Shown here in pieces: positions 1 to 64,000 of a stretch of 64,000 nucleotides of DNA; position 1 is the stretch's first letter; each line of letters opens with the position of its first letter. A model generated the notes under the pieces. That model was not told where the DNA came from. It worked only from the letters and a program-made list of their open reading frames with translations, and did no database searches. The stretch is taken from contig JACRJU010000010.1 of the NCBI GenBank assembly GCA_016219925.1, positions 32,147 through 96,146 of the forward strand, given 5' to 3'. Source of the DNA: Candidatus Uhrbacteria bacterium (GTDB lineage: Bacteria > Patescibacteriota > Patescibacteriia > UBA9934 > GWF2-40-263). Both the position numbers and the translations under genes were made by a program.

Positions 1-1
1 C

Positions 2-367
2 TACTTCCTCTCCATCTGGCTCTTCGCTTTCCTCGAATTTACCGATTACTATCTCGACACATGGATCGTCACCAATCAACGCATCATCAACATCGAACAA
101 GAAGGGCTCTTTAATCGCATCGCTTCCGAGCTTGATTTGGCGGCTGTACAGGACACGACAGCCGAAATCCGCGGCATTCTTCAGACGATGCTCACCTATG
201 GACAGGTGTACGTGCAAACGGCTGGTGAAAAAGGACGTTTTCATTTTAAAAATATTGATAACCCCGAACAAGTCAAAGAGACGATTGCGCATCTTGTCGA
301 AGAGGACAAACAGCGCATCGCGAGCGGCGGGATCGTTCCGGGACGGGTTAAATCGATTCTCAAATAA
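2..367 (+). CDS. C-terminal part of a membrane protein with a bacterial PH (bPH_2, YdbS/YdbT-like) domain; the 5' end lies outside the window
   Basis: The frame is open from the window edge to TAA at 365-367. The translation (WIVTNQRIINIEQEGLFNRIASELDLAAVQDTTAEIRGILQTMLTYGQVYVQTAGEKGRFHFKNIDNPEQV) matches the YdbT-type PH-domain pattern from memory. Confidence 0.45.
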   Translation, partial: YFLSIWLFAFLEFTDYYLDTWIVTNQRIINIEQEGLFNRIASELDLAAVQDTTAEIRGILQTMLTYGQVYVQTAGEKGRFHFKNIDNPEQVKETIAHLVEEDKQRIASGGIVPGRVKSILK

Positions 368-433
368 CTCCCAAGACCTCTGTCTACAGCCTTCGACAGG
401 CTCAGGCAATAATGAAAAATTCTGCGAAGGCCG

Positions 434-1531
434 CTAGCTTGATTTCTCCCAACGATATACCCCCCAAGCCCAGTCGGCTAGACGCTTGGCATCATCAAAC
501 GATTCCACGCGTGATCGGGCCCCGAACAAAACGATGAGCAATTCCCGCTCGTCGTTTTTGTCTGGCTTGATAGACTCCACCACGTTCCAGCCGGACTCAT
601 CGAGATACCCGGTCTTCCCGCCCGTCACCCACACATCATCATAACGCGGCTTCCAGAGCATCCAGTTTGTGTTGATCATCTTCTTGGAAACGCCGGTGTT
701 CGCAACACGAATGAGACGCGTGGCTGTCGTGGTGACTTGTTGAATAGAGTTGCGCGAAAAAGCATCGGCGGCCAAGCGCGCAAACTCCAAAGGGGTTGAA
801 ACGTTCCCGAGTTCAATACCGGTTGGATCAACAAAATGGGTCTGTGAAAGATTGAGTGCTTGCGCGCGTGCGTTCATCACCGACACAAAATCTTTACGGT
901 TCATGCCCGTTGTGCGCGAAAGCGCATTGGCCGCATTGTTGGCAGAAGCGACCAGCGCGGCATACAACAAATCGTTCACCGTAAACTGATCGCCATTATT
1001 CACGTACAATTTGGCTCCTCCCACATCATCATTGTTTCTCACGTCCGCCATCTGATCGAGACGAATGCCTTGATCCATCACAATCGAAGCGGTGATAAGC
1101 TTCGTCATCGAAGCAATCGGCCACACTAGTCTTTCGCGCTTCACGGTCAGCACCGTACCTGTCGCTCGATCAATAACCGCATAAGCTTGCGACCCGATGA
1201 TTGATTCAACCTCGCGCGAGTTGATACGCCGAGGGATCGCGGTGCCGGGGACAGGTCCAAAAGAACGCAGGGGAGGATATTCTTTCCATCCGTACTGGGC
1301 CGCCCAGTCTTGCAAATCAAGAAGTACCCCCGCGCCCGATCCGGAAATCGCCCGTAGCGTCACGGGATCAAAAACTGTTTGTAAATCCGCGCGGGAATGA
1401 TAAATCGCAAGCAACGCATCCGTCTGCGCGCTCGCCCTCCATGGAACCAACAAAAGACACAACATCACAAAAACTCCCTTCGTCCACCAAAGGGAGTCTT
1501 TTTTTTCAGTTCCATTTCTTTTTAAGATCAA
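434..1531 (-). CDS. Serine-type D-Ala-D-Ala carboxypeptidase (peptidase S11, PBP5-like)
   Basis: 365-aa ORF with an N-terminal signal or anchor. It carries the SxxK (SMTKLITA), SxN (SANN) and KTG (GGKTGY) motifs. Confidence 0.8.
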   Translation of the reverse strand: MILKRNGTEKKDSLWWTKGVFVMLCLLLVPWRASAQTDALLAIYHSRADLQTVFDPVTLRAISGSGAGVLLDLQDWAAQYGWKEYPPLRSFGPVPGTAIPRRINSREVESIIGSQAYAVIDRATGTVLTVKRERLVWPIASMTKLITASIVMDQGIRLDQMADVRNNDDVGGAKLYVNNGDQFTVNDLLYAALVASANNAANALSRTTGMNRKDFVSVMNARAQALNLSQTHFVDPTGIELGNVSTPLEFARLAADAFSRNSIQQVTTTATRLIRVANTGVSKKMINTNWMLWKPRYDDVWVTGGKTGYLDESGWNVVESIKPDKNDERELLIVLFGARSRVESFDDAKRLADWAWGVYRWEKSS

Positions 1532-3377
1532 TGCCTTGATAGAAATATTTTAAAATATCTTGCCACTTCTGCCCGCCCTCGTCAGCCATGCAAAGCGCTT
1601 CGCTCGCGCTCATCCCAACACCATGACCCCAAAGCGTGCGCCCTTTGCGAGCATCGCACGGAGCCGGAACAGACTTCAGCCACGCAACCGATCCACCCCA
1701 CACTTCGCTCCAGTCGCGCGTGCGACCATCCGAGCGTGAAAAATAGGGGGTCAATGCGGTTCGATTATCATAGGTGACGACAACTCCGCGTGTTTGCGTG
1801 GCGGCCCGACCAATAGACGGGTTGCGAATCTCATAGCCGTATCCTTTATACACTTGATCATCGGCTGTCGAATTCATGTGAAAAAATTCACTCGCATGCT
1901 TGGTCGCGCGTTCGTAGTGATAAAGGGCGTATGTGCGCGCAACGGTAATCAGAGCCTTCTTAAATTCCGGATGAGAAATCTCCGAAGTCTCGCCAAGCCC
2001 CGCAAGATACGACTCCGTAGGCAGTTCATTGATGATCCAGGTTCGGTCTTTCGTATTGTTGTAGCGGAGCTCAAGTGTGCCACGGAACTGATTATCCGCG
2101 TATGCGGCATTGCGCGTCTTTCGGCGATCAAAATTTTGAATGATACAGACACCACCCGGATTATTTGGGACAAACCGTAAAAACTGATACGTCTGCTCGA
2201 TCCCTTTGCCCCGATTGAAATAGTACCGCTGATTTTTATAAAACGCGCGCACCATATCACTTGAAGTGAGCTCACCCAACAACCCGCCGGCGCCATCAAT
2301 CAATTTCCAATCCCCATCACAACCGATCTCCACTTGCCAATCCGTTTCATCATCAACGATTAAAACCCCGATACGCATGACCGGCTCATCAATGAGCGTG
2401 CCGGCCTCGATCTGTCCTTCTTCTAAAGTCAACGGACTCTCCAGAGCCTCCTGCGCGCCCGTGGTCACTTCAACCGGAATATCAATTTCAAAATCCGGAA
2501 CGACAGATCCATTCACCGCAAGACGATATGTCACCACATGCTTGCCTTTGGTCGGCGGCGCGGTAAAGCTAAAATCAATTAAATCAAGCGCGCCAGGTTT
2601 GACCTCTCCCGCATCGCTCATAGCCACCTGCGTTGCACTAACCCAAGAGGAATGGTAGGTATTCACCGCGGCGGCCGCAACGTCGTTGGGGCGAATCTCG
2701 CGCGTCTTCCATATGACCGTTCCAGTATTTTTTACCCCGACCCGATAGCGCACCTCTTCTCCTGCTTCGGCGGTGACTTCTTTGGCTGATCGCAACAACA
2801 AAGTCGCGGACAAACCCGCACTGGTTACCGGAGAAGGCGTTCCATCCGTTGTTGTCGGCTTTTGAACAACCGGTGCTGATACTCCTTTTACTTTGATGCT
2901 CAACGTAAACTTCCCTCCGGGAATCCACACGGTATTTTCCGCGGCCAACTGAAACGTCTCTTTATAATCGCCGACACTTTGAGGAGCTTTGAGAGTGAGA
3001 TCAACGTGTCCGACTTTTCCCGGAGCCACGGACGCTTCTTTCAAAACGGCCGCTTGAGTAAAGTCTTTCCAGTTGTCCGCATGAAAATCGCTCACGCGAT
3101 ACTTGGGATCGTAGGTATAGATGGAGACGTAGGCTGAACCCGTGTTCACCCATGTCTTTGTACCCATGTTTTGAACAGTGATTGAAACGGTTTGTGTGGC
3201 ACCGGGAGCCATCTCAAACCCTTGCTTAGGAGCCGACACTTGCAAAGCTTCAAATCCTTTCTTCGAAGCCGCGTGCGCAACAAGCGATCCTGAAAAAAAA
3301 ACAAAAAAAGCCGTTACGACCATCAAAACGGCTCGCGTGAAAACCGTGGAAGTATTCTTCGCGAGATGTGCCCTCAT
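1506..3377 (-). CDS. SpoIID/LytB-domain cell-wall protein with N-terminal Ig-like repeats
   Basis: The C-terminal block (ALITVARTYALYHY...DDQVYKGYGYE...VVVTYDNRTALTPYFSRSDGRTRDWSEVWG) is typical of SpoIID. Start set at ATG 3377 (MRAHLAK plus signal anchor); in-frame starts exist up to 3437. Confidence 0.7.
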   Translation of the reverse strand: MRAHLAKNTSTVFTRAVLMVVTAFFVFFSGSLVAHAASKKGFEALQVSAPKQGFEMAPGATQTVSITVQNMGTKTWVNTGSAYVSIYTYDPKYRVSDFHADNWKDFTQAAVLKEASVAPGKVGHVDLTLKAPQSVGDYKETFQLAAENTVWIPGGKFTLSIKVKGVSAPVVQKPTTTDGTPSPVTSAGLSATLLLRSAKEVTAEAGEEVRYRVGVKNTGTVIWKTREIRPNDVAAAAVNTYHSSWVSATQVAMSDAGEVKPGALDLIDFSFTAPPTKGKHVVTYRLAVNGSVVPDFEIDIPVEVTTGAQEALESPLTLEEGQIEAGTLIDEPVMRIGVLIVDDETDWQVEIGCDGDWKLIDGAGGLLGELTSSDMVRAFYKNQRYYFNRGKGIEQTYQFLRFVPNNPGGVCIIQNFDRRKTRNAAYADNQFRGTLELRYNNTKDRTWIINELPTESYLAGLGETSEISHPEFKKALITVARTYALYHYERATKHASEFFHMNSTADDQVYKGYGYEIRNPSIGRAATQTRGVVVTYDNRTALTPYFSRSDGRTRDWSEVWGGSVAWLKSVPAPCDARKGRTLWGHGVGMSASEALCMADEGGQKWQDILKYFYQGIDLKKKWN

Positions 3378-3415
3378 ATCCATTTCTATCATAACAAAAA
3401 AAGAGGCCTCCGTCA

Positions 3416-4876
3416 ATGCAGGATTTTCGTGATACACTGCCGTTATCTATGCAAAAAGGCATTGTGGCGAGAAATTTCGCCGTGCAAGTATCTGGAAAAC
3501 TTCTCGCTGTTTTGGTTGGACTCATTTCAGTTGGTGTCCTGACACGCCACCTTGGAACAAATGGGTTTGGAGAATACACCACAGCGATCACGTTCCTTCA
3601 ATTGTTCGGGGTCGTGGTTGATTTTGGTCTGACCCTCACCATGGTCGTCATGATTTCAGAAGAGGGAGCGGATAATGAACGGATCATTGGAAACATTTTT
3701 GGTCTGCGCCTCTTGAGCGGGGCGCTGATTTTCAGTTTCGCTCCGCTTGCGGTGCTTTTGCTCCCGTGGTCCGCGCAGGTAAAGGACGCCGTACTGATCG
3801 GAAGCGTCGCGTATGTGCTTATGGGAGGAGCGACTCTGCTCGTCGGAGTCTTCCAGCGCTTTCAAGCGATGTGGCGGTCTGCACTGGCAGAAATGGTTAA
3901 CCGCATCGTACTGGTGATTGCCATCGTGATATTCGCGCAACTCAACTTAGGAGTGGTCTGGATGGTCGGAGCTTCGATGATTGCCAATGCGGTTTGGCTT
4001 TATGCCATGGTTCGACTGGCTCGCCCTTTCGTACGCATCCGTTTTTTGATGGATAGACATCTTTGGCAACAGGTGTGGTCTCGTTCTTGGCCGATTGCGG
4101 TCTCCATTTTTTTTAACCTGCTCTATCTCAAAGGGGACGTCCTCTTCCTTTCTTTGTATCGAAGCCAGACAGAAGTCGGTCTTTACGGAGTCACCTATCG
4201 CATCATCGACATGCTCACCGCCTTGCCGGTGATGTTCATGGGCATCCTTTTGCCTTTGGTTGTGAACACGTGGTCGGCTGGAAATCACGAAGAATTTCGC
4301 ACTCATGTGCGCCGTACATTTGATTTATTTATGATCGCCGCTATTCCGATTGTGATTGGAACACAGGTCGTGGCTGGACGGCTTATGCGACTGATCGCCG
4401 GGCCTGGATATGAAGCTTCTGGTGATATTTTGCGCTTGCTCATCTTCGCGGTCCTGGGTGTTTTTCTCGGCGCGCTATTCGGACATCTTGTGGTCGCCAT
4501 CAACAAACAAAAACCCATGGTGTGGGGATATGTGAGCGTCGCGGTGCTCACCGTAGCCGGCTACTTCCTTTTTATTCCCCCTTATGGCATGTGGGGTGCC
4601 GCTTGGATGACGCTTTTCTCTGAAGGTTTGATCGCAATCATCACGTTTGCGGTGGTCTATCACACGACCTCCGCCGTCCCACACTTGGGCGTGACACTCA
4701 AAGCCATTTTCGCTTCAGCCATCATGTATATCTTCCTGCAATTTCTCCCTACCCCATTTGTGCTTCTTGATCTTGCAGTGGCCGCCGCTCTTTACTTAAT
4801 CGTTATGCTTGTTATCAAAGGAATCAAGCTTGAAGAACTCCTCGCGCTAAGAGAAGCGCGCAATGCGATTGAATGA
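3416..4876 (+). CDS. Polysaccharide/oligosaccharide flippase (MOP/Wzx family)
   Basis: 486-aa polytopic membrane ORF with about 12-14 hydrophobic segments. The N-terminal [17 protein letters not shown] pattern matches this family. Confidence 0.6.
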
Positions 4877-6062
4877 TATGACCGCGATACTCCTTTTGAT
4901 CACCCTCGTCTTTGTCGTTCTGGCTTACAAACGGCTTCCCCTCGCCGTCCTTTTGGTGATAGCCCTTCTGCCGAGCTATCTGCTTCGTCTCACCCTTTTT
5001 GGGATCCCAACAACTTTGCTTGAACTCATGCTCGGCGTTGTTGTTGTGGTTTGGCTCGGACAAAATCGTCATCGGCTGAAAACGATCCTCGCACTTGAAA
5101 GACGTTGGGCGATTGCGATTGCTTTGGTGATTCTAGCGGCGACGGTTGGAGCCGTCGTTGCTCCGGATACCATCGGCGCTCTTGGCGTTTGGAAAGCGTA
5201 CTTCATCGAACCCGTCGCATTGTTTTATGTTCTTGTTGATTTGTGCCGAAAAAAAGAATTAGACAGCAGCCGCATCATCAACGCGCTTTTGCTTGGTGGC
5301 GCGATCATCGCCGCGCTGACCCTCGTGCAGTGGGTGACGAATCTCGGCATTCCGATCCCATGGGATTTCGAACGCCGCGCGACCAGCCTCTTTGATTATC
5401 CCAATGCTGTTGGTTTGTTTTTAGGTCCGATCGCGATCATCACTTTGTACAAAAAATCCACGCGCGCGCTTTTCCTGCTCTTTCTGATTGCCATTGGGCT
5501 TGCACAGTCCGAAGCGGCTCTTGGAGCGATGGCAATCACGCTTGTCGTGATGGGACTTGCCTCTGCCCATATTCGAAAAACAACGCTCGTATTATGTCTC
5601 GTGGTCGCAACTCTCCTTTTGGTTATACCCACCACCCGCACCTATCTGATCACCAAGGTTACTTTGCAAGACCCTTCAGAACAGGTACGCGTCAGTCAAT
5701 GGCAAGAAACAATCGCCTTTCTCAAAGATCACCCGTTTTTTGGAGCAGGCCTCTCGGGATATCCTAAAGCCCTCGTCCCCTATCATACCCACCTTCAGTA
5801 CGAAATTTTTCAGTATCCGCACAATATCTTTTTGAACATCTGGGTAGAACTCGGTCTTTTGGGACTCATCGCTTTTGTTTTTTTAACGGCAACGCTTCTG
5901 CGTTCTCTTCTTTCTTCTTTCTTCTTCCTTCTTCCTTTGCTCGAAATCCTCCTCCATGGCCTCGTTGACGTTCCGTATTTCAAAAATGATTTAGCCGTGC
6001 TCGTGTGGATTCTGATCGCTCTTGTGTATGTCGAATACACCAACGCAAAACACGCCTCATAA
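4863..6062 (+). CDS. O-antigen ligase/polymerase-like (Wzy_C family) membrane protein
   Basis: 399-aa polytopic ORF overlapping the flippase stop. It has a Wzy_C-like loop region ([23 protein letters not shown]). Confidence 0.55.
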
Positions 6063-6657
6063 AAAAACCCTCTCAATCGGCGTCGCCGTCGCCATTGTGG
6101 TTTTGGTATCAGCGGCACTCTTGCGATTGGTTCATATCGTGAAACCGCAAGCGCCTTTGCCCCTGCTCGCAAGCGCTCCGGGACTCATTGAGCTCCATAC
6201 GATTGAGGAGATCACGGCACAGAGCACGACCTCTGTCATTCCGCCAAAACGGACATTTGATGCCGAGCTCGCGACGATCGGCATTTATCCAGATGCCACA
6301 AAAACCATTCCTGCCGGAATGGTCACTCTTGTGTACACGCGAGAGCACAATCGATTTGTTGAAATCGATTACCGCCCTGGGACGAACGCCGAAAAAGAAC
6401 TGACGGCTATTGGAGCACAGCAGAGCGAACAGATTATTCTGATGCCACAAGTGAAAGCGACATTTGTCAGAATGCGAAAATTCGTTGCGTGCAAATCGCC
6501 TGTCGCTGAACAACCCGGGGTCTGTCAATTCACTCGCGCGATCGTTTTTGATCTCCTTACGGAGACGGTCGTTTTATTCGCCGACGGGGAGCACGCAACC
6601 GATGGAGAACTGATCGAAATGGCTCGTTCAATCGTTGACGCAGGGTCTTTTGAGTGA
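6022..6657 (+). CDS. Hypothetical membrane-anchored protein
   Basis: 211-aa ORF with a single N-terminal hydrophobic helix ([18 protein letters not shown]). I recognised no motif. Confidence 0.4.
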
Positions 6658-6674
6658 TACGCTCGTGCCCGCAT

Positions 6675-6763
6675 GGAGAGGTCGCATAGTTGGTCTAGTG
6701 CGCGCGACTCGAAATCGCGTATGCCGCAAGGCATCGAGGGTTCGAATCCCTCCCTCTCCGCCA
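6675..6763 (+). tRNA. tRNA-Ser (anticodon CGA), CCA encoded
   Basis: Hand fold: acceptor GGAGAGG/CCTCTCC, anticodon stem CGCGA/TCGCG with loop CTCGAAA. Long variable arm ATGCC-gcaa-GGCAT, T arm GAGGG-TTCGAAT-CCCTC, discriminator G. Confidence 0.9.
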
Positions 6764-6766
6764 GTT

Positions 6767-7114
6767 ATGAACAAAACACACACTTTGGAACTTTTGCAAA
6801 AAACGTTTTGCCGACTTCAACCATCCTCCATTGAAGGGGTTGGGGTGTTTGCGGTCAAAGAAATCCCCGAAGGGGTCAACCCATTTGAAGGCATGCGTGA
6901 TGATTTTTTCGTCATTGAAAAAAACGGAACGGTTCGCATTCCGCAAAGCGCCCTCAACGGCATGGATATGTCCTTTTATGTTAACAACTCCGACCATCCC
7001 AACCTCACCACAACCGACGGCTTCCTGTTTATCACGAGTCGTCTCATCAAACCTGGAGAGGAATTGACTGTCGCTTACGCAATCTACGACGAAAAGTACG
7101 CCACATCCCTATGA
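6767..7114 (+). CDS. SET-domain protein (putative lysine methyltransferase)
   Basis: ATG 6767 lies 4 nt after the tRNA. Motifs are GVGVFA, NNSDHPN (NHSxxPN-like) and EELTVAY. The listed ORF start 6635 runs through the tRNA and is rejected. Confidence 0.65.
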   Translation: MNKTHTLELLQKTFCRLQPSSIEGVGVFAVKEIPEGVNPFEGMRDDFFVIEKNGTVRIPQSALNGMDMSFYVNNSDHPNLTTTDGFLFITSRLIKPGEELTVAYAIYDEKYATSL

Positions 7115-7188
7115 TCCGATTCTGGATCATCGCCATCATTTTTTGTCTGCTGCTTCTCGTTGTTTTGTACTACGCCTCGAAAGAATAG
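7111..7188 (+). CDS. Possible 25-aa hydrophobic micro-protein coupled to the SET gene
   Basis: ATGA overlap with the SET stop (ATG 7111-7113, TGA 7112-7114). It encodes MIRFWIIAIIFCLLLLVVLYYASKE, a single TM helix. Too short to be in the ORF track. Confidence 0.25.
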   Translation: MIRFWIIAIIFCLLLLVVLYYASKE

Positions 7189-7216
7189 GCGGCTTGTTTT
7201 ATAATAGGAACATCCT

Positions 7217-8089
7217 ATGACGATTCGAAAAGCCATCATCCCTGTTGCTGGCATGGGCACGCGTTTTTTGCCTGCTGCCAAAGCCCAGCCAAAAGAAATG
7301 CTCCCCGTGGTCGATAAACCGATCATCCAGTATATCGTTGAAGAAGCGGTGCAAAGCGGCATCGAAGAAATCATCTTCGTCACCGCCATCGGTAAACATG
7401 CTATTGAAAACCATTTTGATCGAAACTTCGAATTGGAATACCGCCTTGAACAAAAAGGGAAACTCAAGGAACTTAAAGCCATATCGGAGATCGGCAGACT
7501 CGCCAAATTCGCCTTCGTGCGCCAATCCAAACCCCTTGGTGACGGCCATGCCGTATTAAGCGCCCTCCCCTTTCTCGATTTGCACGAACCGGTCGCGGTC
7601 CTTTTTGGCGATGACATTATCGAAGGCAAAACTCCGGCGCTCAAACAATTGATTGATGTCTATAATAAGTACGGAGATTCAGTCCTCGCGTTACAAAAAG
7701 TGCCAAAAAACATGGTGAACCAATTCGGGGTGGTGGATGGGAAAAAATTATCCAAAACAACGTGGGAGATCAGGGGCTTCGTAGAAAAACCCGACATCAA
7801 GGAAGCTCCAAGCGATTTAATCGCAATCGGACGCTATATCCTGACTCCAAACATTTACACGCTTCTGGAAAAACAAAAACCCGGCAAGGATGGTGAAATC
7901 CGTCTGGCTAACGCGTTTGAGACGCTCCTCAAAAATAACGGAGTCTTGTATGGATGCCACTTTGAAGGAACCTGGCATAACTGCGGCGATAAATTCGGAT
8001 TCGTCAAAGCGCAAATTGAACTGGGCCTTAAACATCCCGATGTTGGTCCGGCTCTCAAAAAATATTTCAAAACCATGAAACCCCTATGA
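7217..8089 (+). CDS. galU: UTP--glucose-1-phosphate uridylyltransferase
   Basis: N-terminal signature KAIIPVAGMGTRFLPAAKAQPKEMLPVVDKPIIQY, a VEKP motif, 290 aa. Confidence 0.9.
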   Translation: MTIRKAIIPVAGMGTRFLPAAKAQPKEMLPVVDKPIIQYIVEEAVQSGIEEIIFVTAIGKHAIENHFDRNFELEYRLEQKGKLKELKAISEIGRLAKFAFVRQSKPLGDGHAVLSALPFLDLHEPVAVLFGDDIIEGKTPALKQLIDVYNKYGDSVLALQKVPKNMVNQFGVVDGKKLSKTTWEIRGFVEKPDIKEAPSDLIAIGRYILTPNIYTLLEKQKPGKDGEIRLANAFETLLKNNGVLYGCHFEGTWHNCGDKFGFVKAQIELGLKHPDVGPALKKYFKTMKPL

Positions 8090-9462
8090 GGAGGACCTCT
8101 TTCAAAAAACTTTCCCTGCTGTTCGCTCTCATCCTGCTTGTCGGTGCAGGATGCACAGGCCCATCGGCCGCGGAAATTTCAGCTACCAAACCCGCCACCA
8201 TTTCCATTTGGCAGGTGTTTGACTCGGAAGAATCGCTCTTGCCAATCATGAACGCTTATCGCGCCATCCATCCCAATATTTCCTTTGAATATCGCCAGCT
8301 TCGTTCAGACGAATACAAAAATGAACTCCTGCGCGCATTTGCGGAAGGAAAAGGCCCAGATGTTTTTGCTATTCATAACACCTGGGTGGGCGAATATGAA
8401 AGTTTGATCGCTCCGTTGCCCGCGTCGCTCCAAATCGGCTATTCCGAAACGCGCGGCACCATCAAAAAAGAAACCATCTACACCTTAAAAGAAGAGCCGA
8501 CGATTTCCCTGCGAGCGCTCAAAAATGATTTCGTGGATGTGGTGTCCAAAGATGTGGTGCGTGCCTACCGCGTCAACCAGAATACCGAACCTCAAGATCG
8601 GATCTTCGGCCTTCCCCTTTCCGTTGACACAATGGCTCTTTACTACAATAAGGATCTGCTCAACGCCGCCAATATCCCTGAACCGCCAACCACATGGACG
8701 CAGTTTCAAGAACAGGTTGGCAAACTCACCAAAATTGGCCAAAACGATACGATCTTACAATCCGGCGCGGCCGTGGGCACGGGAAAAAACATCGAGCGCG
8801 CAATAGATATCTTAAATCTTCTCATGCTCCAAAATGGCGTCGAGATGGTTAGCGACCGTGGATCTGCTATCTTTGCCACAGGATCAGACAAAGAAAATCT
8901 AGCTGCAGATGCTGTGCGCTTCTATACTGATTTCGCCAACCCTCTTAAACAGGTGTACACCTGGAACGACTCTCAACCCAATTCATTTGACGCCTTCGTC
9001 AACGGCAAGGCCGCATTCTTTCTTGGCTATGCTTACCACGCGCCTCTGATTGCCGCACGGTCGCCAAAACTCAACTTCGCCATCGCTCCTGTTCCCCAAA
9101 TCGAAGGAGGAAAAACCGTGAACTACGCAAATTACTGGGTGGAAACCGTTTCACGCCAAACGAAAAATCTTGATACCGCTTGGGATTTCGTTGAGTTCGC
9201 CGCCTCAAAAGATCAGGTTACAAAATATCTCGATCTTGCCAAACGGCCGCCTGCTCGGCGAGCGCTTGTGAGTAGCCAACTTGAAGATGAAACCCTCTCG
9301 ATCTTTGCCTCCCAAGTGCTCACCGCGCAAAGCTGGTATCATGGAAGAGACGCGGGGGCTATGGAACAAGCCTTCATTGACCTCATCGGAGCGACCCTTT
9401 CAGGTTCTGATACACAAGAAATTTTGACGATCACTCAAAATAAAGTGAACCAAACGCTTTAA
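8086..9462 (+). CDS. Extracellular solute-binding lipoprotein (ABC family-1 type); no cognate permease or ATPase is adjacent
   Basis: ATGA overlap with the galU stop. Lipobox LLVGAGC. Length and composition fit sugar-type solute-binding proteins. Confidence 0.6.
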   Translation: MRRTSFKKLSLLFALILLVGAGCTGPSAAEISATKPATISIWQVFDSEESLLPIMNAYRAIHPNISFEYRQLRSDEYKNELLRAFAEGKGPDVFAIHNTWVGEYESLIAPLPASLQIGYSETRGTIKKETIYTLKEEPTISLRALKNDFVDVVSKDVVRAYRVNQNTEPQDRIFGLPLSVDTMALYYNKDLLNAANIPEPPTTWTQFQEQVGKLTKIGQNDTILQSGAAVGTGKNIERAIDILNLLMLQNGVEMVSDRGSAIFATGSDKENLAADAVRFYTDFANPLKQVYTWNDSQPNSFDAFVNGKAAFFLGYAYHAPLIAARSPKLNFAIAPVPQIEGGKTVNYANYWVETVSRQTKNLDTAWDFVEFAASKDQVTKYLDLAKRPPARRALVSSQLEDETLSIFASQVLTAQSWYHGRDAGAMEQAFIDLIGATLSGSDTQEILTITQNKVNQTL

Positions 9463-9467
9463 GCTTT

Positions 9468-10094
9468 ATGCGACGAGCTTTTGCCTTTCTGCTCATCACC
9501 CTTTCCGTTGCGGCTTTGCCGTTTGCTGGATTGGCGTACTCGAGCAACATTTGCAAAGGCCCGACCTGTGATGTCTCCGAGGTGGGACGATTTATGGAAG
9601 GGATTACGCGCGAATGTGGAAACCTGGGCAACTGCTCGATCAATGATATTTTGATGGTGTTTGCCAATGCAGGAAACTTCGCCGTCGGCATTGTGGGAGC
9701 GCTTGTGCTTCTCATGTATGTGATCGGGGGAATGTACATGCTTTCTTCAGCAGGATCTTCGGACCGAGTCGCAAAAGGAAAAAAATATCTCACCATCTCA
9801 ACAACGGGGCTCCTCATTGTCGTCTTTGCTTATATTGGCATTAAGACGCTCGAATCGGTTTTGAGAACAGCCGGAGGCGAGGGTGACTTCGTCGAGGCTT
9901 GCACCGAGTCAACGATCGGCCAGCCTTGCGGACCGTCCAAACAATGTTTTCAAGCTGATGGTGCGTCAAGTGTTTCCTGTATCTCAAACTGTGAAGCTTT
10001 TACTCCAGGGGCGAGTTGCAAAAATGCTTCAAATCCTGCATGTATTTCAGGATTATGCCCTGGAGAAGCCGTGTGTTGTCCTCCAACGCCTTAA
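9468..10094 (+). CDS. Pilin-like two-TM protein (TrbC/VirB2 or T4SS-pilin-like) with a Cys-rich C-terminal extension; paralog 1 of 6
   Basis: Signal peptide, then a hairpin core (GIVGALVLLMYVIGGMYMLSSAGSSDRVAKGKKYLTISTTGLLIVVFAYIG). The tail carries more than 10 Cys. Confidence 0.5.
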   Translation: MRRAFAFLLITLSVAALPFAGLAYSSNICKGPTCDVSEVGRFMEGITRECGNLGNCSINDILMVFANAGNFAVGIVGALVLLMYVIGGMYMLSSAGSSDRVAKGKKYLTISTTGLLIVVFAYIGIKTLESVLRTAGGEGDFVEACTESTIGQPCGPSKQCFQADGASSVSCISNCEAFTPGASCKNASNPACISGLCPGEAVCCPPTP

Positions 10095-10104
10095 TCCCAT
10101 TGCT

Positions 10105-10470
10105 ATGAAACTTTTTTTAAAACGATTAACTCTCCTTCTGTGGATTTGGTCCATGCCCCTTATGGCATTCGCCGCCGACCCGGCAGAAAAAAAATTGTTT
10201 AATCCTCTTGGAACTACGAGCATTCAAGCGGTGATCGCCCGGCTCATCAAAGCTTTGCTTGGACTTAGCGGAAGCATCGCCCTTCTGATGTTTGTGTGGG
10301 GAGGATTCTTGTGGCTTAGCTCTCGAGGGGAAACCAAACAAATCGAAAAAGGGAAAGAAACCATCAAATGGGCCACTTTCGGGCTCGTTATTATTTTTAC
10401 TGCCTACATTTTGGTTGGAGCAATCATTGGTGCGCTGATAAAAGGAACAGCTGTAGAGGCCCCAAGCTAG
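10105..10470 (+). CDS. Pilin-like two-TM protein, paralog 2 of 6
   Basis: Start ATG 10105 (MKLFLKRL signal peptide). Core is GSIALLMFVWGGFLWLSSRGETKQIEKGKETIKWATFGLVIIFTAYIL. Confidence 0.5.
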   Translation: MKLFLKRLTLLLWIWSMPLMAFAADPAEKKLFNPLGTTSIQAVIARLIKALLGLSGSIALLMFVWGGFLWLSSRGETKQIEKGKETIKWATFGLVIIFTAYILVGAIIGALIKGTAVEAPS

Positions 10471-10564
10471 CCGTGTGGATAAGCAGAGTTCTTTCTTCCC
10501 AAAAAAACGAGTAAAATACCTATAACCTTTCAATCATTTAACTTTTAAGGAGGCAACAATTTCT

Positions 10565-11023
10565 ATGACCATGGTACAGAAAAAATATCTCGGTTATGCG
10601 CTGGGAGCCGCCGTAGCCCTGCTCATTGCCGCGCCGATCGTGCTGGGAGGCGCACACAACGCTCTCGCTGCCCCCGGGCCACTTACAAAGGATGAGCTTT
10701 TCGGTGGCAAGGGTAAAACAGGCGATACATTTGCGGCAAATGCCGGACTTGGAAATGCGAACCTGATCGATACGATTTCTTCGATCATTCGCGTAGCTCT
10801 TGGTTTCCTCGGTGTGATTGCAGTGGTGATCATCCTGCTTGGTGGATTCAAGTGGATGACCTCGGGCGGAAACGATACCAAAGTTGGTGAGGCTAAAAAG
10901 CTCATCTTCGCAGGCATCATTGGATTGGTGATTGTGTTATCCGCATACGCGATCGCGAATTTCGTTATCGGCCAAATCGCGGGCGTCACCTCTAATCCTG
11001 TCCCTCCTGTCGGTGCTGGCTAA
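10565..11023 (+). CDS. Pilin-like two-TM protein, paralog 3 of 6
   Basis: AAGGAGG Shine-Dalgarno upstream. Core is GVIAVVIILLGGFKWMTSGGNDTKVGEAKKLIFAGIIGLVIVLSAYAI. Confidence 0.5.
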   Translation: MTMVQKKYLGYALGAAVALLIAAPIVLGGAHNALAAPGPLTKDELFGGKGKTGDTFAANAGLGNANLIDTISSIIRVALGFLGVIAVVIILLGGFKWMTSGGNDTKVGEAKKLIFAGIIGLVIVLSAYAIANFVIGQIAGVTSNPVPPVGAG

Positions 11024-11032
11024 TGACTCATG

Positions 11033-11063
11033 CCCCCATCCCCCATCTTTTGGATGGGGGTTT
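11033..11063 (+). terminator. Intrinsic terminator inside the pilin array
   Basis: CCCCCATCC / GGATGGGGG 9-bp stem followed by TTT. A second 10-bp hairpin (TTGCGTAAGC/GCTTACGCAA) lies at 11062-11099. Confidence 0.5.
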
Positions 11064-11105
11064 GCGTAAGCTGATGAGAGGATTCGTCTGCTTACGCAAA
11101 TATTT

Positions 11106-11504
11106 ATGCAACGTTTTTTCTTGCGCATCGGCGCTCCAGCGATCATCTTTCTTTTGAGCGCCCCGTCTGCTTTGGCAGAGTCCGAAGCGGCAAAAGCGCT
11201 AAAGGGCGGACTCACAGATACCGCCAAGTTGGCTGGCTACCAATCAACATCTTTGCCTGTCATCATTGGAAATGTCATCAAGGCTTTGTTGGGTGTGGTC
11301 GGTATTATTTTCCTTTTGATTACCATCTATGCCGGTATTATGTATATGACGGCCGCGGGAGATACCGGAAAAGTCGACAAAGCAAAAAAAATGCTCACGC
11401 AATCGCTTATTGGCCTGGTGATCATCATAGGCGCCTATGCCTTTGCCAATTTCGTTGTGACTCAACTGGCTGTAGCAACAACGGCGGCACCAGTAAAAAA
11501 ATAG
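11106..11504 (+). CDS. Pilin-like two-TM protein, paralog 4 of 6
   Basis: Core is GIIFLLITIYAGIMYMTAAGDTGKVDKAKKMLTQSLIGLVIIIGAYAF. Confidence 0.5.
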   Translation: MQRFFLRIGAPAIIFLLSAPSALAESEAAKALKGGLTDTAKLAGYQSTSLPVIIGNVIKALLGVVGIIFLLITIYAGIMYMTAAGDTGKVDKAKKMLTQSLIGLVIIIGAYAFANFVVTQLAVATTAAPVKK

Positions 11505-11505
11505 T

Positions 11506-11901
11506 ATGAAAACCTTTTCAAGATGGCTGCTCATCGGAATATTTGTCTTGCTTCCAGTTTCTGCCTGGGCCGGCCTTCTTGATTCGCAACTAAGTACCGT
11601 AGGCAGTCAATTAGGAAAAGACGGTGGGGTCCCAACGAGTCTCCCCGTATTTATCGGTGGACTCATTAATGTCGTTTTATCGGTTCTTGGTCTCGTCTTT
11701 CTCGTTCTCATCGTGTATGCTGGATACATGTGGATGACGGCTTCAGGCGATTCAACCAAAGTTGATAAGGCCAAAAAACTTATTGGACAGGCTCTCATCG
11801 GCATGATCATTGTTATCGCTTCCTATGCGATCAGCGCGTTCGTGATCGACCGAATTTCAGGCGCAATTACGGTAGCGCCGGCGGCAGCCCCCACAAAATA
11901 A
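11506..11901 (+). CDS. Pilin-like two-TM protein, paralog 5 of 6
   Basis: Starts 1 nt after the paralog 4 stop. Core is GLVFLVLIVYAGYMWMTASGDSTKVDKAKKLIGQALIGMIIVIASYAI. Confidence 0.5.
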   Translation: MKTFSRWLLIGIFVLLPVSAWAGLLDSQLSTVGSQLGKDGGVPTSLPVFIGGLINVVLSVLGLVFLVLIVYAGYMWMTASGDSTKVDKAKKLIGQALIGMIIVIASYAISAFVIDRISGAITVAPAAAPTK

Positions 11902-11923
11902 CTTTCTTGAATCTTAATTATCT

Positions 11924-12316
11924 ATGAAAAATCTCTACTACACTTTCAGCGCCTGGATTTCCGTCTTGGGCCTGTCGCTTTTGCCGGCAAGCGCCATGGC
12001 TCAACTTAAACCATCAACAGATGCGGCGAGTGATCTTGGTAAGATCGGCAAGAAACTCGGCAACGAGACTCCAAACGATCTTCCAAACCTCATTGGCGGA
12101 CTCATCAACATGTTCCTTTCGATTCTCGGCATCGTCTTTGTGGTGCTGGTGATCTATGCCGGATACCTTTGGATGACGGCATCTGGCGACGCTACTAAAG
12201 TTGATAAAGCCAAAAAACTGCTTGGCCAGGCCATCATTGGAATCATCATTATTGTGGCGGCCTACGCGATCAGCACGTTCGTTATTAATAGGATCGTCGG
12301 AGCGGTTAAACCGTAG
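11924..12316 (+). CDS. Pilin-like two-TM protein, paralog 6 of 6
   Basis: Core is GIVFVVLVIYAGYLWMTASGDATKVDKAKKLLGQAIIGIIIIVAAYAI. Confidence 0.5.
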   Translation: MKNLYYTFSAWISVLGLSLLPASAMAQLKPSTDAASDLGKIGKKLGNETPNDLPNLIGGLINMFLSILGIVFVVLVIYAGYLWMTASGDATKVDKAKKLLGQAIIGIIIIVAAYAISTFVINRIVGAVKP

Positions 12317-12320
12317 ATTT

Positions 12321-12356
12321 AAAAAAGGCAGAGCCGCGAGGCTCTGTTTTTATTTT
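12321..12356 (+). terminator. Intrinsic terminator of the pilin operon
   Basis: CAGAGCC-gcga-GGCTCTG stem followed by TTTTTATTTT, with an A-tract upstream. Confidence 0.7.
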
Positions 12357-12410
12357 GAAAATAAACATCCCCTGACCGACTCCACGTGAGGTGGATATCG
12401 ACCAGGGGAT
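12357..12410 (-). terminator. Terminator-like hairpin closing high-GC cassette A
   Basis: Outer stem ATCCCCTG/CAGGGGAT and inner stem TCCAC/GTGGA (12367-12410). It lies 4 nt after the stop of the 309-aa gene and is followed on the minus strand by a T-rich run. Confidence 0.45.
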
Positions 12411-12414
12411 AGGA

Positions 12415-13344
12415 TCAGCGCTTCCACCCGTTAGTGGCGTGGGTGATGCGCCGATCAAGGCTCTCGACGCGGTCGAGTTCGACCCGGACCGCGTTGCCCC
12501 ACAGAGTCTGGGGCGGCAGGCCGGGGATCTCGACCAGACTGCCGGTCGGAGCCAGGTAGATGATCTCGATGCGGTCGCGTGGGCCGACCGCCGAGATATA
12601 GAGCTCGTCGTAGGCGGCCGGGGCGACCGCGCTGTACGGGGTGCGGTCCGGACGACCGTCCCCATCGAGATCGGCGTAGACCGTCTCGATCGAGCCATCC
12701 GCATTGCCGATCGGGATGGCAACCCCGTTGCGCTTCACGAGAACCCGCGAGAATTGGGGGTTTCGGTGGGTGTGCCAGCTGACCCCACTGGCAAGCCCGA
12801 AGACTTGCAAGTAGGGGCCAACCACCTCGAAGGTCGTGGCGGCGTATGCCCCTGGGGTCGGGATGACCCTGTAGGGCGCGCCACCGACCATCATCGTGGA
12901 CGGTGGTAGGCCTGCGGGCGGACGGTGGTAGGCCTGCGGCTCGGCTGGTTGAGCCTTGCCGTCCTTCGCCTTCCGATCGCGGAGCGTCCGAAGACGCGCC
13001 TTGATCTGCTGCCTGGCTGTGCCAGCGGCAGGCAGCTCCGGCTGCTTGGCGTCCGGCACTGCCTGCTGGGACGCGAGCTTGGCTTTGGTCGCCTCGAGCT
13101 CCTGACGGAGCCGATCGACTTCGGCCTTGAGCCCGCTCTCGCCGGCTTTGAGCCGCGCCTCCAGGATCTTCACGTTCTGATCCTGGATGCACAGCAGTTG
13201 CTTGAGGCGGGCACTCGAGTCGGTTCCGGCGTAGCGGGCCTCGCAGAATGCGACGGCCTGCTTCGCTTCCTTCGACTCTTCAGCGTGCAGGGTGGCGGGG
13301 ACGAACAGGAACAGGGCGGCCGCGATGGCCATTTCGAACTTCAT
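12415..13344 (-). CDS. High-GC cassette A, gene 2: secreted coiled-coil protein with a beta-rich C-terminal domain carrying a DxDxDG loop
   Basis: Signal peptide MKFEMAIAAALFLFVPATLHA-EE. Heptad-like region LEARLKAGESGLKAEVDRLRQELEATKAKL. Contains DLDGDGRPD. AAGGAGA Shine-Dalgarno 5 nt upstream. Codons are almost all G/C-ending. Confidence 0.6.
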   Translation of the reverse strand: MKFEMAIAAALFLFVPATLHAEESKEAKQAVAFCEARYAGTDSSARLKQLLCIQDQNVKILEARLKAGESGLKAEVDRLRQELEATKAKLASQQAVPDAKQPELPAAGTARQQIKARLRTLRDRKAKDGKAQPAEPQAYHRPPAGLPPSTMMVGGAPYRVIPTPGAYAATTFEVVGPYLQVFGLASGVSWHTHRNPQFSRVLVKRNGVAIPIGNADGSIETVYADLDGDGRPDRTPYSAVAPAAYDELYISAVGPRDRIEIIYLAPTGSLVEIPGLPPQTLWGNAVRVELDRVESLDRRITHATNGWKR

Positions 13345-13419
13345 GGATTTCTCCTTGTGGTCGGACGTGCCGACCGTCTTCGTCTTTCGAGACGGCCGGC
13401 ACGGACCACCCGAGCCGAC

Positions 13420-14043
13420 CTACTTGCGGTGAACTCGGAGGAGCTCGTTGAGGTCGCGGCGGTTGCACGCCGCTTCCTCTGCGGGGTTGGCGGGCGGGCG
13501 ACCACCAGGGCACTGGCTCGTGCTCGCGGGCGCGAGCGCTTGCGGAGGTGGCGGGCCGTAGTAACCCGGGGCGACCGCTTCACCGAGCGGCGGGAGGTAG
13601 CCTCTGGCTCCTGCCCGCCATCCAGCCTCGATCATGGTCGTCTCCTGGCTGGCTCCCGGATAGTAGACAGCCTGACCGTACGGCCCGTAGCCGCCGGCGG
13701 CGTAGGGGTAGGCCCCCATGCCGTACGGCCCGTAAGCGCCGTAGTAGCCCGTGTACCCGGAGGTCACCTGACCTCCGCGGGTGCTCACCTGCGTGGGCAC
13801 CCCCTTGTCAACCGACGCGCGGGCCGTTGCGGCCGCGCGCTCGGCCGCATCGCCGTCATGACGCGTACGCTCGAGCTGGTCGGCGGCGGCAAGGAGCGCT
13901 GCCGCTCCCCCGGTGGTGGCCAGATCCTGGTGGACCTGGACCGAACCGATGACCCGACCGCTTGCGTCGGTGAGGTCGCGCTTGAGCGCGACGCTCGCGC
14001 ATCCCGTGAGGGCGGCGAGCACGATGGCGAGGATGGTCTTCAT
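13420..14043 (-). CDS. High-GC cassette A, gene 1: lipoprotein with a Gly/Tyr/Pro-rich low-complexity region
   Basis: MKTILAIVLAALTGC lipobox. GGAG lies 6 nt before ATG 14043 (alternative ATG at 14055). Contains GYTGYYGAYGPYGMGAYPYAAGGYGPYG. Confidence 0.6.
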   Translation of the reverse strand: MKTILAIVLAALTGCASVALKRDLTDASGRVIGSVQVHQDLATTGGAAALLAAADQLERTRHDGDAAERAAATARASVDKGVPTQVSTRGGQVTSGYTGYYGAYGPYGMGAYPYAAGGYGPYGQAVYYPGASQETTMIEAGWRAGARGYLPPLGEAVAPGYYGPPPPQALAPASTSQCPGGRPPANPAEEAACNRRDLNELLRVHRK

Positions 14044-14125
14044 CTGCTTCTCCATGTCGACTCGCCTGCGGCTGCCGACTCAATTGCCCTGAAAAGGACG
14101 GTTTGTCCCAATTTGGGAACGTAGA

Positions 14126-14154
14126 AATATACCATAAAATTGCCTTTTTGTCAA
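14126..14154 (-). promoter_or_regulatory. Sigma70-type promoter for cassette A
   Basis: Minus strand reads TTGACA (14154-14149), N17, TATATT (14131-14126). It sits in low-GC sequence and shares the TTGACAAAA dialect. Confidence 0.5.
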
Positions 14155-14162
14155 TAAATCCA

Positions 14163-14188
14163 ACGAAAAAACGCCCTTTTAGGACGTT
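14163..14188 (-). terminator. Intrinsic terminator of the ATP-grasp gene
   Basis: Minus strand reads AACGTCC-taaaa-GGGCGTT followed by TTTTT. Confidence 0.5.
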
Positions 14189-14210
14189 TCCTCAAACATT
14201 TAAAAACGGG

Positions 14211-15497
14211 CTAACGCAAGTATCCCCAATTATGCAAAAGATCCGAATCTCTCTCCCAACGGTCCCCGATATCCGTGCGGTAATACATATTAGGCACCAT
14301 GACGTTTTGCACACGGTTATACACCTGTTGTTGGGCGGCCTTCATCGTGGCCCCAGTCCCGGCAACCGTCATCACCGCCCCGGCATGCCCAGCCACAACC
14401 CACTGACCGTTTAACACTTTCACCTCCTCAATATGAATCCCATCAAGCGTGTTGCGGCGCAGATAAATCGCGGCATCTTTTGAGTACGTTTCAAATGCTT
14501 TATGGTCATCAAACGGATATGGCGGCGTGCGCAAACGGACTCCGACCTGGAACCCTTTTTTTGTTTTGATCGCAAAGCTCTCACGATTGGCTAGCCGATA
14601 GAGGAGCTCGGACATGGGCATGAGCAGTCCCTCGTGCTGGATCGAAATCGTCGGGTAACCAAAACGGCTTGTGAACTCAAGCGGATAAATGCCGTTCCCG
14701 TTGACGATACAGTTAAGATCGAAGTAGCCAACATATCCCTCGCGCGAAAGCGTCTCTTCCATTTTTAGAAGCGTGGCGTTGAACAATCGGTTGGGCTCGG
14801 ACCAATACATGGACGTTCCCATTTCCCCAGTCGAGATCCCGAGGTTCCCAGGAAATAATTTTTTGTGCTCAAAGTTGATGTTAATCGGGGACAAAAACCG
14901 ACTGCCATTAAAGAACGCTCCAACGGCCACTTCCACACCGGAAACGTGTTTTTGTAGTTGAAACACTTTGATCTTTTTAAGCCACACCCGCTTATACGCC
15001 TCCATAATGCCAATGACATCACTGCCGTCGTCTTCCGTACCGACAAATAGAAGGCGTTTGAGGTTGGCCGCCTCGCCGCTTGGCTTGAACACATAGCGTC
15101 CGGGATGCGCGCGGACATATGCAATGGCCTCATCAAAATCCGCGAAGGTTTGATAAGACAAAATCGGAATGCCATGCTTTTTAAGCTCTTCTTGACCAAA
15201 ACCGCGATCATCTTCGAGCTGGTCGGTGTAAGCCGTCCCTCCGATCACCGCTTTGCCGGTGCGGCGCAGACGATCCGCTTTGGCTCCCAAGCCAAGCACA
15301 TCGTCAAACACAACCACATCTGCCCAATCCACCTCCTTCTTCCAATCCTCTACCTTTTCGATGAGCCCATCGCCGACGTCCTGTGACGCATCAGAGTCAA
15401 CGTACATCTTCACGCGGTGACCCTCACGACTCACCTGCCAGGCTACATCGACACACAAGGCATCGAGTGTGACAAACAAAAAATTTTTCGAGTCCAT
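14211..15497 (-). CDS. ATP-grasp enzyme, PurD (phosphoribosylamine--glycine ligase)-like
   Basis: 428 aa. FEHKKLFPGNLGISTGEMGTSMYW aligns by eye with the PurD region [23 protein letters not shown]. The ATP-grasp block is YVFKPSGEAANLKRLLFV. No other pur genes occur in the window. Confidence 0.5.
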   Translation of the reverse strand: MDSKNFLFVTLDALCVDVAWQVSREGHRVKMYVDSDASQDVGDGLIEKVEDWKKEVDWADVVVFDDVLGLGAKADRLRRTGKAVIGGTAYTDQLEDDRGFGQEELKKHGIPILSYQTFADFDEAIAYVRAHPGRYVFKPSGEAANLKRLLFVGTEDDGSDVIGIMEAYKRVWLKKIKVFQLQKHVSGVEVAVGAFFNGSRFLSPININFEHKKLFPGNLGISTGEMGTSMYWSEPNRLFNATLLKMEETLSREGYVGYFDLNCIVNGNGIYPLEFTSRFGYPTISIQHEGLLMPMSELLYRLANRESFAIKTKKGFQVGVRLRTPPYPFDDHKAFETYSKDAAIYLRRNTLDGIHIEEVKVLNGQWVVAGHAGAVMTVAGTGATMKAAQQQVYNRVQNVMVPNMYYRTDIGDRWERDSDLLHNWGYLR

Positions 15498-15508
15498 ATA
15501 TGTTGGTC

Positions 15509-15536
15509 ATTATAGACGCATGAAAATGGAAGTCAA
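15509..15536 (-). promoter_or_regulatory. Near-consensus promoter of the ATP-grasp gene, effectively leaderless
   Basis: Minus strand reads TTGACT (15536-15531), N16, TATAAT (15514-15509). Only 11 nt separate the -10 from ATG 15497, and there is no Shine-Dalgarno. Confidence 0.55.
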
Positions 15537-15542
15537 AAAATT

Positions 15543-15591
15543 CTGTAAAAGAAAACGACGGCAGCAATCCTTGGGAAGGAAAGCTGCCGTC
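15543..15591 (-). terminator. Intrinsic terminator of high-GC cassette B
   Basis: Perfect 9-bp stem GACGGCAGC/GCTGCCGTC, then GTTTTCTTTT on the minus strand. It begins 8 nt after the stop codon. Confidence 0.7.
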
Positions 15592-15599
15592 AGAAGCGG

Positions 15600-17600
15600 C
15601 TACTTGCAGCCGAAGGCCTGACGACCTTCATAGCTAAGCGCCGCGCAGTCGACTCCGTTGGTGTGCGTGTGCGGCTTGGAAGCCGAACGCGCGCTGGACG
15701 AAGTCGGGGGCGTCGTGGCGAAGGGGTCCATCGTGTGGTGACCCACGAACCACGGAACGCTCACCGCGACCATGAGTGCGCAGAGGAAGACCGCGAGGTG
15801 GCCCACCAGGGGGTTACTCCCTTGAGTCACGTTCAGGATCGATCCTGACTGCACCCGTGTCTGTGCGAGCCGGCGCACGAGCCAGTACCCGGGCAGGTAC
15901 ACGAGCGTGAAGAGGACCGCGCTCGCAACCCACTGATGAGTCCCGAGGAAGCTGAGGCTTGCACCCCAGGCCGCGACAGTCGCGCCCCAGACGGCTTGCG
16001 GCCATCCGTGACGGATCATCCAGTCTGCGGCGATGATCCCGATCGTCACCAGCCACCCGTACTGCGCGCCCCGAAGAGCAAGCAGTTGGGCCTTGGCCGG
16101 CGCGCCCGCGACCTTGAAGCCCATCCCGATGCACACGCCGACGAAGGCGAGGCCCAGGATGACGACGCGTGCGCTGAGCGACACACCGACCTCCGGGATG
16201 AGGCCCAGAGCGATCAGGTACGCCGGCATCAGCATGAAGGTGAACCTCCAGCCGAATTCGGCGAGCCAATCGGCGGGCCACCCGAGCACACTGACAACCA
16301 GGGGGTGGAGCAGACGCTGCCAGATCCGCAGCGTAAAAAACATGATGATCAGCACCGTCGCGCAGATGATCGCGCGCAGGCTGTGGTACATGCTCGGGGC
16401 ACTGAAGAGGCTCGAGAGCATCCACCAGAACGCCGTGAGGAACATCACCACGGTCGCCAGGTTGAACACCACGATCCCGACCGCCGAGCCGTAGAGCAGG
16501 GCTTTGAGGGTCCCGCTCATGGCGCCGCGGTTGTGCCAGGCGCTCGAAGCGCCGCGCAGGGCCTTGTGCCAGAGCGTGAGCTCCGCACCCAAGGCCGTGT
16601 CGAACGCGGCGATGATGTCGTCGAGATCTTCGGGGTTGAACCGGTCCTCGGGGGTCGCACGCGGATTGTAGTACTCCGCGAGCGTCCTGAGAAACGGCAC
16701 GCCCTTCTTGTCGACGACGTCCTTGACGATGTCCTCGCGCAGGGCGTACTGCAGGGCCGTTCCCTGCCGCACGCTGCGGCTGATGAGCAGGAAGAAGCGC
16801 CGAACCTCGGGTCCGACCGCCTCCCACCACTCGGCGGGCTTCCTCAGAAGACCCTCGAGGATCTTGAGCTCTACGGCGCTGACGCGCTGGGTATCCCCCA
16901 TCTGCGCGATCGCTTCCGCGAGCTTCAGGACCTCGTGCGGGAAGGACTCGGCCGGCACACGCTCGGTGCGAGGCTGTTGGCCCTTGCCACCGCCGACCTG
17001 CTTGGTCGTGGCTTTGTGGGTGTCATCCCAGACGCTCTTGTAGAGCGCCCAGGTCGGATCCAGGATGACGGGCACCTGGTCGGCACCCACCCGAATCTTG
17101 CCGTCAGAGTCCCGGGCCGGAACGAAGATCTTACCCGGAACGAGCCGGCTGACAACAACCCAGTCAAGAGTCTGGTTGGCATCAGCGTCTGCGACGCCGG
17201 GGTCGGAGCGGGCCGCGTCGACCTCGCGATCGATCTGGCTCGCGGCATCCGCGTACCCGGTGAACACGCCCAACAGGGCGTGTGGGCCAACCTCCTTGAG
17301 GAGGAGCTTGGCCTCGCGAACGACCGGACGGGTGTCGCCCGGAAGAATCCGCTCGACGAAGTCGCTCTTCTTGAGCAAGGCCGCGACGGCCGAGCCCGCG
17401 AGTGGGAGGGTGAACCCGGGCATGGTGCGCGCCAGGGCCATGACCGGCCCGGCCGCTCCGAAGATGCCCTTGAGCGACCGCTTGGCGATCGCCTTGCCGG
17501 ACTCTCCAGCACCCGCACCCTCGGTGAGCTCGCGCTCGAGGTGCTGGTGCACGGCCTGTTCGGCGGCCTCTTCGGCCATCAATCGAAGAAACTCGTTCAT
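15600..17600 (-). CDS. High-GC cassette B: 666-aa protein with a soluble N-terminal half (about 350 aa) and a polytopic C-terminal half (roughly 8-10 hydrophobic segments); function unknown
   Basis: AGGAG lies 6 nt before ATG 17600. Strong G/C-ending codon bias. Five long shadow ORFs overlap it, as expected from stop-codon depletion. The C-terminal tail has two Cys (VDCAALSYEGRQAFGCK). Confidence 0.6.
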   Translation of the reverse strand: MNEFLRLMAEEAAEQAVHQHLERELTEGAGAGESGKAIAKRSLKGIFGAAGPVMALARTMPGFTLPLAGSAVAALLKKSDFVERILPGDTRPVVREAKLLLKEVGPHALLGVFTGYADAASQIDREVDAARSDPGVADADANQTLDWVVVSRLVPGKIFVPARDSDGKIRVGADQVPVILDPTWALYKSVWDDTHKATTKQVGGGKGQQPRTERVPAESFPHEVLKLAEAIAQMGDTQRVSAVELKILEGLLRKPAEWWEAVGPEVRRFFLLISRSVRQGTALQYALREDIVKDVVDKKGVPFLRTLAEYYNPRATPEDRFNPEDLDDIIAAFDTALGAELTLWHKALRGASSAWHNRGAMSGTLKALLYGSAVGIVVFNLATVVMFLTAFWWMLSSLFSAPSMYHSLRAIICATVLIIMFFTLRIWQRLLHPLVVSVLGWPADWLAEFGWRFTFMLMPAYLIALGLIPEVGVSLSARVVILGLAFVGVCIGMGFKVAGAPAKAQLLALRGAQYGWLVTIGIIAADWMIRHGWPQAVWGATVAAWGASLSFLGTHQWVASAVLFTLVYLPGYWLVRRLAQTRVQSGSILNVTQGSNPLVGHLAVFLCALMVAVSVPWFVGHHTMDPFATTPPTSSSARSASKPHTHTNGVDCAALSYEGRQAFGCK

Positions 17601-17704
17601 CTCTATCTCCTGTGCGGCTCTTGGCCGCGCAATGGGTTTGGAACACGTGAAAAGGGCGAAAAAAACCTTTTCTCCAATGCGCGTTGCCGCACACAGAAGG
17701 GACT

Positions 17705-17733
17705 TTTATATCATATTTCGGCCGTTTTGTCAA
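17705..17733 (-). promoter_or_regulatory. Promoter of cassette B with its -35 box in a hairpin loop
   Basis: Minus strand reads TTGACA (17733-17728), N17, TATAAA (17710-17705). The -35 sits in the hairpin GGCCGTTGACAAAACGGCC (17738-17720). Confidence 0.55.
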
Positions 17734-17787
17734 CGGCCAATGACTCATTTTTCTTAAATTCCTTCATAAGTCACCCAGTGGGTAATA

Positions 17788-17922
17788 AGAGATTTGTGAC
17801 CTTGTCTTCGGGCCGACGGACTCATCGCCGTCGTTCCCTCCGACATGGTCACAAATCTCTTTAGGGCTGTGAAGAATAAACGAGTCACAGCCAGTGGGGA
17901 GGCGGCCATGGGGCCCCCACTG
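17788..17922. other. Three adjacent perfect hairpins; unclassified structured element
   Basis: Stems are AGAGATTTGTGACC/GGTCACAAATCTCT (17788-17801 with 17847-17860, inner CGACGG/CCGTCG), GGCTGTGA/TCACAGCC (17865-17872 with 17885-17892) and CAGTGGGG/CCCCACTG (17892-17899 with 17915-17922). Confidence 0.35.
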
Positions 17923-17979
17923 ACCTTCTCTTTGTGGGCTTCAAGCGAACCCAAGCGGGTGGTCGAAAAGACAAAAGGG

Positions 17980-19152
17980 TTATTTGAATTCAGACGCACG
18001 ACGCTTCTCCTGAATCATTTTGGTTATAATCGGCCGATCGGTGTTGCGCCCGACAAGCACGGCGCCAATAAGCTGGCCTGCCCGAGAAAAAAGTTGTGTG
18101 ATGCCTCCCTGCTCAACCGAACCCACCAACCGAACTTCATCGGCATGCGCGCGCGACACATCACCCACAAAAATAATTTCCAAACCAAGAGCGTTTGTGG
18201 CGTAAGAAGAAACCAAAGAGAACACAGTCTTCTCCCCAGCCATATTCTTTGCCACCACACGTCCCTGCATCTGCGCATTCATCCAGTTACCCACGCGCAC
18301 ATGACGGCCAACATTGATATCGTAAAACTCGGCCACATCGCCAGCCGCAAAAATGTTTGGCTCTGATGTCTGTAAAAATTCATCACACACGATGCCCGCC
18401 TCAACCTTCACTCCTGCTTCGCGCAACCATCCATCATCCGATTCGATCCCAATTCCCACTCCAAGAATGGTGCAAGGATGCTCACCGAGCGAACTGATAA
18501 ATCCGGTGAGTTCGCGCTCCCCCATGGTATCGACAAAAAGTCCGCCCGGATGGAGCTCAACACCCTTCTTGATTAAATGTTGATTGATAAGACGCCCCAC
18601 TTCGGGCTCGAGCCCTTTAGACCAAAAATGGTTTCCTCGAAAAATAACGGTTGTCGGGATCCCAAAATGGGCAAACAAGTTGATGTACTCACAGGCGATA
18701 AACCCACCGCCGTAAACGCCGCCACGGCAAGATGATCCCTGCTCGGCAAGTAGTTGATTCAAATGATCCGCGTCATCAAGCGTACGTAAATAAGAGACAC
18801 CGCGCACATCCAATCCGAGAGTACGCAGTTCGCCTCCGGTTGCGATGAGTAGTTTGTCATAGGGGAGTTCGCGGCCATCTGAGAGTTCGACGAAGGTATT
18901 TTTCGGGTCCAGTTTTACAACCGAAATTCCGCGCACCCACTCAATCTTTTGTTCTTCATACCACGACTCTTTCTTCAAAAAGACCCGCTCGCGCGGAATT
19001 TTCCCTTTCAAATAATGCGGCAACAGCACCCGCGAATAGAGGGCGTGCTGTTCCTCACTCACAAGCGTAATCTCATCGCTGGAATCGAGCTTGCGCAATT
19101 CTTCCACGGCCGTTGTTCCGGCAATGCCTCCGCCGATGATGAGATAGCGCAT
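17980..19152 (-). CDS. FAD-dependent pyridine nucleotide-disulfide oxidoreductase (ferredoxin or rubredoxin reductase-like)
   Basis: Start at ATG 19152 (MRYLIIGGGIAGTTA, GxGxxG). Second Rossmann motif GGGFIACE. Contains AAGD. Sits next to a ferredoxin gene. Confidence 0.7.
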   Translation of the reverse strand: MRYLIIGGGIAGTTAVEELRKLDSSDEITLVSEEQHALYSRVLLPHYLKGKIPRERVFLKKESWYEEQKIEWVRGISVVKLDPKNTFVELSDGRELPYDKLLIATGGELRTLGLDVRGVSYLRTLDDADHLNQLLAEQGSSCRGGVYGGGFIACEYINLFAHFGIPTTVIFRGNHFWSKGLEPEVGRLINQHLIKKGVELHPGGLFVDTMGERELTGFISSLGEHPCTILGVGIGIESDDGWLREAGVKVEAGIVCDEFLQTSEPNIFAAGDVAEFYDINVGRHVRVGNWMNAQMQGRVVAKNMAGEKTVFSLVSSYATNALGLEIIFVGDVSRAHADEVRLVGSVEQGGITQLFSRAGQLIGAVLVGRNTDRPIITKMIQEKRRASEFK

Positions 19153-19177
19153 AGACAAAAAAATCCAAAAAGACCTC

Positions 19178-19447
19178 TTAGAGCTCGGGGAAAAGTTGTT
19201 TCCCGGCTTCATCAAAAATAAAAATTGCGAGTGTCGGGCAAGACTGGGCGGCAAGCAAAATATTCTCCTGTTGCTCTTGGGTTACCTCAAGCCATCGTTC
19301 ATAGGTGGGACCACCTGGCGCTTGCCCATGGTCATACACCTCGGCTTTATTTTCACTGTTGAGTTGAAATGTTTCGGGCGCGATGGTAACGCACGAAGCC
19401 GCCCCGATACACAAGTCCTCATCGACTTTAATTCGAATCTTTGGCAT
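19178..19447 (-). CDS. Small ferredoxin
   Basis: MPKIRIKVDEDLCIGAASCVTIAPETF...AAQSCPTLAI pattern. An alternative start at 19456 overlaps the nifU stop. Confidence 0.7.
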   Translation of the reverse strand: MPKIRIKVDEDLCIGAASCVTIAPETFQLNSENKAEVYDHGQAPGGPTYERWLEVTQEQQENILLAAQSCPTLAIFIFDEAGKQLFPEL

Positions 19448-19455
19448 AGACCTCA

Positions 19456-20103
19456 TCAACCAAAATATTTTTCTTTATAAAAACGAATCAGCTCTTCGAC
19501 GGCCGGCAAACAACTGGGATTGCCAATGCCCACTTTGGTCTTTTGCTGAACGAGCTCAATTGTATGCGCACCATCGAGCACCGCCTCCTCGATATCATGA
19601 TCCGTCACTTTTGAAACCTGATCAATAATCCGAAACGCTTCAACCAATATTTTATCAGTCTGTCCGCTTCTGCGGTAATAGTCATTGATCGCATCGCGAA
19701 GCGCTTTGTCGCACAGCACCGAGCAATGAAACTTTCGCTGTGGGAGACCTCCCAAACGCTCCATAATATCTTGCGGCTTGAGCTGACGTGCTTGCTCAAG
19801 CGTCATTCCACCGTTCTCTGTCACCATGACCGATGCCATCGATGTTGACGCGATCGCGCTTCCGCATCCGAATGTTCGCCAATGGAAATCTGTAATGCGC
19901 TCGGTCGTTGGATCCACCTTCATCCAAACACGCAACTCGTCGCCACAAGCCGGCGATCCGACTTTGCCGATGGCATTGTATTGGGTTTCATCAGCCTGCT
20001 CATGCATGAAATTGCGCGGATGGAAAAAATGATCCTTCACGATATCCGTGTAGAACCACGATTGGGTTTTGTCGCGTGAGGATACATCAGCCATAAACTT
20101 CAT
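19456..20103 (-). CDS. nifU: NifU-like Fe-S scaffold (IscU-type N-domain plus BFD-like [2Fe-2S] domain)
   Basis: Contains GSPACGD, FGCGSAIAS and HCSVL cysteines. The C-terminal ITDHDIEEAV...GNPSCLPAVEELI is BFD-like. Confidence 0.8.
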   Translation of the reverse strand: MKFMADVSSRDKTQSWFYTDIVKDHFFHPRNFMHEQADETQYNAIGKVGSPACGDELRVWMKVDPTTERITDFHWRTFGCGSAIASTSMASVMVTENGGMTLEQARQLKPQDIMERLGGLPQRKFHCSVLCDKALRDAINDYYRRSGQTDKILVEAFRIIDQVSKVTDHDIEEAVLDGAHTIELVQQKTKVGIGNPSCLPAVEELIRFYKEKYFG

Positions 20104-20109
20104 GGGGAT

Positions 20110-20230
20110 CTCTGCAAAACTCGATGAGATTTGCTCAAACGGGCTGTTGATCCCCGCGAACCCTACTGAAACGTAGGGAGAGCAGGGTCAACGGGCGCAC
20201 GTGAGAGCAAAGATCGCGAGTTTTGCAGAG
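20110..20230. repeat. 121-bp multi-tier palindromic element filling the nifS-nifU spacer (structured RNA or MITE-like)
   Basis: Outer 14-bp arms CTCTGCAAAACTCG (20110-20123) and CGAGTTTTGCAGAG (20217-20230). Second tier TTTGCTC/GAGCAAA. Central hairpin CCCTAC/GTAGGG (20161-20178). Confidence 0.5.
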
Positions 20231-20233
20231 GTC

Positions 20234-21433
20234 CTAGCGAAAATATTTTTCATCAACCCTTACTGGGCTTATTGATCGTAATTTGGCAACCAGTGGCGGA
20301 AGAGTTTCAAGCACATAGGCGATATCCTCCTTGGTTGTCGCGTGCCCGAGGGTAAACCGCAATGATCCGTGCGCCACCTCATAAGGCATCCCGAGCGCGA
20401 GAATGACGTGGGACGGATCAAGCGATGCGCTGGTACACGCAGAACCTGTTGAAGAAAAAATACCTGCGGCATCAAGGTACAACAGAAGTGCCTCCCCTTC
20501 AATATCCATGAAAGAAATATTCACATTGTTGGGAAGGCGTTTCGTGCGATGGCCGTTTAGGCGCACTTTCGGAATTGTTTTTATGATCCCTTCGATAAGC
20601 TCATCGCGCAGGGGAATCAGACGCTCTGATTCATGCTGAAGATCGCCCTGAACCAGTTCAAACGCGCGCGCCATGCCAACAATACCAGCCACATGTTCTG
20701 TCCCAGGACGCAAACCGCGCTCTTGAGGTCCGCCAAACAAGAGCGGCTGAAGTTTGATCCCTCGTTTTACATACAAAACCCCCACTCCTTTAGGACCGTA
20801 CATTTTGGAACCGTTGATCGTCAATAAATCAACATGAAGTTTCTCAACATTCAACGGAAAAAACCCGGTAGCTTGGCAGGCATCCGTGTGAAAAACTGGC
20901 CAGGCTCGCCCCTTCTCTTGGCGAAATTTCTGAATCACGTTCCCGATTTCACTGATCGGTTGAATCGTCCCAATCTCATTGTTGGCGGCCATGATCGAAA
21001 CGAGAATTGTATCCTCGCGCAAAGCCCTTGCCACCTGCTCTGGGGTAATCAACCCTTCTTTATCCGGCGAAAGATACGTCACTTGAAAACCTTCTTTCTT
21101 TTCCAAATGCATCACGGCTTCCAAAACCGCATGATGCTCAATCAAAGAGGTGATGAGATGTTTGCCTGTTTTTTGATTGGCTCGTGCATATCCGAGCACG
21201 GCGAGATTATCTGATTCTGTGCCAGAAGATGTAAACAAAAGTTCATCCGGTCGAGCCCCCAAAATTTCCGCGATGGATGAGCGCGCCTCGTCTATAGCAT
21301 CTTTGGCTTGTTTACCCAGTGTATGGAAACTCGATGGGTTGCCAAAACGATCTTTCAAATACGGCAACATGACCTCAAGCACGCGAGGATCAAGGGGAGT
21401 GGTGGCGGCATGATCAAGATAAACGGAGGGCAT
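20234..21433 (-). CDS. nifS: Cysteine desulfurase (NifS/IscS, class V aminotransferase)
   Basis: 399 aa. Contains SGTESDNLA, GSKMYGPKGVGVLY (PLP lysine region) and an SSTGSACTS catalytic Cys loop. Confidence 0.85.
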   Translation of the reverse strand: MPSVYLDHAATTPLDPRVLEVMLPYLKDRFGNPSSFHTLGKQAKDAIDEARSSIAEILGARPDELLFTSSGTESDNLAVLGYARANQKTGKHLITSLIEHHAVLEAVMHLEKKEGFQVTYLSPDKEGLITPEQVARALREDTILVSIMAANNEIGTIQPISEIGNVIQKFRQEKGRAWPVFHTDACQATGFFPLNVEKLHVDLLTINGSKMYGPKGVGVLYVKRGIKLQPLLFGGPQERGLRPGTEHVAGIVGMARAFELVQGDLQHESERLIPLRDELIEGIIKTIPKVRLNGHRTKRLPNNVNISFMDIEGEALLLYLDAAGIFSSTGSACTSASLDPSHVILALGMPYEVAHGSLRFTLGHATTKEDIAYVLETLPPLVAKLRSISPVRVDEKYFR

Positions 21434-21483
21434 AAATCAAAAAGACGGTAACAAAAAATTTCCCTACTTTCAAGAGTGGCCAC

Positions 21484-21681
21484 CTACTCCAACTCCTCAT
21501 CCTCTTCAAAATCCGCAAAAAGCGCAGGGTCTTCCAAATAACGTTTCAGACATTTTTCGCTACAAAATGTCAAAAGCTTGCCAAGATACTCTCTCGTCAC
21601 GGCCTGTGTGAGATCCATTATGGGGATATGGCACACATCGCACTCATTCGTTTGCTCACCTAACGACATTTCGTGGTTCAT
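21484..21681 (-). CDS. YHS/TRASH-type metal-binding small protein
   Basis: CDVCH...FCSEKC cysteine pattern. ATG 21681 overlaps the VIT1 stop in an ATGA coupling. Confidence 0.5.
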   Translation of the reverse strand: MNHEMSLGEQTNECDVCHIPIMDLTQAVTREYLGKLLTFCSEKCLKRYLEDPALFADFEEDEELE

Positions 21682-22226
21682 ACATTTATCCCAAAATACC
21701 AATTCACCGCGCGCGCAATCACATACCCAATAAGCGCGGCGGAAAGCGAGATGATGGCCATTTCGACCCCACTACGAAAAGCCGGGCGTTTGGTAAAATG
21801 CGATGACCAGACCCCGACTAAAAATAACACAACAGCGGTAAGAGGAATCGAGACGATAAGGGCAAAAGAAATGGGGAACAAAAAATACGGCAATAACGGA
21901 ACAACCCCACCAACCAGATAACACAGGCCCATGACCATTGCCGCGCGGACAGGGCTCTCTTGTGTGTGGGGGGAAATTCCATCATGACGATGAATGACCG
22001 CCTCGGTTTCCAAGGCAGATTTTGAGGAAAGATAACTGCCTGCCGCCATCGACGTGCACTCGGCAGCCAAAATAACGAGTCCAGAAAGAATAACGATAAA
22101 GGTGTTGTTTGCACCAATCGCTATTCCTGTCAGGGCTCCGAGCGTCGAGACGAGAGAGTCTTCCAAACCAAATACAATTTCCCGTATCGACTCGGAGATC
22201 CATCGCTCCAAAGAGAGGTTCGACAT
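21678..22226 (-). CDS. VIT1/CCC1-family iron/manganese transporter
   Basis: EIVFGLEDSLVSTLGALTGIA N-terminal signature plus C-terminal TM helices. Confidence 0.7.
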   Translation of the reverse strand: MSNLSLERWISESIREIVFGLEDSLVSTLGALTGIAIGANNTFIVILSGLVILAAECTSMAAGSYLSSKSALETEAVIHRHDGISPHTQESPVRAAMVMGLCYLVGGVVPLLPYFLFPISFALIVSIPLTAVVLFLVGVWSSHFTKRPAFRSGVEMAIISLSAALIGYVIARAVNWYFGINV

Positions 22227-22297
22227 ATACCGTAATTATAATGCCGGGATTGATTTTCGGAAACGTTTTTGATACATTCCCCCCAGTCGATGCTTCT

Positions 22298-22372
22298 GGC
22301 CACGTGGCGAAGTGGTAACGCAGGGGTCTGCAAAACCTCGATGCGCCGGTCCGATTCCGGCCGTGGCCTCCA
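22298..22372 (+). tRNA. tRNA-Cys (anticodon GCA), CCA encoded
   Basis: Hand fold: acceptor GGCCACG/CGTGGCC, anticodon stem GGGGT/ACCTC with loop CTGCAAA, T arm GCCGG-TCCGATT-CCGGC. 75 nt. Confidence 0.85.
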
Positions 22373-22375
22373 ATC

Positions 22376-22404
22376 AAAACACCGAGCGCGTGCTCGGTGT
22401 TTTG
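22376..22404. terminator. Bidirectional intrinsic terminator (tRNA-Cys and the 3D-domain gene)
   Basis: AAAACACCGAGC-gcgt-GCTCGGTGTTTT. Confidence 0.65.
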
Positions 22405-22405
22405 A

Positions 22406-22996
22406 TTAAAAAATTTCAACCGTCACATACTTTAATCCAAACTGTTTGGCCGCATCTTTCTGTTTCATCCAGACGTCCAAGTGGTATCGATAGCGCTGGT
22501 TCATGCGATCCTCCACATAGAAAACACGGTCCCCATACAACTCTGGAATACGTACGCGCGTCCCCATAGGCAAAAAGTTAGCTGCAACGATATTTTCGGT
22601 ATCGCGCTCACAAACATCGAGTCCAGAAGCTGTCACACAAGGAGAATTATCCGTTTGACCAACCTCGGAAGTATAAGCCGTCACTGGAAGACGTATCGTT
22701 CGGCGCGCGCTGGCCTTATCCGATTCAGGTAAGTGGCCGTAAGGACGCGTTTCGTTTTTCATCTGCTCAATAATAAGCGCAACGGTTTGATCATCAAGCG
22801 TAACCTGTTCGCGTTCCATGTCCGCATTCGCAATGGTCGGAAAAAGCACGTAGGTTCCCAACACGGCCACGAGTAAAAGAACGGAAAAATCCAAAGCAAA
22901 GTGTTTTGCTTTACGAACAGGAAAAATAATCGCGTGAGAAACTTCAGAAATCCAAGAGACTCCCGCCTGAATTTTCTTCTTTAGAGCATTCATCAT
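22406..22996 (-). CDS. 3D-domain (MltA/YocH-like) cell-wall protein
   Basis: VTAYTSEVGQTDNSPCVTASG...GTRVRIPELYGDRVFYVEDRMNQRYRYHLDVWM matches the 3D domain. N-terminal TM anchor. The start is uncertain (22996 to 23044). Confidence 0.6.
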   Translation of the reverse strand: MMNALKKKIQAGVSWISEVSHAIIFPVRKAKHFALDFSVLLLVAVLGTYVLFPTIANADMEREQVTLDDQTVALIIEQMKNETRPYGHLPESDKASARRTIRLPVTAYTSEVGQTDNSPCVTASGLDVCERDTENIVAANFLPMGTRVRIPELYGDRVFYVEDRMNQRYRYHLDVWMKQKDAAKQFGLKYVTVEIF

Positions 22997-23179
22997 ACCC
23001 CGTACCATCCTCCTACAGAGGCACGAGACATAAAAAATGCACAATGTTCCACCTAAATAAAAAGCTCCCCTTGTCTCTTGGGAGCTTATTTAGGTTACCA
23101 TAAAAATCGTGTTTTGTCAATCGAAAGTTATCCGCACCTATTCCCTCGCATCATTTTTCCCTATATCCTTATATCAGCT

Positions 23180-26113
23180 ATGTCCCAATATACGTACAGT
23201 TCGCACGGTTGGAAATCTCGTCGCCCTCTGCGCAGTCGCTTGCCAAAAACCGGTCTCATTAAAAATCTCGTCCTGCTCGCCATCGCGCTTGGATTTGCTG
23301 GGTCGCTTGCCCTCCTGGCTCTTTTTGCGGTTGCCAGTCACAACCTCCCCAATCCAAACGCGCTGACGAAACGTTCTATTTCTCAAACCACAAAAATCTA
23401 CGATCGCACAGGCGAGCATGTGCTGTATGAAATTTTCGGTAACGAAAACCGCACGCTGAAAAAAGTCCAAGAAGGCTTTTGCAAAGACGACCTCAAACTG
23501 GAAACAGACCCCAATGGCATCCCCTTGTTTGCTTTGCAAGCGACCATCGCCGCTGAAGATCGCAACTTTTGCAAACATGGCGGATTTGATCTTAAAGGAA
23601 TCGCGCGCGCATTCTTCCAAAACCTCACAGGCAACCGGGTAGGAGGATCAACGCTCACCCAACAGCTCGTCAAAAACGCAATTCTATCGAATGAAAAAAC
23701 GCTCATGCGCAAAGTTAAAGAACTCGTCCTCTCGATTGAACTTGAACGCCGTTATCACAAAGATGAAATCCTCCAGATTTATTTCAATGAGATTCCCTAC
23801 GGCTCGACCTACTACGGCATTGAGGCCGCCGCACAAAATTTTTTTCATACCTCCGCAGATAAACTGACTCTCGCGCAAGCTGCCACCCTCGCCGCTCTCC
23901 CTAAAGCGCCAACGACCTACCTTAATAATCCAGACCGCTTGCTTGCTCGTCGCAACTATGTCCTCGATCAAATGAAAGGGCTTGGATTCATCAGTAAAGA
24001 ACAGGCCGTCGCTGCGGAAAAAGAACAAACCCCTATCGAAACTCGCCTTTCCAATATTGAAGCTCCACATTTTGTTTTATACGTGAAAGAACTTCTTGAA
24101 GAAAAATATGGACAACAGGCCGTCGAAGAAGGAGGCCTCAAGGTGATCACCACTCTAAACTACGACGATCAAAAAATCGCCGAAGAAGAAGTAAAAAAAG
24201 AAGTGGAGGCCCGAGGAAAAGAACGCGGGTTTTCCAATGCGGCCCTTATCGCTCTTGATCCCAAAACTGGTCAGATTTTGAGCATGGTAGGATCAAAAGA
24301 TTATTTCGATGACTCAATTGATGGACAAGTCAACGTCACAACCCGCTTGCGCCAACCCGGATCCAGCTTCAAACCGATCGTTTATGCTAAAGCGTTTGAG
24401 ATGGGATACACCCCCAACACGGTGCTGTGGGATGTCGAAACGACCTTCCCAACTGTAACAGGAGCTTATACCCCTCATAACTACGATCTCCAAGAGCGCG
24501 GACCTGTTCGTCTGCGCGATGCTCTTCAAATGTCGCTTAACATCCCTGCTGTTAAACTGGTTTATCTCGTTGGGGTTGAAAACGCTCTTGATTTTGCCAC
24601 ATCGCTCGGTTACAGCACGTTTGGCGATCATAGCGCTTTTGGTCTTTCAATTGTTTTGGGTGGAGGGGAAGTTAAACTGATCGAGCACACGGCGGCTTAC
24701 GGCGTTTTCGCAAACAACGGCGTAAAGATGGACACGGTTTCTCTTTTGCGTGTGGAAGATAGCGACGGAACGGTGCTCGAGGAATGGAAACCAAACAAAG
24801 GGAAGCGAGTCGTTGACGAAAATGTTACGCGTACCCTGACGCATGTCCTCTCTGACAACAACGCGCGCATTCCGGTCTTTGGGGCCGCGAGTCATCTTCA
24901 ACTTGGCGATCGTCCGGTTGCGGCCAAAACAGGAACCACCAACGACAACAAAGACGCTTGGCTCATTGGCTATACCCCCTCGCTTGTGGTTGGGGTATGG
25001 GGCGGCAACAATAACAACAAACCGATGGTGAAAGGCGCAGGCGGTTCTTCGGTCTCGGCACCGATCTGGAACGGATTCATGCGTCGCGCCCTTGCAAACA
25101 CCCCCATCGAAACCTTCATTCCACCCGTCATCAAACAAACAGGCAAGCCGATCCTCGACGGACAAATCGGATCAACCAAAGCGATCGTTGATAAAACAAC
25201 AGGGAAACTTGCCACACAGTACACGCCAGAATCCCAAAAAGAAGAACGCGTGTTTGCGCAGTATCATTCCATCCTACACGACGTAGATCGAGCCAATCCC
25301 CTTGGAGATCCTCCCAAAGACCCCAACGCCGATCCTTATTATACGTCGTGGGAACAGGGGATTGCTCGTTGGATCAAAAAACAGGAAGAAAAAACCGGAA
25401 AAAAAATCGTGTCGCAAGATCCCCCAACGCAGTTTGACGATGTGCATATTCCGGAAAATTTCCCCACCATCAAGTGGATCAAACCCTCCGATGGTCAATT
25501 TGTCTCACGGAACCTTGAGGCAGAAGCGTTTGCGAGCGCCCCGCGCGGTATTGCTCGCGTCGAATTCTTTGTTGATGGATTTTATCTGGGTTCAGATAAC
25601 ACCCAACCGTTTCAATTTTCTGGAACCCTTCCAAGTTCAATAGACCGAGGTCTGCACACACTCAAAGCGGTCGCCTATGACGATGTAGAAAACTCGGGGT
25701 CCATCACACAAAATATTCAAGTTGCAGAAGAAGCCCCGGAAGAAACCCTCTCTCTTGTTGACCCAAAAAATGGACAGACCATCGAACAAAATGACGAACC
25801 TTATCGAGTCATCTTGTCCCTCAAACATCCCAGTCAGTACAGTTCGGTGCGTCTCTACGCCAACCCCATCGGTCCAGGACCAAGACAACTTATCGGAGAA
25901 CAAAACCATCCTACAAGCGTCTTTCAAACGATCGCATGGAAATTACCTACATCCGGGAATTACGCGTTGTTTGCTGAAGGCACAACGATCACAGGAGCGA
26001 CGGTCAAAACCGCGGGGATCACCGTTTCGGTTGTCCAAAAAACCCCGCAGGGCAACACCTCGGGGACTGGAGGAGAACTCTTTACTCCAACGAATCCGCT
26101 CAACCTTTTTTAA
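23180..26113 (+). CDS. Bifunctional class A penicillin-binding protein (GT51 glycosyltransferase plus transpeptidase) with C-terminal Ig-like domains
   Basis: GT51 motifs EDRNFCKHGGFD, GGSTLTQQLVKN and RKVKE. Transpeptidase motifs SSFK, SLN and KTGTT. Start at ATG 23180 (MSQYTY). Confidence 0.85.
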   Translation: MSQYTYSSHGWKSRRPLRSRLPKTGLIKNLVLLAIALGFAGSLALLALFAVASHNLPNPNALTKRSISQTTKIYDRTGEHVLYEIFGNENRTLKKVQEGFCKDDLKLETDPNGIPLFALQATIAAEDRNFCKHGGFDLKGIARAFFQNLTGNRVGGSTLTQQLVKNAILSNEKTLMRKVKELVLSIELERRYHKDEILQIYFNEIPYGSTYYGIEAAAQNFFHTSADKLTLAQAATLAALPKAPTTYLNNPDRLLARRNYVLDQMKGLGFISKEQAVAAEKEQTPIETRLSNIEAPHFVLYVKELLEEKYGQQAVEEGGLKVITTLNYDDQKIAEEEVKKEVEARGKERGFSNAALIALDPKTGQILSMVGSKDYFDDSIDGQVNVTTRLRQPGSSFKPIVYAKAFEMGYTPNTVLWDVETTFPTVTGAYTPHNYDLQERGPVRLRDALQMSLNIPAVKLVYLVGVENALDFATSLGYSTFGDHSAFGLSIVLGGGEVKLIEHTAAYGVFANNGVKMDTVSLLRVEDSDGTVLEEWKPNKGKRVVDENVTRTLTHVLSDNNARIPVFGAASHLQLGDRPVAAKTGTTNDNKDAWLIGYTPSLVVGVWGGNNNNKPMVKGAGGSSVSAPIWNGFMRRALANTPIETFIPPVIKQTGKPILDGQIGSTKAIVDKTTGKLATQYTPESQKEERVFAQYHSILHDVDRANPLGDPPKDPNADPYYTSWEQGIARWIKKQEEKTGKKIVSQDPPTQFDDVHIPENFPTIKWIKPSDGQFVSRNLEAEAFASAPRGIARVEFFVDGFYLGSDNTQPFQFSGTLPSSIDRGLHTLKAVAYDDVENSGSITQNIQVAEEAPEETLSLVDPKNGQTIEQNDEPYRVILSLKHPSQYSSVRLYANPIGPGPRQLIGEQNHPTSVFQTIAWKLPTSGNYALFAEGTTITGATVKTAGITVSVVQKTPQGNTSGTGGELFTPTNPLNLF

Positions 26114-26814
26114 GAAAGATACGCGCTTTGCATCACACCTTCTTTAGCAAGCTCGGAGGCTGAACCAGAAACTTTGATACGGCCTCCGGCGAGCAAATAC
26201 CCGCGGTCCACATAATGCAGAGCGAACCGAACATTTTGCTCTACGATCAACAGCGCGGTTCCTTCCTGCGCGAGTCGCTTTAACACCTCAAAAACCTCAT
26301 GCATCAGTTTAGGCGAAAGACCAAGCGATGGTTCGTCCAGCATGAGCAGTTTTGGTTGCGTCATGAGGGCCCGGCCGATGGCGAGCTGCTGTTGTTGGCC
26401 TCCTGAAAGATTTCCGGAAAGTTCGCGGCGTTTTTCACACAACACTGGAAACGTCTCATACACATGCTGTAAATTCGCGCGACACGTTTCTTTGTGATCA
26501 AGAAGATAGCCACCTATTTCCAAATTCTCTTCAACGGTTAAGCTCGAAAAAACCTGACGCCCTTGGGGCACATACCCCACCCCCTGCTCGATAAGCCCAT
26601 GGGTCGGCAGATGGGTAATGTCTATTCCATCAAACAAAATACGGCCGGCGGTTTTTGTCGTCATGGCATAAACCGATTTAAGCACAGTGGATTTCCCTGC
26701 CCCGTTTGGACCAATCAGAACCACCATTTCTGAGCTGTCGACCACAAGATTCACGTCTTCAAGGACGTGCAGATCGCCATAGCCGGCCGAGAGATTTTCA
26801 ATATGCATCAACAT
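26110..26814 (-). CDS. livF: Branched-chain amino acid ABC transporter, ATP-binding protein
   Basis: Walker A GPNGAGKST, signature LSGGQQQ, Walker B LLMLDEPS. Confidence 0.8.
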   Translation of the reverse strand: MLMHIENLSAGYGDLHVLEDVNLVVDSSEMVVLIGPNGAGKSTVLKSVYAMTTKTAGRILFDGIDITHLPTHGLIEQGVGYVPQGRQVFSSLTVEENLEIGGYLLDHKETCRANLQHVYETFPVLCEKRRELSGNLSGGQQQQLAIGRALMTQPKLLMLDEPSLGLSPKLMHEVFEVLKRLAQEGTALLIVEQNVRFALHYVDRGYLLAGGRIKVSGSASELAKEGVMQSAYLS

Positions 26815-26815
26815 A

Positions 26816-27367
26816 TTAGGTCAGCGTCGCGGATGGAAATTCATCCGGTTGATGAAAGTCTGGTTTATCGCCTGGCAAAGGGCTTAAAGAAAGAAACTGT
26901 CCGGCCATGTACACGAAAACGTTTAGGGCGCGCACATTTTCCGGAAGCAACCGATTTGGAATGACACATGCACTGATCCATGTTTTATGCGGGGTCTTCG
27001 TATATACGAGTGATGGGGAGAATTGGGAGAAATCATCACGACGGTGTCGGATACGATCGAACGAGAGCGCAAGAAAATGTCCACCCGCTCCTAACTCCAG
27101 TTCGAAATATTGATGCCCCGGACCTACCAAAAAAAGCTCAATGACATCGTCGTTCCAAAGTCCTTCCACTCGCGCGCCAATCGGCGCCTCTTTTGGGACC
27201 CGCATCTCAGGCAAGACTGGTCCTTCTGCTTTAATTTCAAGCCCTTCAGACACGACAGATAATTCCACTTTTCCCCACACGCGTTCATCCGGACAGAGCT
27301 GACCGTTCCACAGCCGATCAACGCGCAAAGCGAGGGTCTCTGGGTGTCTGGGGACGATGAGCATCAT
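26816..27367 (-). CDS. Hypothetical protein, CBM9/DOMON-like pattern, embedded in the liv operon
   Basis: LWNDDVIELFLVGPGHQYFELELGAGG resembles the family-9 carbohydrate-binding fold signature. ATGA overlap with the livG stop, and 1-nt gap to the livF start. Confidence 0.3.
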   Translation of the reverse strand: MMLIVPRHPETLALRVDRLWNGQLCPDERVWGKVELSVVSEGLEIKAEGPVLPEMRVPKEAPIGARVEGLWNDDVIELFLVGPGHQYFELELGAGGHFLALSFDRIRHRRDDFSQFSPSLVYTKTPHKTWISACVIPNRLLPENVRALNVFVYMAGQFLSLSPLPGDKPDFHQPDEFPSATLT

Positions 27368-28107
27368 AGGGCCGGTCCTAAATAGGCTTCCAGGACACGG
27401 GCATCGGACAGGACCTCGTGCGGCAGACCTTGTGTAAGAACGCGACCTTGATTCATCACGATAACCTTATCCGCGACCCGACGCACGAAATCCATGTCAT
27501 GCTCAATAAGCAAAACGGTCTCTCCTTTTTCCCTAAGCGCGCACAACGTTTTCTTAAACTGATCGCGTAGAACCGGATTCACTCCAGCCACCGGCTCATC
27601 AAGCATGAGCAGGTCGTGAGGATTCAAAAGGGCGCGGGCAAGATCAAACAGTTTTTGCTGGCCATAGGACAGATCGGTTACAATGGTGTGTGGATCCTTA
27701 TCCAGTCCGACAAACGTCATCATCTCTTGTATGCGGCTATGTTCTTGAGGGTCGGCTTTGATCGTGCGCAGGAACATTTTTAAAAATTGGTCATCATCTT
27801 CACGCAGAGCAATCAACAGATTGTCCTCAATAGAGAGATTGCGAAAGAGACGTGAAGTTTGGAAGGTGCGCGAGATTCCCGCGCGCGAGCGACGCCAAAT
27901 GTTTTGATGTGTTAGGTTTATATTTTTAAAAAAAATCTCCCCAGAATCAACAGGGAAGAACCCAGAAATCAAATTGAACACTGTAGTCTTACCGGCGCCG
28001 TTTGGCCCGATAAGCGCGGTGATTTTTCCAGAATCAATTTCAAAATGACAACCGTCCACGGCCTGAACCCCTCCGAAATGTTTCGTTAGATTTTTTACAG
28101 AGAGCAT
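27364..28107 (-). CDS. livG: Branched-chain amino acid ABC transporter, ATP-binding protein
   Basis: Start at ATG 28107 (MLSVKNLTKHFGG). Walker A GPNGAGKTT, signature LSYGQQK, Walker B LLMLDEP. Confidence 0.8.
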   Translation of the reverse strand: MLSVKNLTKHFGGVQAVDGCHFEIDSGKITALIGPNGAGKTTVFNLISGFFPVDSGEIFFKNINLTHQNIWRRSRAGISRTFQTSRLFRNLSIEDNLLIALREDDDQFLKMFLRTIKADPQEHSRIQEMMTFVGLDKDPHTIVTDLSYGQQKLFDLARALLNPHDLLMLDEPVAGVNPVLRDQFKKTLCALREKGETVLLIEHDMDFVRRVADKVIVMNQGRVLTQGLPHEVLSDARVLEAYLGPAL

Positions 28108-28111
28108 AGGG

Positions 28112-28972
28112 CTAGTCGAGGTCGGCGCGACCGAGTAAACCTTTTGGTCGCCACAACACAATGATCACAAGGACCGCCATAAATATCATCACCCGCAAAG
28201 GCCCAATGAGTGATGAAGGAATAGCAAAAAATCTAAGAGACTCCGAAATCACAAACACAAGAATCACCCCCACAAGCGATCCGCGCAGGGACGCGAGCCC
28301 GCCGATCACAACAGCCGCGAGCGCAAGCACAAGAGGGTCAAGCCAAAAGGTCCCGGGATTGATGAGCCGCAAAAAATGAGCAAGGAGTGATCCGGAGAGA
28401 CCAACAAAAAACCCAGAAAGAGCCATGGCTGTGATCTTCGCACGCTCCACATTTTTCCCAAGGCTCTCAGCCACTTGTTCATCGTCACGGATAGCTTCAA
28501 GCACACGTCCAAACGGAGATGAAACCGTTTGATTCAAAATGATATAAGCCACCGCAAGCACGAGCAAGACAAGAATGAAAAAGAAAAATGGATCGGTGAA
28601 ACCCTCTGGACGCATGATGCCGCGGACACCAAGCGTCCCGCGCGTAAGACTCGTCCAATTGATAAACACAGCAGAAGTCACGAACATAAAGCCCAAAGTC
28701 AGCAAGGCAAAATAATCGTCCTTGATGCGCCGGCTCGGAAGAGCAAGCAAAGCCCCGAAGACAGCGGCGGAGATTCCCGCAAGCACAAATGCTGGAAAAA
28801 ACGAAAATCCAAACTTCGTTGTTAAAATGGCACTGACATAAGCGCCAATCCCCATCAGTCCAACATGCCCTAAATTCACCAGACCTGTGTAACCCATCGC
28901 GAGATTAAAAGAAATGGCGATCAGGCCATAAATAGCCACGAGGGTAAAGATGTGAATGAGGAAGTTGACCAT
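28112..28972 (-). CDS. livM: Branched-chain amino acid ABC transporter permease
   Basis: 286-aa polytopic ORF in operon position between livH and livG. Confidence 0.7.
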   Translation of the reverse strand: MVNFLIHIFTLVAIYGLIAISFNLAMGYTGLVNLGHVGLMGIGAYVSAILTTKFGFSFFPAFVLAGISAAVFGALLALPSRRIKDDYFALLTLGFMFVTSAVFINWTSLTRGTLGVRGIMRPEGFTDPFFFFILVLLVLAVAYIILNQTVSSPFGRVLEAIRDDEQVAESLGKNVERAKITAMALSGFFVGLSGSLLAHFLRLINPGTFWLDPLVLALAAVVIGGLASLRGSLVGVILVFVISESLRFFAIPSSLIGPLRVMIFMAVLVIIVLWRPKGLLGRADLD

Positions 28973-28976
28973 ACTG

Positions 28977-29846
28977 TTATTTAAACTTTCTCATACCGAA
29001 CAATCCCTGCGGACGAAGAAGGAGGAAAAAGAATAAGAGGACAAACGCCATGGAATTTTTCCATCCAGCGCCGAAGAACCAAACAGCAATCTGTTCGAAT
29101 AGTCCGACGATGAATGCTCCAAAAATCGCGCCCCCGATTGAGCCAACGCCGCCAATAACCATCGCGGTGAAACCTTTAATAGCGAGGTACACCCCCATGT
29201 TGGGATCCAAATTGAACTCCAGACCAATCAAAATGCCAGCGATTGCTCCGAGTAAAGAACCAACCAAAAAAGAGAGTCTTCGAATGTCGCGCGTTTTAAT
29301 CCCCATGACCTCCGCCACTTCTTCGTTATCCGCTGTGGCGCGCATCGCCTTGCCAAATTTCGTTTTCTTGACGATGAAAGAAAGGGTAAGAAGGAGCAGG
29401 GTGGAAACGATGATCAAAATAATCTGCATTAGCGTAATGTTGAGATCAAAAAAACGATACACTTCTGTTTGCACGCTGAACGCTTTGAGGCTCGATCCGA
29501 ACAAAAGAAGAACCAAAGCGTTGCCGATCATCAAAAGAGCAATGGTTGAGATGAGATACGCCATCCGTTTGGCTTTGCGTTTACGCTGGGTCTCATAAAC
29601 AAGTTCGTTCATGATAAGACCTGTAGCCACAGACACAACAATGGCGCACACCGCTGCGAGCGCTGGGCTGAACCCCAGAACCACCCAAACATAATGAAAC
29701 ACATACCCCCCAAGTAAAATCACCACACCATGGGCCAAATGAAAAATCCGGCTTGTCGCGTAGATGAATGTGAGGCCAGAAGCCACCAAGGCATAAACCG
29801 AACCGGCGATAATCGCGTTGATAATCAGCTGAAGAACAATCTGCAT
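28977..29846 (-). CDS. livH: Branched-chain amino acid ABC transporter permease
   Basis: Start at ATG 29846 (MQIVLQLIINAIIAGSVYAL), typical of the LivH N-terminus. Confidence 0.7.
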   Translation of the reverse strand: MQIVLQLIINAIIAGSVYALVASGLTFIYATSRIFHLAHGVVILLGGYVFHYVWVVLGFSPALAAVCAIVVSVATGLIMNELVYETQRKRKAKRMAYLISTIALLMIGNALVLLLFGSSLKAFSVQTEVYRFFDLNITLMQIILIIVSTLLLLTLSFIVKKTKFGKAMRATADNEEVAEVMGIKTRDIRRLSFLVGSLLGAIAGILIGLEFNLDPNMGVYLAIKGFTAMVIGGVGSIGGAIFGAFIVGLFEQIAVWFFGAGWKNSMAFVLLFFFLLLRPQGLFGMRKFK

Positions 29847-29908
29847 ACTTCGCTTATCATAGAGAAAATACAAAAGACCCGCAACAAGCGCGGGTCTTTT
29901 GTTTTGTT

Positions 29909-31105
29909 TTACGGCGTGTAGGCACCCAGATCAATTGTTTCGCCATTAACGAAATGTTTGATGTGGTAGCCGATAATCGGATCACCGTTTTGATCAAATG
30001 AAGTATCTCCGAGAGCTCCCGGCCAATTTTTTACTGCATAGAGCCAATCTCGAACCTTCAAAGGATCCACACCAGAAACAGGGAAGGCGTCCTTCAGCAT
30101 GTAAATCTGGTCATAAGCCGCAGCCATGGACGCTGGATATTCCGGAGCGTGGCCATAGGCGGCCTGAAAATTGTCGAGGAAACGCTTGGTCACTTCACGC
30201 GTAGAATCAAGTTCGGGTGTTGGCGAATAAATGTCTGCGTAGAGAGTTTTGTTTTTAGCAATAGTGTCTGAACCCAACATCACGTCTGAAACAAGAAGTT
30301 GGCCTTTAAATCCATTCTCTTTCAATTGTTTGAGAATCTGAATTCCGGCGGCAGGAGTCTGTGGAACGATATAGAGGACATCTGGAGCGGCTGTTGAAAT
30401 TTTGAGAACCTGCGTTCTAAAATCTGTGTCTCCGGTGTTGAACGTTTCGTCTGCCACCACTTCTGCGCCATATTCTGCAGCCGCGGCCGTAAACGACTTG
30501 CGCAAACCTTGCGCATAATCTGTCTGTTCAGAAATTACGGAGACTTTCTTTGTCCCAAGTTTCTTGATGCTGTACGAGGCGATCACGTCTCCAGCCATGG
30601 CATCAGATGGATAAGAGCGGAAAACGAGGTCTCCAGCCGTTGAAAGATCTGGGCTTGAGGCCGCCGCTGAAAACAACATCACTCCTGCTGGCTCCGTGAG
30701 AGCGGCGGCGGCAAGGGCGGCACCTGAACAGTCTCCACTCACAATGAATTTAATCTTATCAACCTCGATCAGTTTTTGGGCGGCTGATGAGCCGTCTTGT
30801 GGATTGCACTTCGAGTCCTCCCAAACGAGTTGCAATTGGTGACCATCAATTCCTCCAGCCGCGTTAATTTCATTGACGGCAAGCATCGTGGCGTTCTGAA
30901 GCGGAATACCATAAACGGCACCATCTCCAGTAAGAGGATCCATCGCTCCAAGAACGATCGGGCCCTCTGGAATTGTGGCTTGAGCTGTGGGTTGGGCCTG
31001 CTCCTCTGGAGCTTTGGGAGCTGGTTTTGAAAAGTACACGATGCCGAGCACCACGATCACGATCGCGATGACCCAAAGCAGTGCACTGCTGGATTTTCCA
31101 GACAT
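29909..31105 (-). CDS. Type-1 periplasmic amino-acid-binding protein (LivJ/K-like)
   Basis: N-terminal anchor. IVLGAMDPLTGDGAVYG...INAAGGIDGHQL pattern. Confidence 0.7.
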   Translation of the reverse strand: MSGKSSSALLWVIAIVIVVLGIVYFSKPAPKAPEEQAQPTAQATIPEGPIVLGAMDPLTGDGAVYGIPLQNATMLAVNEINAAGGIDGHQLQLVWEDSKCNPQDGSSAAQKLIEVDKIKFIVSGDCSGAALAAAALTEPAGVMLFSAAASSPDLSTAGDLVFRSYPSDAMAGDVIASYSIKKLGTKKVSVISEQTDYAQGLRKSFTAAAAEYGAEVVADETFNTGDTDFRTQVLKISTAAPDVLYIVPQTPAAGIQILKQLKENGFKGQLLVSDVMLGSDTIAKNKTLYADIYSPTPELDSTREVTKRFLDNFQAAYGHAPEYPASMAAAYDQIYMLKDAFPVSGVDPLKVRDWLYAVKNWPGALGDTSFDQNGDPIIGYHIKHFVNGETIDLGAYTP

Positions 31106-31153
31106 AAGTCAAAATGGGTATTTAATCCCGTTTTCGTGGGTGCGATACGGGTT

Positions 31154-32290
31154 TTATGAACGAATAGGCATGAGCACATACCGGTACGCCTGTGTGCTCT
31201 GTGCGGGACTGATAAGACAGGGGTTGGCCCCATCAATCATTTCAAAGACCACCTGATCTGAAACGATCGCTTGCAGGCCATCGAGGAGATAGCGATAATT
31301 TACCGAAACTGTGTTTGGCTGTCCAGAAATTTCTGCGCCGCAAGAGCTGATGTTATCCCCACGGGTTGCGTCTGTCGCCTGAACATGGAGAGCCTCCGCG
31401 GTGGGTTCAAAAGCCAAAGTGACGTCAAATAAGCCATTTTTTGAGAATAAACTAGCGGTTTTTACAGCTTTTATAAAGTCTTCTTTATCCAAAATAGCCC
31501 GTGTTGAAAACTGTTTTGGGATAATCTGCTGGTAATCAGGATAATTTTCATCAATAACCCGTGAAATAAGTTCAACCGGACCAAAAATAAATACCGCCTG
31601 ACTTTGCGAAAGCTGTAAGCTGACAGTTGTTGGTAGTTCAACATCATCTTTGAAAACGGAAAGAACGCGTAGAACCTCCGAAAGCGTCTTGGCTGGGACA
31701 ACGACACTTCTTTCTTGTCCTGGACGATCCAGAAGCGTTATGGTGGCTTCTGAGAGCCTGTAGGAGTCGGTTGCAACCAGCTTCAAACGCCCCTCACTCT
31801 CAAATGAAGAAAAATGCATGAGCACACCCGTGAGTTCTGGACGTGATTCGTTTGTTGCTACCGCAAAGAGGACTTGAGATAAGGCGGCTTTTAAATCACC
31901 AACAGGAATCCGATAGATCTCCTCCCCATTCACTTTTGGCACAAGAGGGAATTCAGAAGCAGAAAGTCCGTTGATTTTTGTTTTGTGGTTTCCGCACTGC
32001 AAACGAATATTATCATCATCCGTATCAAGACGAATTGTTTCGCTTGGAAGGAGCGAAACGTAATCATAAAATAGTTTTGATGGGACGGTGTGCTCCCCCG
32101 GTTCATCAACTTTGCCTCTCACAACACAATTCACTGCAATTTCTAAATTTGTCGACGTAAATTTTATTGTTCCCCCCTCCGCTTTAACAAGAACATTTTG
32201 TAAAATCGGTAAATTAACGTTCTTCGTCATGAGATGGCTTGTGATGCTCAACCCTTGATGGAGATTCTCTTTCGTACAAGACAGTTTCAT
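31154..32290 (-). CDS. dnaN: DNA polymerase III beta sliding clamp
   Basis: MKLSCTKENLHQGLSITSHL...NLPILQNVLVKAEGGTIKFTSTNLE. 378 aa, directly downstream of dnaA. Confidence 0.9.
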   Translation of the reverse strand: MKLSCTKENLHQGLSITSHLMTKNVNLPILQNVLVKAEGGTIKFTSTNLEIAVNCVVRGKVDEPGEHTVPSKLFYDYVSLLPSETIRLDTDDDNIRLQCGNHKTKINGLSASEFPLVPKVNGEEIYRIPVGDLKAALSQVLFAVATNESRPELTGVLMHFSSFESEGRLKLVATDSYRLSEATITLLDRPGQERSVVVPAKTLSEVLRVLSVFKDDVELPTTVSLQLSQSQAVFIFGPVELISRVIDENYPDYQQIIPKQFSTRAILDKEDFIKAVKTASLFSKNGLFDVTLAFEPTAEALHVQATDATRGDNISSCGAEISGQPNTVSVNYRYLLDGLQAIVSDQVVFEMIDGANPCLISPAQSTQAYRYVLMPIRS

Positions 32291-32535
32291 ATTTTTGTTC
32301 TGTATTATTGTTTTTACAAAAGAGATTAATAAATAAAGTAATAGTAGTAAGGGGTGTGGATGAAGTGGAAAACAGAAATTTTTAGCTTAATTGAGTGATG
32401 TTTTAGCTTATGGATTTGTGGATGAACTTAGGTGTTTGGTTGTGGAGTCTTGGTGAATATTTTTGAACACTTTATTTATTCACTCTTTCCCCCACCTCTT
32501 TCACAGAGGGTTACCCACGAGAAGTGCACTGTATA
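32291..32535. promoter_or_regulatory. Candidate oriC (dnaA-dnaN spacer)
   Basis: About 60 nt of AT-rich tract at 32291-32350. DnaA-box variants TGTGGATGA (32355-32363 and 32417-32425), TGTGGAGTC (32441-32449) and TTACCCACG (32511-32519). Further 8/9 boxes lie upstream of dnaA at 33949-33957 and 34000-34008. Confidence 0.45.
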
Positions 32536-33927
32536 TTAATAGGTGTAGAGTTTTTGTTTGATCAGTTCAAGATCGTGTTGAAGTTTTTCATCCGCCACAA
32601 GACAATTACAGATTTTTTCATAGGCGTGCATAGCTGTTGTGTGGTCTCGTCCTCCAAGTTCTGTTCCAATAGATGGATAACTCGCTTTCATTTCCTCACG
32701 CATGAGATACATGATAATTTGTCTTGGAAACGCCAGCCGTTTTTGGCGGCTCGCTCCAAGCAGGTCAACGATTTGGACATCGAAATATCCAGCGACTGTC
32801 TGAATAAGCTGTTTGGGGGTAACGGTTTTTCTTGTGTTTGAAGGAGTGAAGCTTGAGAGGATTGGTTTTACAGAATCAAGAGTTGCGCGGGTGTTTTTGA
32901 ATTGATGAAACGCGATAATTTTGTTAAGGGCTCCTTCAAGTTCTCGAACGTTCGTTTGGACAACACTTGCGATGTGATGAACGATGTCGTGTTCGAGTGC
33001 GTAAGTTTTTTCTCGGCACTTGGTTTCTAAAATTGCTACACGTGTTTCAAAATCTGGAGAGCCCACGTCGGCCATCATTCCCTGCTCAAATCTTGAGATA
33101 AGCCGGCTTTCAAGTTGGGGGATGGCTTTTGGTGGACGATCTGAAGAGATCACGATCTGCTTGTTATTTTGGTAGAGCTGGTTGAATGTGTGAAAAAACT
33201 CTTCCTGCGTTCCCTCTTTTCCAGTCATAAACTGGATGTCGTCAACCAATAGAACATCAACCGTTCGGTAACGATTTTTAAACTCAACCATCCGCCCCCC
33301 CTTAAGCGCCCCAATGAAATCATTGGTAAAACGCTCGCTTGTGACATATAAAATGCGCGTTTGTGGGCTTTTTCGTATAAGTTCGTTGCCAACCGCTTGT
33401 AAAAGGTGGGTTTTTCCAAGGCCGACACCACCATAGATAAACAAGGGGTTGTAGACGCCTCCTGGCTGTGCACACACAGCTTGAGCGGCGGCGTGGGCCA
33501 GCTCATTTTGTTTGCCAACAATGAACGTTCCAAAACAGTACTTTCCATTAAGAGAAAATTCCCCTGTGCGAATTTCTTGAGGTTCGTGACTGGTTCTGGG
33601 TTGGTACCCGTCTGATGTTGGTGGTTCGTTCTGCGAAGACCCATCGAACAGCGGAATAATTTGTTGAGGAGCTTGTTGGCGCGCTTCCACGCGGTACGTC
33701 AACTGTTTGATTGTTCCGTTCGTGAGATCCTGCAAAGACTGCATGATTTCTTTTGAATACTTCTTTTCTAGCCAGGCTTTTGTAAAAAGATTCGGAACTC
33801 CAACGATAATGGCATGATCACGCACTTCTGAAATAAAAGTTTGTTTAAACCAGGTGGTGAAATTTGCTTTACTCAATGACAATTCGAGTTCGCCAAGAAC
33901 CGCTTGCCAGAGTTCGTTGGTGTTCAT
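32536..33927 (-). CDS. dnaA: Chromosomal replication initiator DnaA
   Basis: Start at ATG 33927 (MNTNELWQAVLGELE). Walker A GGVGLGKTHLL. C-terminal HTH IGTELGGRDHTTAMHAYEKI. Confidence 0.95.
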   Translation of the reverse strand: MNTNELWQAVLGELELSLSKANFTTWFKQTFISEVRDHAIIVGVPNLFTKAWLEKKYSKEIMQSLQDLTNGTIKQLTYRVEARQQAPQQIIPLFDGSSQNEPPTSDGYQPRTSHEPQEIRTGEFSLNGKYCFGTFIVGKQNELAHAAAQAVCAQPGGVYNPLFIYGGVGLGKTHLLQAVGNELIRKSPQTRILYVTSERFTNDFIGALKGGRMVEFKNRYRTVDVLLVDDIQFMTGKEGTQEEFFHTFNQLYQNNKQIVISSDRPPKAIPQLESRLISRFEQGMMADVGSPDFETRVAILETKCREKTYALEHDIVHHIASVVQTNVRELEGALNKIIAFHQFKNTRATLDSVKPILSSFTPSNTRKTVTPKQLIQTVAGYFDVQIVDLLGASRQKRLAFPRQIIMYLMREEMKASYPSIGTELGGRDHTTAMHAYEKICNCLVADEKLQHDLELIKQKLYTY

Positions 33928-34043
33928 ACGGGGCGTAGTGTAGACTACTTGTCCACATGTGAGCAAGTGCGTGTTTCGTGTACAAAGGGGTTGATGTTTT
34001 GTGGGTAACTTGTTAATATCTTTGTGCCTAATGTTTTACCCCT

Positions 34044-34190
34044 ATGCCAAAGCGCACACATCAACCAAAGACGCGTCAGCGCGCCAAAGTTCACGGATTT
34101 CGCCAGCGCATGACGACATCAACTGGAAAGAAAGTGCTCAGCCGTCGCCGCGCAAGCGGGCGCAAGCGTTTGAGCGTGAGCGACAAGTAA
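34044..34190 (+). CDS. rpmH: 50S ribosomal protein L34
   Basis: Hand translation gives [48 protein letters not shown]. Below the ORF-track length cut-off. Confidence 0.9.
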
Positions 34191-34191
34191 C

Positions 34192-34536
34192 ATGCTTCCC
34201 GCGGCCCATCGGCTTCGTCATGAAAAAGACATCAAAACGCTCCTGGCCAAAGGCAGGAGCGTGTTTGGTCTGTTCATGGGTTTCCGCATTCGTAAAAATA
34301 CTCTTGATGTTTCTCGGTTCGCGGTCGCTGTGGGGACCAAAGTGTCAAAAAAAGCCGTTGTGCGGAATCGTCTACGCCGACAGATTCGCGCGATTTTGTT
34401 TAAACATCTTTCTGCCATTACCCCAGGCTATGATTTTTTGGTTATGGTAAAAAAAGAATCCATTGGAAAAACATCAAAGGAACTCGAAACGGATTTGGTA
34501 AAAACTTTGCGAGGACGAGCTCGCCTATTGCGATGA
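34192..34536 (+). CDS. rnpA: RNase P protein component
   Basis: [18 protein letters not shown]... Basic 114-aa protein directly after rpmH. Confidence 0.85.
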
Positions 34537-34790
34537 TTTGGCAATTTTTTCCAAAATACATTGCCCTAAGAACAATTCGTCTGTATCAAAAGACTCTTTC
34601 TTTTGATCATGGAATATTTAAACGGCTTTACCCAAGCGGATTTTGCCGATTTCATCCAACATGTTCTGAATACGGCTATCAAGCCGTTGAACGATTCGGG
34701 GTTTTGCATGGTGGGTGGCTGGCCATTGGCCGCATCATTCGATGCAATCCCTTTTCAAAAGGCGGGATAGACGAAGTCCCAAAACAATAG
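34533..34790 (+). CDS. yidD: Membrane protein insertion efficiency factor YidD
   Basis: YQKTLSF...[19 protein letters not shown] signature. Confidence 0.85.
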
Positions 34791-34803
34791 ACGGGCTATC
34801 CGT

Positions 34804-35022
34804 CTATTCTATTTCTATTTGTTTGATTTTTGCGGTTGCTCCTCGCACAAGTGTCAGACGAGACGGAGCGATTTTCAATTCCTGAGCTAACACCTTAATG
34901 ACAGCGGTATTGGCTTTTCCCTTTTCTGCCACAGCGCACACAGAAATTTTGAGAGTATCCTCATCTAACCATTCTAGCGATTCTTTTTTCGCCCGAGGTT
35001 TCACATGAACGGTTAGCAACAT
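34804..35022 (-). CDS. DUF167 (YggU-like) protein
   Basis: LTVHVKPRAKKESLEW...KGKANTAVIKVLAQELKIAPSRLTLVRGATAKIK. Confidence 0.7.
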   Translation of the reverse strand: MLLTVHVKPRAKKESLEWLDEDTLKISVCAVAEKGKANTAVIKVLAQELKIAPSRLTLVRGATAKIKQIEIE

Positions 35023-35816
35023 AGTCCGGGCCCCCCTTCAAGGGAGTTGGTGATGCCAATCAATTTTTGGTGTATGAGCCCATTGGTTGCGACCAGATCA
35101 CGACTCTGATGGCTCCAAAGGTTTCCACAATAGTCTGATATTTTTCCTCCAGCTTCGCAGACCAACAGAGATCCCACCACCGTGTCCCATGGATTATTAC
35201 CAGTAAGGATCACCGCATCGGCTCGTCCACTTGCCACATATGCGAGCATAATTGTCGCTGAACCTAAGCGACGGAAATAGGTTGTTTGTCTTTCAAGAGC
35301 GGAAATAATTTGAGCATGGCGCTGTTGGTCTTTTTCTTTATATCCTCTTCCCGCAAAAAGCATCGAGCCGCGCGCGGCGTCTTTGGTTGAGACATGAATA
35401 GACGTTCCATTGAGGGTTGCTCCTTGCCCTTTCGCGCAAACGAACATTTCATCATGGAGGGGATCATAAATAACCCCAAGGAGTGTTTCATTATTCTCAA
35501 CAAGCGCAATGGCCACAGCAAAAATCGGAATATGAGCGAGAAAATTTGAGGTTCCATCTAATGGATCGATGACCCACGTACGTGAATTGGTGATCTGTTT
35601 GTGAAGGGCGTCGGGCGATTCTTCACTCAGTTGGAGGTCATTTGGAAAAATACGCGCAAGCGATTGTGCGATGTACTCGTGGGAAATCAGATCCGCCTCT
35701 GATACGAGAGTCTGGTCTTCTTTTGTCTGAACGTGGTTTGAATTTCCGAAGCGATTTTTGACAAGAGCGCCTGCGGCTCGGGCAATATCCACAACCACAT
35801 CACATTCACGAAACAT
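35013..35816 (-). CDS. Inositol monophosphatase family protein (SuhB-like)
   Basis: WVIDPLDGTSNF motif; 267 aa. Confidence 0.75.
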   Translation of the reverse strand: MFRECDVVVDIARAAGALVKNRFGNSNHVQTKEDQTLVSEADLISHEYIAQSLARIFPNDLQLSEESPDALHKQITNSRTWVIDPLDGTSNFLAHIPIFAVAIALVENNETLLGVIYDPLHDEMFVCAKGQGATLNGTSIHVSTKDAARGSMLFAGRGYKEKDQQRHAQIISALERQTTYFRRLGSATIMLAYVASGRADAVILTGNNPWDTVVGSLLVCEAGGKISDYCGNLWSHQSRDLVATNGLIHQKLIGITNSLEGGPGLCC

Positions 35817-35875
35817 AGATGGGGGCTCCCCCTTTTTTATCTAACGGCGTTTTTGTGATGTGGTCAAGACGCGAC

Positions 35876-37165
35876 TTATTTCACCATCACTGATTTCAAA
35901 AATTCGATGACTTTCCGATTTCTTAGAATTTGTTGGACATACTCACGATATTCCGGGGCGTAGATTTGTTCTTTAGCTTCTTTATCTTGATAATGTTCTG
36001 CAACACGATCCAACTCCGTATCGATTTCTTTTTCCTCCACAGTTGTGTGCTCTTGATCGGCGATCGCCCGCAGGACCAAAGCCACTTTGATGCGCGTCAG
36101 AGCTTGAGGGGTGAAGTCCATTTTCAGTTGTGCGAGCGTGCGTTTGAGATTAGCTATGTAGGTTTCAAATTCAAGCCCCTGGGACTCGACCCCACGCTTG
36201 AGTTCCTCGATCATTTTATTGATCTCCTCGTTAAGCAAGAGATCCGGAATTTCCTCAAAACGAGATTTTTTTGCGATGAGTTCCAACACCTCGCGCTCTT
36301 GTCGCTTAGCCTCCTCTTGTTGTTTTTCTTCGAGGAGGTTCTTGTTAATGATGGCTTTTAAGGCTTGCAAATCCTTGAGACCGTGGGTCACAGCAAACGC
36401 GTCATCGAGTTCTGGAGGTTGCAAGTGATAGACTTCTTTGATAGTGATTTCAAATTCCGCTTGCGATCCAGCAAGCATTTTTTGGACATGATCTTTTGGG
36501 AATGAAAGAGAGAACGCTTTTTGTTCGTCCTCTTTAAGTCCTATCAGTCGCTCCTTAAGGCCTGGGATGTAGTAGTCTTCGTTGAGGTAGATCATGTGGT
36601 TTGGGGAAGAACCTCCTTCGATCGCCACCCCATTTTTTTTTATGATCATGGAGACGACGACCTTATCCGTTGCGCCGATCGGCGTTTCTTTTGGCGCACG
36701 AACTTCTTTTGTTTGCATGCGCTGGAGATCGCGCAGGGCCAGGTCGATCTCTTTATCTTCAACGACAATAGTTTTTGGCTCAACACGCAAATCTTTGTAC
36801 ATAGCAAGTTCGGACGCTTTTGGCATGCGTGTCACTTCGGCTGTGAAAACGAGGTCATTGTCGGGCGCCAATTTGGAAACATCAATTTTCGGTGATCCAA
36901 CCGTTTCGATGTCGTGGGCTAACAGAGCTTGAACATAAGAGGAACGAACAATAGACTCGAGAGCTTCCTCGAGGATTTTCATTTCACCAAATCGTTGTTT
37001 GACTATGTCGTAGTTTGCTTTCCCCGGACGAAAACCAGGAATTTCGGAATGCTCGGACAAGTGCGTCGCCGCATCGGTCAAGTATGGAAGCAACTCTTGC
37101 GAAGTGAGTGTGAACGTCAGTTTTACGAGATTCTTTTCGAGATTTTCGATTTTGACATCAGGCAT
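35876..37165 (-). CDS. tig: Trigger factor
   Basis: 429 aa. The N-terminus has the IPGFRPGKANYDIVKQRFG signature. Confidence 0.85.
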   Translation of the reverse strand: MPDVKIENLEKNLVKLTFTLTSQELLPYLTDAATHLSEHSEIPGFRPGKANYDIVKQRFGEMKILEEALESIVRSSYVQALLAHDIETVGSPKIDVSKLAPDNDLVFTAEVTRMPKASELAMYKDLRVEPKTIVVEDKEIDLALRDLQRMQTKEVRAPKETPIGATDKVVVSMIIKKNGVAIEGGSSPNHMIYLNEDYYIPGLKERLIGLKEDEQKAFSLSFPKDHVQKMLAGSQAEFEITIKEVYHLQPPELDDAFAVTHGLKDLQALKAIINKNLLEEKQQEEAKRQEREVLELIAKKSRFEEIPDLLLNEEINKMIEELKRGVESQGLEFETYIANLKRTLAQLKMDFTPQALTRIKVALVLRAIADQEHTTVEEKEIDTELDRVAEHYQDKEAKEQIYAPEYREYVQQILRNRKVIEFLKSVMVK

Positions 37166-37179
37166 AGTGGGCTGCTTTC

Positions 37180-39171
37180 TTAGACGATGAGCGCCACGAT
37201 AAGAAGCGCAACGATATTCAAGATTTTGATCATGGGGTTGATGGCCGGACCCGCAGTATCTTTGTAAGGGTCTCCGACGGTATCACCAGTGACAGCGGCT
37301 TTGTGAGCATCCGATCCTTTGCCACCATAGTTTCCAGCTTCAATAAATTTTTTGGCGTTGTCCCATGCTCCACCGCCAGTTGTCATCGAGATTGCCACGA
37401 ACAGTCCAGTGATAATCGAACCAATAAGGAGCCCTCCCAAAGCCTCTGCTCCCAAAGCAAACCCAACGACCACTGGAGCAAGCACGGCGAGCAAAGAGGG
37501 AACGAGCATCCGACGTAGAGCGGCTTGCGTCACAATATCAACCGCCTTGCCATACTCCGGTTTTGCCGAGCCATCCATAATGCCTCGGATTTCGCGAAAC
37601 TGGCGGCGCACTTCTTCAACCACCGCACCAGCGGCTTGCCCAACAGCTTGCATGGCCATCGCTCCAAACAAATACGTCACGAGTCCGCCCAAGAAGAGTC
37701 CGGCAATGACGCGCGGATCAACGAGGCTAAAGGAGACATGGACACCCCGTGCTTCGATGGCATGAACATAGTCTCCAAACAATACGAGTGTTGCCAAACC
37801 AGCTGAACCAATAGCATACGCTTTGGTGACGGCTTTTGTCGTGTTGCCAACAGCATCGAGTGGATCAGTGACATCGCGCACTTCAGAAGAGAGTTCGGCC
37901 ATTTCGGCGATTCCGCCGGCGTTATCCGTGATGGGGCCAAAAGCATCGATTGCAACGATAATACCAGTGAGTGATAGCATGGCCATGGCGGCGATGGCGA
38001 TGCCGAACAAACCAGAGAGCTGATACGAAACGAGAATACCAAGGACGATCGTCAACACAGGGAGGGCGGTTGATTTCATCGACAAAGCGATTCCGGCAAT
38101 GATATTCGTGCCATGTCCGGACTGGGAAGCGCTGGCCAAATTTTGTACCGGCGCATATTGAGTGCCAGTATAGTATTCCGTAATCATGATCATGAGCGCT
38201 GTTACGAGAAGTCCAACCAGAGCGCTGAGATAAATGTTGGTGATGGAGAGTCCGACGATTCCCGCAAGGACCACTTTTGTGACGGGATAAAACCCAATCG
38301 CACTCAAGACTCCTGCGACGAGGAGTCCTTTGTAGAGGGCTTTCATGATTTTTTTGTCCGAGCCGATCTTGATGAAGAAACTTCCAATGATCGAGGCGAC
38401 GATCGCAACAGCCCCAAGAGCGAGGGGATACAAGATCAAAGCTTCCTTTCCTGGGAACAATAAAGATCCGAGAAGGATGGTCGCCACGCAAGTGACCGCG
38501 TAGGTTTCAAACAAGTCTGCCGCCATCCCAGCGCAATCACCGACGTTATCACCGACGTTATCTGCAATTACCGCGGGATTGCGAGGATCATCTTCTGGGA
38601 TTCCAGCTTCTGTTTTTCCAACAAGGTCAGCTCCGACATCAGCGGCTTTTGTGAAAATTCCACCACCCAAACGTGCGAATACACTGATAAGAGATCCTCC
38701 GAATCCAAGCCCGACTAACGCCTGAACATCATGGGTGAGCGCATAAAAAACCGTGACTCCAATCAAAGCGAGACCGACAACAAACAGACCAGTGACCGAT
38801 CCGCCGCGCGTGGCCATGTCCATCGCTTCTGAAAGACCCGTCTTAGCGGCTTCGGTGGTGCGAACGTTGGCACGGACAGACACCGCCATGCCGATCACCC
38901 CAGCAAGTCCTGAGAGCACAGCGCCTACAAGGAAGCCAAGAGCGAGTTTCCAAGACAAGATAAACCCAAGTAGGAGGAAAACAATGATACCGATACCGGC
39001 AATCATTTTGTATTGACGAGCCATATAAGCATTCGCCCCTTCTTGGATCGCAAGAGCGATGCCTTTCATTTTTCCTTCACCTGCTGGTTGTTTAAGGATC
39101 CATTGAATAAGAATGCTTCCATAAAGAAGTGCGAGCACGCCCGCGACGATCGCTAGAACGATAATAGACAT
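37180..39171 (-). CDS. hppA: Membrane-bound pyrophosphate-energised ion pump
   Basis: Start at ATG 39171 (MSIIVLAIV). Contains [18 protein letters not shown] and [21 protein letters not shown] motifs. Confidence 0.9.
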
Positions 39172-39249
39172 AACATCACAAATGAAATTACAGATTATCA
39201 AAAAGACGATGATATACTAGAAAAAAAGACGGGTTGTGTCAACGCTAAC

Positions 39250-39852
39250 ATGTCAAAAATGCCCACATTTGCATATGAACGGCGGCTAATCACTCAAGGT
39301 TTTAAGGTGATTGTTGGGGTTGATGAGGTGGGGTGTGGGGCGCTAGCTGGACCGGTATGTGCCGGGGCCGTTGTGCTTCCTCTTGATTCGCGTTTGGGAG
39401 CCATTCGCGATAGCAAACTTGTTGGGCCCCAAGAGCGTGAGCGTCTTTATGCGCGTATTGTAGAACGGGCAGATGCATGGTCTGTTGGCTATGCGGATGT
39501 TCAAGAGATTGCCACACTCAACATCCGTGGCGCGACCTTTTTGGCGATGCGTCGCGCGGTTGAACAGATTCCACAAGCCCAAGTGCTTTTGATTGATGCT
39601 TGGCGAATTCCAGGAGTTGATCTTCCTCAACAAGCCATCATTCACGGAGATCTCTTGGTGAAATCTATTGCGGCCGCTTCGCTCATTGCCAAAGTGTCTC
39701 GCGACCGAGTCATGCAGTCGTACCACGAGCAATACCCGCAGTACGGGTTTCCTATTCATAAAGGATACGCAACAGCGTTGCACAAAAAAGCGATCGCGAT
39801 TCATGGCCCCTGTCTTATTCATCGCCTCGGTTTCCGAACATTTTCTTCATAG
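39250..39852 (+). CDS. rnhB: Ribonuclease HII
   Basis: VGVDEVGCGALAGPVCAGAV catalytic motif; 200 aa. Confidence 0.85.
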   Translation: MSKMPTFAYERRLITQGFKVIVGVDEVGCGALAGPVCAGAVVLPLDSRLGAIRDSKLVGPQERERLYARIVERADAWSVGYADVQEIATLNIRGATFLAMRRAVEQIPQAQVLLIDAWRIPGVDLPQQAIIHGDLLVKSIAAASLIAKVSRDRVMQSYHEQYPQYGFPIHKGYATALHKKAIAIHGPCLIHRLGFRTFSS

Positions 39853-39898
39853 GCGGATTGACGAGAGGCTCGAATTTTGGTAGTCTGAGGGACGTTAA

Positions 39899-41209
39899 TT
39901 GTTGTTTTCTATACCTCTTAAATTCAAACAACTTCTTGTCCGTGTCCTGCTTTCGTCCCTGCGAGGTCTGTTGGCTTTCAAGCGACACGGAGGAGGATGG
40001 CTTCGATGGTTTTCGAAGCCTTTTTCGTTTGTCGGGGTCTGGCTCGTTCGTCTTGTAGGCATCCCTGTTTACCGTGTCTTCTTTTTTATCAAGCGGCAGA
40101 TTGCCAACATTGTTCGTCCTACGAAGCACGGTTTATTACACATCATTACCAATCGATATACCGTGCATGTGGTTATGATTATTTTGGTGGCCTGTGTGAT
40201 TGGACTAAACATCAAAACCCGTGCCGTGCGTGCGGAAACATTTGGACAGAAGAGTTTGTTGTATGCGCTTGTATCGGTTGATGATTCTCAAACCATTGAG
40301 ATCGTTCAAGCGGACCAGAGCATTCTTCCAACAGGAGTCATCTCACGGTATGAATCGGATACGGTTTTAGACAATCAAGCTGATGTTGATTTATCTGATT
40401 TGCAGTCGCCTTATACCACCCCAACAACCGGAGGGACACCGCAGACGCCACCAAGCGTTCCCGCGCGCAGTGCGGTTGAAACGTATGTGGTTCAGGAAGG
40501 TGATACGCTTGGGAATATTGCGGATCATTATGGGTTAAATTTGAGCACGATTCTTTGGGCGAACCAACTTACTTTGCGAAGCACCATTCGTCCGGGCCAA
40601 GAGCTCTCCATCCTTCCAACGGACGGAGTGCTTTATAAGGTAACCTCTGGGGATACTCTTTCGCGCATTGCTCGACGCTTTAATGTTGATGCGGACAAAA
40701 TTTTGTCACAGAACCAATTAGCCAGCGCTGATCGGTTACATATCGGTGATCGACTCCTCATTCCAGGCGCAGAACCCTATCAAGCCGCTCCACGCATCAC
40801 CGCACCGGTATCGAATTTGTTTGCTCCATCTACAAAAACTCCTCCTGCGACAGGTGGTTGGATATGGCCGACCGATTGGCATGTCATCACCCAGTATTTT
40901 GGATGGAAACATACCGGTGTTGATATTGATGGGGATTACACCACCAACAACTATGCTGCGCGCGATGGGGTGGTTATTTATAGCGGATGGCGCGGAGGGT
41001 ACGGGTTGACGGTTGAAATTGATCATGGGGATGGATATGTCACACGGTATGGTCACCATTCGAAGATTTATGTGAAAGTTGGAGATTATGTAACCGCAGG
41101 ACAAGCCGTTGGCCGCACTGGCACGACCGGACGTTCGACAGGAACTCACCTCCATTTTGAGGTGATTAAGAATGGACGTTTTCAGAATCCGCTGGATTAC
41201 GTAAGATAA
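39899..41209 (+). CDS. LysM-domain M23 peptidase (murein DD-endopeptidase-like)
   Basis: Two LysM repeats (YVVQEGDTLGNIADHYG and YKVTSGDTLSRIARRFN). M23 motifs HTGVDI and GTHLHFEV. TTG start, so the 5' end is uncertain. Confidence 0.75.
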   Translation: MLFSIPLKFKQLLVRVLLSSLRGLLAFKRHGGGWLRWFSKPFSFVGVWLVRLVGIPVYRVFFFIKRQIANIVRPTKHGLLHIITNRYTVHVVMIILVACVIGLNIKTRAVRAETFGQKSLLYALVSVDDSQTIEIVQADQSILPTGVISRYESDTVLDNQADVDLSDLQSPYTTPTTGGTPQTPPSVPARSAVETYVVQEGDTLGNIADHYGLNLSTILWANQLTLRSTIRPGQELSILPTDGVLYKVTSGDTLSRIARRFNVDADKILSQNQLASADRLHIGDRLLIPGAEPYQAAPRITAPVSNLFAPSTKTPPATGGWIWPTDWHVITQYFGWKHTGVDIDGDYTTNNYAARDGVVIYSGWRGGYGLTVEIDHGDGYVTRYGHHSKIYVKVGDYVTAGQAVGRTGTTGRSTGTHLHFEVIKNGRFQNPLDYVR

Positions 41210-41213
41210 CAGC

Positions 41214-41594
41214 ATGAATACTTGTACCAACTGTAAACATCTTGTTGAAGAATGGAACCGAATTTGCAGACAGTGTGGGTATCATTTGGTTTTGGAACCT
41301 GAGGCTGATGTCCGCGCGCGGTATTTGCGCGGGCCATCACTAGGGGCTCTTTTGTTTACGCAGGTTTGGTCAGCGGGTGCGCGGCTGTATGTATGGTTTC
41401 TGATCTCGCTCGTTCCCGGAGTCGGTTTAGTTGCTCTGTTTGCTTGTCTGTTTTGGGGTCGGCGATGGTCATGGAAGTCCGGTGGCTGGCAAAGTTGGGA
41501 AGCTTTTACAAAACGCATGCGTCTGCTCGATCTCCTTGGGCTGTGTTGGGTTTTGATATTGGTCGGGTTCTATCTATTTAGACGATTCGCTTAG
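41214..41594 (+). CDS. Zinc-ribbon membrane protein, function unknown
   Basis: CTNCKHLV...CRQCGY ribbon followed by hydrophobic segments. Confidence 0.4.
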   Translation: MNTCTNCKHLVEEWNRICRQCGYHLVLEPEADVRARYLRGPSLGALLFTQVWSAGARLYVWFLISLVPGVGLVALFACLFWGRRWSWKSGGWQSWEAFTKRMRLLDLLGLCWVLILVGFYLFRRFA

Positions 41595-43090
41595 AGGCGT
41601 TCTTTGTACTGAAGGGCTTCAATGAGATGGGCTTTTTCAATCTGTTCCGCTCCGGCCAAGTCTGCGATCGTGCGGGCGATTTTTTTTATGCGCGTGTAGC
41701 CACGCATGCTGAGCATCCCTCTTGCGAAGCACGCATGCAAAAGTTGGGTAAGTTGTTTGTTGAGCGAGCAGTAAGCATCCAGATTTTTTTGCGAAAGTTG
41801 TGCGTTCGTCTTGATGCCGATGATTTTGTAACGATCTTGCTGTCTTTCGCGCGCTGTTTGGACGCGTCTTTGCACACACGCAGAAGTCTCGGATACAGAG
41901 GTTTCCAAATCTGAGACTTGGAGGTTTGGGACAGAGGCGAAGAGATCGATGCGATCAAGAAGCGGACCAGAGATTTTTTTTCGATACCGATCGACTTCTC
42001 CAAACGCACACGTGCATGCGCGTTTGGGGTCATTGAAATATCCACACGGACAAGGATTCATCGTTGCGATGAGTTGAAACTGTGCAGGGAATCTCACAGT
42101 TTCGTGTGCACGCGCAATAACAACCTCCCCTTCCTCCAGAGGTTGGCGCAGATGTTCAAGCACGCGTGAAGAAAATTCAGGAAGTTCGTCTAGAAATAAA
42201 ACCCCGCGGTGGGAGAGGGTAATTTCTCCCGGTCTAGGGAGAGATCCTCCACCAACAAGAGCCGCCGCTGAGGCGCTATGGTGGGGAGATCGCAGTGGAC
42301 GTTGTAAAAGTACACCAGGATTTAGACCGATTCCCGCTATGGATGCGATGCTCGTCACCTCGAGCATCTCTTCGCGCGTAAGGGTCGGCAGGATACCAGC
42401 GATCGAACGTGCCAAAAGCGTTTTTCCTGTTCCTGGGGGTCCGCTTAGTAAAAGATGATGCCCGCCACTTGCTGCAATTTCGAGCGCGCGTTTTGCGGAT
42501 TCTTGTCCGCGAATCATCGCAAAGTCCACACGATCTTCTTGGCTCGTATTTGGTTGAGTTGGGGGTTGTTGGATTATCGGCTGGTCCCCTCGCATATGCG
42601 CGACCAACTCTTGTATCGTCTCAATACCAAATATTCCAATACCTTCAACTAATGCCGCCTCCGCGGCATTGTTTTTTGGCACAAAAATACGCAGATGACC
42701 ATTTTGTTTTGCCATCAGAGTCGTAGCGAGAACGCCGCGCTGTGTTCGGATTTCCCCGTGAAGCCCCAATTCTCCTAACAAAACTGAACTCACTAAAGCA
42801 TTTTCGTCGAGCTGGCCGCTTCGGCACAGGATGGCCATAGCGATAGGGAGGTCATAACAGGCTCCTTGCTTGCGAAGGTGGGCAGGAGCGAGGTTGACGG
42901 TCACATGACCACGGGGAAATTGGAAGCCACTGTTTTTAATCGCCGCCTTGATCCGATCACGCGATTCTCTGACCGAGGCGTCCGGAAGGCCAACAATGGT
43001 AAATTGCGGAAGTCCCGAGGCAATGTCTACTTCGACAGAAACCGGTATGGCTGTGGTGCCGAAAATTGCCGATGAGGTAATCGAAAACAT
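41591..43090 (-). CDS. comM: YifB/ComM Mg-chelatase-like AAA ATPase
   Basis: GGGAGG Shine-Dalgarno before ATG 43090. PQFTIVGLPD. Walker A SGPPGTGKT. ChlI-like core. Confidence 0.8.
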   Translation of the reverse strand: MFSITSSAIFGTTAIPVSVEVDIASGLPQFTIVGLPDASVRESRDRIKAAIKNSGFQFPRGHVTVNLAPAHLRKQGACYDLPIAMAILCRSGQLDENALVSSVLLGELGLHGEIRTQRGVLATTLMAKQNGHLRIFVPKNNAAEAALVEGIGIFGIETIQELVAHMRGDQPIIQQPPTQPNTSQEDRVDFAMIRGQESAKRALEIAASGGHHLLLSGPPGTGKTLLARSIAGILPTLTREEMLEVTSIASIAGIGLNPGVLLQRPLRSPHHSASAAALVGGGSLPRPGEITLSHRGVLFLDELPEFSSRVLEHLRQPLEEGEVVIARAHETVRFPAQFQLIATMNPCPCGYFNDPKRACTCAFGEVDRYRKKISGPLLDRIDLFASVPNLQVSDLETSVSETSACVQRRVQTARERQQDRYKIIGIKTNAQLSQKNLDAYCSLNKQLTQLLHACFARGMLSMRGYTRIKKIARTIADLAGAEQIEKAHLIEALQYKERL

Positions 43091-43138
43091 AAAACCTCCC
43101 AATAAAGGGAGGTCTTATCTAGCACTCGTGCTATTACC

Positions 43139-43651
43139 TTACACGATAGGAACGGTTTTGTCAATATTTTTTTTGCGTGAAGTCAAAAGCAGAAGGGCGA
43201 TAACTCCCAGGACAATCACCAAATCAGAGAAGTTGATGGCACTGCGGCCAAAGAAAATAAGATAATCAACTGTGAAGCCGTAAATAAGGCGATCAAAAAG
43301 GTTTCCCGCCGCTCCGATAAGGATCATGAGACAAGCAAAAGCTACATGAGGCTTTGTGAGAATCGTTTTGCTCACGACGCGAATCAACACAAGACCGATA
43401 ACAATGCTGACGAGCACCACAAGTTCATGACGAAACGGGAGATCGAAGGCGAGTCCGAAGTTTTTATGAACCGCAAAATCAATCAGATGAGGTGAGGTCA
43501 AAAAAGTCTCTTCTGGAAAATATAAGAGTGCCTTTGCTTTGAGCCACTCATCAAGAATGACTGTCAGGGCGATCGGAAAGAGCAAAAAATAAATGTCGAA
43601 TTTTGAACGTTTCACACCTCTTGTGTCAGGGTTTTCTTGCATTGGATGCAA
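43139..43651 (-). CDS. lspA: Lipoprotein signal peptidase II
   Basis: NFGLAF, GAAGNLFDR and VDY motifs, with four hydrophobic segments. Confidence 0.75.
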   Translation of the reverse strand: MHPMQENPDTRGVKRSKFDIYFLLFPIALTVILDEWLKAKALLYFPEETFLTSPHLIDFAVHKNFGLAFDLPFRHELVVLVSIVIGLVLIRVVSKTILTKPHVAFACLMILIGAAGNLFDRLIYGFTVDYLIFFGRSAINFSDLVIVLGVIALLLLTSRKKNIDKTVPIV

Positions 43652-43995
43652 GATGTGGAAGTTGGTCGGGCCTCCAAACGACGTTCGTCAATTTCTTGTC
43701 CGCAGTATTTACAAGTGCCGTAGGTTCCGCCATCGAACATTTTAAGAGCACTCTCGACATCACGAAGAGCCTTTTCGAGTTCTTCTTCCAAGGAAAGATT
43801 GTCGGAGAAGCTCGCGACTTCGGAGGCGTTTTCATCTTCTTTGTCGCCGATATTCTGAAAATCCGTTTCAAATTCGGTTTCTTTTGCTTTTGGATTGCGA
43901 TGGGCAAACTTAGACAACTCCGTCGTCAATCGGTTTTTCTCCTCTTCGAGCGTCGTCTTCATTTTTTCAAGAAACTGCTGGTTCATATCAGTCAA
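43612..43995 (-). CDS. DksA/TraR-family C4 zinc-finger protein
   Basis: Coiled-coil N-terminus plus CKYCGQEI...CIQCK. Confidence 0.7.
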   Translation of the reverse strand: MTDMNQQFLEKMKTTLEEEKNRLTTELSKFAHRNPKAKETEFETDFQNIGDKEDENASEVASFSDNLSLEEELEKALRDVESALKMFDGGTYGTCKYCGQEIDERRLEARPTSTSCIQCKKTLTQEV

Positions 43996-44039
43996 AAATG
44001 GCTTAGTTTGGATACCTTATCAGCTTTTGGATAAAAAAA

Positions 44040-44400
44040 GAAGAGGGCAGTGAGCCCATGACAAGTGTTGTTTAAGGCTATGCCCCCAAGGCAGGATTGA
44101 TGGTGGCTTTGGAGGCGTCGGGTTATGGGTTCCATGCTTGAAGCCCATGACTCGACGCCCTTAGAACACAACCGACTCAATCCTAAGGTTCCTACACCAC
44201 CTCTCTACCATTTCATGGTTTTACCTGCGGATGAATCCTGACGGATTCACATCATTGCAGGCGAACCTAGATGTTTCGTTTTTGTTTTTGTTTGGAGGAT
44301 ATCGAAACAGTAGAGCGGCGAGACGTTTTCCGAATAACGCGCGAGCGTGGGGTGCTCACTCACCATTGAAGGCAAGCGTCTTCGGAAAACCTCCCAAGAG
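44040..44400. ncRNA. Unclassified structured RNA candidate in a 600-bp ORF-free spacer; strand and class undetermined
   Basis: Helices found by hand: GGCGTCG/CGACGCC (44114-44120 with 44153-44159, inner ATGGG/CCCAT). AGGATTGA/TCAATCCT (44093-44100 with 44177-44184). CCTGC/GCAGG enclosing GAATCC/GGATTC (44224-44261). GTTTTCCGAA/TTCGGAAAAC (44325-44334 with 44381-44390). Long-range AGTGAGC/GCTCACT (44049-44055 with 44354-44360). Confidence 0.3.
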
Positions 44401-44554
44401 TGTGTAGAAAGAACGAACGATCAGTGGTTGATCGTATTTACATAGTAACAAAAAAATGACGTTTGGTCAATTGTCATTTTTTGCCTGTGATTAGCTTAGA
44501 AGCAGACGTCTTGAAAACAGGATGTGTTCATTATGTATTACTGTAATTGCAAAG

Positions 44555-44594
44555 TTATCCACAGAATCTGTTATTTACCCATAACTTATCCACA
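44555..44594 (+). promoter_or_regulatory. Two perfect consensus DnaA boxes in direct orientation
   Basis: TTATCCACA at 44555-44563 and 44586-44594, with AT-rich sequence immediately upstream. Confidence 0.6.
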
Positions 44595-44595
44595 A

Positions 44596-45891
44596 TTAAA
44601 AACACAGATGAAATTCCTCTTGTTTTCCAGATGTTTTGACACCAATAGCTGAAAGGTTGTTGCCCAAAAGTCTAAAGACATCACTGCTATAAGCATTTGT
44701 TGGATAGGATTTTGATTCGGCGAGACTTTTCATTGAAAGATAAGCGGTATTTACATCACAGGGAACAGCTTTTTTATGCTCTTTTTGTGGTTCTTGTAAC
44801 CATTCCTTCAGAGTTTCTTCATCGTTTGTGAAAATAAATGGGTCATTCTTGCTCACAAAAAGGCCATCATTTCCGTTTGAAGCATGAAAAAATTCAGTAC
44901 CGCCTACAGTGATTTCTTCAACCGGGATGAGGCTTGGGTCAGCAATGATTTCTTGTATTGTTGTGGAATCCGGCAGAGATCGCGATGTCATTGTTGGTTT
45001 TGAGACTGACAAGATTGTTTGAATCAACTTGGATCGATCAGCTTGAGCATCTGTATGGATCATTGAGACAAGGAAAACAGGATTTTGTGGGTTTTTTAAA
45101 ATGATATCCCCGGTCATTGATGAAAAATTGCTAAAGAGCGAAATAGAAGATTCGGAGAGAAGTGGTCCTGCAATAGGCGTGAATATACTCAGAAAGCCAT
45201 TGGCAACTTTTTGATTTGTTGACACTGGCGTATGCAAATAGAGATATAAACTAGTGAAGTCTAGATTACGATATCCTATGTTGTTTGCGTTTTTTTCTTG
45301 CAGAGGAATAATAAGACCATTCTTATCTTGGAAAATTGCAGAAAGTTTTTGGTGATCCTTTTCGTAAAGATTCCCAATGGGAGCGTTGAAGATCGACGAG
45401 AATGAAAAGCGTGGGTGTTTCACCTTTAGCCCGCTGATAGCTTGAAGTTTGTCAGAAAGGAGCAACATATTATTACCGATGGGTTGGACGATAATATGGT
45501 TAGCATCGAATAGGGGAGTTTTAAGATCACTTTTTTGCGAGCGGATGGCCACAACTCTTGATCCATCATCCAAAAAGAACCAAATGAGTTCTCCATGCGT
45601 AATAGGTTCAAGATCCTCCAGAGTGAAGTTTCGGTTTGAAATCAACGGAACGTTTCTTAGAACGCGTTCAAGAACAGGTTTTGTTTTTGGGTTGATAAAT
45701 AGTTGGGCAGCTCCGATGGTTCCTTCTGGAGCCGCGATGAAAAGTCGCGTCGAACTTAGGAAAAAAAGTCGTGTCCAAGAAAAGACAATAAAACCAAACC
45801 CCAAAAGAACCACCAAAAGCCAAACAACCCACCAAGATCGGCGGGTTGTTTTATGACTGCGGGAAAGAGGGATATGAAGTCTTTCTCCCAT
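44596..45891 (-). CDS. Hypothetical membrane-anchored protein (AT-richer than its neighbours)
   Basis: 431-aa ORF with an N-terminal TM (WWVVWLLVVLLGFGFIVF). I recognised no motif. Confidence 0.45.
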   Translation of the reverse strand: MGERLHIPLSRSHKTTRRSWWVVWLLVVLLGFGFIVFSWTRLFFLSSTRLFIAAPEGTIGAAQLFINPKTKPVLERVLRNVPLISNRNFTLEDLEPITHGELIWFFLDDGSRVVAIRSQKSDLKTPLFDANHIIVQPIGNNMLLLSDKLQAISGLKVKHPRFSFSSIFNAPIGNLYEKDHQKLSAIFQDKNGLIIPLQEKNANNIGYRNLDFTSLYLYLHTPVSTNQKVANGFLSIFTPIAGPLLSESSISLFSNFSSMTGDIILKNPQNPVFLVSMIHTDAQADRSKLIQTILSVSKPTMTSRSLPDSTTIQEIIADPSLIPVEEITVGGTEFFHASNGNDGLFVSKNDPFIFTNDEETLKEWLQEPQKEHKKAVPCDVNTAYLSMKSLAESKSYPTNAYSSDVFRLLGNNLSAIGVKTSGKQEEFHLCF

Positions 45892-45905
45892 GGGTTTAGA
45901 GACCT

Positions 45906-48113
45906 TTAGGGTTTTGCTGGTGGGCGCGGTCTAAACGGTTTTCGGCCCATTGGTCGCTGGCCGCCAGAGTCCGGAGCCCCTGCTGGACGTTCGGGATAGG
46001 TGTTGCCCGGAGCATCTTTCATGGAAAGACTGATTTTTCCGTCTGGTGAGAGGTCCATGACCTTCACCATAACTTCATCGCCTAACTTTACGATATCAGA
46101 GACTTTCTCAACGCGCCATGGAGCCATCATACTCACATGCACCATGCCGTCCTTTTTGGGAAGAAATTCGACAATCGCCCCGAAGTCCATCACACGCACC
46201 ACTTTTCCTTTAAAAATCTCCCCCACTTTCGCCTCTCGGGTCAACGCTTCAATCATGCTTTGGGCCTTGGCGGCACCATCGGCATTTGTCGAAGTGATCA
46301 TCACAAGCCCGTCATCTTCGATATCAATCGCTTGAACCCCAGTGGTGGCAATAATTTCGTTGATGGTTTTTCCAGACGGTCCAATGACGCTCCCGATAAG
46401 CTCTGGATTAATGTGAAGGGTAATAATGCGAGGCGCATAAGGAGAGAGATCTGGACGTGGAGCCGCGATCACATCTGTCATCGCTTTCAAAACTTCCAAT
46501 CGCGCTTCTCGCGCTTGCTTGATCGTCTGCTCAACAATATCGCTGGTCAGGCCGTCGGTTTTGGTGTCCATCTGAATGGCGGTGATGCCTTCTTGGGTTC
46601 CGGCGATTTTGAAATCCATTCCCCCTTTACCATCTTCCAAGTCTTGGAGGTCTGTGATGACTTTCCACACCCCCTTTCCATCCGTGGCGAGTCCCATCGC
46701 AATACCTGCGACCGGCGCTTTGATCGGAACTCCCGCATCCATAAGTGCGAGCGTGGAACCACACGTTGAACCCATTGAGCTTGACCCATTGGATCCCAAA
46801 ACTTCCGAGACCGCCCTGATAGTGTACGGAAAAGCTTCTTTGTCCGGCATCATGGGCATCAAAGCTTTTTCCGCCAGTCCACCGTGACCAATATCGCGTC
46901 GTGATGGGCCGCGCAGAGGTTTTACCTCGCCGACAGAAAATGGAGGGAAGTTGTAGTGATGGAAATAGCGCTTGGTGCCAACCAGTTCCATACCATCGAG
47001 TGTCTGGGCATCGCCGGGCGCGCCCAGAGTGACCACAGTAAGCACTTGGGTCTCCCCACGCATGAAGTGTCCGCTTCCATGTACGCGTGGAAGCACGGCT
47101 ACCTGCGAAAGCAACTCACGAATCTGGGTGATCGCCCGTCCGTCCACACGTCGTTCCTCCTGAAGGATCGCGCGAGAGACTTCTTTTTCCAAAATTTCCA
47201 AAACGATATCCGTTCCAAAGTGGAGCTCCTCTTCCACCACCCCTTGCTCGACCAAAAATGTTTTGGTGTTTTTTTTGAGCTGTTCTTTTTGTGTTGCCCG
47301 TTCTGTTTTGGTGGCTTTTGGTGATCCAAAAAAGAGCTCTTTGACTTGTTGGGTGATGAATGGCGCGGCGATATTTTCTACGCGTTCTTGTTGAACGGTC
47401 TTTTCTGGGATGACCTCGCGCTTTTGTTTTCCAACAGCCGCACGCACTTCCTCAATGAGTTTTACCGGAACATCAATATGCTTGAGACCAAAAGCGAATC
47501 CCCCAATCACCGTCTCTTCTGGCGCTTCGTTGGCTCCAGCTTCAATCATGATCACTTTATTTTTGGTTCCAGCAAAGGAGAGGTCGAGGATAGACTTATC
47601 TCGCGCCTCGTAGCTCGGGTTCATGACCCACTCTCCGCCAATGGATCCCACGCGGATACAGCCGATTGGACCAGCCCAAGGAATATCGCTGATGTGCAGG
47701 GCGCAGGAAGCTCCGATGAGGCCGAGCACATCCGGATCATTCTCGCCGTCAAAAGACAGTGTCGTCACAATGACCTGTACATCATTGCGCATGCGGTCAT
47801 CAAAGAGCGGACGAATGGCGCGGTCGATGAAGCGTGCTGTCAGAATCGCTTCATCGGTTGGGCGACCTTCTTTTTTAATGAATCGACTTCCTTTAATGCG
47901 TCCGGCGGCATAGAGTTTTTCTTCAAAATCCACCATAAGCGGAAAAAATCCCATGTTTTCGCGCAACTCTGAACTCATGGTTGCGGTTGCAAGCACGATG
48001 GTGTCGCCATATTGAACCGTGCAGGATCCCCCTGTTTGGTTTGCATATTTGCCCACTTCAATCGTGAGCGTTTTTCCGCCCCACGGGGCGGAAAAGGATT
48101 TGGGTTGGATCAT
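45906..48113 (-). CDS. pnp: Polyribonucleotide nucleotidyltransferase (PNPase)
   Basis: 735 aa with two RNase PH domains, KH and S1 ([15 protein letters not shown]). An imperfect long leader hairpin lies in 48114-48203. Confidence 0.95.
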
Positions 48114-48203
48114 AGAGTATGGTGATCCTACAGAGGCAGAAGATGTCGAGGCAACCTCGAAATCTCAACGTCTCCGCAGGAATCAAAAATAAGAATCAGT
48201 AAA

Positions 48204-48842
48204 TTAAAACTCAAGCCGACGGGTTCTGGATTCATCCTGATTATCATCCGAGGCTTCCATCACAAAACTCAAATCGTCACTTCCCCCTTCTTCATCAACC
48301 GAGTCTCCCGCGGTCTCACCTCCCGTCTGTGGAGCTTTGCCAACCGGACCGATGAGATACCGGCGTTTGTTTTTTGAGAGATCCGTATAGTCATCAACAA
48401 AATTTGTCAGACTCGTCGAAGTCGTTTCTCCAAAAGCCATTACTTCGGCAATGCGCCCACGACTTTGGATATGTTCGACCAGAGGAATGAAGTCCCCATC
48501 GCCAGAGACGATAACCACAACATCAAGAACATCAAGCATGCGAACCACATCAATCGCAAGACCGACGTCCCAGTCGGCTTTTTTGTGGCCCGAGGCATAT
48601 TCCATGAGCTCTTTTTCTCGCGTTTCAATGCCGGATTTTTGCAGGGCTTCGAAGAACGGCTGTTCTTCGGCGGTTTTTGTGCTCACGACATACGCTAGTG
48701 CACGAATGAGTCGTCGGCCGGCCACAGCGTCCTCAACGATATTTTTGAAATGGACTTTGCGCTGAAAAAGAGAGCGGGCGCTGTAGTACATGTTTTGCGT
48801 GTCGATAAAAACACCAACGCGCTGATCTTTGTGTTTAAACAT
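48204..48842 (-). CDS. NYN/LabA-like (DUF88) putative RNase-domain protein
   Basis: VGVFIDTQNMYY...VVIVSGDGDFIPLV pattern of NYN/LabA domains, with an acidic C-terminal tail. Confidence 0.65.
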   Translation of the reverse strand: MFKHKDQRVGVFIDTQNMYYSARSLFQRKVHFKNIVEDAVAGRRLIRALAYVVSTKTAEEQPFFEALQKSGIETREKELMEYASGHKKADWDVGLAIDVVRMLDVLDVVVIVSGDGDFIPLVEHIQSRGRIAEVMAFGETTSTSLTNFVDDYTDLSKNKRRYLIGPVGKAPQTGGETAGDSVDEEGGSDDLSFVMEASDDNQDESRTRRLEF

Positions 48843-48864
48843 AGGGGAAGAAAAAAGAGTTGAA

Positions 48865-49128
48865 TTACTTCAACTCTAACTCTTTTTTGATTTTCAAAAA
48901 GGCCTTTTCGTCTTCGCGTTCGAGATATTTGAGCAGACGGCGGCGTTCGTTCACTTTTTTGATGAGCCCACGACGAGAGGAAAAATCTTTTTTGTGGGTA
49001 CGCATGTGCTTGGTCAGCTCGTCGATTTCTGTCGTGAGAATCGCGATCTGAACTTGTGGCGACCCGGTATCTGAATCGTGGGTACGGAATTTTTCAATGA
49101 CTTTCTGCTTCTTTTTGATGTTGAGCAT
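48865..49128 (-). CDS. rpsO: 30S ribosomal protein S15
   Basis: [39 protein letters not shown]. Confidence 0.95.
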
Positions 49129-49293
49129 AGATAAGGAGAGTTCACGCGCGGGGCCGAGTGAGGGGGCTCAATCCCTAGCCAAGCCAGCGCCAGAGTGATT
49201 TATGGCAAAAGCATAGCAAAAAGCCCACTTGGCGTCAATTATTCTGTCGGAGGTCATCCTACTCGAGCCGGTTGCTGTTATACTATAGACCAT

Positions 49294-50508
49294 ATGTCTG
49301 AACCCCTAGCCTCTTCTTTTCCGGCAACGCATCGCCGCTCGATCGCCCATCTTGGTGCATTCCCCACCCTTGCCTCAAATCGGCTTATCGGATTTATCGG
49401 GTCGAGTATGCTTGGGGTTTTTCTGCCGATTTTTTTATATGAGTTTTTTGATGCCTCCCTTTCGTTCGTCCTGTTGTGGTTTGCGATTGATTTTTTAATT
49501 AAACTTCCGTTTTATGTTCCGGCCGCACGCGCGTTCTCTCGCATCGGGTTGGTTCGTTCCATGATGATTGGGACTCTTGGAATGGTTCTTTTTTACGGAG
49601 TATTTTTCTTGCTTGATAAAAACATCTCTTTTCACCCATTTGTTCTGATGGCCATTGGAATGTTCGGGCTCTCGCTTGATAGCACGTTTTATTGGTCACC
49701 GTTCCACATCGACATGGCGAAGTTTATGGATGCTAAGCGACGCGGGATTCAGTTGGGAGCCTACTATAGTCTTCAGCAAATCATGTCCGTGGTCACTCCT
49801 CTTGCGGCGGCGTTTCTCATTGCACATTTTGGCTATCGTGCCAATTTTTTTGCTGGGCTCATAATCTCATTTCTCTCGATCATTCCGCTTTTTTTTGTTC
49901 CCGAGCGTCGCGTGCGGTATGAATTTGGCTATCTGGAAAGTTTACGCAAACTTTTTTCAAAAAAATTTCGCGCAATGTCTTTTTCAATGATGGCGCTTGG
50001 GGCGGAAAACATTGTGGCATCAGTTGTGTGGCCCATCTTTTTGTTTTCCCTTTTTCGTGGGAGTTATCTTGAAGTCGGCGGCGTGACCGCCGCGATTATC
50101 GTTATCTCACTTGTGTTAGAGATGGTGGTCGGAAAAGAAACGGATCGAATGCGCGCGGGCTTCATGATCAAATGGGGAACGTGGATTTATGCTTTGGGTT
50201 GGGTGGCTAAAGGGATTGTAAGCACGCTTACCGGGGTCTTTGCAGCCTCGACATTTCATAGCTTTAGCTCGATTGTGGTGCACACGCCTCTTGATGCCCT
50301 CACGTATCAGCAAGCCGCGGATTCTGGACACTACATTGATGAGTATACGGTTTTGCGTGAGATGTCGCTTGGCATCGGGCGCGTCGTCATGTTGCTTCTT
50401 TTGATTCCTCTGACGACTTCCTTTTCGATCGGCTATGCTTTTTTTGCGGCCGCGGTTGTCTCGCTTGGGATGAACTGGCTTGTGCAGTATCACGCGCAAG
50501 AATCATAA
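49294..50508 (+). CDS. MFS-type transporter
   Basis: About 12 hydrophobic segments. Start at ATG 49294 (MSEPLASSF); the upstream extension to 49195 is unconvincing. Confidence 0.55.
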   Translation: MSEPLASSFPATHRRSIAHLGAFPTLASNRLIGFIGSSMLGVFLPIFLYEFFDASLSFVLLWFAIDFLIKLPFYVPAARAFSRIGLVRSMMIGTLGMVLFYGVFFLLDKNISFHPFVLMAIGMFGLSLDSTFYWSPFHIDMAKFMDAKRRGIQLGAYYSLQQIMSVVTPLAAAFLIAHFGYRANFFAGLIISFLSIIPLFFVPERRVRYEFGYLESLRKLFSKKFRAMSFSMMALGAENIVASVVWPIFLFSLFRGSYLEVGGVTAAIIVISLVLEMVVGKETDRMRAGFMIKWGTWIYALGWVAKGIVSTLTGVFAASTFHSFSSIVVHTPLDALTYQQAADSGHYIDEYTVLREMSLGIGRVVMLLLLIPLTTSFSIGYAFFAAAVVSLGMNWLVQYHAQES

Positions 50509-50539
50509 AACTCCCGAGAGCTTCGGGAGTTTTATGATT

Positions 50540-51313
50540 CTACGTTTTGAGAAGTTGATCAATAGCCGCTGATACAGAGCTGTATGGGAGAGCTCCTTTG
50601 ATCGGGATCGCGTTGCCATCTTTGTCGATGATGAAAGACCCGGGGGTTCCGTTCACTCCTGCGTTTGCGCCATCTTGGGACTGTTGTTGGATCTTTCCGT
50701 CATACTTGCTTTTGCGGTAGCAGTCTTCCCATTGGTTGACGTTCAGACCAAGCTTGCCGGCAAGCTGTTTGTAGTACGCATCGGATTCAGAATCTTGATT
50801 CGCGAAAAGATCATCTGCAAATTCCCAGAATTTCCCCTGCTCGGATGCACACTCCGCGGCGTTGGCGGCTGGAAGAGCGTTGGGATGAAATGACAATGGG
50901 AAATGTCGGTAGATCCAGCGCACTTTTCCATCGTAATTTTTCATGACTTGTTGCATGGTGGGATGAAAATTTTGACAGAACGGACACTGGAAATCGGAGT
51001 ATTCAATAACGGTGATCGCGGCATCTTTTGCCCCGCGGATATGATCCGCATCTGTGACAACTGGGACGGCTGTGGGCTCGGGAGTTGGGATAGTTGTTGG
51101 ATCCGTGACTCCAGCGTCAGCCACGGCTCCCGCGGCGGATGGGGCTTTCAAACCGAGATTGATTGTCCCCCCTTTGAGTATTTGGGTGCCGAGAATGATG
51201 AATCCAACCGTGCACAGGACAAGAATGGCGGTCACGAAACCAAGCCAGAATGCACTTTTGGCATTCAAGACATCAAAAAGAGATGAGGGTTTGTTGGGTG
51301 AGAGTTGATCCAT
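50540..51313 (-). CDS. DsbA-family thiol:disulfide oxidoreductase, membrane anchored
   Basis: N-terminal TM. CPFC active site in YSDFQCPFCQNFHP. C-terminal GTPGSFI. Confidence 0.75.
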   Translation of the reverse strand: MDQLSPNKPSSLFDVLNAKSAFWLGFVTAILVLCTVGFIILGTQILKGGTINLGLKAPSAAGAVADAGVTDPTTIPTPEPTAVPVVTDADHIRGAKDAAITVIEYSDFQCPFCQNFHPTMQQVMKNYDGKVRWIYRHFPLSFHPNALPAANAAECASEQGKFWEFADDLFANQDSESDAYYKQLAGKLGLNVNQWEDCYRKSKYDGKIQQQSQDGANAGVNGTPGSFIIDKDGNAIPIKGALPYSSVSAAIDQLLKT

Positions 51314-51361
51314 AGAGTAGAGGTTAAAAATACCAAAAAAGAAGCGGGTCGACCTCGGGTC

Positions 51362-51739
51362 TTAAAATCCGTGTGTGGCAAAAAGATAAGGGAGAAATTG
51401 GTCACCTAGAGGCCCACCTCTGCGACGGAGCCGCCATTGTTTGATCAAAAAACTTACGGACGGACGGAGAATATTAACCAGAGGCAAGAGCACGACAACG
51501 AGAGTCATCACAATCAGACTGATGTTCATCTGAACACTCGTCACCATGCCAAGTTGGTTGCTTGAAAGAGGAAGTGGGGCGCTGATATGTTCAACCGGGC
51601 AAAATGATCCGTGTTCATGTTGCGTTTCAAATAAGCCGCAGTGCGCGCCAGCGAGAAGAAGAAAACTGGAGAAGGCCAACAGGATCACCAGAGTCCATGA
51701 TTGATTTTTGAGGGCGTGCACAGTCATAACAGGCGTCAT
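51362..51739 (-). CDS. Small His/Cys-rich membrane protein, function unknown
   Basis: Start at ATG 51739 (MTPVMTV). Contains HCGLFETQHEHGSFCPVEH between two hydrophobic helices. The longer listed ORF would overlap the xer promoter region. Confidence 0.35.
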   Translation of the reverse strand: MTPVMTVHALKNQSWTLVILLAFSSFLLLAGAHCGLFETQHEHGSFCPVEHISAPLPLSSNQLGMVTSVQMNISLIVMTLVVVLLPLVNILRPSVSFLIKQWRLRRRGGPLGDQFLPYLFATHGF

Positions 51740-51796
51740 TGTAGCACGGGGCTCTCTTGGGTGAAAAGTACAAGCGTCGTATAATACAGAGGTCTT

Positions 51797-52720
51797 ATGA
51801 AATCTCTTCAAGCCTTTATCACGGATTTTTTGGAATATCTGGAAGTCGAGCGTGGTCGCAGTGCGCGGACGATTCGCAACTACGATTTTTATTTGCGCCG
51901 GTTTGCGCAGTTTGCTGGAAATATCCTTCCACCAAAGATTACGCGTGAAACCGTTCATCGCTATCGGTTATTTTTGAATCGTCTGGAACAAGGCCGTCAA
52001 GAAGTGACGCTCAAAAAAAGTACGCAGAATTATCATCTCATTGCCTTGCGCTCATTTTTGAAATATCTTTCGCGTCATGATGTTGCGAGCCTGCCCGCTG
52101 AACAGATCGAACTTGCCAAGCAGTCTAAGCGCACCGTGGATTTTCTCGAAGCTGATGAACTTGCCCGACTGTTGGCGATGCCGCAGAAAATCCATTCCGG
52201 TTTGATCGCCCTGCGTGACAAAGCGATTTTGGAGTTGTTGTTTTCCGCAGGTTTGCGCGTGAGCGAACTCACCGGACTCAAGATCGAGCAGATCAATCTC
52301 AAACGTGATGAGTTTACCGTGCGCGGCAAAGGCGACAAGCCGCGGCTGTGCTTTTTGTCTGATTCGGCAAAAGAAGCCATCAGAGGCTATCTTGAGAGAC
52401 GCCGCGATCCTTCACCGTTTTTGTTTGTTTCTCATGATCGGGCCAAAAGTGGTCGTAAAGACGGCGGACCACTCACCCCTCGCTCAGTTGAACGCTCGGT
52501 TGAACACTATGCGGTGAGCGCTGGCATCACAAAAAAAATTACTCCTCATACGCTTCGTCATACTTTCGCTACGGATTTACTCATGAGCGGCGCGGATATT
52601 CGTTCGGTGCAGTCGATGCTCGGGCATGAATCCATTACGACAACTCAGGTTTACACCCACATCACGAACAGCCAGATGAAGGAAGTTCACAAACGGTTTC
52701 ATGGGAAACAAAAGAGTTAG
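51797..52720 (+). CDS. Tyrosine recombinase, XerC/XerD family
   Basis: N-terminal SAM-like FLEYLEVERGRSARTIRNY. Catalytic HTLRHTFAT and GHESITTTQVYTH. Confidence 0.8.
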   Translation: MKSLQAFITDFLEYLEVERGRSARTIRNYDFYLRRFAQFAGNILPPKITRETVHRYRLFLNRLEQGRQEVTLKKSTQNYHLIALRSFLKYLSRHDVASLPAEQIELAKQSKRTVDFLEADELARLLAMPQKIHSGLIALRDKAILELLFSAGLRVSELTGLKIEQINLKRDEFTVRGKGDKPRLCFLSDSAKEAIRGYLERRRDPSPFLFVSHDRAKSGRKDGGPLTPRSVERSVEHYAVSAGITKKITPHTLRHTFATDLLMSGADIRSVQSMLGHESITTTQVYTHITNSQMKEVHKRFHGKQKS

Positions 52721-52748
52721 CGGTAGAGTTTTTTTAGGAGTTTTTTGG

Positions 52749-52784
52749 TCGGCCATTGACAAAATGGCCGATTTTTGATAAATT
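52749..52784 (+). promoter_or_regulatory. Composite xer terminator hairpin and promoter of high-GC cassette C
   Basis: TCGGCCAT-tgacaaa-ATGGCCGA plus TTTTT. The same sequence supplies TTGACA (52756-52761), N17, TAAATT (52779-52784). Confidence 0.5.
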
Positions 52785-52858
52785 GAGCTCTTCATTCCTG
52801 CTGGAAGCGGTTGCTTTCAGAGCGCGGGGGTGGGGTAACAACTTACCGGAGGAGAGGC

Positions 52859-53194
52859 ATGATCGACCTGACAGCCGCTACCTTCGACGGGGTCGTCAAG
52901 AAACACCCCGTCATTCTCGTCGACTTCTGGGCGGCTTGGTGTGCACCTTGCCGCGCCATGATGCCGGTCATCAGTGGGCTCGCGGAGGCCATGCCCGATC
53001 TGGTGATCGGCAAGGTCGACATCGACCCCGAGCTCGAGTTGGCGACGCGCTTTAGGATCAGCGCGATCCCCACGCTCATGTTCATCGTCGAGGGACACGA
53101 GGTTGCGCGCCTCACTGGGGCCACGTCGTTGCCCAAGCTCATCGCTTGGGTGCGCGAGCACCAGGGCGCCGTGGAGACGAACCCGAACACGTAG
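52859..53194 (+). CDS. High-GC cassette C: thioredoxin-family protein with a WCAPC active site
   Basis: GGAGGAGAGG Shine-Dalgarno before ATG 52859. Contains VDFWAAWCAPCRAM and ISAIPTLM. G/C-ending codons, with overlapping shadow ORFs. Confidence 0.75.
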   Translation: MIDLTAATFDGVVKKHPVILVDFWAAWCAPCRAMMPVISGLAEAMPDLVIGKVDIDPELELATRFRISAIPTLMFIVEGHEVARLTGATSLPKLIAWVREHQGAVETNPNT

Positions 53195-53271
53195 CCGGAG
53201 CGACAGAGAGTCCCCCGGTCTTTTTATTTGTCTTGACGCTATGGTACGCTTTGCCTATCTTCATAACCTGT

Positions 53272-54129
53272 ATGCCACGCGAACAAAAATTGTATTTGGT
53301 CGAGAACGAGTCAGTTTCAGAGGAACGACACGAACCTCCAGAGATGGAAACGCCAAAAGAGATTCTTGAAGCGGGCGCAGTGAGCAACACCGCGATTGTC
53401 GAAGAATTGGAGCAACACGATTTTAAGTTTGATGGCGCGCGCGAGCGGTTAAGCAGTGGTGTTTTTGGTCCGCTCTATCGCGTGGAAGCAAAAACAAAAG
53501 AAGGCGAGTCCGTAATCATGGTGGAAAAGGTTTTTGCTCCTGGTGATAAAACCAAAACCAAGCGATTTTCTATTTATGAGTCCGATGCCGCTTCGATGGA
53601 ACAAGCCAGCGTTAAACAGCGCGCGCGTCTTGGACTCGTGGATTCTTCCTCTCAAGAGAGGAAGCTTAAAAAAGTGATTATTGATTGGCTTTACAATGAA
53701 GAGCGCGCGCTGAGCGAGCTTTCCGATATCCCCGGCATCCCAAAATCATACGGGGCTGTCTATGAGGGATCTCGTGGTTCTCTGCTTGAACAATATATCG
53801 AAGGGTTTGATTTGTTCGACCTTGCTCAACAAGCACAGTCTGTTGAGCAGATCAACGACATCTTTGATCGGTATCGAGACACCTACACACAAGCAGCTGA
53901 GCGCGGGTACATCTATAACGATCCTTATGGGTCAACGGTCATGGTTGATCAACAGACTTTTCAACCCTACCTGATCGATTGGTATAAACACGCCGCCGGT
54001 TCGATCCAATCGGACGGTCCGGCCAAGGAAAAATTTGAACAAGGCTTGAAAGATTTGGAACAATTCCGAAAAGACACTATCAGTCAGTTTGAGGAAAAAC
54101 ATCTCGCAGAAGTGCGGGCGGCTTTGTGA
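53272..54129 (+). CDS. Protein-kinase-like fold protein (atypical; putative)
   Basis: Start at ATG 53272, 10 nt after a TTGACG-N17-TATCTT promoter (53233-53261). Gly-loop-like SSGVFGPLYRV, VIMVEK, LLEQYIEGFDL, YIYNDPYGSTVMVD and YLIDW. Confidence 0.35.
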   Translation: MPREQKLYLVENESVSEERHEPPEMETPKEILEAGAVSNTAIVEELEQHDFKFDGARERLSSGVFGPLYRVEAKTKEGESVIMVEKVFAPGDKTKTKRFSIYESDAASMEQASVKQRARLGLVDSSSQERKLKKVIIDWLYNEERALSELSDIPGIPKSYGAVYEGSRGSLLEQYIEGFDLFDLAQQAQSVEQINDIFDRYRDTYTQAAERGYIYNDPYGSTVMVDQQTFQPYLIDWYKHAAGSIQSDGPAKEKFEQGLKDLEQFRKDTISQFEEKHLAEVRAAL

Positions 54130-54166
54130 TTTTTTAAGATTTAAAGGTGTTGTCTGTTTATTCGAC

Positions 54167-54187
54167 AGAGGCCATTGGCCTCTTTTT
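54167..54187 (+). terminator. Intrinsic terminator of the kinase-like gene
   Basis: AGAGGCC-att-GGCCTCT followed by TTTT. Confidence 0.55.
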
Positions 54188-54245
54188 GGTCTCTTGGTAG
54201 GGTACAGATACGACCTGGCATAAGGCTCGGTCAAGGGAGGCCATC

Positions 54246-55226
54246 ATGGCACACGTGACCCATCGCGATCTGCTCTTTCCCATCGTCGTGAAGTTCTGGG
54301 GGGTCCGCGGATCCTTCCCGACCAGCGACGTCCGGATCGGCGGGCACACGACATGCCTGACGCTCCAGTTCCCCGACCAACTCATCATCTTCGACACGGG
54401 TTCGGGGATGATCGACCTTGGCAACCATCTGCTCGAGCCGGCGCTCGTGCCTGGAACGACCCTCAAAGACATCGAGGTGTTCACCAAGGTCTGGCTCGGC
54501 CAGACTGGCAACAAGCCCGAGGATCTCGGGCGCGCTCTGCAGGAGCGGTTCCAGGGCAAGAACGGCGGGGTCAACGCGACCGTGATCCACAGCCACGTCC
54601 ACAAGGATCACCTCGACGGGCTCACGGCGTTCAAGCCCGTGTTCCGTCCGGACACGGAGCTCACCTTCATCGGCTCGCGCCACAATGATCTGACGATCGA
54701 GCAGGTCATGGAGCGCTTCGTGTTCACCCCGCCGGTGTTTCCGGTGCCCTGGAAGGTCCTGGGGTCGAGGCGCACCATGCGCGAGATCGCTCCGTCGGGC
54801 GACACCTTCACGATCCCCTGCGCGGTCGGCGACGACATCCGTGTGCGGATGCTGCCGATGAACCACCCCAACCAAGCCTACGGGTACCGGTTCGAGTGGG
54901 GCGGTCGTGTGATCGCGGTCACGCTCGACCACGAGCACGGTCACGACTTCGACCGCAACGTCGTCGAGCTCGCGGACAACGCCGACCTGTGGATCACCGA
55001 GGCGCAGTACACCGATGCGCAGTACGCGCGGTGCAAGGGCTTCGGCCACATCAGCGAGACCGCGGCCGCCGCGCACGCCAAGGCGGCCAAGCCCCGGCTC
55101 GTCTACACGACCCACCACGATCCGGACGCCGGCTTCGACGATGTCCAGCAGATCGCGCGCACCATCCAGGAGTTCTCGGGCGTCGAAGCTCGGTACGCCT
55201 GGCAGGGTAGCGAGGTCCACGTCTGA
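54246..55226 (+). CDS. High-GC cassette D: MBL-fold metallo-hydrolase (Lactamase_B_2-like)
   Basis: GGAGG lies 5 nt before the ATG. HSHVHKDHLDG (HxHxDH), a downstream NHP, and TTHHDP. The antisense 329-aa ORF is repetitive low-complexity. Confidence 0.75.
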   Translation: MAHVTHRDLLFPIVVKFWGVRGSFPTSDVRIGGHTTCLTLQFPDQLIIFDTGSGMIDLGNHLLEPALVPGTTLKDIEVFTKVWLGQTGNKPEDLGRALQERFQGKNGGVNATVIHSHVHKDHLDGLTAFKPVFRPDTELTFIGSRHNDLTIEQVMERFVFTPPVFPVPWKVLGSRRTMREIAPSGDTFTIPCAVGDDIRVRMLPMNHPNQAYGYRFEWGGRVIAVTLDHEHGHDFDRNVVELADNADLWITEAQYTDAQYARCKGFGHISETAAAAHAKAAKPRLVYTTHHDPDAGFDDVQQIARTIQEFSGVEARYAWQGSEVHV

Positions 55227-55234
55227 CCCTTCTT

Positions 55235-55259
55235 CACCAGCTTCTGCTGGTGCTTTTTT
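55235..55259. terminator. Intrinsic terminator shared by convergent genes (MBL hydrolase and CaCA antiporter)
   Basis: CACCAGC-ttct-GCTGGTG followed by CTTTTTT. It overlaps the CaCA stop codon. Confidence 0.65.
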
Positions 55260-56262
55260 ATAGGGCGTTTTTTAATCGTGATATCTGTCCGATCAACAGA
55301 GTGTTTGCTGTCAGGATAATTAAAAAGATGAGGATCAGGGAATTACCACCAAGAAAGATGCCGCCCATCATGGCGACGACGGATGCCCCAAGGGTCGTGA
55401 CGATGTTGTCCATTGCAACTCCGACGATCGCATCACCAATGCGGCCTTTGGGATGAATGGAAAAGCGATGCACAACGATCATCTCCCCAAAACAGCCGAT
55501 GAGCCCGGCCAAAATTCCGGTAATGACAAAAGGGATATGAGTCAGGTGGGAAAAGACCTCCAGAGTTTTGACCATGCTTTCTGCGGCAAGTAAAATCGCG
55601 ATTCCAGATAAGATGAGATCGAACCAAATGCGCCATGATCCGTGACGGTCGTAATAGCGTTCGCCCTGCGCGATTTTTTCGACGGGTGAATCCGGCCGAT
55701 CATTTTTGCGGAAGAGATAAAGTACGGCGATGCACACGATAAATAAAATGATCCCGACAGGAGGAATCAGTTGATACAGATCGCCAACCATTAATGTTTC
55801 AGTTTGCTGAATCTGTCCGAAGAGCACCATGCTGACGGCCACGAAAGCTGTCAGAAGCGTAAGTGTTGTTAAGATGTTGATGGCGCCGTCCATTTCTTGG
55901 CGAGAGGGTTTGACGGCGTGCTGTTTGATGGGTTTGAGCGTTCCGCCGGACGTAAACGGAGGAAACATGAGAACGATTTTGTTTTTTCGGTCTGCGATAT
56001 TTTGACGAAACAGACACCAAACCGCATGAACAATGTTGTAAATGTTTGAACCGAACGTGGTTGATGCCGCGATGATGGCGAGTTGGATCGCACGGACTGG
56101 GTCGGTGTCTTTGACTTGAAGAGAGATAAAGGCCGCGACGATACCGATCACCATGTCGGGGAATGCGGTCCCGAATGCTTGGAGGAATCCGCCAGCCAAT
56201 TTGGTGCGGTCTTTGAGAACATCAGTTGTTTCTTCAATCACTTGGGCCGTGCCGCGAAACAC
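55258..56262 (-). CDS. Ca2+/cation antiporter (CaCA, YrbG-like). The listed ORF lacks TM1, which lies upstream behind an in-frame TGA
   Basis: Alpha-repeat-like LQAFGTAFPDMVIGIVAA and LIGCFGEMIVV. The frame continues upstream to ATG 56406 except for TGA at 56314-56316. Confidence 0.6.
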   Translation of the reverse strand: MFRGTAQVIEETTDVLKDRTKLAGGFLQAFGTAFPDMVIGIVAAFISLQVKDTDPVRAIQLAIIAASTTFGSNIYNIVHAVWCLFRQNIADRKNKIVLMFPPFTSGGTLKPIKQHAVKPSRQEMDGAINILTTLTLLTAFVAVSMVLFGQIQQTETLMVGDLYQLIPPVGIILFIVCIAVLYLFRKNDRPDSPVEKIAQGERYYDRHGSWRIWFDLILSGIAILLAAESMVKTLEVFSHLTHIPFVITGILAGLIGCFGEMIVVHRFSIHPKGRIGDAIVGVAMDNIVTTLGASVVAMMGGIFLGGNSLILIFLIILTANTLLIGQISRLKNAL

Positions 56263-56411
56263 GACGCCGACACCGATACTAAAGACCGCGACGATGACAA
56301 GCGTCTGGAGCCATCATGAATCTGAAATGGGCAAAATCTGATCAATGATAAAAAACCTAAGCCCGAGCGCAAGAGCGAGGTACAGAAGGATTCTTAAAAA
56401 GATCATAGATG

Positions 56412-56488
56412 TGGTGGCCCGGGAGGGACTTGAACCCCCAACCCTGTGCTTAGAACGCACCTGCTCTATCCAGTTGAGCTACCGGGCC
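56412..56488 (-). tRNA. tRNA-Arg (anticodon TCT), CCA encoded
   Basis: Hand fold of the reverse complement: acceptor GGCCCGG/CCGGGCC, D arm GCTC/GAGC, anticodon loop GTTCTAA, T arm GGGGG-TTCAAGT-CCCTC. 77 nt. Confidence 0.8.
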
Positions 56489-56544
56489 AAATTCAGTAAA
56501 CTGAATCGGAAGCGTAGATAAATTTTATCACAAAGTCAACCCAT

Positions 56545-57132
56545 ATGCGTACGCGCGTGATTATTGTTCATGGGTGGGGAGGTTTTCCAGAGGAAGGCTG
56601 GTTCCCTTGGCTGAAACAAACATTGGAACAGAAAGGATATACGGTTGAAGTTCCTCACATGCCTCATCCCGATTCTCCGGAAATTTTCCCGTGGGTTTCA
56701 ACACTCGCTCAAGTGGTTGGAGATATTGATGAGCACACGTTTTTTGTTGGGCATAGTATCGGCTGTCAGACGATTTTGCGTTTTTTGGAATCTCTGCCAG
56801 CGGGTCAGACGGCCGCAGGGGCAGTCTTTGTGGCGCCATGGCTTGCTCTTCAGCATTTAGGTGAAGAAGAAATGGAAATTGCCAAGCCATGGTTGCAGAC
56901 GCAGATTGATCTTGTGAAGGTCTTAGAGCATCTTCCAAAGAGCGCGGCGATTTTTTCTGACAATGATCCGTTTGTTTCTATTGAACAGCAGGATATTTTT
57001 CGTGATGAGCTTCATTCGGAAATTGTAATCGAACACAGGCTTGGACACATGAGCGGAGAGGATGGAGTGTCAGAGCTTCCTTCAGTTTTGGTTCATCTTA
57101 TTTCGTTATTTCCGTTGGAGTCGTCGTCTTGA
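56545..57132 (+). CDS. Alpha/beta hydrolase, YdeN/RBBP9-like serine hydrolase
   Basis: IIVHGWGG and the nucleophile elbow GHSIGC; 195 aa. Confidence 0.65.
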   Translation: MRTRVIIVHGWGGFPEEGWFPWLKQTLEQKGYTVEVPHMPHPDSPEIFPWVSTLAQVVGDIDEHTFFVGHSIGCQTILRFLESLPAGQTAAGAVFVAPWLALQHLGEEEMEIAKPWLQTQIDLVKVLEHLPKSAAIFSDNDPFVSIEQQDIFRDELHSEIVIEHRLGHMSGEDGVSELPSVLVHLISLFPLESSS

Positions 57133-57173
57133 TTTTTTTTTCTTTCGTTGCTATTCTCTTCGCGTTCGCGCAT

Positions 57174-57249
57174 GGCGGCCATGGTGAAACGGTTATCACA
57201 GCAGGTTGTGGTCCTGTCGTTACGGGTTCGATTCCCGTTGGCCGCCCCA
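57174..57249 (+). tRNA. tRNA-His (anticodon GTG) with encoded G-1 and CCA
   Basis: Hand fold: G-1, acceptor GCGGCCA/TGGCCGC, anticodon stem GCAGG/CCTGT with loop TTGTGGT, T arm ACGGG-TTCGATT-CCCGT, discriminator C. Confidence 0.85.
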
Positions 57250-57282
57250 CACAAAACCCCCGGCTTTTGCCTGGGGTTTTGT
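57249..57282 (+). terminator. Terminator hairpin after tRNA-His
   Basis: ACAAAACCCC / GGGGTTTTGT 10-bp stem. Confidence 0.55.
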
Positions 57283-57413
57283 GTGAGAGATAAGAATCGA
57301 ACCCGTAACGACGATCAACAACACGGGTACGATGCTTGAAGTGAGCGAGCGGAGAGGCCGAGCGGAGCTCGGACTATCCCGAGCGAGCGAGAGCAATATG
57401 GGCGCCAGCCCAT

Positions 57414-57434
57414 ATTCCCGTTGGCCGCCCCACA
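57414..57434 (+). repeat. Exact 21-nt direct repeat of the tRNA-His 3' end (T-loop to CCA plus 2 nt)
   Basis: ATTCCCGTTGGCCGCCCCACA occurs at 57231-57251 inside the tRNA and again at 57414-57434. The second copy is embedded in a 63-nt near-perfect palindrome at 57417-57479. Confidence 0.85.
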
Positions 57435-57522
57435 AAATAGACCCCAGCATGCTGGGGTCTATTTTGTTTGGCCAACGGGAGGTGAAGGGGGCATGTCTCT
57501 TTTCTCTTCATTCTATCCACAC

Positions 57523-57551
57523 TTGACACCATTTTTTCCTTCAGGCATACT
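57523..57551 (+). promoter_or_regulatory. Promoter of high-GC cassette E
   Basis: TTGACA (57523-57528), N17, CATACT (57546-57551). Confidence 0.5.
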
Positions 57552-57694
57552 TCTGCGGGTCTGCTTGTGAGGTGGCTATTTCAGCCAAAATTGCAGGCAT
57601 CCCGGCTGGCCGGATAGCCAGAGCCAGGCCAAACCGGATCGGTTTCCGGAAAGGCCAAACACCAGAAGCCCCAATGGGGCAACAGAGGCTACAG

Positions 57695-58732
57695 ATGAGG
57701 AACCTGTTTCAGATCGCGGTGGAGAATCTCGGCATCGAGAAGCGTCGCGTCGACATCAACGGCGTCACCGTCACGGCCATCAAGGGCTCGCCCGACAACA
57801 TCGCGCGGGTCATCGGCACCGCCCTGCGCGAGGAGCAGTACGACCTCAGCAACCTGATCGGCATGGGCATCTCCCGCGACGGGCAGATCCACCTGATCGG
57901 CTTCGACCCGGACAACGGCGGCAAGATCTCCAAGGCCGAGCTGCCCGAGAACGAGCTCGGGGGGCTCTACCTCGACGGCTTCGACTATGCGCACTTCGTC
58001 GGCTCGATGAAGGACGGCATCGTCGTCAGCGCGTTCGCCAAGGGCGTCCAGGCGACCCCGCAGAAGGGCCAGGCGCTGGACACCTTCGTCAAGGCCGTCT
58101 TCGCGGACGGCAACGTCATCGGCGCCGAGGACACCACCAACACGGTGCTGCTCATCGGCCGCAAGGGCGACCGCGTGCTGTTCGCGCTCGACACCGAGAA
58201 GCCGGACCTGTTCATGCAGGTGACGACGCCGCAGATGATCGGCGAGCCGCGCTACGCGCTGGTCGACCAGCAGACGCTGCTCATCGCCGAGGCCGGGACC
58301 GACCAGGTCTACGCCACCACCGCGCAGGAGCTCAAGACGCTCTTCGAGACCGGCGTGGAGCCGACCTGGCAGATGGCCGCGCTCAAGGGCCTCAGGATCG
58401 AGGACATCTCGCTCGGCATCGGCGACACCAACACCGTGATCGTCACCGCCATCCAGGGCCGCCAGCGCAAGCTGATCCCGACCTGGGCCGGCTGGAAGCC
58501 GACCAATGAGGGCGAGCAGAAGTTCCTCATGAACCCCAGCTACGCCGACGGCGTCGAGTCCGGCACGACCGCCCCGATCGTCCGCACCACGAGCAGCACC
58601 TACGTCGCGGTCGACGGCAACGGCGGCACCTTCCCGCGCCTCACCATCGGGACGCCCGAGGACATCAACCACCGCCTCGCGGTCATGGTCAAGAAGGCCG
58701 AGACCGGCGGCTACGCCAACCTGGCCCTGTAG
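57695..58732 (+). CDS. High-GC cassette E: 345-aa soluble protein with repeated beta-strand-like segments; function unknown
   Basis: AGAGG lies 6 nt before ATG 57695 (the listed ORF starts at GTG 57572, and ATG 57674 is also in frame). Codons are almost exclusively ATC, AAG, AAC, TTC, GAC and GAG. A long antisense shadow ORF is present. Confidence 0.55.
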   Translation: MRNLFQIAVENLGIEKRRVDINGVTVTAIKGSPDNIARVIGTALREEQYDLSNLIGMGISRDGQIHLIGFDPDNGGKISKAELPENELGGLYLDGFDYAHFVGSMKDGIVVSAFAKGVQATPQKGQALDTFVKAVFADGNVIGAEDTTNTVLLIGRKGDRVLFALDTEKPDLFMQVTTPQMIGEPRYALVDQQTLLIAEAGTDQVYATTAQELKTLFETGVEPTWQMAALKGLRIEDISLGIGDTNTVIVTAIQGRQRKLIPTWAGWKPTNEGEQKFLMNPSYADGVESGTTAPIVRTTSSTYVAVDGNGGTFPRLTIGTPEDINHRLAVMVKKAETGGYANLAL

Positions 58733-58776
58733 GCCGCCCCCCCACAACGTCAGCGCACACTCGCGCTGACACGCTC

Positions 58777-58822
58777 GCACCGCTTCTCGGAGCTCCTCCT
58801 CCAAGCGGTGCGTTTTTATTTT
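58777..58822 (+). terminator. Intrinsic terminator of cassette E
   Basis: GCACCGCTT / AAGCGGTGC stem followed by GTTTTTATTTT. Preceded by a second hairpin, GTCAGCGC/GCGCTGAC, at 58749-58770. Confidence 0.7.
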
Positions 58823-58881
58823 CTGTCTAGATTTTCGACAACACTTCCCCTTTTTGCATCTGCACGCTAATGTGACACTAT

Positions 58882-59652
58882 ATGCGTATGCATTATTCGC
58901 CCGATGTCATGGCCGGACTTAGGGCTTTCGGACTTGACGAGAAAGATGTCAAAGTCTATTTGGCAGGCCTTGAGCTTGGACCATCGAGTGTGCTTGAACT
59001 TTCGCGCAGAACACAACTCGCTCGCACAACGCTCTATCCGATTCTGGAGCGTCTCGAACGACAAGGGGTCTTTCGTGTTGGGCTTGAGAAAAAAACAACC
59101 CTCTACATCGCCGAGCCCCCAGCGGTACTCCAGCGCCTGTTGGATGAGCGCGAGGGGGCCTTTGCCAAGGCGTTTCCTCTTTTGGAAGGACTGCGAGCTA
59201 CAGCGGACGATGCGCCCGGGGTGACGATCTACGAGGGATCGGATGGATTCAAGCGACTTTGGAAACAACTCCTGCGTAGTGGAGTTAAGGAATATCGATT
59301 GATCACCACCGGCGTTGGGCTCCTTGATTATGTGAAGGAACCGTATCTCATCAAACAAGTGATTGCGGAACGGCTTGAGCGCGGCATCAAAAGCAAGCAA
59401 CTCATCCCCATGAGCCGTGACGCTAAAAAAATTGTCGAAAAAGATCCCTCTGAACTTCGAGAATCTCGATTTTTGCCCGCGGGCACAACCCTCCCAGCAA
59501 CCGTGATCATTTTTGCCGGCAACATCGCCTTTATTACAACCCGAAAAGAAAACACGATGATCGTTCTGACCTCCGGCGATATTGCTCTGACTTACGCAAC
59601 GCTATTTGATTTGATTTGGGATAAGGCCAATCAAAACCATATCGAGTTTTAA
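58882..59652 (+). CDS. TrmB-family transcriptional regulator
   Basis: N-terminal wHTH GLDEKDVKVYLAGLELGPSSVLELSRRTQLARTTLYPILERLERQGV. Confidence 0.7.
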   Translation: MRMHYSPDVMAGLRAFGLDEKDVKVYLAGLELGPSSVLELSRRTQLARTTLYPILERLERQGVFRVGLEKKTTLYIAEPPAVLQRLLDEREGAFAKAFPLLEGLRATADDAPGVTIYEGSDGFKRLWKQLLRSGVKEYRLITTGVGLLDYVKEPYLIKQVIAERLERGIKSKQLIPMSRDAKKIVEKDPSELRESRFLPAGTTLPATVIIFAGNIAFITTRKENTMIVLTSGDIALTYATLFDLIWDKANQNHIEF

Positions 59653-59676
59653 GACGTTTTTTGATACACTCTGGGC

Positions 59677-62325
59677 ATGTCTGAATCGACTCCCCTTTTT
59701 TTGATTCTCGACGGCAATGCGCTTTTGCACCGCGCCTGGCACGCCATCCCCCCTCTGACGACAAAAGACGGGCTGGTTGTGAATGCGGCGTATGGATTTA
59801 CGATGGTGATCGAGAAAATGCGCGAGCAGTTTAAGCCGGATTACATGGCGGTTGCCTGGGATTTGCCAGGCAAGACGTTTCGGCATGAAAAGTTTGAAGC
59901 TTACAAAGCCACGCGCCAGAAAAAAGAACAAGAACTTTATGACCAAATTCCGATCATTCAGAAGATCCTTAAAGCGTTTTACATTCCTTCTTTTGAAGCG
60001 CCGGGGTTTGAGGCGGATGATTTGATCGGGACGCTCTGTGCGAAGGCTGAAAAAAAAGGCTATCGAACTCTTATTGTGACAGGTGATCTGGATGCGCTCC
60101 AGCTGGTTTCAAAAAAAACACAGGTTGTCTTTTTTCAAAAAGGCATTTCCGAAACGAAAACGTATGATGAGCCGGCTGTGCGTGAACGCTATGGCCTGAC
60201 TCCAACTGAACTCATAGATTACAAGGCATTGCGTGGGGATGTCTCGGACAATATTCCGGGCGTTTCTGGCATTGGAGAAAAAACAGCTGGTGCACTTGTT
60301 CAGACCTATGGTTCGCTCAAGGGGATTTTTACGGCGCTAAAAAAAGGAGAGATTGAAGAGAAAGTGGCAAAGAAACTGCGCGGACAGGAAAAGAACGCCG
60401 AGGATTCTCTCGAACTTGTGACGATTGTACGCGATGTTGATGTGCCGTTTCATTTTGATGCGGCCAAGACGCGCCAGCCGGATTGGGAGGCTCTTTTAGA
60501 TCAGTACCGCCAACTGGAATTTCGCACACTTCTTCGCAAGCATACGCAAGATCTTCTCGCGCCACCTCTAAAGACGTCTGGACGGACGACACCACAGGAA
60601 GTTCATATCGTGCGTGAACTTGATGATCTTAAAAACAGTCTTGCTCGAGTTACAACCCCTTGCGGTCTTCTGCTCGCAACACAACAACCAGATCTTTTTG
60701 GAGCGACGCTGGCCGCCTTGGCGTTGAGCGATGGAAAGCAAACCGTTGTTGTTACAAATCCTGCGGACAAACAAATGAAACTCATTGAGGCAAAACTTAA
60801 ATCGTCCAAACTTATCATCACACATGATCTAAAAACCACGTTGCATCAGTGCTCCCTCTTCTCCCCCTTCTTCCCCTTCCCTTCTTCTTTGTTCTTCGAC
60901 ATCATGCTCGCTTCCTATCTTCTCCATTCCGGTTCGCGCGCGCATGATCTTCCGACGATTATTTCTGACCAGCTGAACATCAAATTTCCAGAATTGCCGA
61001 TGGCGTATGCTTCGCAAAAAGATTATGAACGATTAGGTGCAGCTTCTGCCTTATTGCCCAAACTGGCCACAAAACTTCGGGAGGCTCTTCAAGCTTCTCA
61101 CATGGAGACGATTTTTGATGAGATTGAGATGCCGCTTATTCCCGTGCTCTATCGAATGGAACGTCGGGGCATCGAACTTGATACGGATGCACTCGGTCAT
61201 TTTTCCAAGCAATTGAAACAGCGCATTGAAGATTTGGAAAAACAGATCCACACGGCGGCAGGTGAAGATATCAACGTCAACTCCCCACTTCAGCTTGCAC
61301 AGGTTTTGTTTGAGACTCTCAAACTGCCGACCAAAGGAATCAAAAAAACCAAAGCGGGTTTTTCAACGGCGGCTTCCGAGCTGGAGAAACTGTGGGACGC
61401 GCATCCCATCATCCCGCTTATTTCCGAACATCGTGAATTAGCTAAACTTCAGTCGACGTATGTGGAGGCTTTGCCTAAACTGGTAGACCGCGAGGGCCGA
61501 GTGCACACGACGTATCATCAAACCGTGGCCGCCACAGGCCGACTGTCTTCTTCCGATCCCAATTTGCAAAACATTCCGATCAAGACGGAATTGGGGCGCG
61601 AGATTCGAAAAGCGTTTGTGGCGCCTCGGGGCAAACGGCTTTTGAGCGCGGATTATTCACAGATCGAGTTGCGTCTTGCCGCGGTGATTGCCAAGGATCG
61701 TCCGTTCATTGATGCGTTTCGCGATGGAGCGGATATCCATACGCGTACGGCCGCGGAAGTTTTTGAGATTACAGAGGAAGCTGTGACTAAAGAACAGCGT
61801 CGCGCGGCCAAGGCGATCAATTTTGGGATTCTCTATGGGATGGGACCACGTTCCCTTTCACGTTCGACTAACCTGTCTCTTTCACAAGCCAAGGAGTTCA
61901 TTGAACGCTATTTTGAAATTCATTTTGCGATCAAAAATTATTTGGACGAGACCAAAACAAAGGCGCATGTAGATGGATATGTGGAAACGCTTTTCGGACG
62001 GCGCCGCTCGTTTCCAGAGATTCAGTCGGGCGTGCCGATGCTCGTAGCGCAGGCCGAACGCATGGCCATCAATATGCCGATTCAGGGAACGGCTGCGGAC
62101 ATTATGAAAAAAGCGATGCTTTCCGTTGATGGGTGGCTTTCACAAAGCGGCTTGCCCGCGGCGATTCTTCTTCAAGTGCATGATGAGCTTGTCTTGGAGG
62201 TGGAAAAAGAAGCGGTTGAGGCGGTGGGACATGGAGTAAAGGAAATGATGGAAGGTGTGGCCAGTTTTGAGGTGCCGCTTATTGTGGATGTGGAAGTGGG
62301 GACGAATTGGGGAGAGATGAAATAA
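59677..62325 (+). CDS. polA: DNA polymerase I
   Basis: 5'-nuclease domain at the N-terminus. Pol motifs DYSQIELR (A), RRAAKAINFGILYG (B) and QVHDE (C). 882 aa. Confidence 0.95.
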   Translation: MSESTPLFLILDGNALLHRAWHAIPPLTTKDGLVVNAAYGFTMVIEKMREQFKPDYMAVAWDLPGKTFRHEKFEAYKATRQKKEQELYDQIPIIQKILKAFYIPSFEAPGFEADDLIGTLCAKAEKKGYRTLIVTGDLDALQLVSKKTQVVFFQKGISETKTYDEPAVRERYGLTPTELIDYKALRGDVSDNIPGVSGIGEKTAGALVQTYGSLKGIFTALKKGEIEEKVAKKLRGQEKNAEDSLELVTIVRDVDVPFHFDAAKTRQPDWEALLDQYRQLEFRTLLRKHTQDLLAPPLKTSGRTTPQEVHIVRELDDLKNSLARVTTPCGLLLATQQPDLFGATLAALALSDGKQTVVVTNPADKQMKLIEAKLKSSKLIITHDLKTTLHQCSLFSPFFPFPSSLFFDIMLASYLLHSGSRAHDLPTIISDQLNIKFPELPMAYASQKDYERLGAASALLPKLATKLREALQASHMETIFDEIEMPLIPVLYRMERRGIELDTDALGHFSKQLKQRIEDLEKQIHTAAGEDINVNSPLQLAQVLFETLKLPTKGIKKTKAGFSTAASELEKLWDAHPIIPLISEHRELAKLQSTYVEALPKLVDREGRVHTTYHQTVAATGRLSSSDPNLQNIPIKTELGREIRKAFVAPRGKRLLSADYSQIELRLAAVIAKDRPFIDAFRDGADIHTRTAAEVFEITEEAVTKEQRRAAKAINFGILYGMGPRSLSRSTNLSLSQAKEFIERYFEIHFAIKNYLDETKTKAHVDGYVETLFGRRRSFPEIQSGVPMLVAQAERMAINMPIQGTAADIMKKAMLSVDGWLSQSGLPAAILLQVHDELVLEVEKEAVEAVGHGVKEMMEGVASFEVPLIVDVEVGTNWGEMK

Positions 62326-62329
62326 GGGT

Positions 62330-63307
62330 ATGTTGATTTTGATTTATGGCGACGATACCTTTCGAGTGCAAGAAAAAGTGCGCCACATGCGGCAGGCGTT
62401 TTTGGATAAGTTTGATAAGTCCGGGATGAATCTTGCCGAGTTTCCCGTGAAAGGCTCGAGTGCGATTGTGGCGTCAGAGGTTTTGCAAGCCGCTTGTTCC
62501 TATCCTTTTTTATCACCCAAACGCATGGTGATTGTTGAGGGGCTCATCAGCGCAACAAAAAAGGATGAACAATCGGTGTGGGTTCAGGGCTTAGCGCGCA
62601 TTCCGCAGTCAACGATCGTGGTGCTTTGGGAATCTATCGAACCGGCCGCACTGGAGAAGAAACCATTTTTTAAAGAACTTTTGAAAATGGCCGAAGTGCA
62701 CACCTACCCTTTTGTGAACCTTCAAGGTCCAGCTCTTTCAAAATGGGCGAGCGACCGTGTGGGGGCAAGAGGCGCTCGAATGAGTCGAACCGCTTTGCAG
62801 GAGTTGGTGACGCGCGTCGGAGGTGACCTTTGGCGTTTGTCGCAAGAAATTGAAAAGCTCATTGCGTATGCAAGCGGTCAGGAGGTGACCAAAGAAATGG
62901 TTGAGGCACTCGTCGAGGCTTCTTTTGAAGGAAAAATTTTTGAGTTGATGGACGCCATTTCTAAAAGACAACCCGCTCGTGCTTTACAGTTGCTAAAGCA
63001 GGAGCGACTTTCTGGAAATGATGATCACTATGTGCTGACTATGCTCGGACGGCAGGTGCGCATTTTGCTGAGCACCCGCTGTTTCCTGGATGAACATCCG
63101 GGAGCGAATAAAAATCAAGTTGCCGAAGCGATCGGTGTTCATCCTTTTGTGGCGAGCAAAGCCGTTGAACAAGCGCGCTTGTTTTCTTTTGATCATTTAA
63201 GCAAAGCACACGATCTCTTATTCTCGTTTGATCAAAAACTAAAGACCGGTCGCATCAGCGCCGGTCTTGCGGTTGATTTGATCGTCGATCACTTTACGCA
63301 TTCTTGA
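62330..63307 (+). CDS. holA: DNA polymerase III delta subunit
   Basis: 325 aa. MLILIYGDDTF N-terminus and a delta-type helical C-domain. Directly after polA. Confidence 0.7.
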   Translation: MLILIYGDDTFRVQEKVRHMRQAFLDKFDKSGMNLAEFPVKGSSAIVASEVLQAACSYPFLSPKRMVIVEGLISATKKDEQSVWVQGLARIPQSTIVVLWESIEPAALEKKPFFKELLKMAEVHTYPFVNLQGPALSKWASDRVGARGARMSRTALQELVTRVGGDLWRLSQEIEKLIAYASGQEVTKEMVEALVEASFEGKIFELMDAISKRQPARALQLLKQERLSGNDDHYVLTMLGRQVRILLSTRCFLDEHPGANKNQVAEAIGVHPFVASKAVEQARLFSFDHLSKAHDLLFSFDQKLKTGRISAGLAVDLIVDHFTHS

Positions 63308-63563
63308 TTGCGTTGATCTTCTGCATCATGCGCGATTTAAATCGCGCGACAGTATTTTTCTTAAGGACTTTCTTGGCCAGCGCTTTGTCCAGCTTTTTGC
63401 CGACGATGTGGTAAAGCTCGAGAGCTTCTTTTGCCTGCTTCGCGGTGAGCGCTTTGCGCAACTTCACACGCAAGGAGTGGATTTCAGCCTGAACCAATTT
63501 ATTTCGTGTGGCTCGCTGAACACTCTGGCGCAGGGCTTTTTTTGCATTTTGGAGATTTGGCAT
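63294..63563 (-). CDS. rpsT: 30S ribosomal protein S20
   Basis: MPNLQNAKKALRQSVQRATRNKL... Confidence 0.9.
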   Translation of the reverse strand: MPNLQNAKKALRQSVQRATRNKLVQAEIHSLRVKLRKALTAKQAKEALELYHIVGKKLDKALAKKVLKKNTVARFKSRMMQKINAIKNA

Positions 63564-63620
63564 AGAAGTAGATGAACGCGGCTAGTATAAATGAACCAGA
63601 CAAGCTGTCAACCCTTAGGC

Positions 63621-64000
63621 TTATTCTTCAGCGACAACAACCATATCGATTTCGACAGGGTCGAGCTGTTTACCTGATGAACCGTCTGTGATTTTATAGA
63701 TATCCTTATCGATTTTTTTGAGTTCGCTGGATGAGGCCGAGTAGGCCTTTACGGTTGTCTCAAGATGTTTGCCCAAGCGATTATGATGATCTTCGTAGGC
63801 CTTCATATGGCGCATCAGTAATTCGGTGTGTTTTTGAATGTCCTTTACAGATTCCTCAATTTGCAAAGCCTTGAGTCCCAAGATAACAGTTTGAAGATAG
63901 GCAAAAAATGACGTTGGCGAAACTATCATGACATTTTTTTCAAAAGCGTACTCGATCAGATTTCTTGTGTTGACTTTCACCGCGCCGACATCTGCAGAAA
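63621..64000 (-). CDS. rmuC: DNA recombination protein RmuC, C-terminal part (the 5' end lies outside the window)
   Basis: MIVSPTSFFAYLQTVILGLKALQIEE is a typical RmuC core. The frame is open to the window edge. Confidence 0.7.
   Translation of the reverse strand, partial: SADVGAVKVNTRNLIEYAFEKNVMIVSPTSFFAYLQTVILGLKALQIEESVKDIQKHTELLMRHMKAYEDHHNRLGKHLETTVKAYSASSSELKKIDKDIYKITDGSSGKQLDPVEIDMVVVAEE

Follow-up and report, generated by a model that had tools for sequence, protein, structure and literature searches.

An orphan gene downstream of tRNA-His in a Candidatus Uhrbacteria contig uses G/C-ending codons almost exclusively

Horizontal transfer and mild translational selection are the usual explanations of codon heterogeneity within bacterial genomes. 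Which of the two, if either, applies to gene X, an orphan gene downstream of tRNA-His that is written almost entirely in codons ending in G or C? We addressed the question in a 64,000-nucleotide stretch of a Candidatus Uhrbacteria contig (JACRJU010000010.1, positions 32,147 to 96,146 of the forward strand; the window, W) and in homologous loci, which are given by number (L001 and so on). The original prediction had described X as part of a mobile cassette bracketed by att-like repeats derived from tRNA-His.

Codon usage of gene X

In the window GC1, GC2 and GC3 of gene X were 0.61, 0.41 and 0.986, respectively. The ordinary genes of the window had a GC3 of 0.498 ± 0.049 (n=38), which places X at +9.9 sd, and the ENC was 27.9 for X vs 51.5 for ordinary genes. 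Five of the 345 codons ended in A or T and none in A. ATC (25/25), AAG (17/17), GAC (22/22) and GAG (20/20) were used exclusively, AAC (13/15) and TTC (11/12) nearly so; the extreme GC3 and the near-exclusive codons of the original prediction were thus confirmed. It had also held that the protein is not especially rich in Ala, Gly and Arg. This agrees with GARP values of 0.27-0.30 for X vs 0.255 ± 0.031 for ordinary genes and FYMINK values of 0.23-0.27 vs 0.251 ± 0.032. Amino-acid composition and GC1/GC2 of gene X are host-like without a GC shift. The edges of the anomaly coincided with the borders of the CDS, and the promoter retained its T-tracts.

The bias recurred in relatives. GC3 of X was between 0.95 and 0.997 in six lineages (W 0.986, L001 0.997, L004 0.977, L008 0.984, L017 0.975, L007 0.953), less extreme in L005 (0.846) and L002 (0.732) and weakest in L011 (0.585) and L020 (about 0.62). 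Genes adjoining X in these loci had a GC3 of ~0.28-0.70, and X of L020 still lay ~0.3 above its neighbours. Across lineages AAG, GAG and CAG were near-exclusive, with no gene carrying more than one A-ending codon, and the choice among G/C-ending codons was stable (GGC >> GGG, CGC >> CGG). The rare A/T-ending codons were enriched in codons 2-17 (12/96 vs 34/2009, p=4e-7). For amino acids conserved among X copies, codon identity equalled chance expectation, i.e. the synonymous sites are saturated. Because the bias is found across lineages although these sites are saturated, a continuing gene-specific force appears to maintain it. Retention of GC3 despite saturation, together with the host-like composition, argues against both a high-GC donor and a general AT-to-GC bias.

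Orthologues of the neighbouring MBL-fold and thioredoxin genes were likewise biased in other lineages, with a GC3 of 0.85-0.90 and 67-73% identity for the MBL orthologues, and a FAD oxidoreductase gene in L001 also showed the G/C-ending bias. The two ribosomal-protein genes compared were unbiased (S20, GC3 0.59; S15, 0.46-0.58 in relatives). The direction of the bias in X therefore differed from that expected of translational optimisation, when S20 and S15 serve as the reference. C34 tRNA genes were present in these genomes (Ser-CGA, Ala-CGC, Arg-CCT). No promoter common to X and the other GC-rich genes was found, and a literature search on anomalies of GC3 or codon usage in CPR, Patescibacteria or Uhrbacteria yielded nothing relevant.

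Three other GC-rich orphan genes of the window, at 12.4-17.6 kb, are GC-shifted in amino-acid composition and could well be of foreign origin.

Locus, transcription unit and protein product

The order tRNA-Arg, Ser-hydrolase, HD, tRNA-His, X, TrmB, PolA, HolA and S20 was recurrent, being seen in L002, L005, L007, L008, L017, L020 and on a 502-kb contig carrying P0014. X occupied the slot between tRNA-His and trmB in W, L001, L002, L007, L008, L017, L020 and on the P0014 contig; no empty site was seen among the loci with flanking sequence. Homologues of X amounted to 33 cluster representatives. All of those with a name or a context were from Patescibacteria, the named ones from Uhrbacteria, Parcubacteria or Patescibacteria; viral contigs yielded none. 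A word-indexed protein search with the X family profile returned three members only. The shared slot across Patescibacteria contigs argues that X is a resident gene of the host Uhrbacteria/Parcubacteria lineage and not an imported cassette. This comes close to one of the findings, a match to a common housekeeping family of the host lineage, that the original prediction had named as speaking against itself.

Divergence of the protein was two to three times that of its neighbours. Between W and L017 identity was 25% for X, while it was 82% for XerC, 72% for TrmB, 70% for PolA and for S20, 67% for MBL and 57% for HolA. Clusters at 90% identity held one or two members each, and contigs frequently terminated beside X. 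Silent or partial copies of X, as the idea of antigenic variation would have them, were not detected in the window by tblastn. The interval between tRNA-His and X held insertions in L001 and L004 (TA modules and an oxidoreductase gene), and PIN and Fic toxin genes were present in X neighbourhoods.

The features of the locus are listed in Table 1. The feature under study starts at the first base of the -35 hexamer. Its promoter occurs once in the window and was near-invariant in an alignment of nine homologous loci (conserved in 8-9). Scans with the promoter pattern returned the L005 contig only from genomes, L013 (identical to L007) and two chance matches (L014, L015) from metagenomes, and nothing from viral sequences. 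The multi-hairpin leader that had been claimed was borne out: the hairpins described fold with an MFE of -57.9 kcal/mol (z = -3.26), and none of 200 shuffles was equally stable. W, L001 and L004 share two of the leader hairpins, with a single compensatory pair. The 22-nt hairpin was identical in W, L004 and L017, and the X proteins of these loci are only 25-35% identical (BLASTP). The leader is structured without belonging to an Rfam family, as cmscan (E ≤10, 56300-59000) gave only tRNAs above the gathering score and no credible match within the leader (57558-57694). Downstream of the stop codon, analogous hairpins were seen in L001, L005 and L007, and terminators homologous to the second hairpin at the other X loci. 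We read the 3' hairpins followed by a T-run as terminators. The promoter, the Shine-Dalgarno sequence and the UTR features are no more than suggestive of high expression.

Table 1. Features in and around the X transcription unit (window coordinates)
Feature	Position	Strand	Remarks
tRNA-His(GTG) gene	57175-57249	+	ARAGORN; Rfam tRNA 61.3 bits; source of repeats
Direct repeat, copy 1	57231-57251	+	ATTCCCGTTGGCCGCCCCACA; 3' part of tRNA-His T-arm and acceptor end
Terminator hairpin 3' of tRNA-His	57248-57285	+	inverted repeat, terminator-like site
Inverted 19-nt tRNA-His T-arm fragment	57294-57312	-	100% complementary to 57216-57234
Direct repeat, copy 2	57414-57434	+	tRNA-His 3' end; followed by hairpin 57427-57472
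Sigma-70-type promoter	57523-57551	+	-35 TTGACA, 17-nt spacer with T-tract, -10 CATACT
5' UTR, ~137 nt	57558-57694	+	start placed from the -10 hexamer
5'-proximal leader hairpin	57562-57599	+	
Conserved 22-nt leader element	57602-57623	+	CCGGCTGGCCGGATAGCCAGAG
Leader hairpin	57627-57656	+	
Leader hairpin	57668-57680	+	
Shine-Dalgarno	57684-57688	+	AGAGG
Gene X CDS	57695-58732	+	345 aa, orphan beta-rich protein, GC3 0.986
Alleged third tRNA-His repeat	58726-58748	+	rejected; stop codon and start of conserved 3' UTR
First 3' UTR hairpin	58749-58770	+	GTCAGCGC-acactc-GCGCTGAC, read from sequence
Intrinsic terminator	58776-58822	+	17-nt arms 58776-58792 / 58796-58812, then TTTTTATTTT

The reading frame of the original prediction contains the strand-like segments quoted there, from which a propeller or repeat-beta fold had been proposed. 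AlphaFold gave a pLDDT of 95 from a 29-sequence alignment of the X family, while the model from the single sequence was useless (pLDDT 43). The model supports a beta-rich product that resembles propellers only loosely: it aligned 170-207 of 345 residues with beta-propellers (TolB, YncE, Sec12, SGL-type lactonases) at 3.5-5 Å rmsd and TM-scores of ~0.3, and differs from them by helices interspersed in the model and the absence of blade sequence repeats. At the profile level hhalign detected no internal blade repeats. R160 and R297 are invariant arginines of the protein. The family had no match in Pfam, PADLOC or a PDB-sequence profile search; among 29 members the defence-system HMMs of PADLOC showed no consistent match at E ≤1. 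No signal peptide was evident, and the product is apparently soluble.

Possible causes of the codon bias

We see an even chance that X is a native single-gene unit whose gene-specific bias is kept by selection on synonymous sites linked to its predicted expression. The unit is self-contained: its promoter is close to consensus, the 5' UTR is rich in hairpins, and a Shine-Dalgarno sequence, the 345-codon ORF and two 3' hairpins follow, the second of them an intrinsic terminator. Its protein changes fast while the promoter and part of the leader stay near-invariant. The force that keeps C- and G-ending codons would be selection tied to expression and could act by two routes: decoding solely by Watson-Crick pairing with G34 and C34 tRNAs, or resistance to decay of an mRNA that lacks A/U tracts. 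The 5' and 3' hairpins may add stability to a message that is predicted to be strongly transcribed. On the other hand, the unbiased S20 and S15 are contrary to classic translational selection, avoidance of A-ending codons is atypical of tRNA-adaptation models, a very abundant protein would not usually diverge so fast, and the bias is not extreme in L011 and L020.

GC-biased gene conversion, previously suggested to act in bacteria (Lassalle et al. 2015, PMC4450053), is an unlikely cause. Allelic exchange at a hypervariable recombination hot spot with conserved sequence to either side (tRNA-His and promoter before it, terminator and trmB after it) would drive both fixation of AT-to-GC changes and fast protein change. 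This would suit a gene that is by far the most divergent of its neighbourhood, has very small 90%-identity clusters and often lies at contig ends. Yet GC1/GC2 and amino-acid composition are unshifted despite the rapid protein change, the anomaly stops at the CDS borders next to a promoter with T-tracts, and the choice among G/C-ending codons is non-random. Moreover, the MBL orthologues are GC3-rich but not hypervariable. Reported effects of biased gene conversion in bacteria amount to a few percent GC3, not to +0.5.

A regulon defined by codons is doubtful, too. X, the thioredoxin, the MBL-fold hydrolase and the FAD oxidoreductase of L001 would be written without A/T-ending codons, so that they could still be translated while starvation, oxidative or sulphur stress, or toxins that cleave tRNA or mRNA deplete U34 tRNAs or their modifications. 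The bias is indeed common to a few conserved, separately transcribed genes with redox-type domains, X of the window lacks A-ending codons, C34 tRNA genes exist, and PIN and Fic toxin genes occur in the same neighbourhoods. Furthermore, unbiased ribosomal-protein genes accord better with a class specific to a condition than with one tied to growth. On the other side, independence from U34 tRNAs does not account for the avoidance of T-ending codons, membership of X in a stress regulon is a guess, and the argument is purely inferential. We consider it improbable that X and the neighbouring thioredoxin and MBL-fold genes constitute a native Patescibacteria class written only in C/G-ending codons. 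It appears similarly doubtful that such mRNAs would be stable or translatable once starvation, missing tRNA modification or toxin RNases have impaired the ordinary machinery of decoding or decay, and that X would be the extreme, fast-evolving member of the class; of the codons of X, up to 337 of 338 end in G or C.

Horizontal acquisition of X as a high-GC cassette that integrated at tRNA-His between att repeats derived from the tRNA is very improbable and already contradicted. The strong compositional contrast of X with the host would suit it, and so would foreign genes elsewhere in the window, if the GC-shifted orphans are such. Further support is the exact duplication of the 21-nt 3' end of tRNA-His, for which 0 were expected by chance, and here the original prediction was right. 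However, the genuine pair encloses 162 nt upstream of the X promoter, so that the gene is not bracketed. The third repeat, claimed after the stop codon, requires a 2-nt indel, and its local-alignment score was reached in 72/1000 dinucleotide and 58/1000 codon shuffles (p≈0.06-0.07). In addition, similar words (CCGCAACA...) directly follow the X stop codon in L002 and L007, in the latter although tRNA-His sits on the opposite strand. The segment was therefore rejected as a repeat.

No integrase or recombinase lies within the unit. X is the sole protein-like ORF in 57250-58822; besides it there are only the antisense shadow ORF and short overlapping frames. The gene at 51797-52720, the nearest one of the Phage_integrase family, lies beyond the tRNA genes, is XerC-like, syntenic and 79-82% identical in relatives. 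An intI-like gene, which would be expected of an integron, was not found among the neighbours scanned with Pfam. The insertions between tRNA-His and X in L001 and L004 would be compatible with a cassette; the identical slot of X at every locus with flanking sequence, its homologues in Patescibacteria and not on viral contigs, its saturated synonymous sites and its host-like amino-acid composition speak against one.

We take the tRNA-His fragments to be scars of turnover of the tRNA-His gene by duplication or inversion, not cassette boundaries. Segment 57414-57437 matched the native 3' flank of tRNA-His in L002 at 24/24 bases, and L020 has a parallel 80-nt duplication at tRNA-His; homology between the inserts of the window and L020 was not convincing. 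The inverted T-arm fragment reads as what is left of a decayed tRNA-His copy on the opposite strand, an orientation that occurs in L001, L007 and L008.

Finally, a functional overlapping antisense gene (57689-58804, 371 aa) that imposes the GC3 pattern can practically be discarded: a full-length antisense ORF exists, but it would forbid only TTA, CTA and TCA and not every A/T-ending codon, the MBL gene carries the same kind of shadow ORF, and, since antisense position 1 is sense position 3, antisense stops are impossible without A-ending sense codons, which makes the ORF an automatic by-product.

Significance and comparison with known systems

X fits neither horizontal transfer nor mild translational selection, being syntenic, lineage-restricted and host-like in composition. 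It nevertheless has a GC3 of 0.95-0.997 in several lineages, compared with 0.3-0.6 for their ordinary genes. Thus it may serve as a clean natural test case for forces confined to synonymous sites in slow-growing symbionts with small genomes. The family is uncharacterised and has a confident predicted structure; near-invariant expression signals with a fast-evolving sequence are a combination typical of proteins important in interactions. Filters for HGT or contamination that are based on composition would wrongly drop genes such as X. If the class defined by codons were real, synonymous sites would serve gene regulation on a scale for which, to our knowledge, there is no precedent in bacteria.

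Like tRNA-targeted tyrosine-integrase islands, X adjoins a tRNA gene with an exact 21-nt duplication of its 3' end, and the interval in between accepts insertions in relatives. Unlike in these islands, the repeats enclose 162 nt upstream of X, an integrase is absent, the third repeat is at chance level and X is syntenic and apparently vertically inherited. With GC-biased gene conversion (Lassalle et al. 2015, PMC4450053) the locus shares an elevated GC3 at a hypervariable site that looks prone to recombination. The magnitude in X (+0.3 to +0.55 GC3) is far larger, however, and limited to the CDS, its composition is unshifted, and non-hypervariable MBL genes are equally biased.

In mycobacteria, translation of codon-biased stress genes is reported to be governed by transcripts tunable through tRNA modification and by toxin-driven depletion of tRNAs. 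The known cases concern a single codon or a few and not the loss of all A/T-ending ones. The likeness lies in a small class, including redox-type genes, with a codon set unlike the rest of the genome; the difference is that X is free of nearly all A/T-ending codons and that no link of it to a stress response was seen here.

The ompA gene of E. coli and S-layer genes such as slpA of Lactobacillus are strongly expressed, codon-biased, monocistronic genes with stabilising hairpins in the 5' UTR. X differs from them in that neither a signal peptide nor a secretion signal is evident. Furthermore, it prefers AAG, GAG and CAG against the AAA, GAA and CAA of its genome, and its bias is absent from the ribosomal-protein genes seen. 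The features in common are a promoter that resembles the consensus, a long and structured 5' UTR whose first hairpin is 5'-proximal, a good Shine-Dalgarno sequence and a strong terminator, besides the extreme codon bias. The combination of conserved expression signals with rapid divergence of the protein is also found in S-layer genes.

Codon usage of gene X and its relatives

The original prediction of a 345-aa product with the quoted strand-like segments, encoded by the orphan gene X, and of an extreme G/C fraction at third codon positions (GC3) was borne out. The window comes from a Candidatus Uhrbacteria MAG, and the product was identical to NCBI protein HZA85_01900, encoded on a 145.5-kb contig. 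G+C at codon positions 1/2/3 was 0.61/0.41/0.986 with third-position counts of C 213, G 128, T 5 and A 0. The GC3 of X was 9.9 sd away from that of the 38 ordinary genes of the window (0.498 ± 0.049) and the ENC was 27.9 compared to their 51.5 ± 2.7. The host uses AAA 253 vs AAG 69 times, GAA 244 vs GAG 100 times and GAT 182 vs GAC 89 times, while X used AAG, GAG and GAC exclusively. Thus the codon choices of X run against the genome preferences. The longest A/T run was 3 nt in X vs 11 nt in polA. The near-absence of A-ending sense codons explains two full-length antisense 'shadow' ORFs, one of 371 aa opposite X and one of 329 aa opposite the MBL-fold hydrolase (MBL) gene.

The homologues of X on other contigs demonstrated that the codon anomaly is a property of the gene family.

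GC3 of X-family genes and of their neighbours
Locus	X	Neighbours	Other gene
L001	0.997 (A/T-ending codons 1/338)	0.46 (one low-GC gene)	adjacent oxidoreductase 0.91
Window	0.986	0.35-0.59	
L008	0.984	0.33-0.52	
L004	0.977	0.47-0.49	
L017	0.975	0.46-0.71	MBL 0.89
L007	0.953	0.32-0.46	
L005	0.846	0.41-0.47	
L002	0.732	0.34-0.72	
L020	~0.62	0.28-0.64	
L011	0.585	locus without context genes	

Where amino acids of four- or six-fold degeneracy were conserved, homologues shared as many identical codons as codon frequencies predict (e.g. 38 vs 38.1 and 33 vs 32.9). This means that synonymous sites are saturated and that the codon bias must have been maintained continuously. The amino-acid composition is host-like, with a family GARP of 0.27-0.30 vs 0.255 ± 0.031 and FYMINK of 0.23-0.27 vs 0.251 ± 0.032 in the host. 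The GC anomaly was bounded by the CDS at both ends; the promoter region had 45% GC and kept its T-tract. A/T-ending codons of the family were concentrated in codons 2-17 (12/96 vs 34/2009, p = 4e-7), a pattern that selection for an open initiation region usually leaves. G/C-ending choices agreed across lineages (GGC >> GGG, CGC >> CGG, Ala ~1:1).

Expression signals, locus and protein

The sole promoter-like site in 57100-58950 was TTGACA-17-CATACT, its -35 hexamer marking the start coordinate of the reported feature. The multi-hairpin leader proposed for X was confirmed by folding of the putative 137-nt 5' UTR (-57.9 kcal/mol, z = -3.26, equally stable shuffles 0/200); Rfam gave no match to it at E ≤10. 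A Shine-Dalgarno sequence, AGAGG, lies 6 nt upstream of the ATG, and the stop codon is followed by a short hairpin, a hairpin with 17-nt arms and TTTTTATTTT.

Where the X proteins are closest, the promoter sequence is (T)ATCCACACTTGACA-N3-T5-N5-CAGGCATACT-(T/A)CGCCGAGTTCGCT. Variants were recognisable in L002, L007, L008 and L017, and L011 retains little except TTGAC. Every leader inspected had a hairpin close to the inferred 5' end, and every gene with an available 3' flank (all but L008) a hairpin terminator. One and the same 22-nt leader element, CCGGCTGGCCGGAWAGCCAGAG, occurs in the window, in L004 and in L017; two hairpins, with one compensatory pair, were common to the window, L001 and L004. 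The length of the remaining leader varies (~40 to 137 nt), so that the leader is no single conserved riboswitch-like RNA.

The protein diverges much faster than its neighbours. Between the window and L017, identity was 82% for XerC, 72% for TrmB, 70% for PolA and S20, 67% for MBL, 57% for HolA and 25% for X; between L007 and L008 it was 65% for Ser-hydrolase, 67% for HD and 22% for X, and between the window and L005 70% for PolA and 31% for X. X combines a fast-changing protein with nearly frozen expression signals.

Searched exhaustively with HMMER, 1.84 billion cluster representatives yielded 33 family members of 224-443 aa, mostly 333-369 aa; those with names belong to Uhrbacteria, Parcubacteria or Patescibacteria. 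No member matched Pfam, PADLOC or PDB sequences, and neither a relative nor a promoter copy turned up on viral contigs. At all loci with flanking DNA, X occupies the identical slot in the order PNPase - NYN - S15 - MFS - DsbA - XerC - (MBL) - tRNA-Arg - (Ser-hydrolase - HD) - tRNA-His - X - TrmB - PolA - HolA - S20 - RmuC, and the window shares the PNPase-to-RmuC order. By its position X is a resident gene, not an imported one.

L001 and L004 carry toxin-antitoxin-like genes (Fic/Doc type) on the upstream side of X. In L001, which also has an FAD/NAD oxidoreductase gene (GC3 0.91), they stand between tRNA-His and X; the short L004 contig has no tRNA. Given such insertions, the interval is an insertion hot spot and X itself is fixed. 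Independent assemblies (L001, L005, L007, L008, L009, L010) often break off no further than ~30-230 nt from X, pointing to strain heterogeneity or to reduced coverage of this GC-rich, hypervariable gene. L005/L012 (CAYJVQ010000057.1) is in a MAG labelled 'uncultured Gammaproteobacteria'; with Patescibacteria-type synteny (X then PolA) and the conserved X promoter, it is probably mis-binned.

An AlphaFold model from a 29-sequence alignment (pLDDT 95.2, pTM 0.92) predicted a beta-rich protein with four helices interspersed. In its beta content the model agrees with the propeller or repeat-beta fold suggested for the product; no internal repeats were detectable at profile level. Foldseek TM-scores were ~0.3 against PDB and ≤0.33 against BFVD. 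G31, G58, R160 and R297 are invariant in the family, W225 and T251 nearly so; pI ranges from 4.7 to 9.2, and no N-terminal signal sequence was evident from the sequence of X.

tRNA-His fragments and other GC-rich genes

Features of the window and of related loci
Feature	Locus	Coordinates	Strand	GC3
X	window	57695-58732	+	0.986
ORF opposite X	window	57689-58804	-	
ORF opposite MBL	window	54231-55220	-	
tRNA-His 3' 21 nt	window	57231-57251		
Exact copy	window	57414-57434		
Inverted 19-nt T-arm copy	window	57294-57312		
Thioredoxin (Trx)	window	52859-53194	+	0.87
MBL	window	54246-55226	+	0.90
Three GC-rich orphans (GARP 0.32-0.46)	window	12415-13344, 13420-14055, 15600-17600	-	0.82-0.85
Four pilin-like genes	window	10565-12316	+	
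Trx orthologue	L016	7452-7772		0.85
MBL orthologue	L016	9200-10177		0.85
MBL orthologue	L017	10001-10975		0.89
80-nt tRNA-His duplication	L020	9735-9993		
~105-nt direct repeat	L002	~7443-7545, 7603-7705		
Toxin-antitoxin-like genes	L001	120-2056		
Toxin-antitoxin-like genes	L004	82-700		

Of the tRNA-His repeats said to bracket X, the 21-nt duplication is real (chance expectation 0), with the inverted T-arm copy between its members; yet what the repeats enclose is 162 nt on the upstream side of the promoter. A third repeat beyond the stop codon found no support: its best local alignment was equalled or exceeded in 7.2% of dinucleotide and 5.8% of codon shuffles. Similar CCGCAACA... sequences come directly after the stop in both L002 and L007, and in L007 tRNA-His is encoded on the opposite strand. 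tRNA-His is opposite to X in L001, L007 and L008; in the window, L002, L017 and L020 the two share a strand.

In L020, from a second Uhrbacteria genome, the tRNA-His 3' end and terminators are perfectly duplicated over 80 nt, at a spacing of 179 nt vs 183 nt in the window. As in the window, the duplication surrounds a GC-rich insert (~100 nt) beginning with an inverted T-arm fragment; the two inserts showed no convincing homology. We infer that the fragments were left behind when the tRNA gene itself was duplicated or inverted. The L002 repeat lies between tRNA-His and the X promoter, and each copy opens with GTTCGCTTCAGAAA, words also found at the leader 5' end in L001.

Trx and MBL are strong GC3 outliers as well. 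Their orthologues in other Patescibacteria contigs (50-73% protein identity to the window) had a GC3 of 0.85-0.89; the amino-acid composition of these proteins showed only a mild GC shift relative to the host. Of the three orphans, one has an N-terminus resembling a signal peptide, another looks like a lipoprotein and the remaining one has 666 aa; none matched Pfam. Because they are GC-shifted in amino acids, unlike X, they may be genuinely foreign. Directly upstream of them is a tandem array of four small genes with matches to the T4SS pilin family (PF18895).

Interpretation of the codon bias

We give an even chance to X being a native, probably strongly expressed single-gene unit with synonymous sites under sustained selection. 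Selection would favour decoding via G34 and C34 tRNAs, an mRNA lacking A/U tracts, or both, and the terminal hairpins would add stability. Ribosomal-protein genes lack the bias (S20 GC3 0.59, S15 0.46-0.58), which cuts against classic translational selection.

The saturation, the host-like amino acids, the CDS-limited anomaly and the codon consistency argue against recent transfer from a high-GC donor. They likewise argue against a general mutation or conversion bias from AT to GC, since a protein that evolves so fast should then show the shift in its amino acids as well. Biased gene conversion at a hypervariable locus is unlikely; its effects in bacteria are reportedly far smaller than the shift in X. 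A codon-defined stress class of genes is slightly less probable still. The HGT cassette originally proposed is highly improbable given the constant slot and the unsupported third repeat. A gene antisense to X hardly deserves consideration, since the 371-aa ORF follows automatically from the lack of A-ending codons.

Taken together, X is an orphan that evolves fast and has an extreme codon bias specific to this gene; there is a small chance of its marking a new way of using synonymous sites for regulation. Literature searches turned up no account of genes like this in CPR/Patescibacteria. The closest published concept is biased gene conversion in bacteria (PMC4450053).
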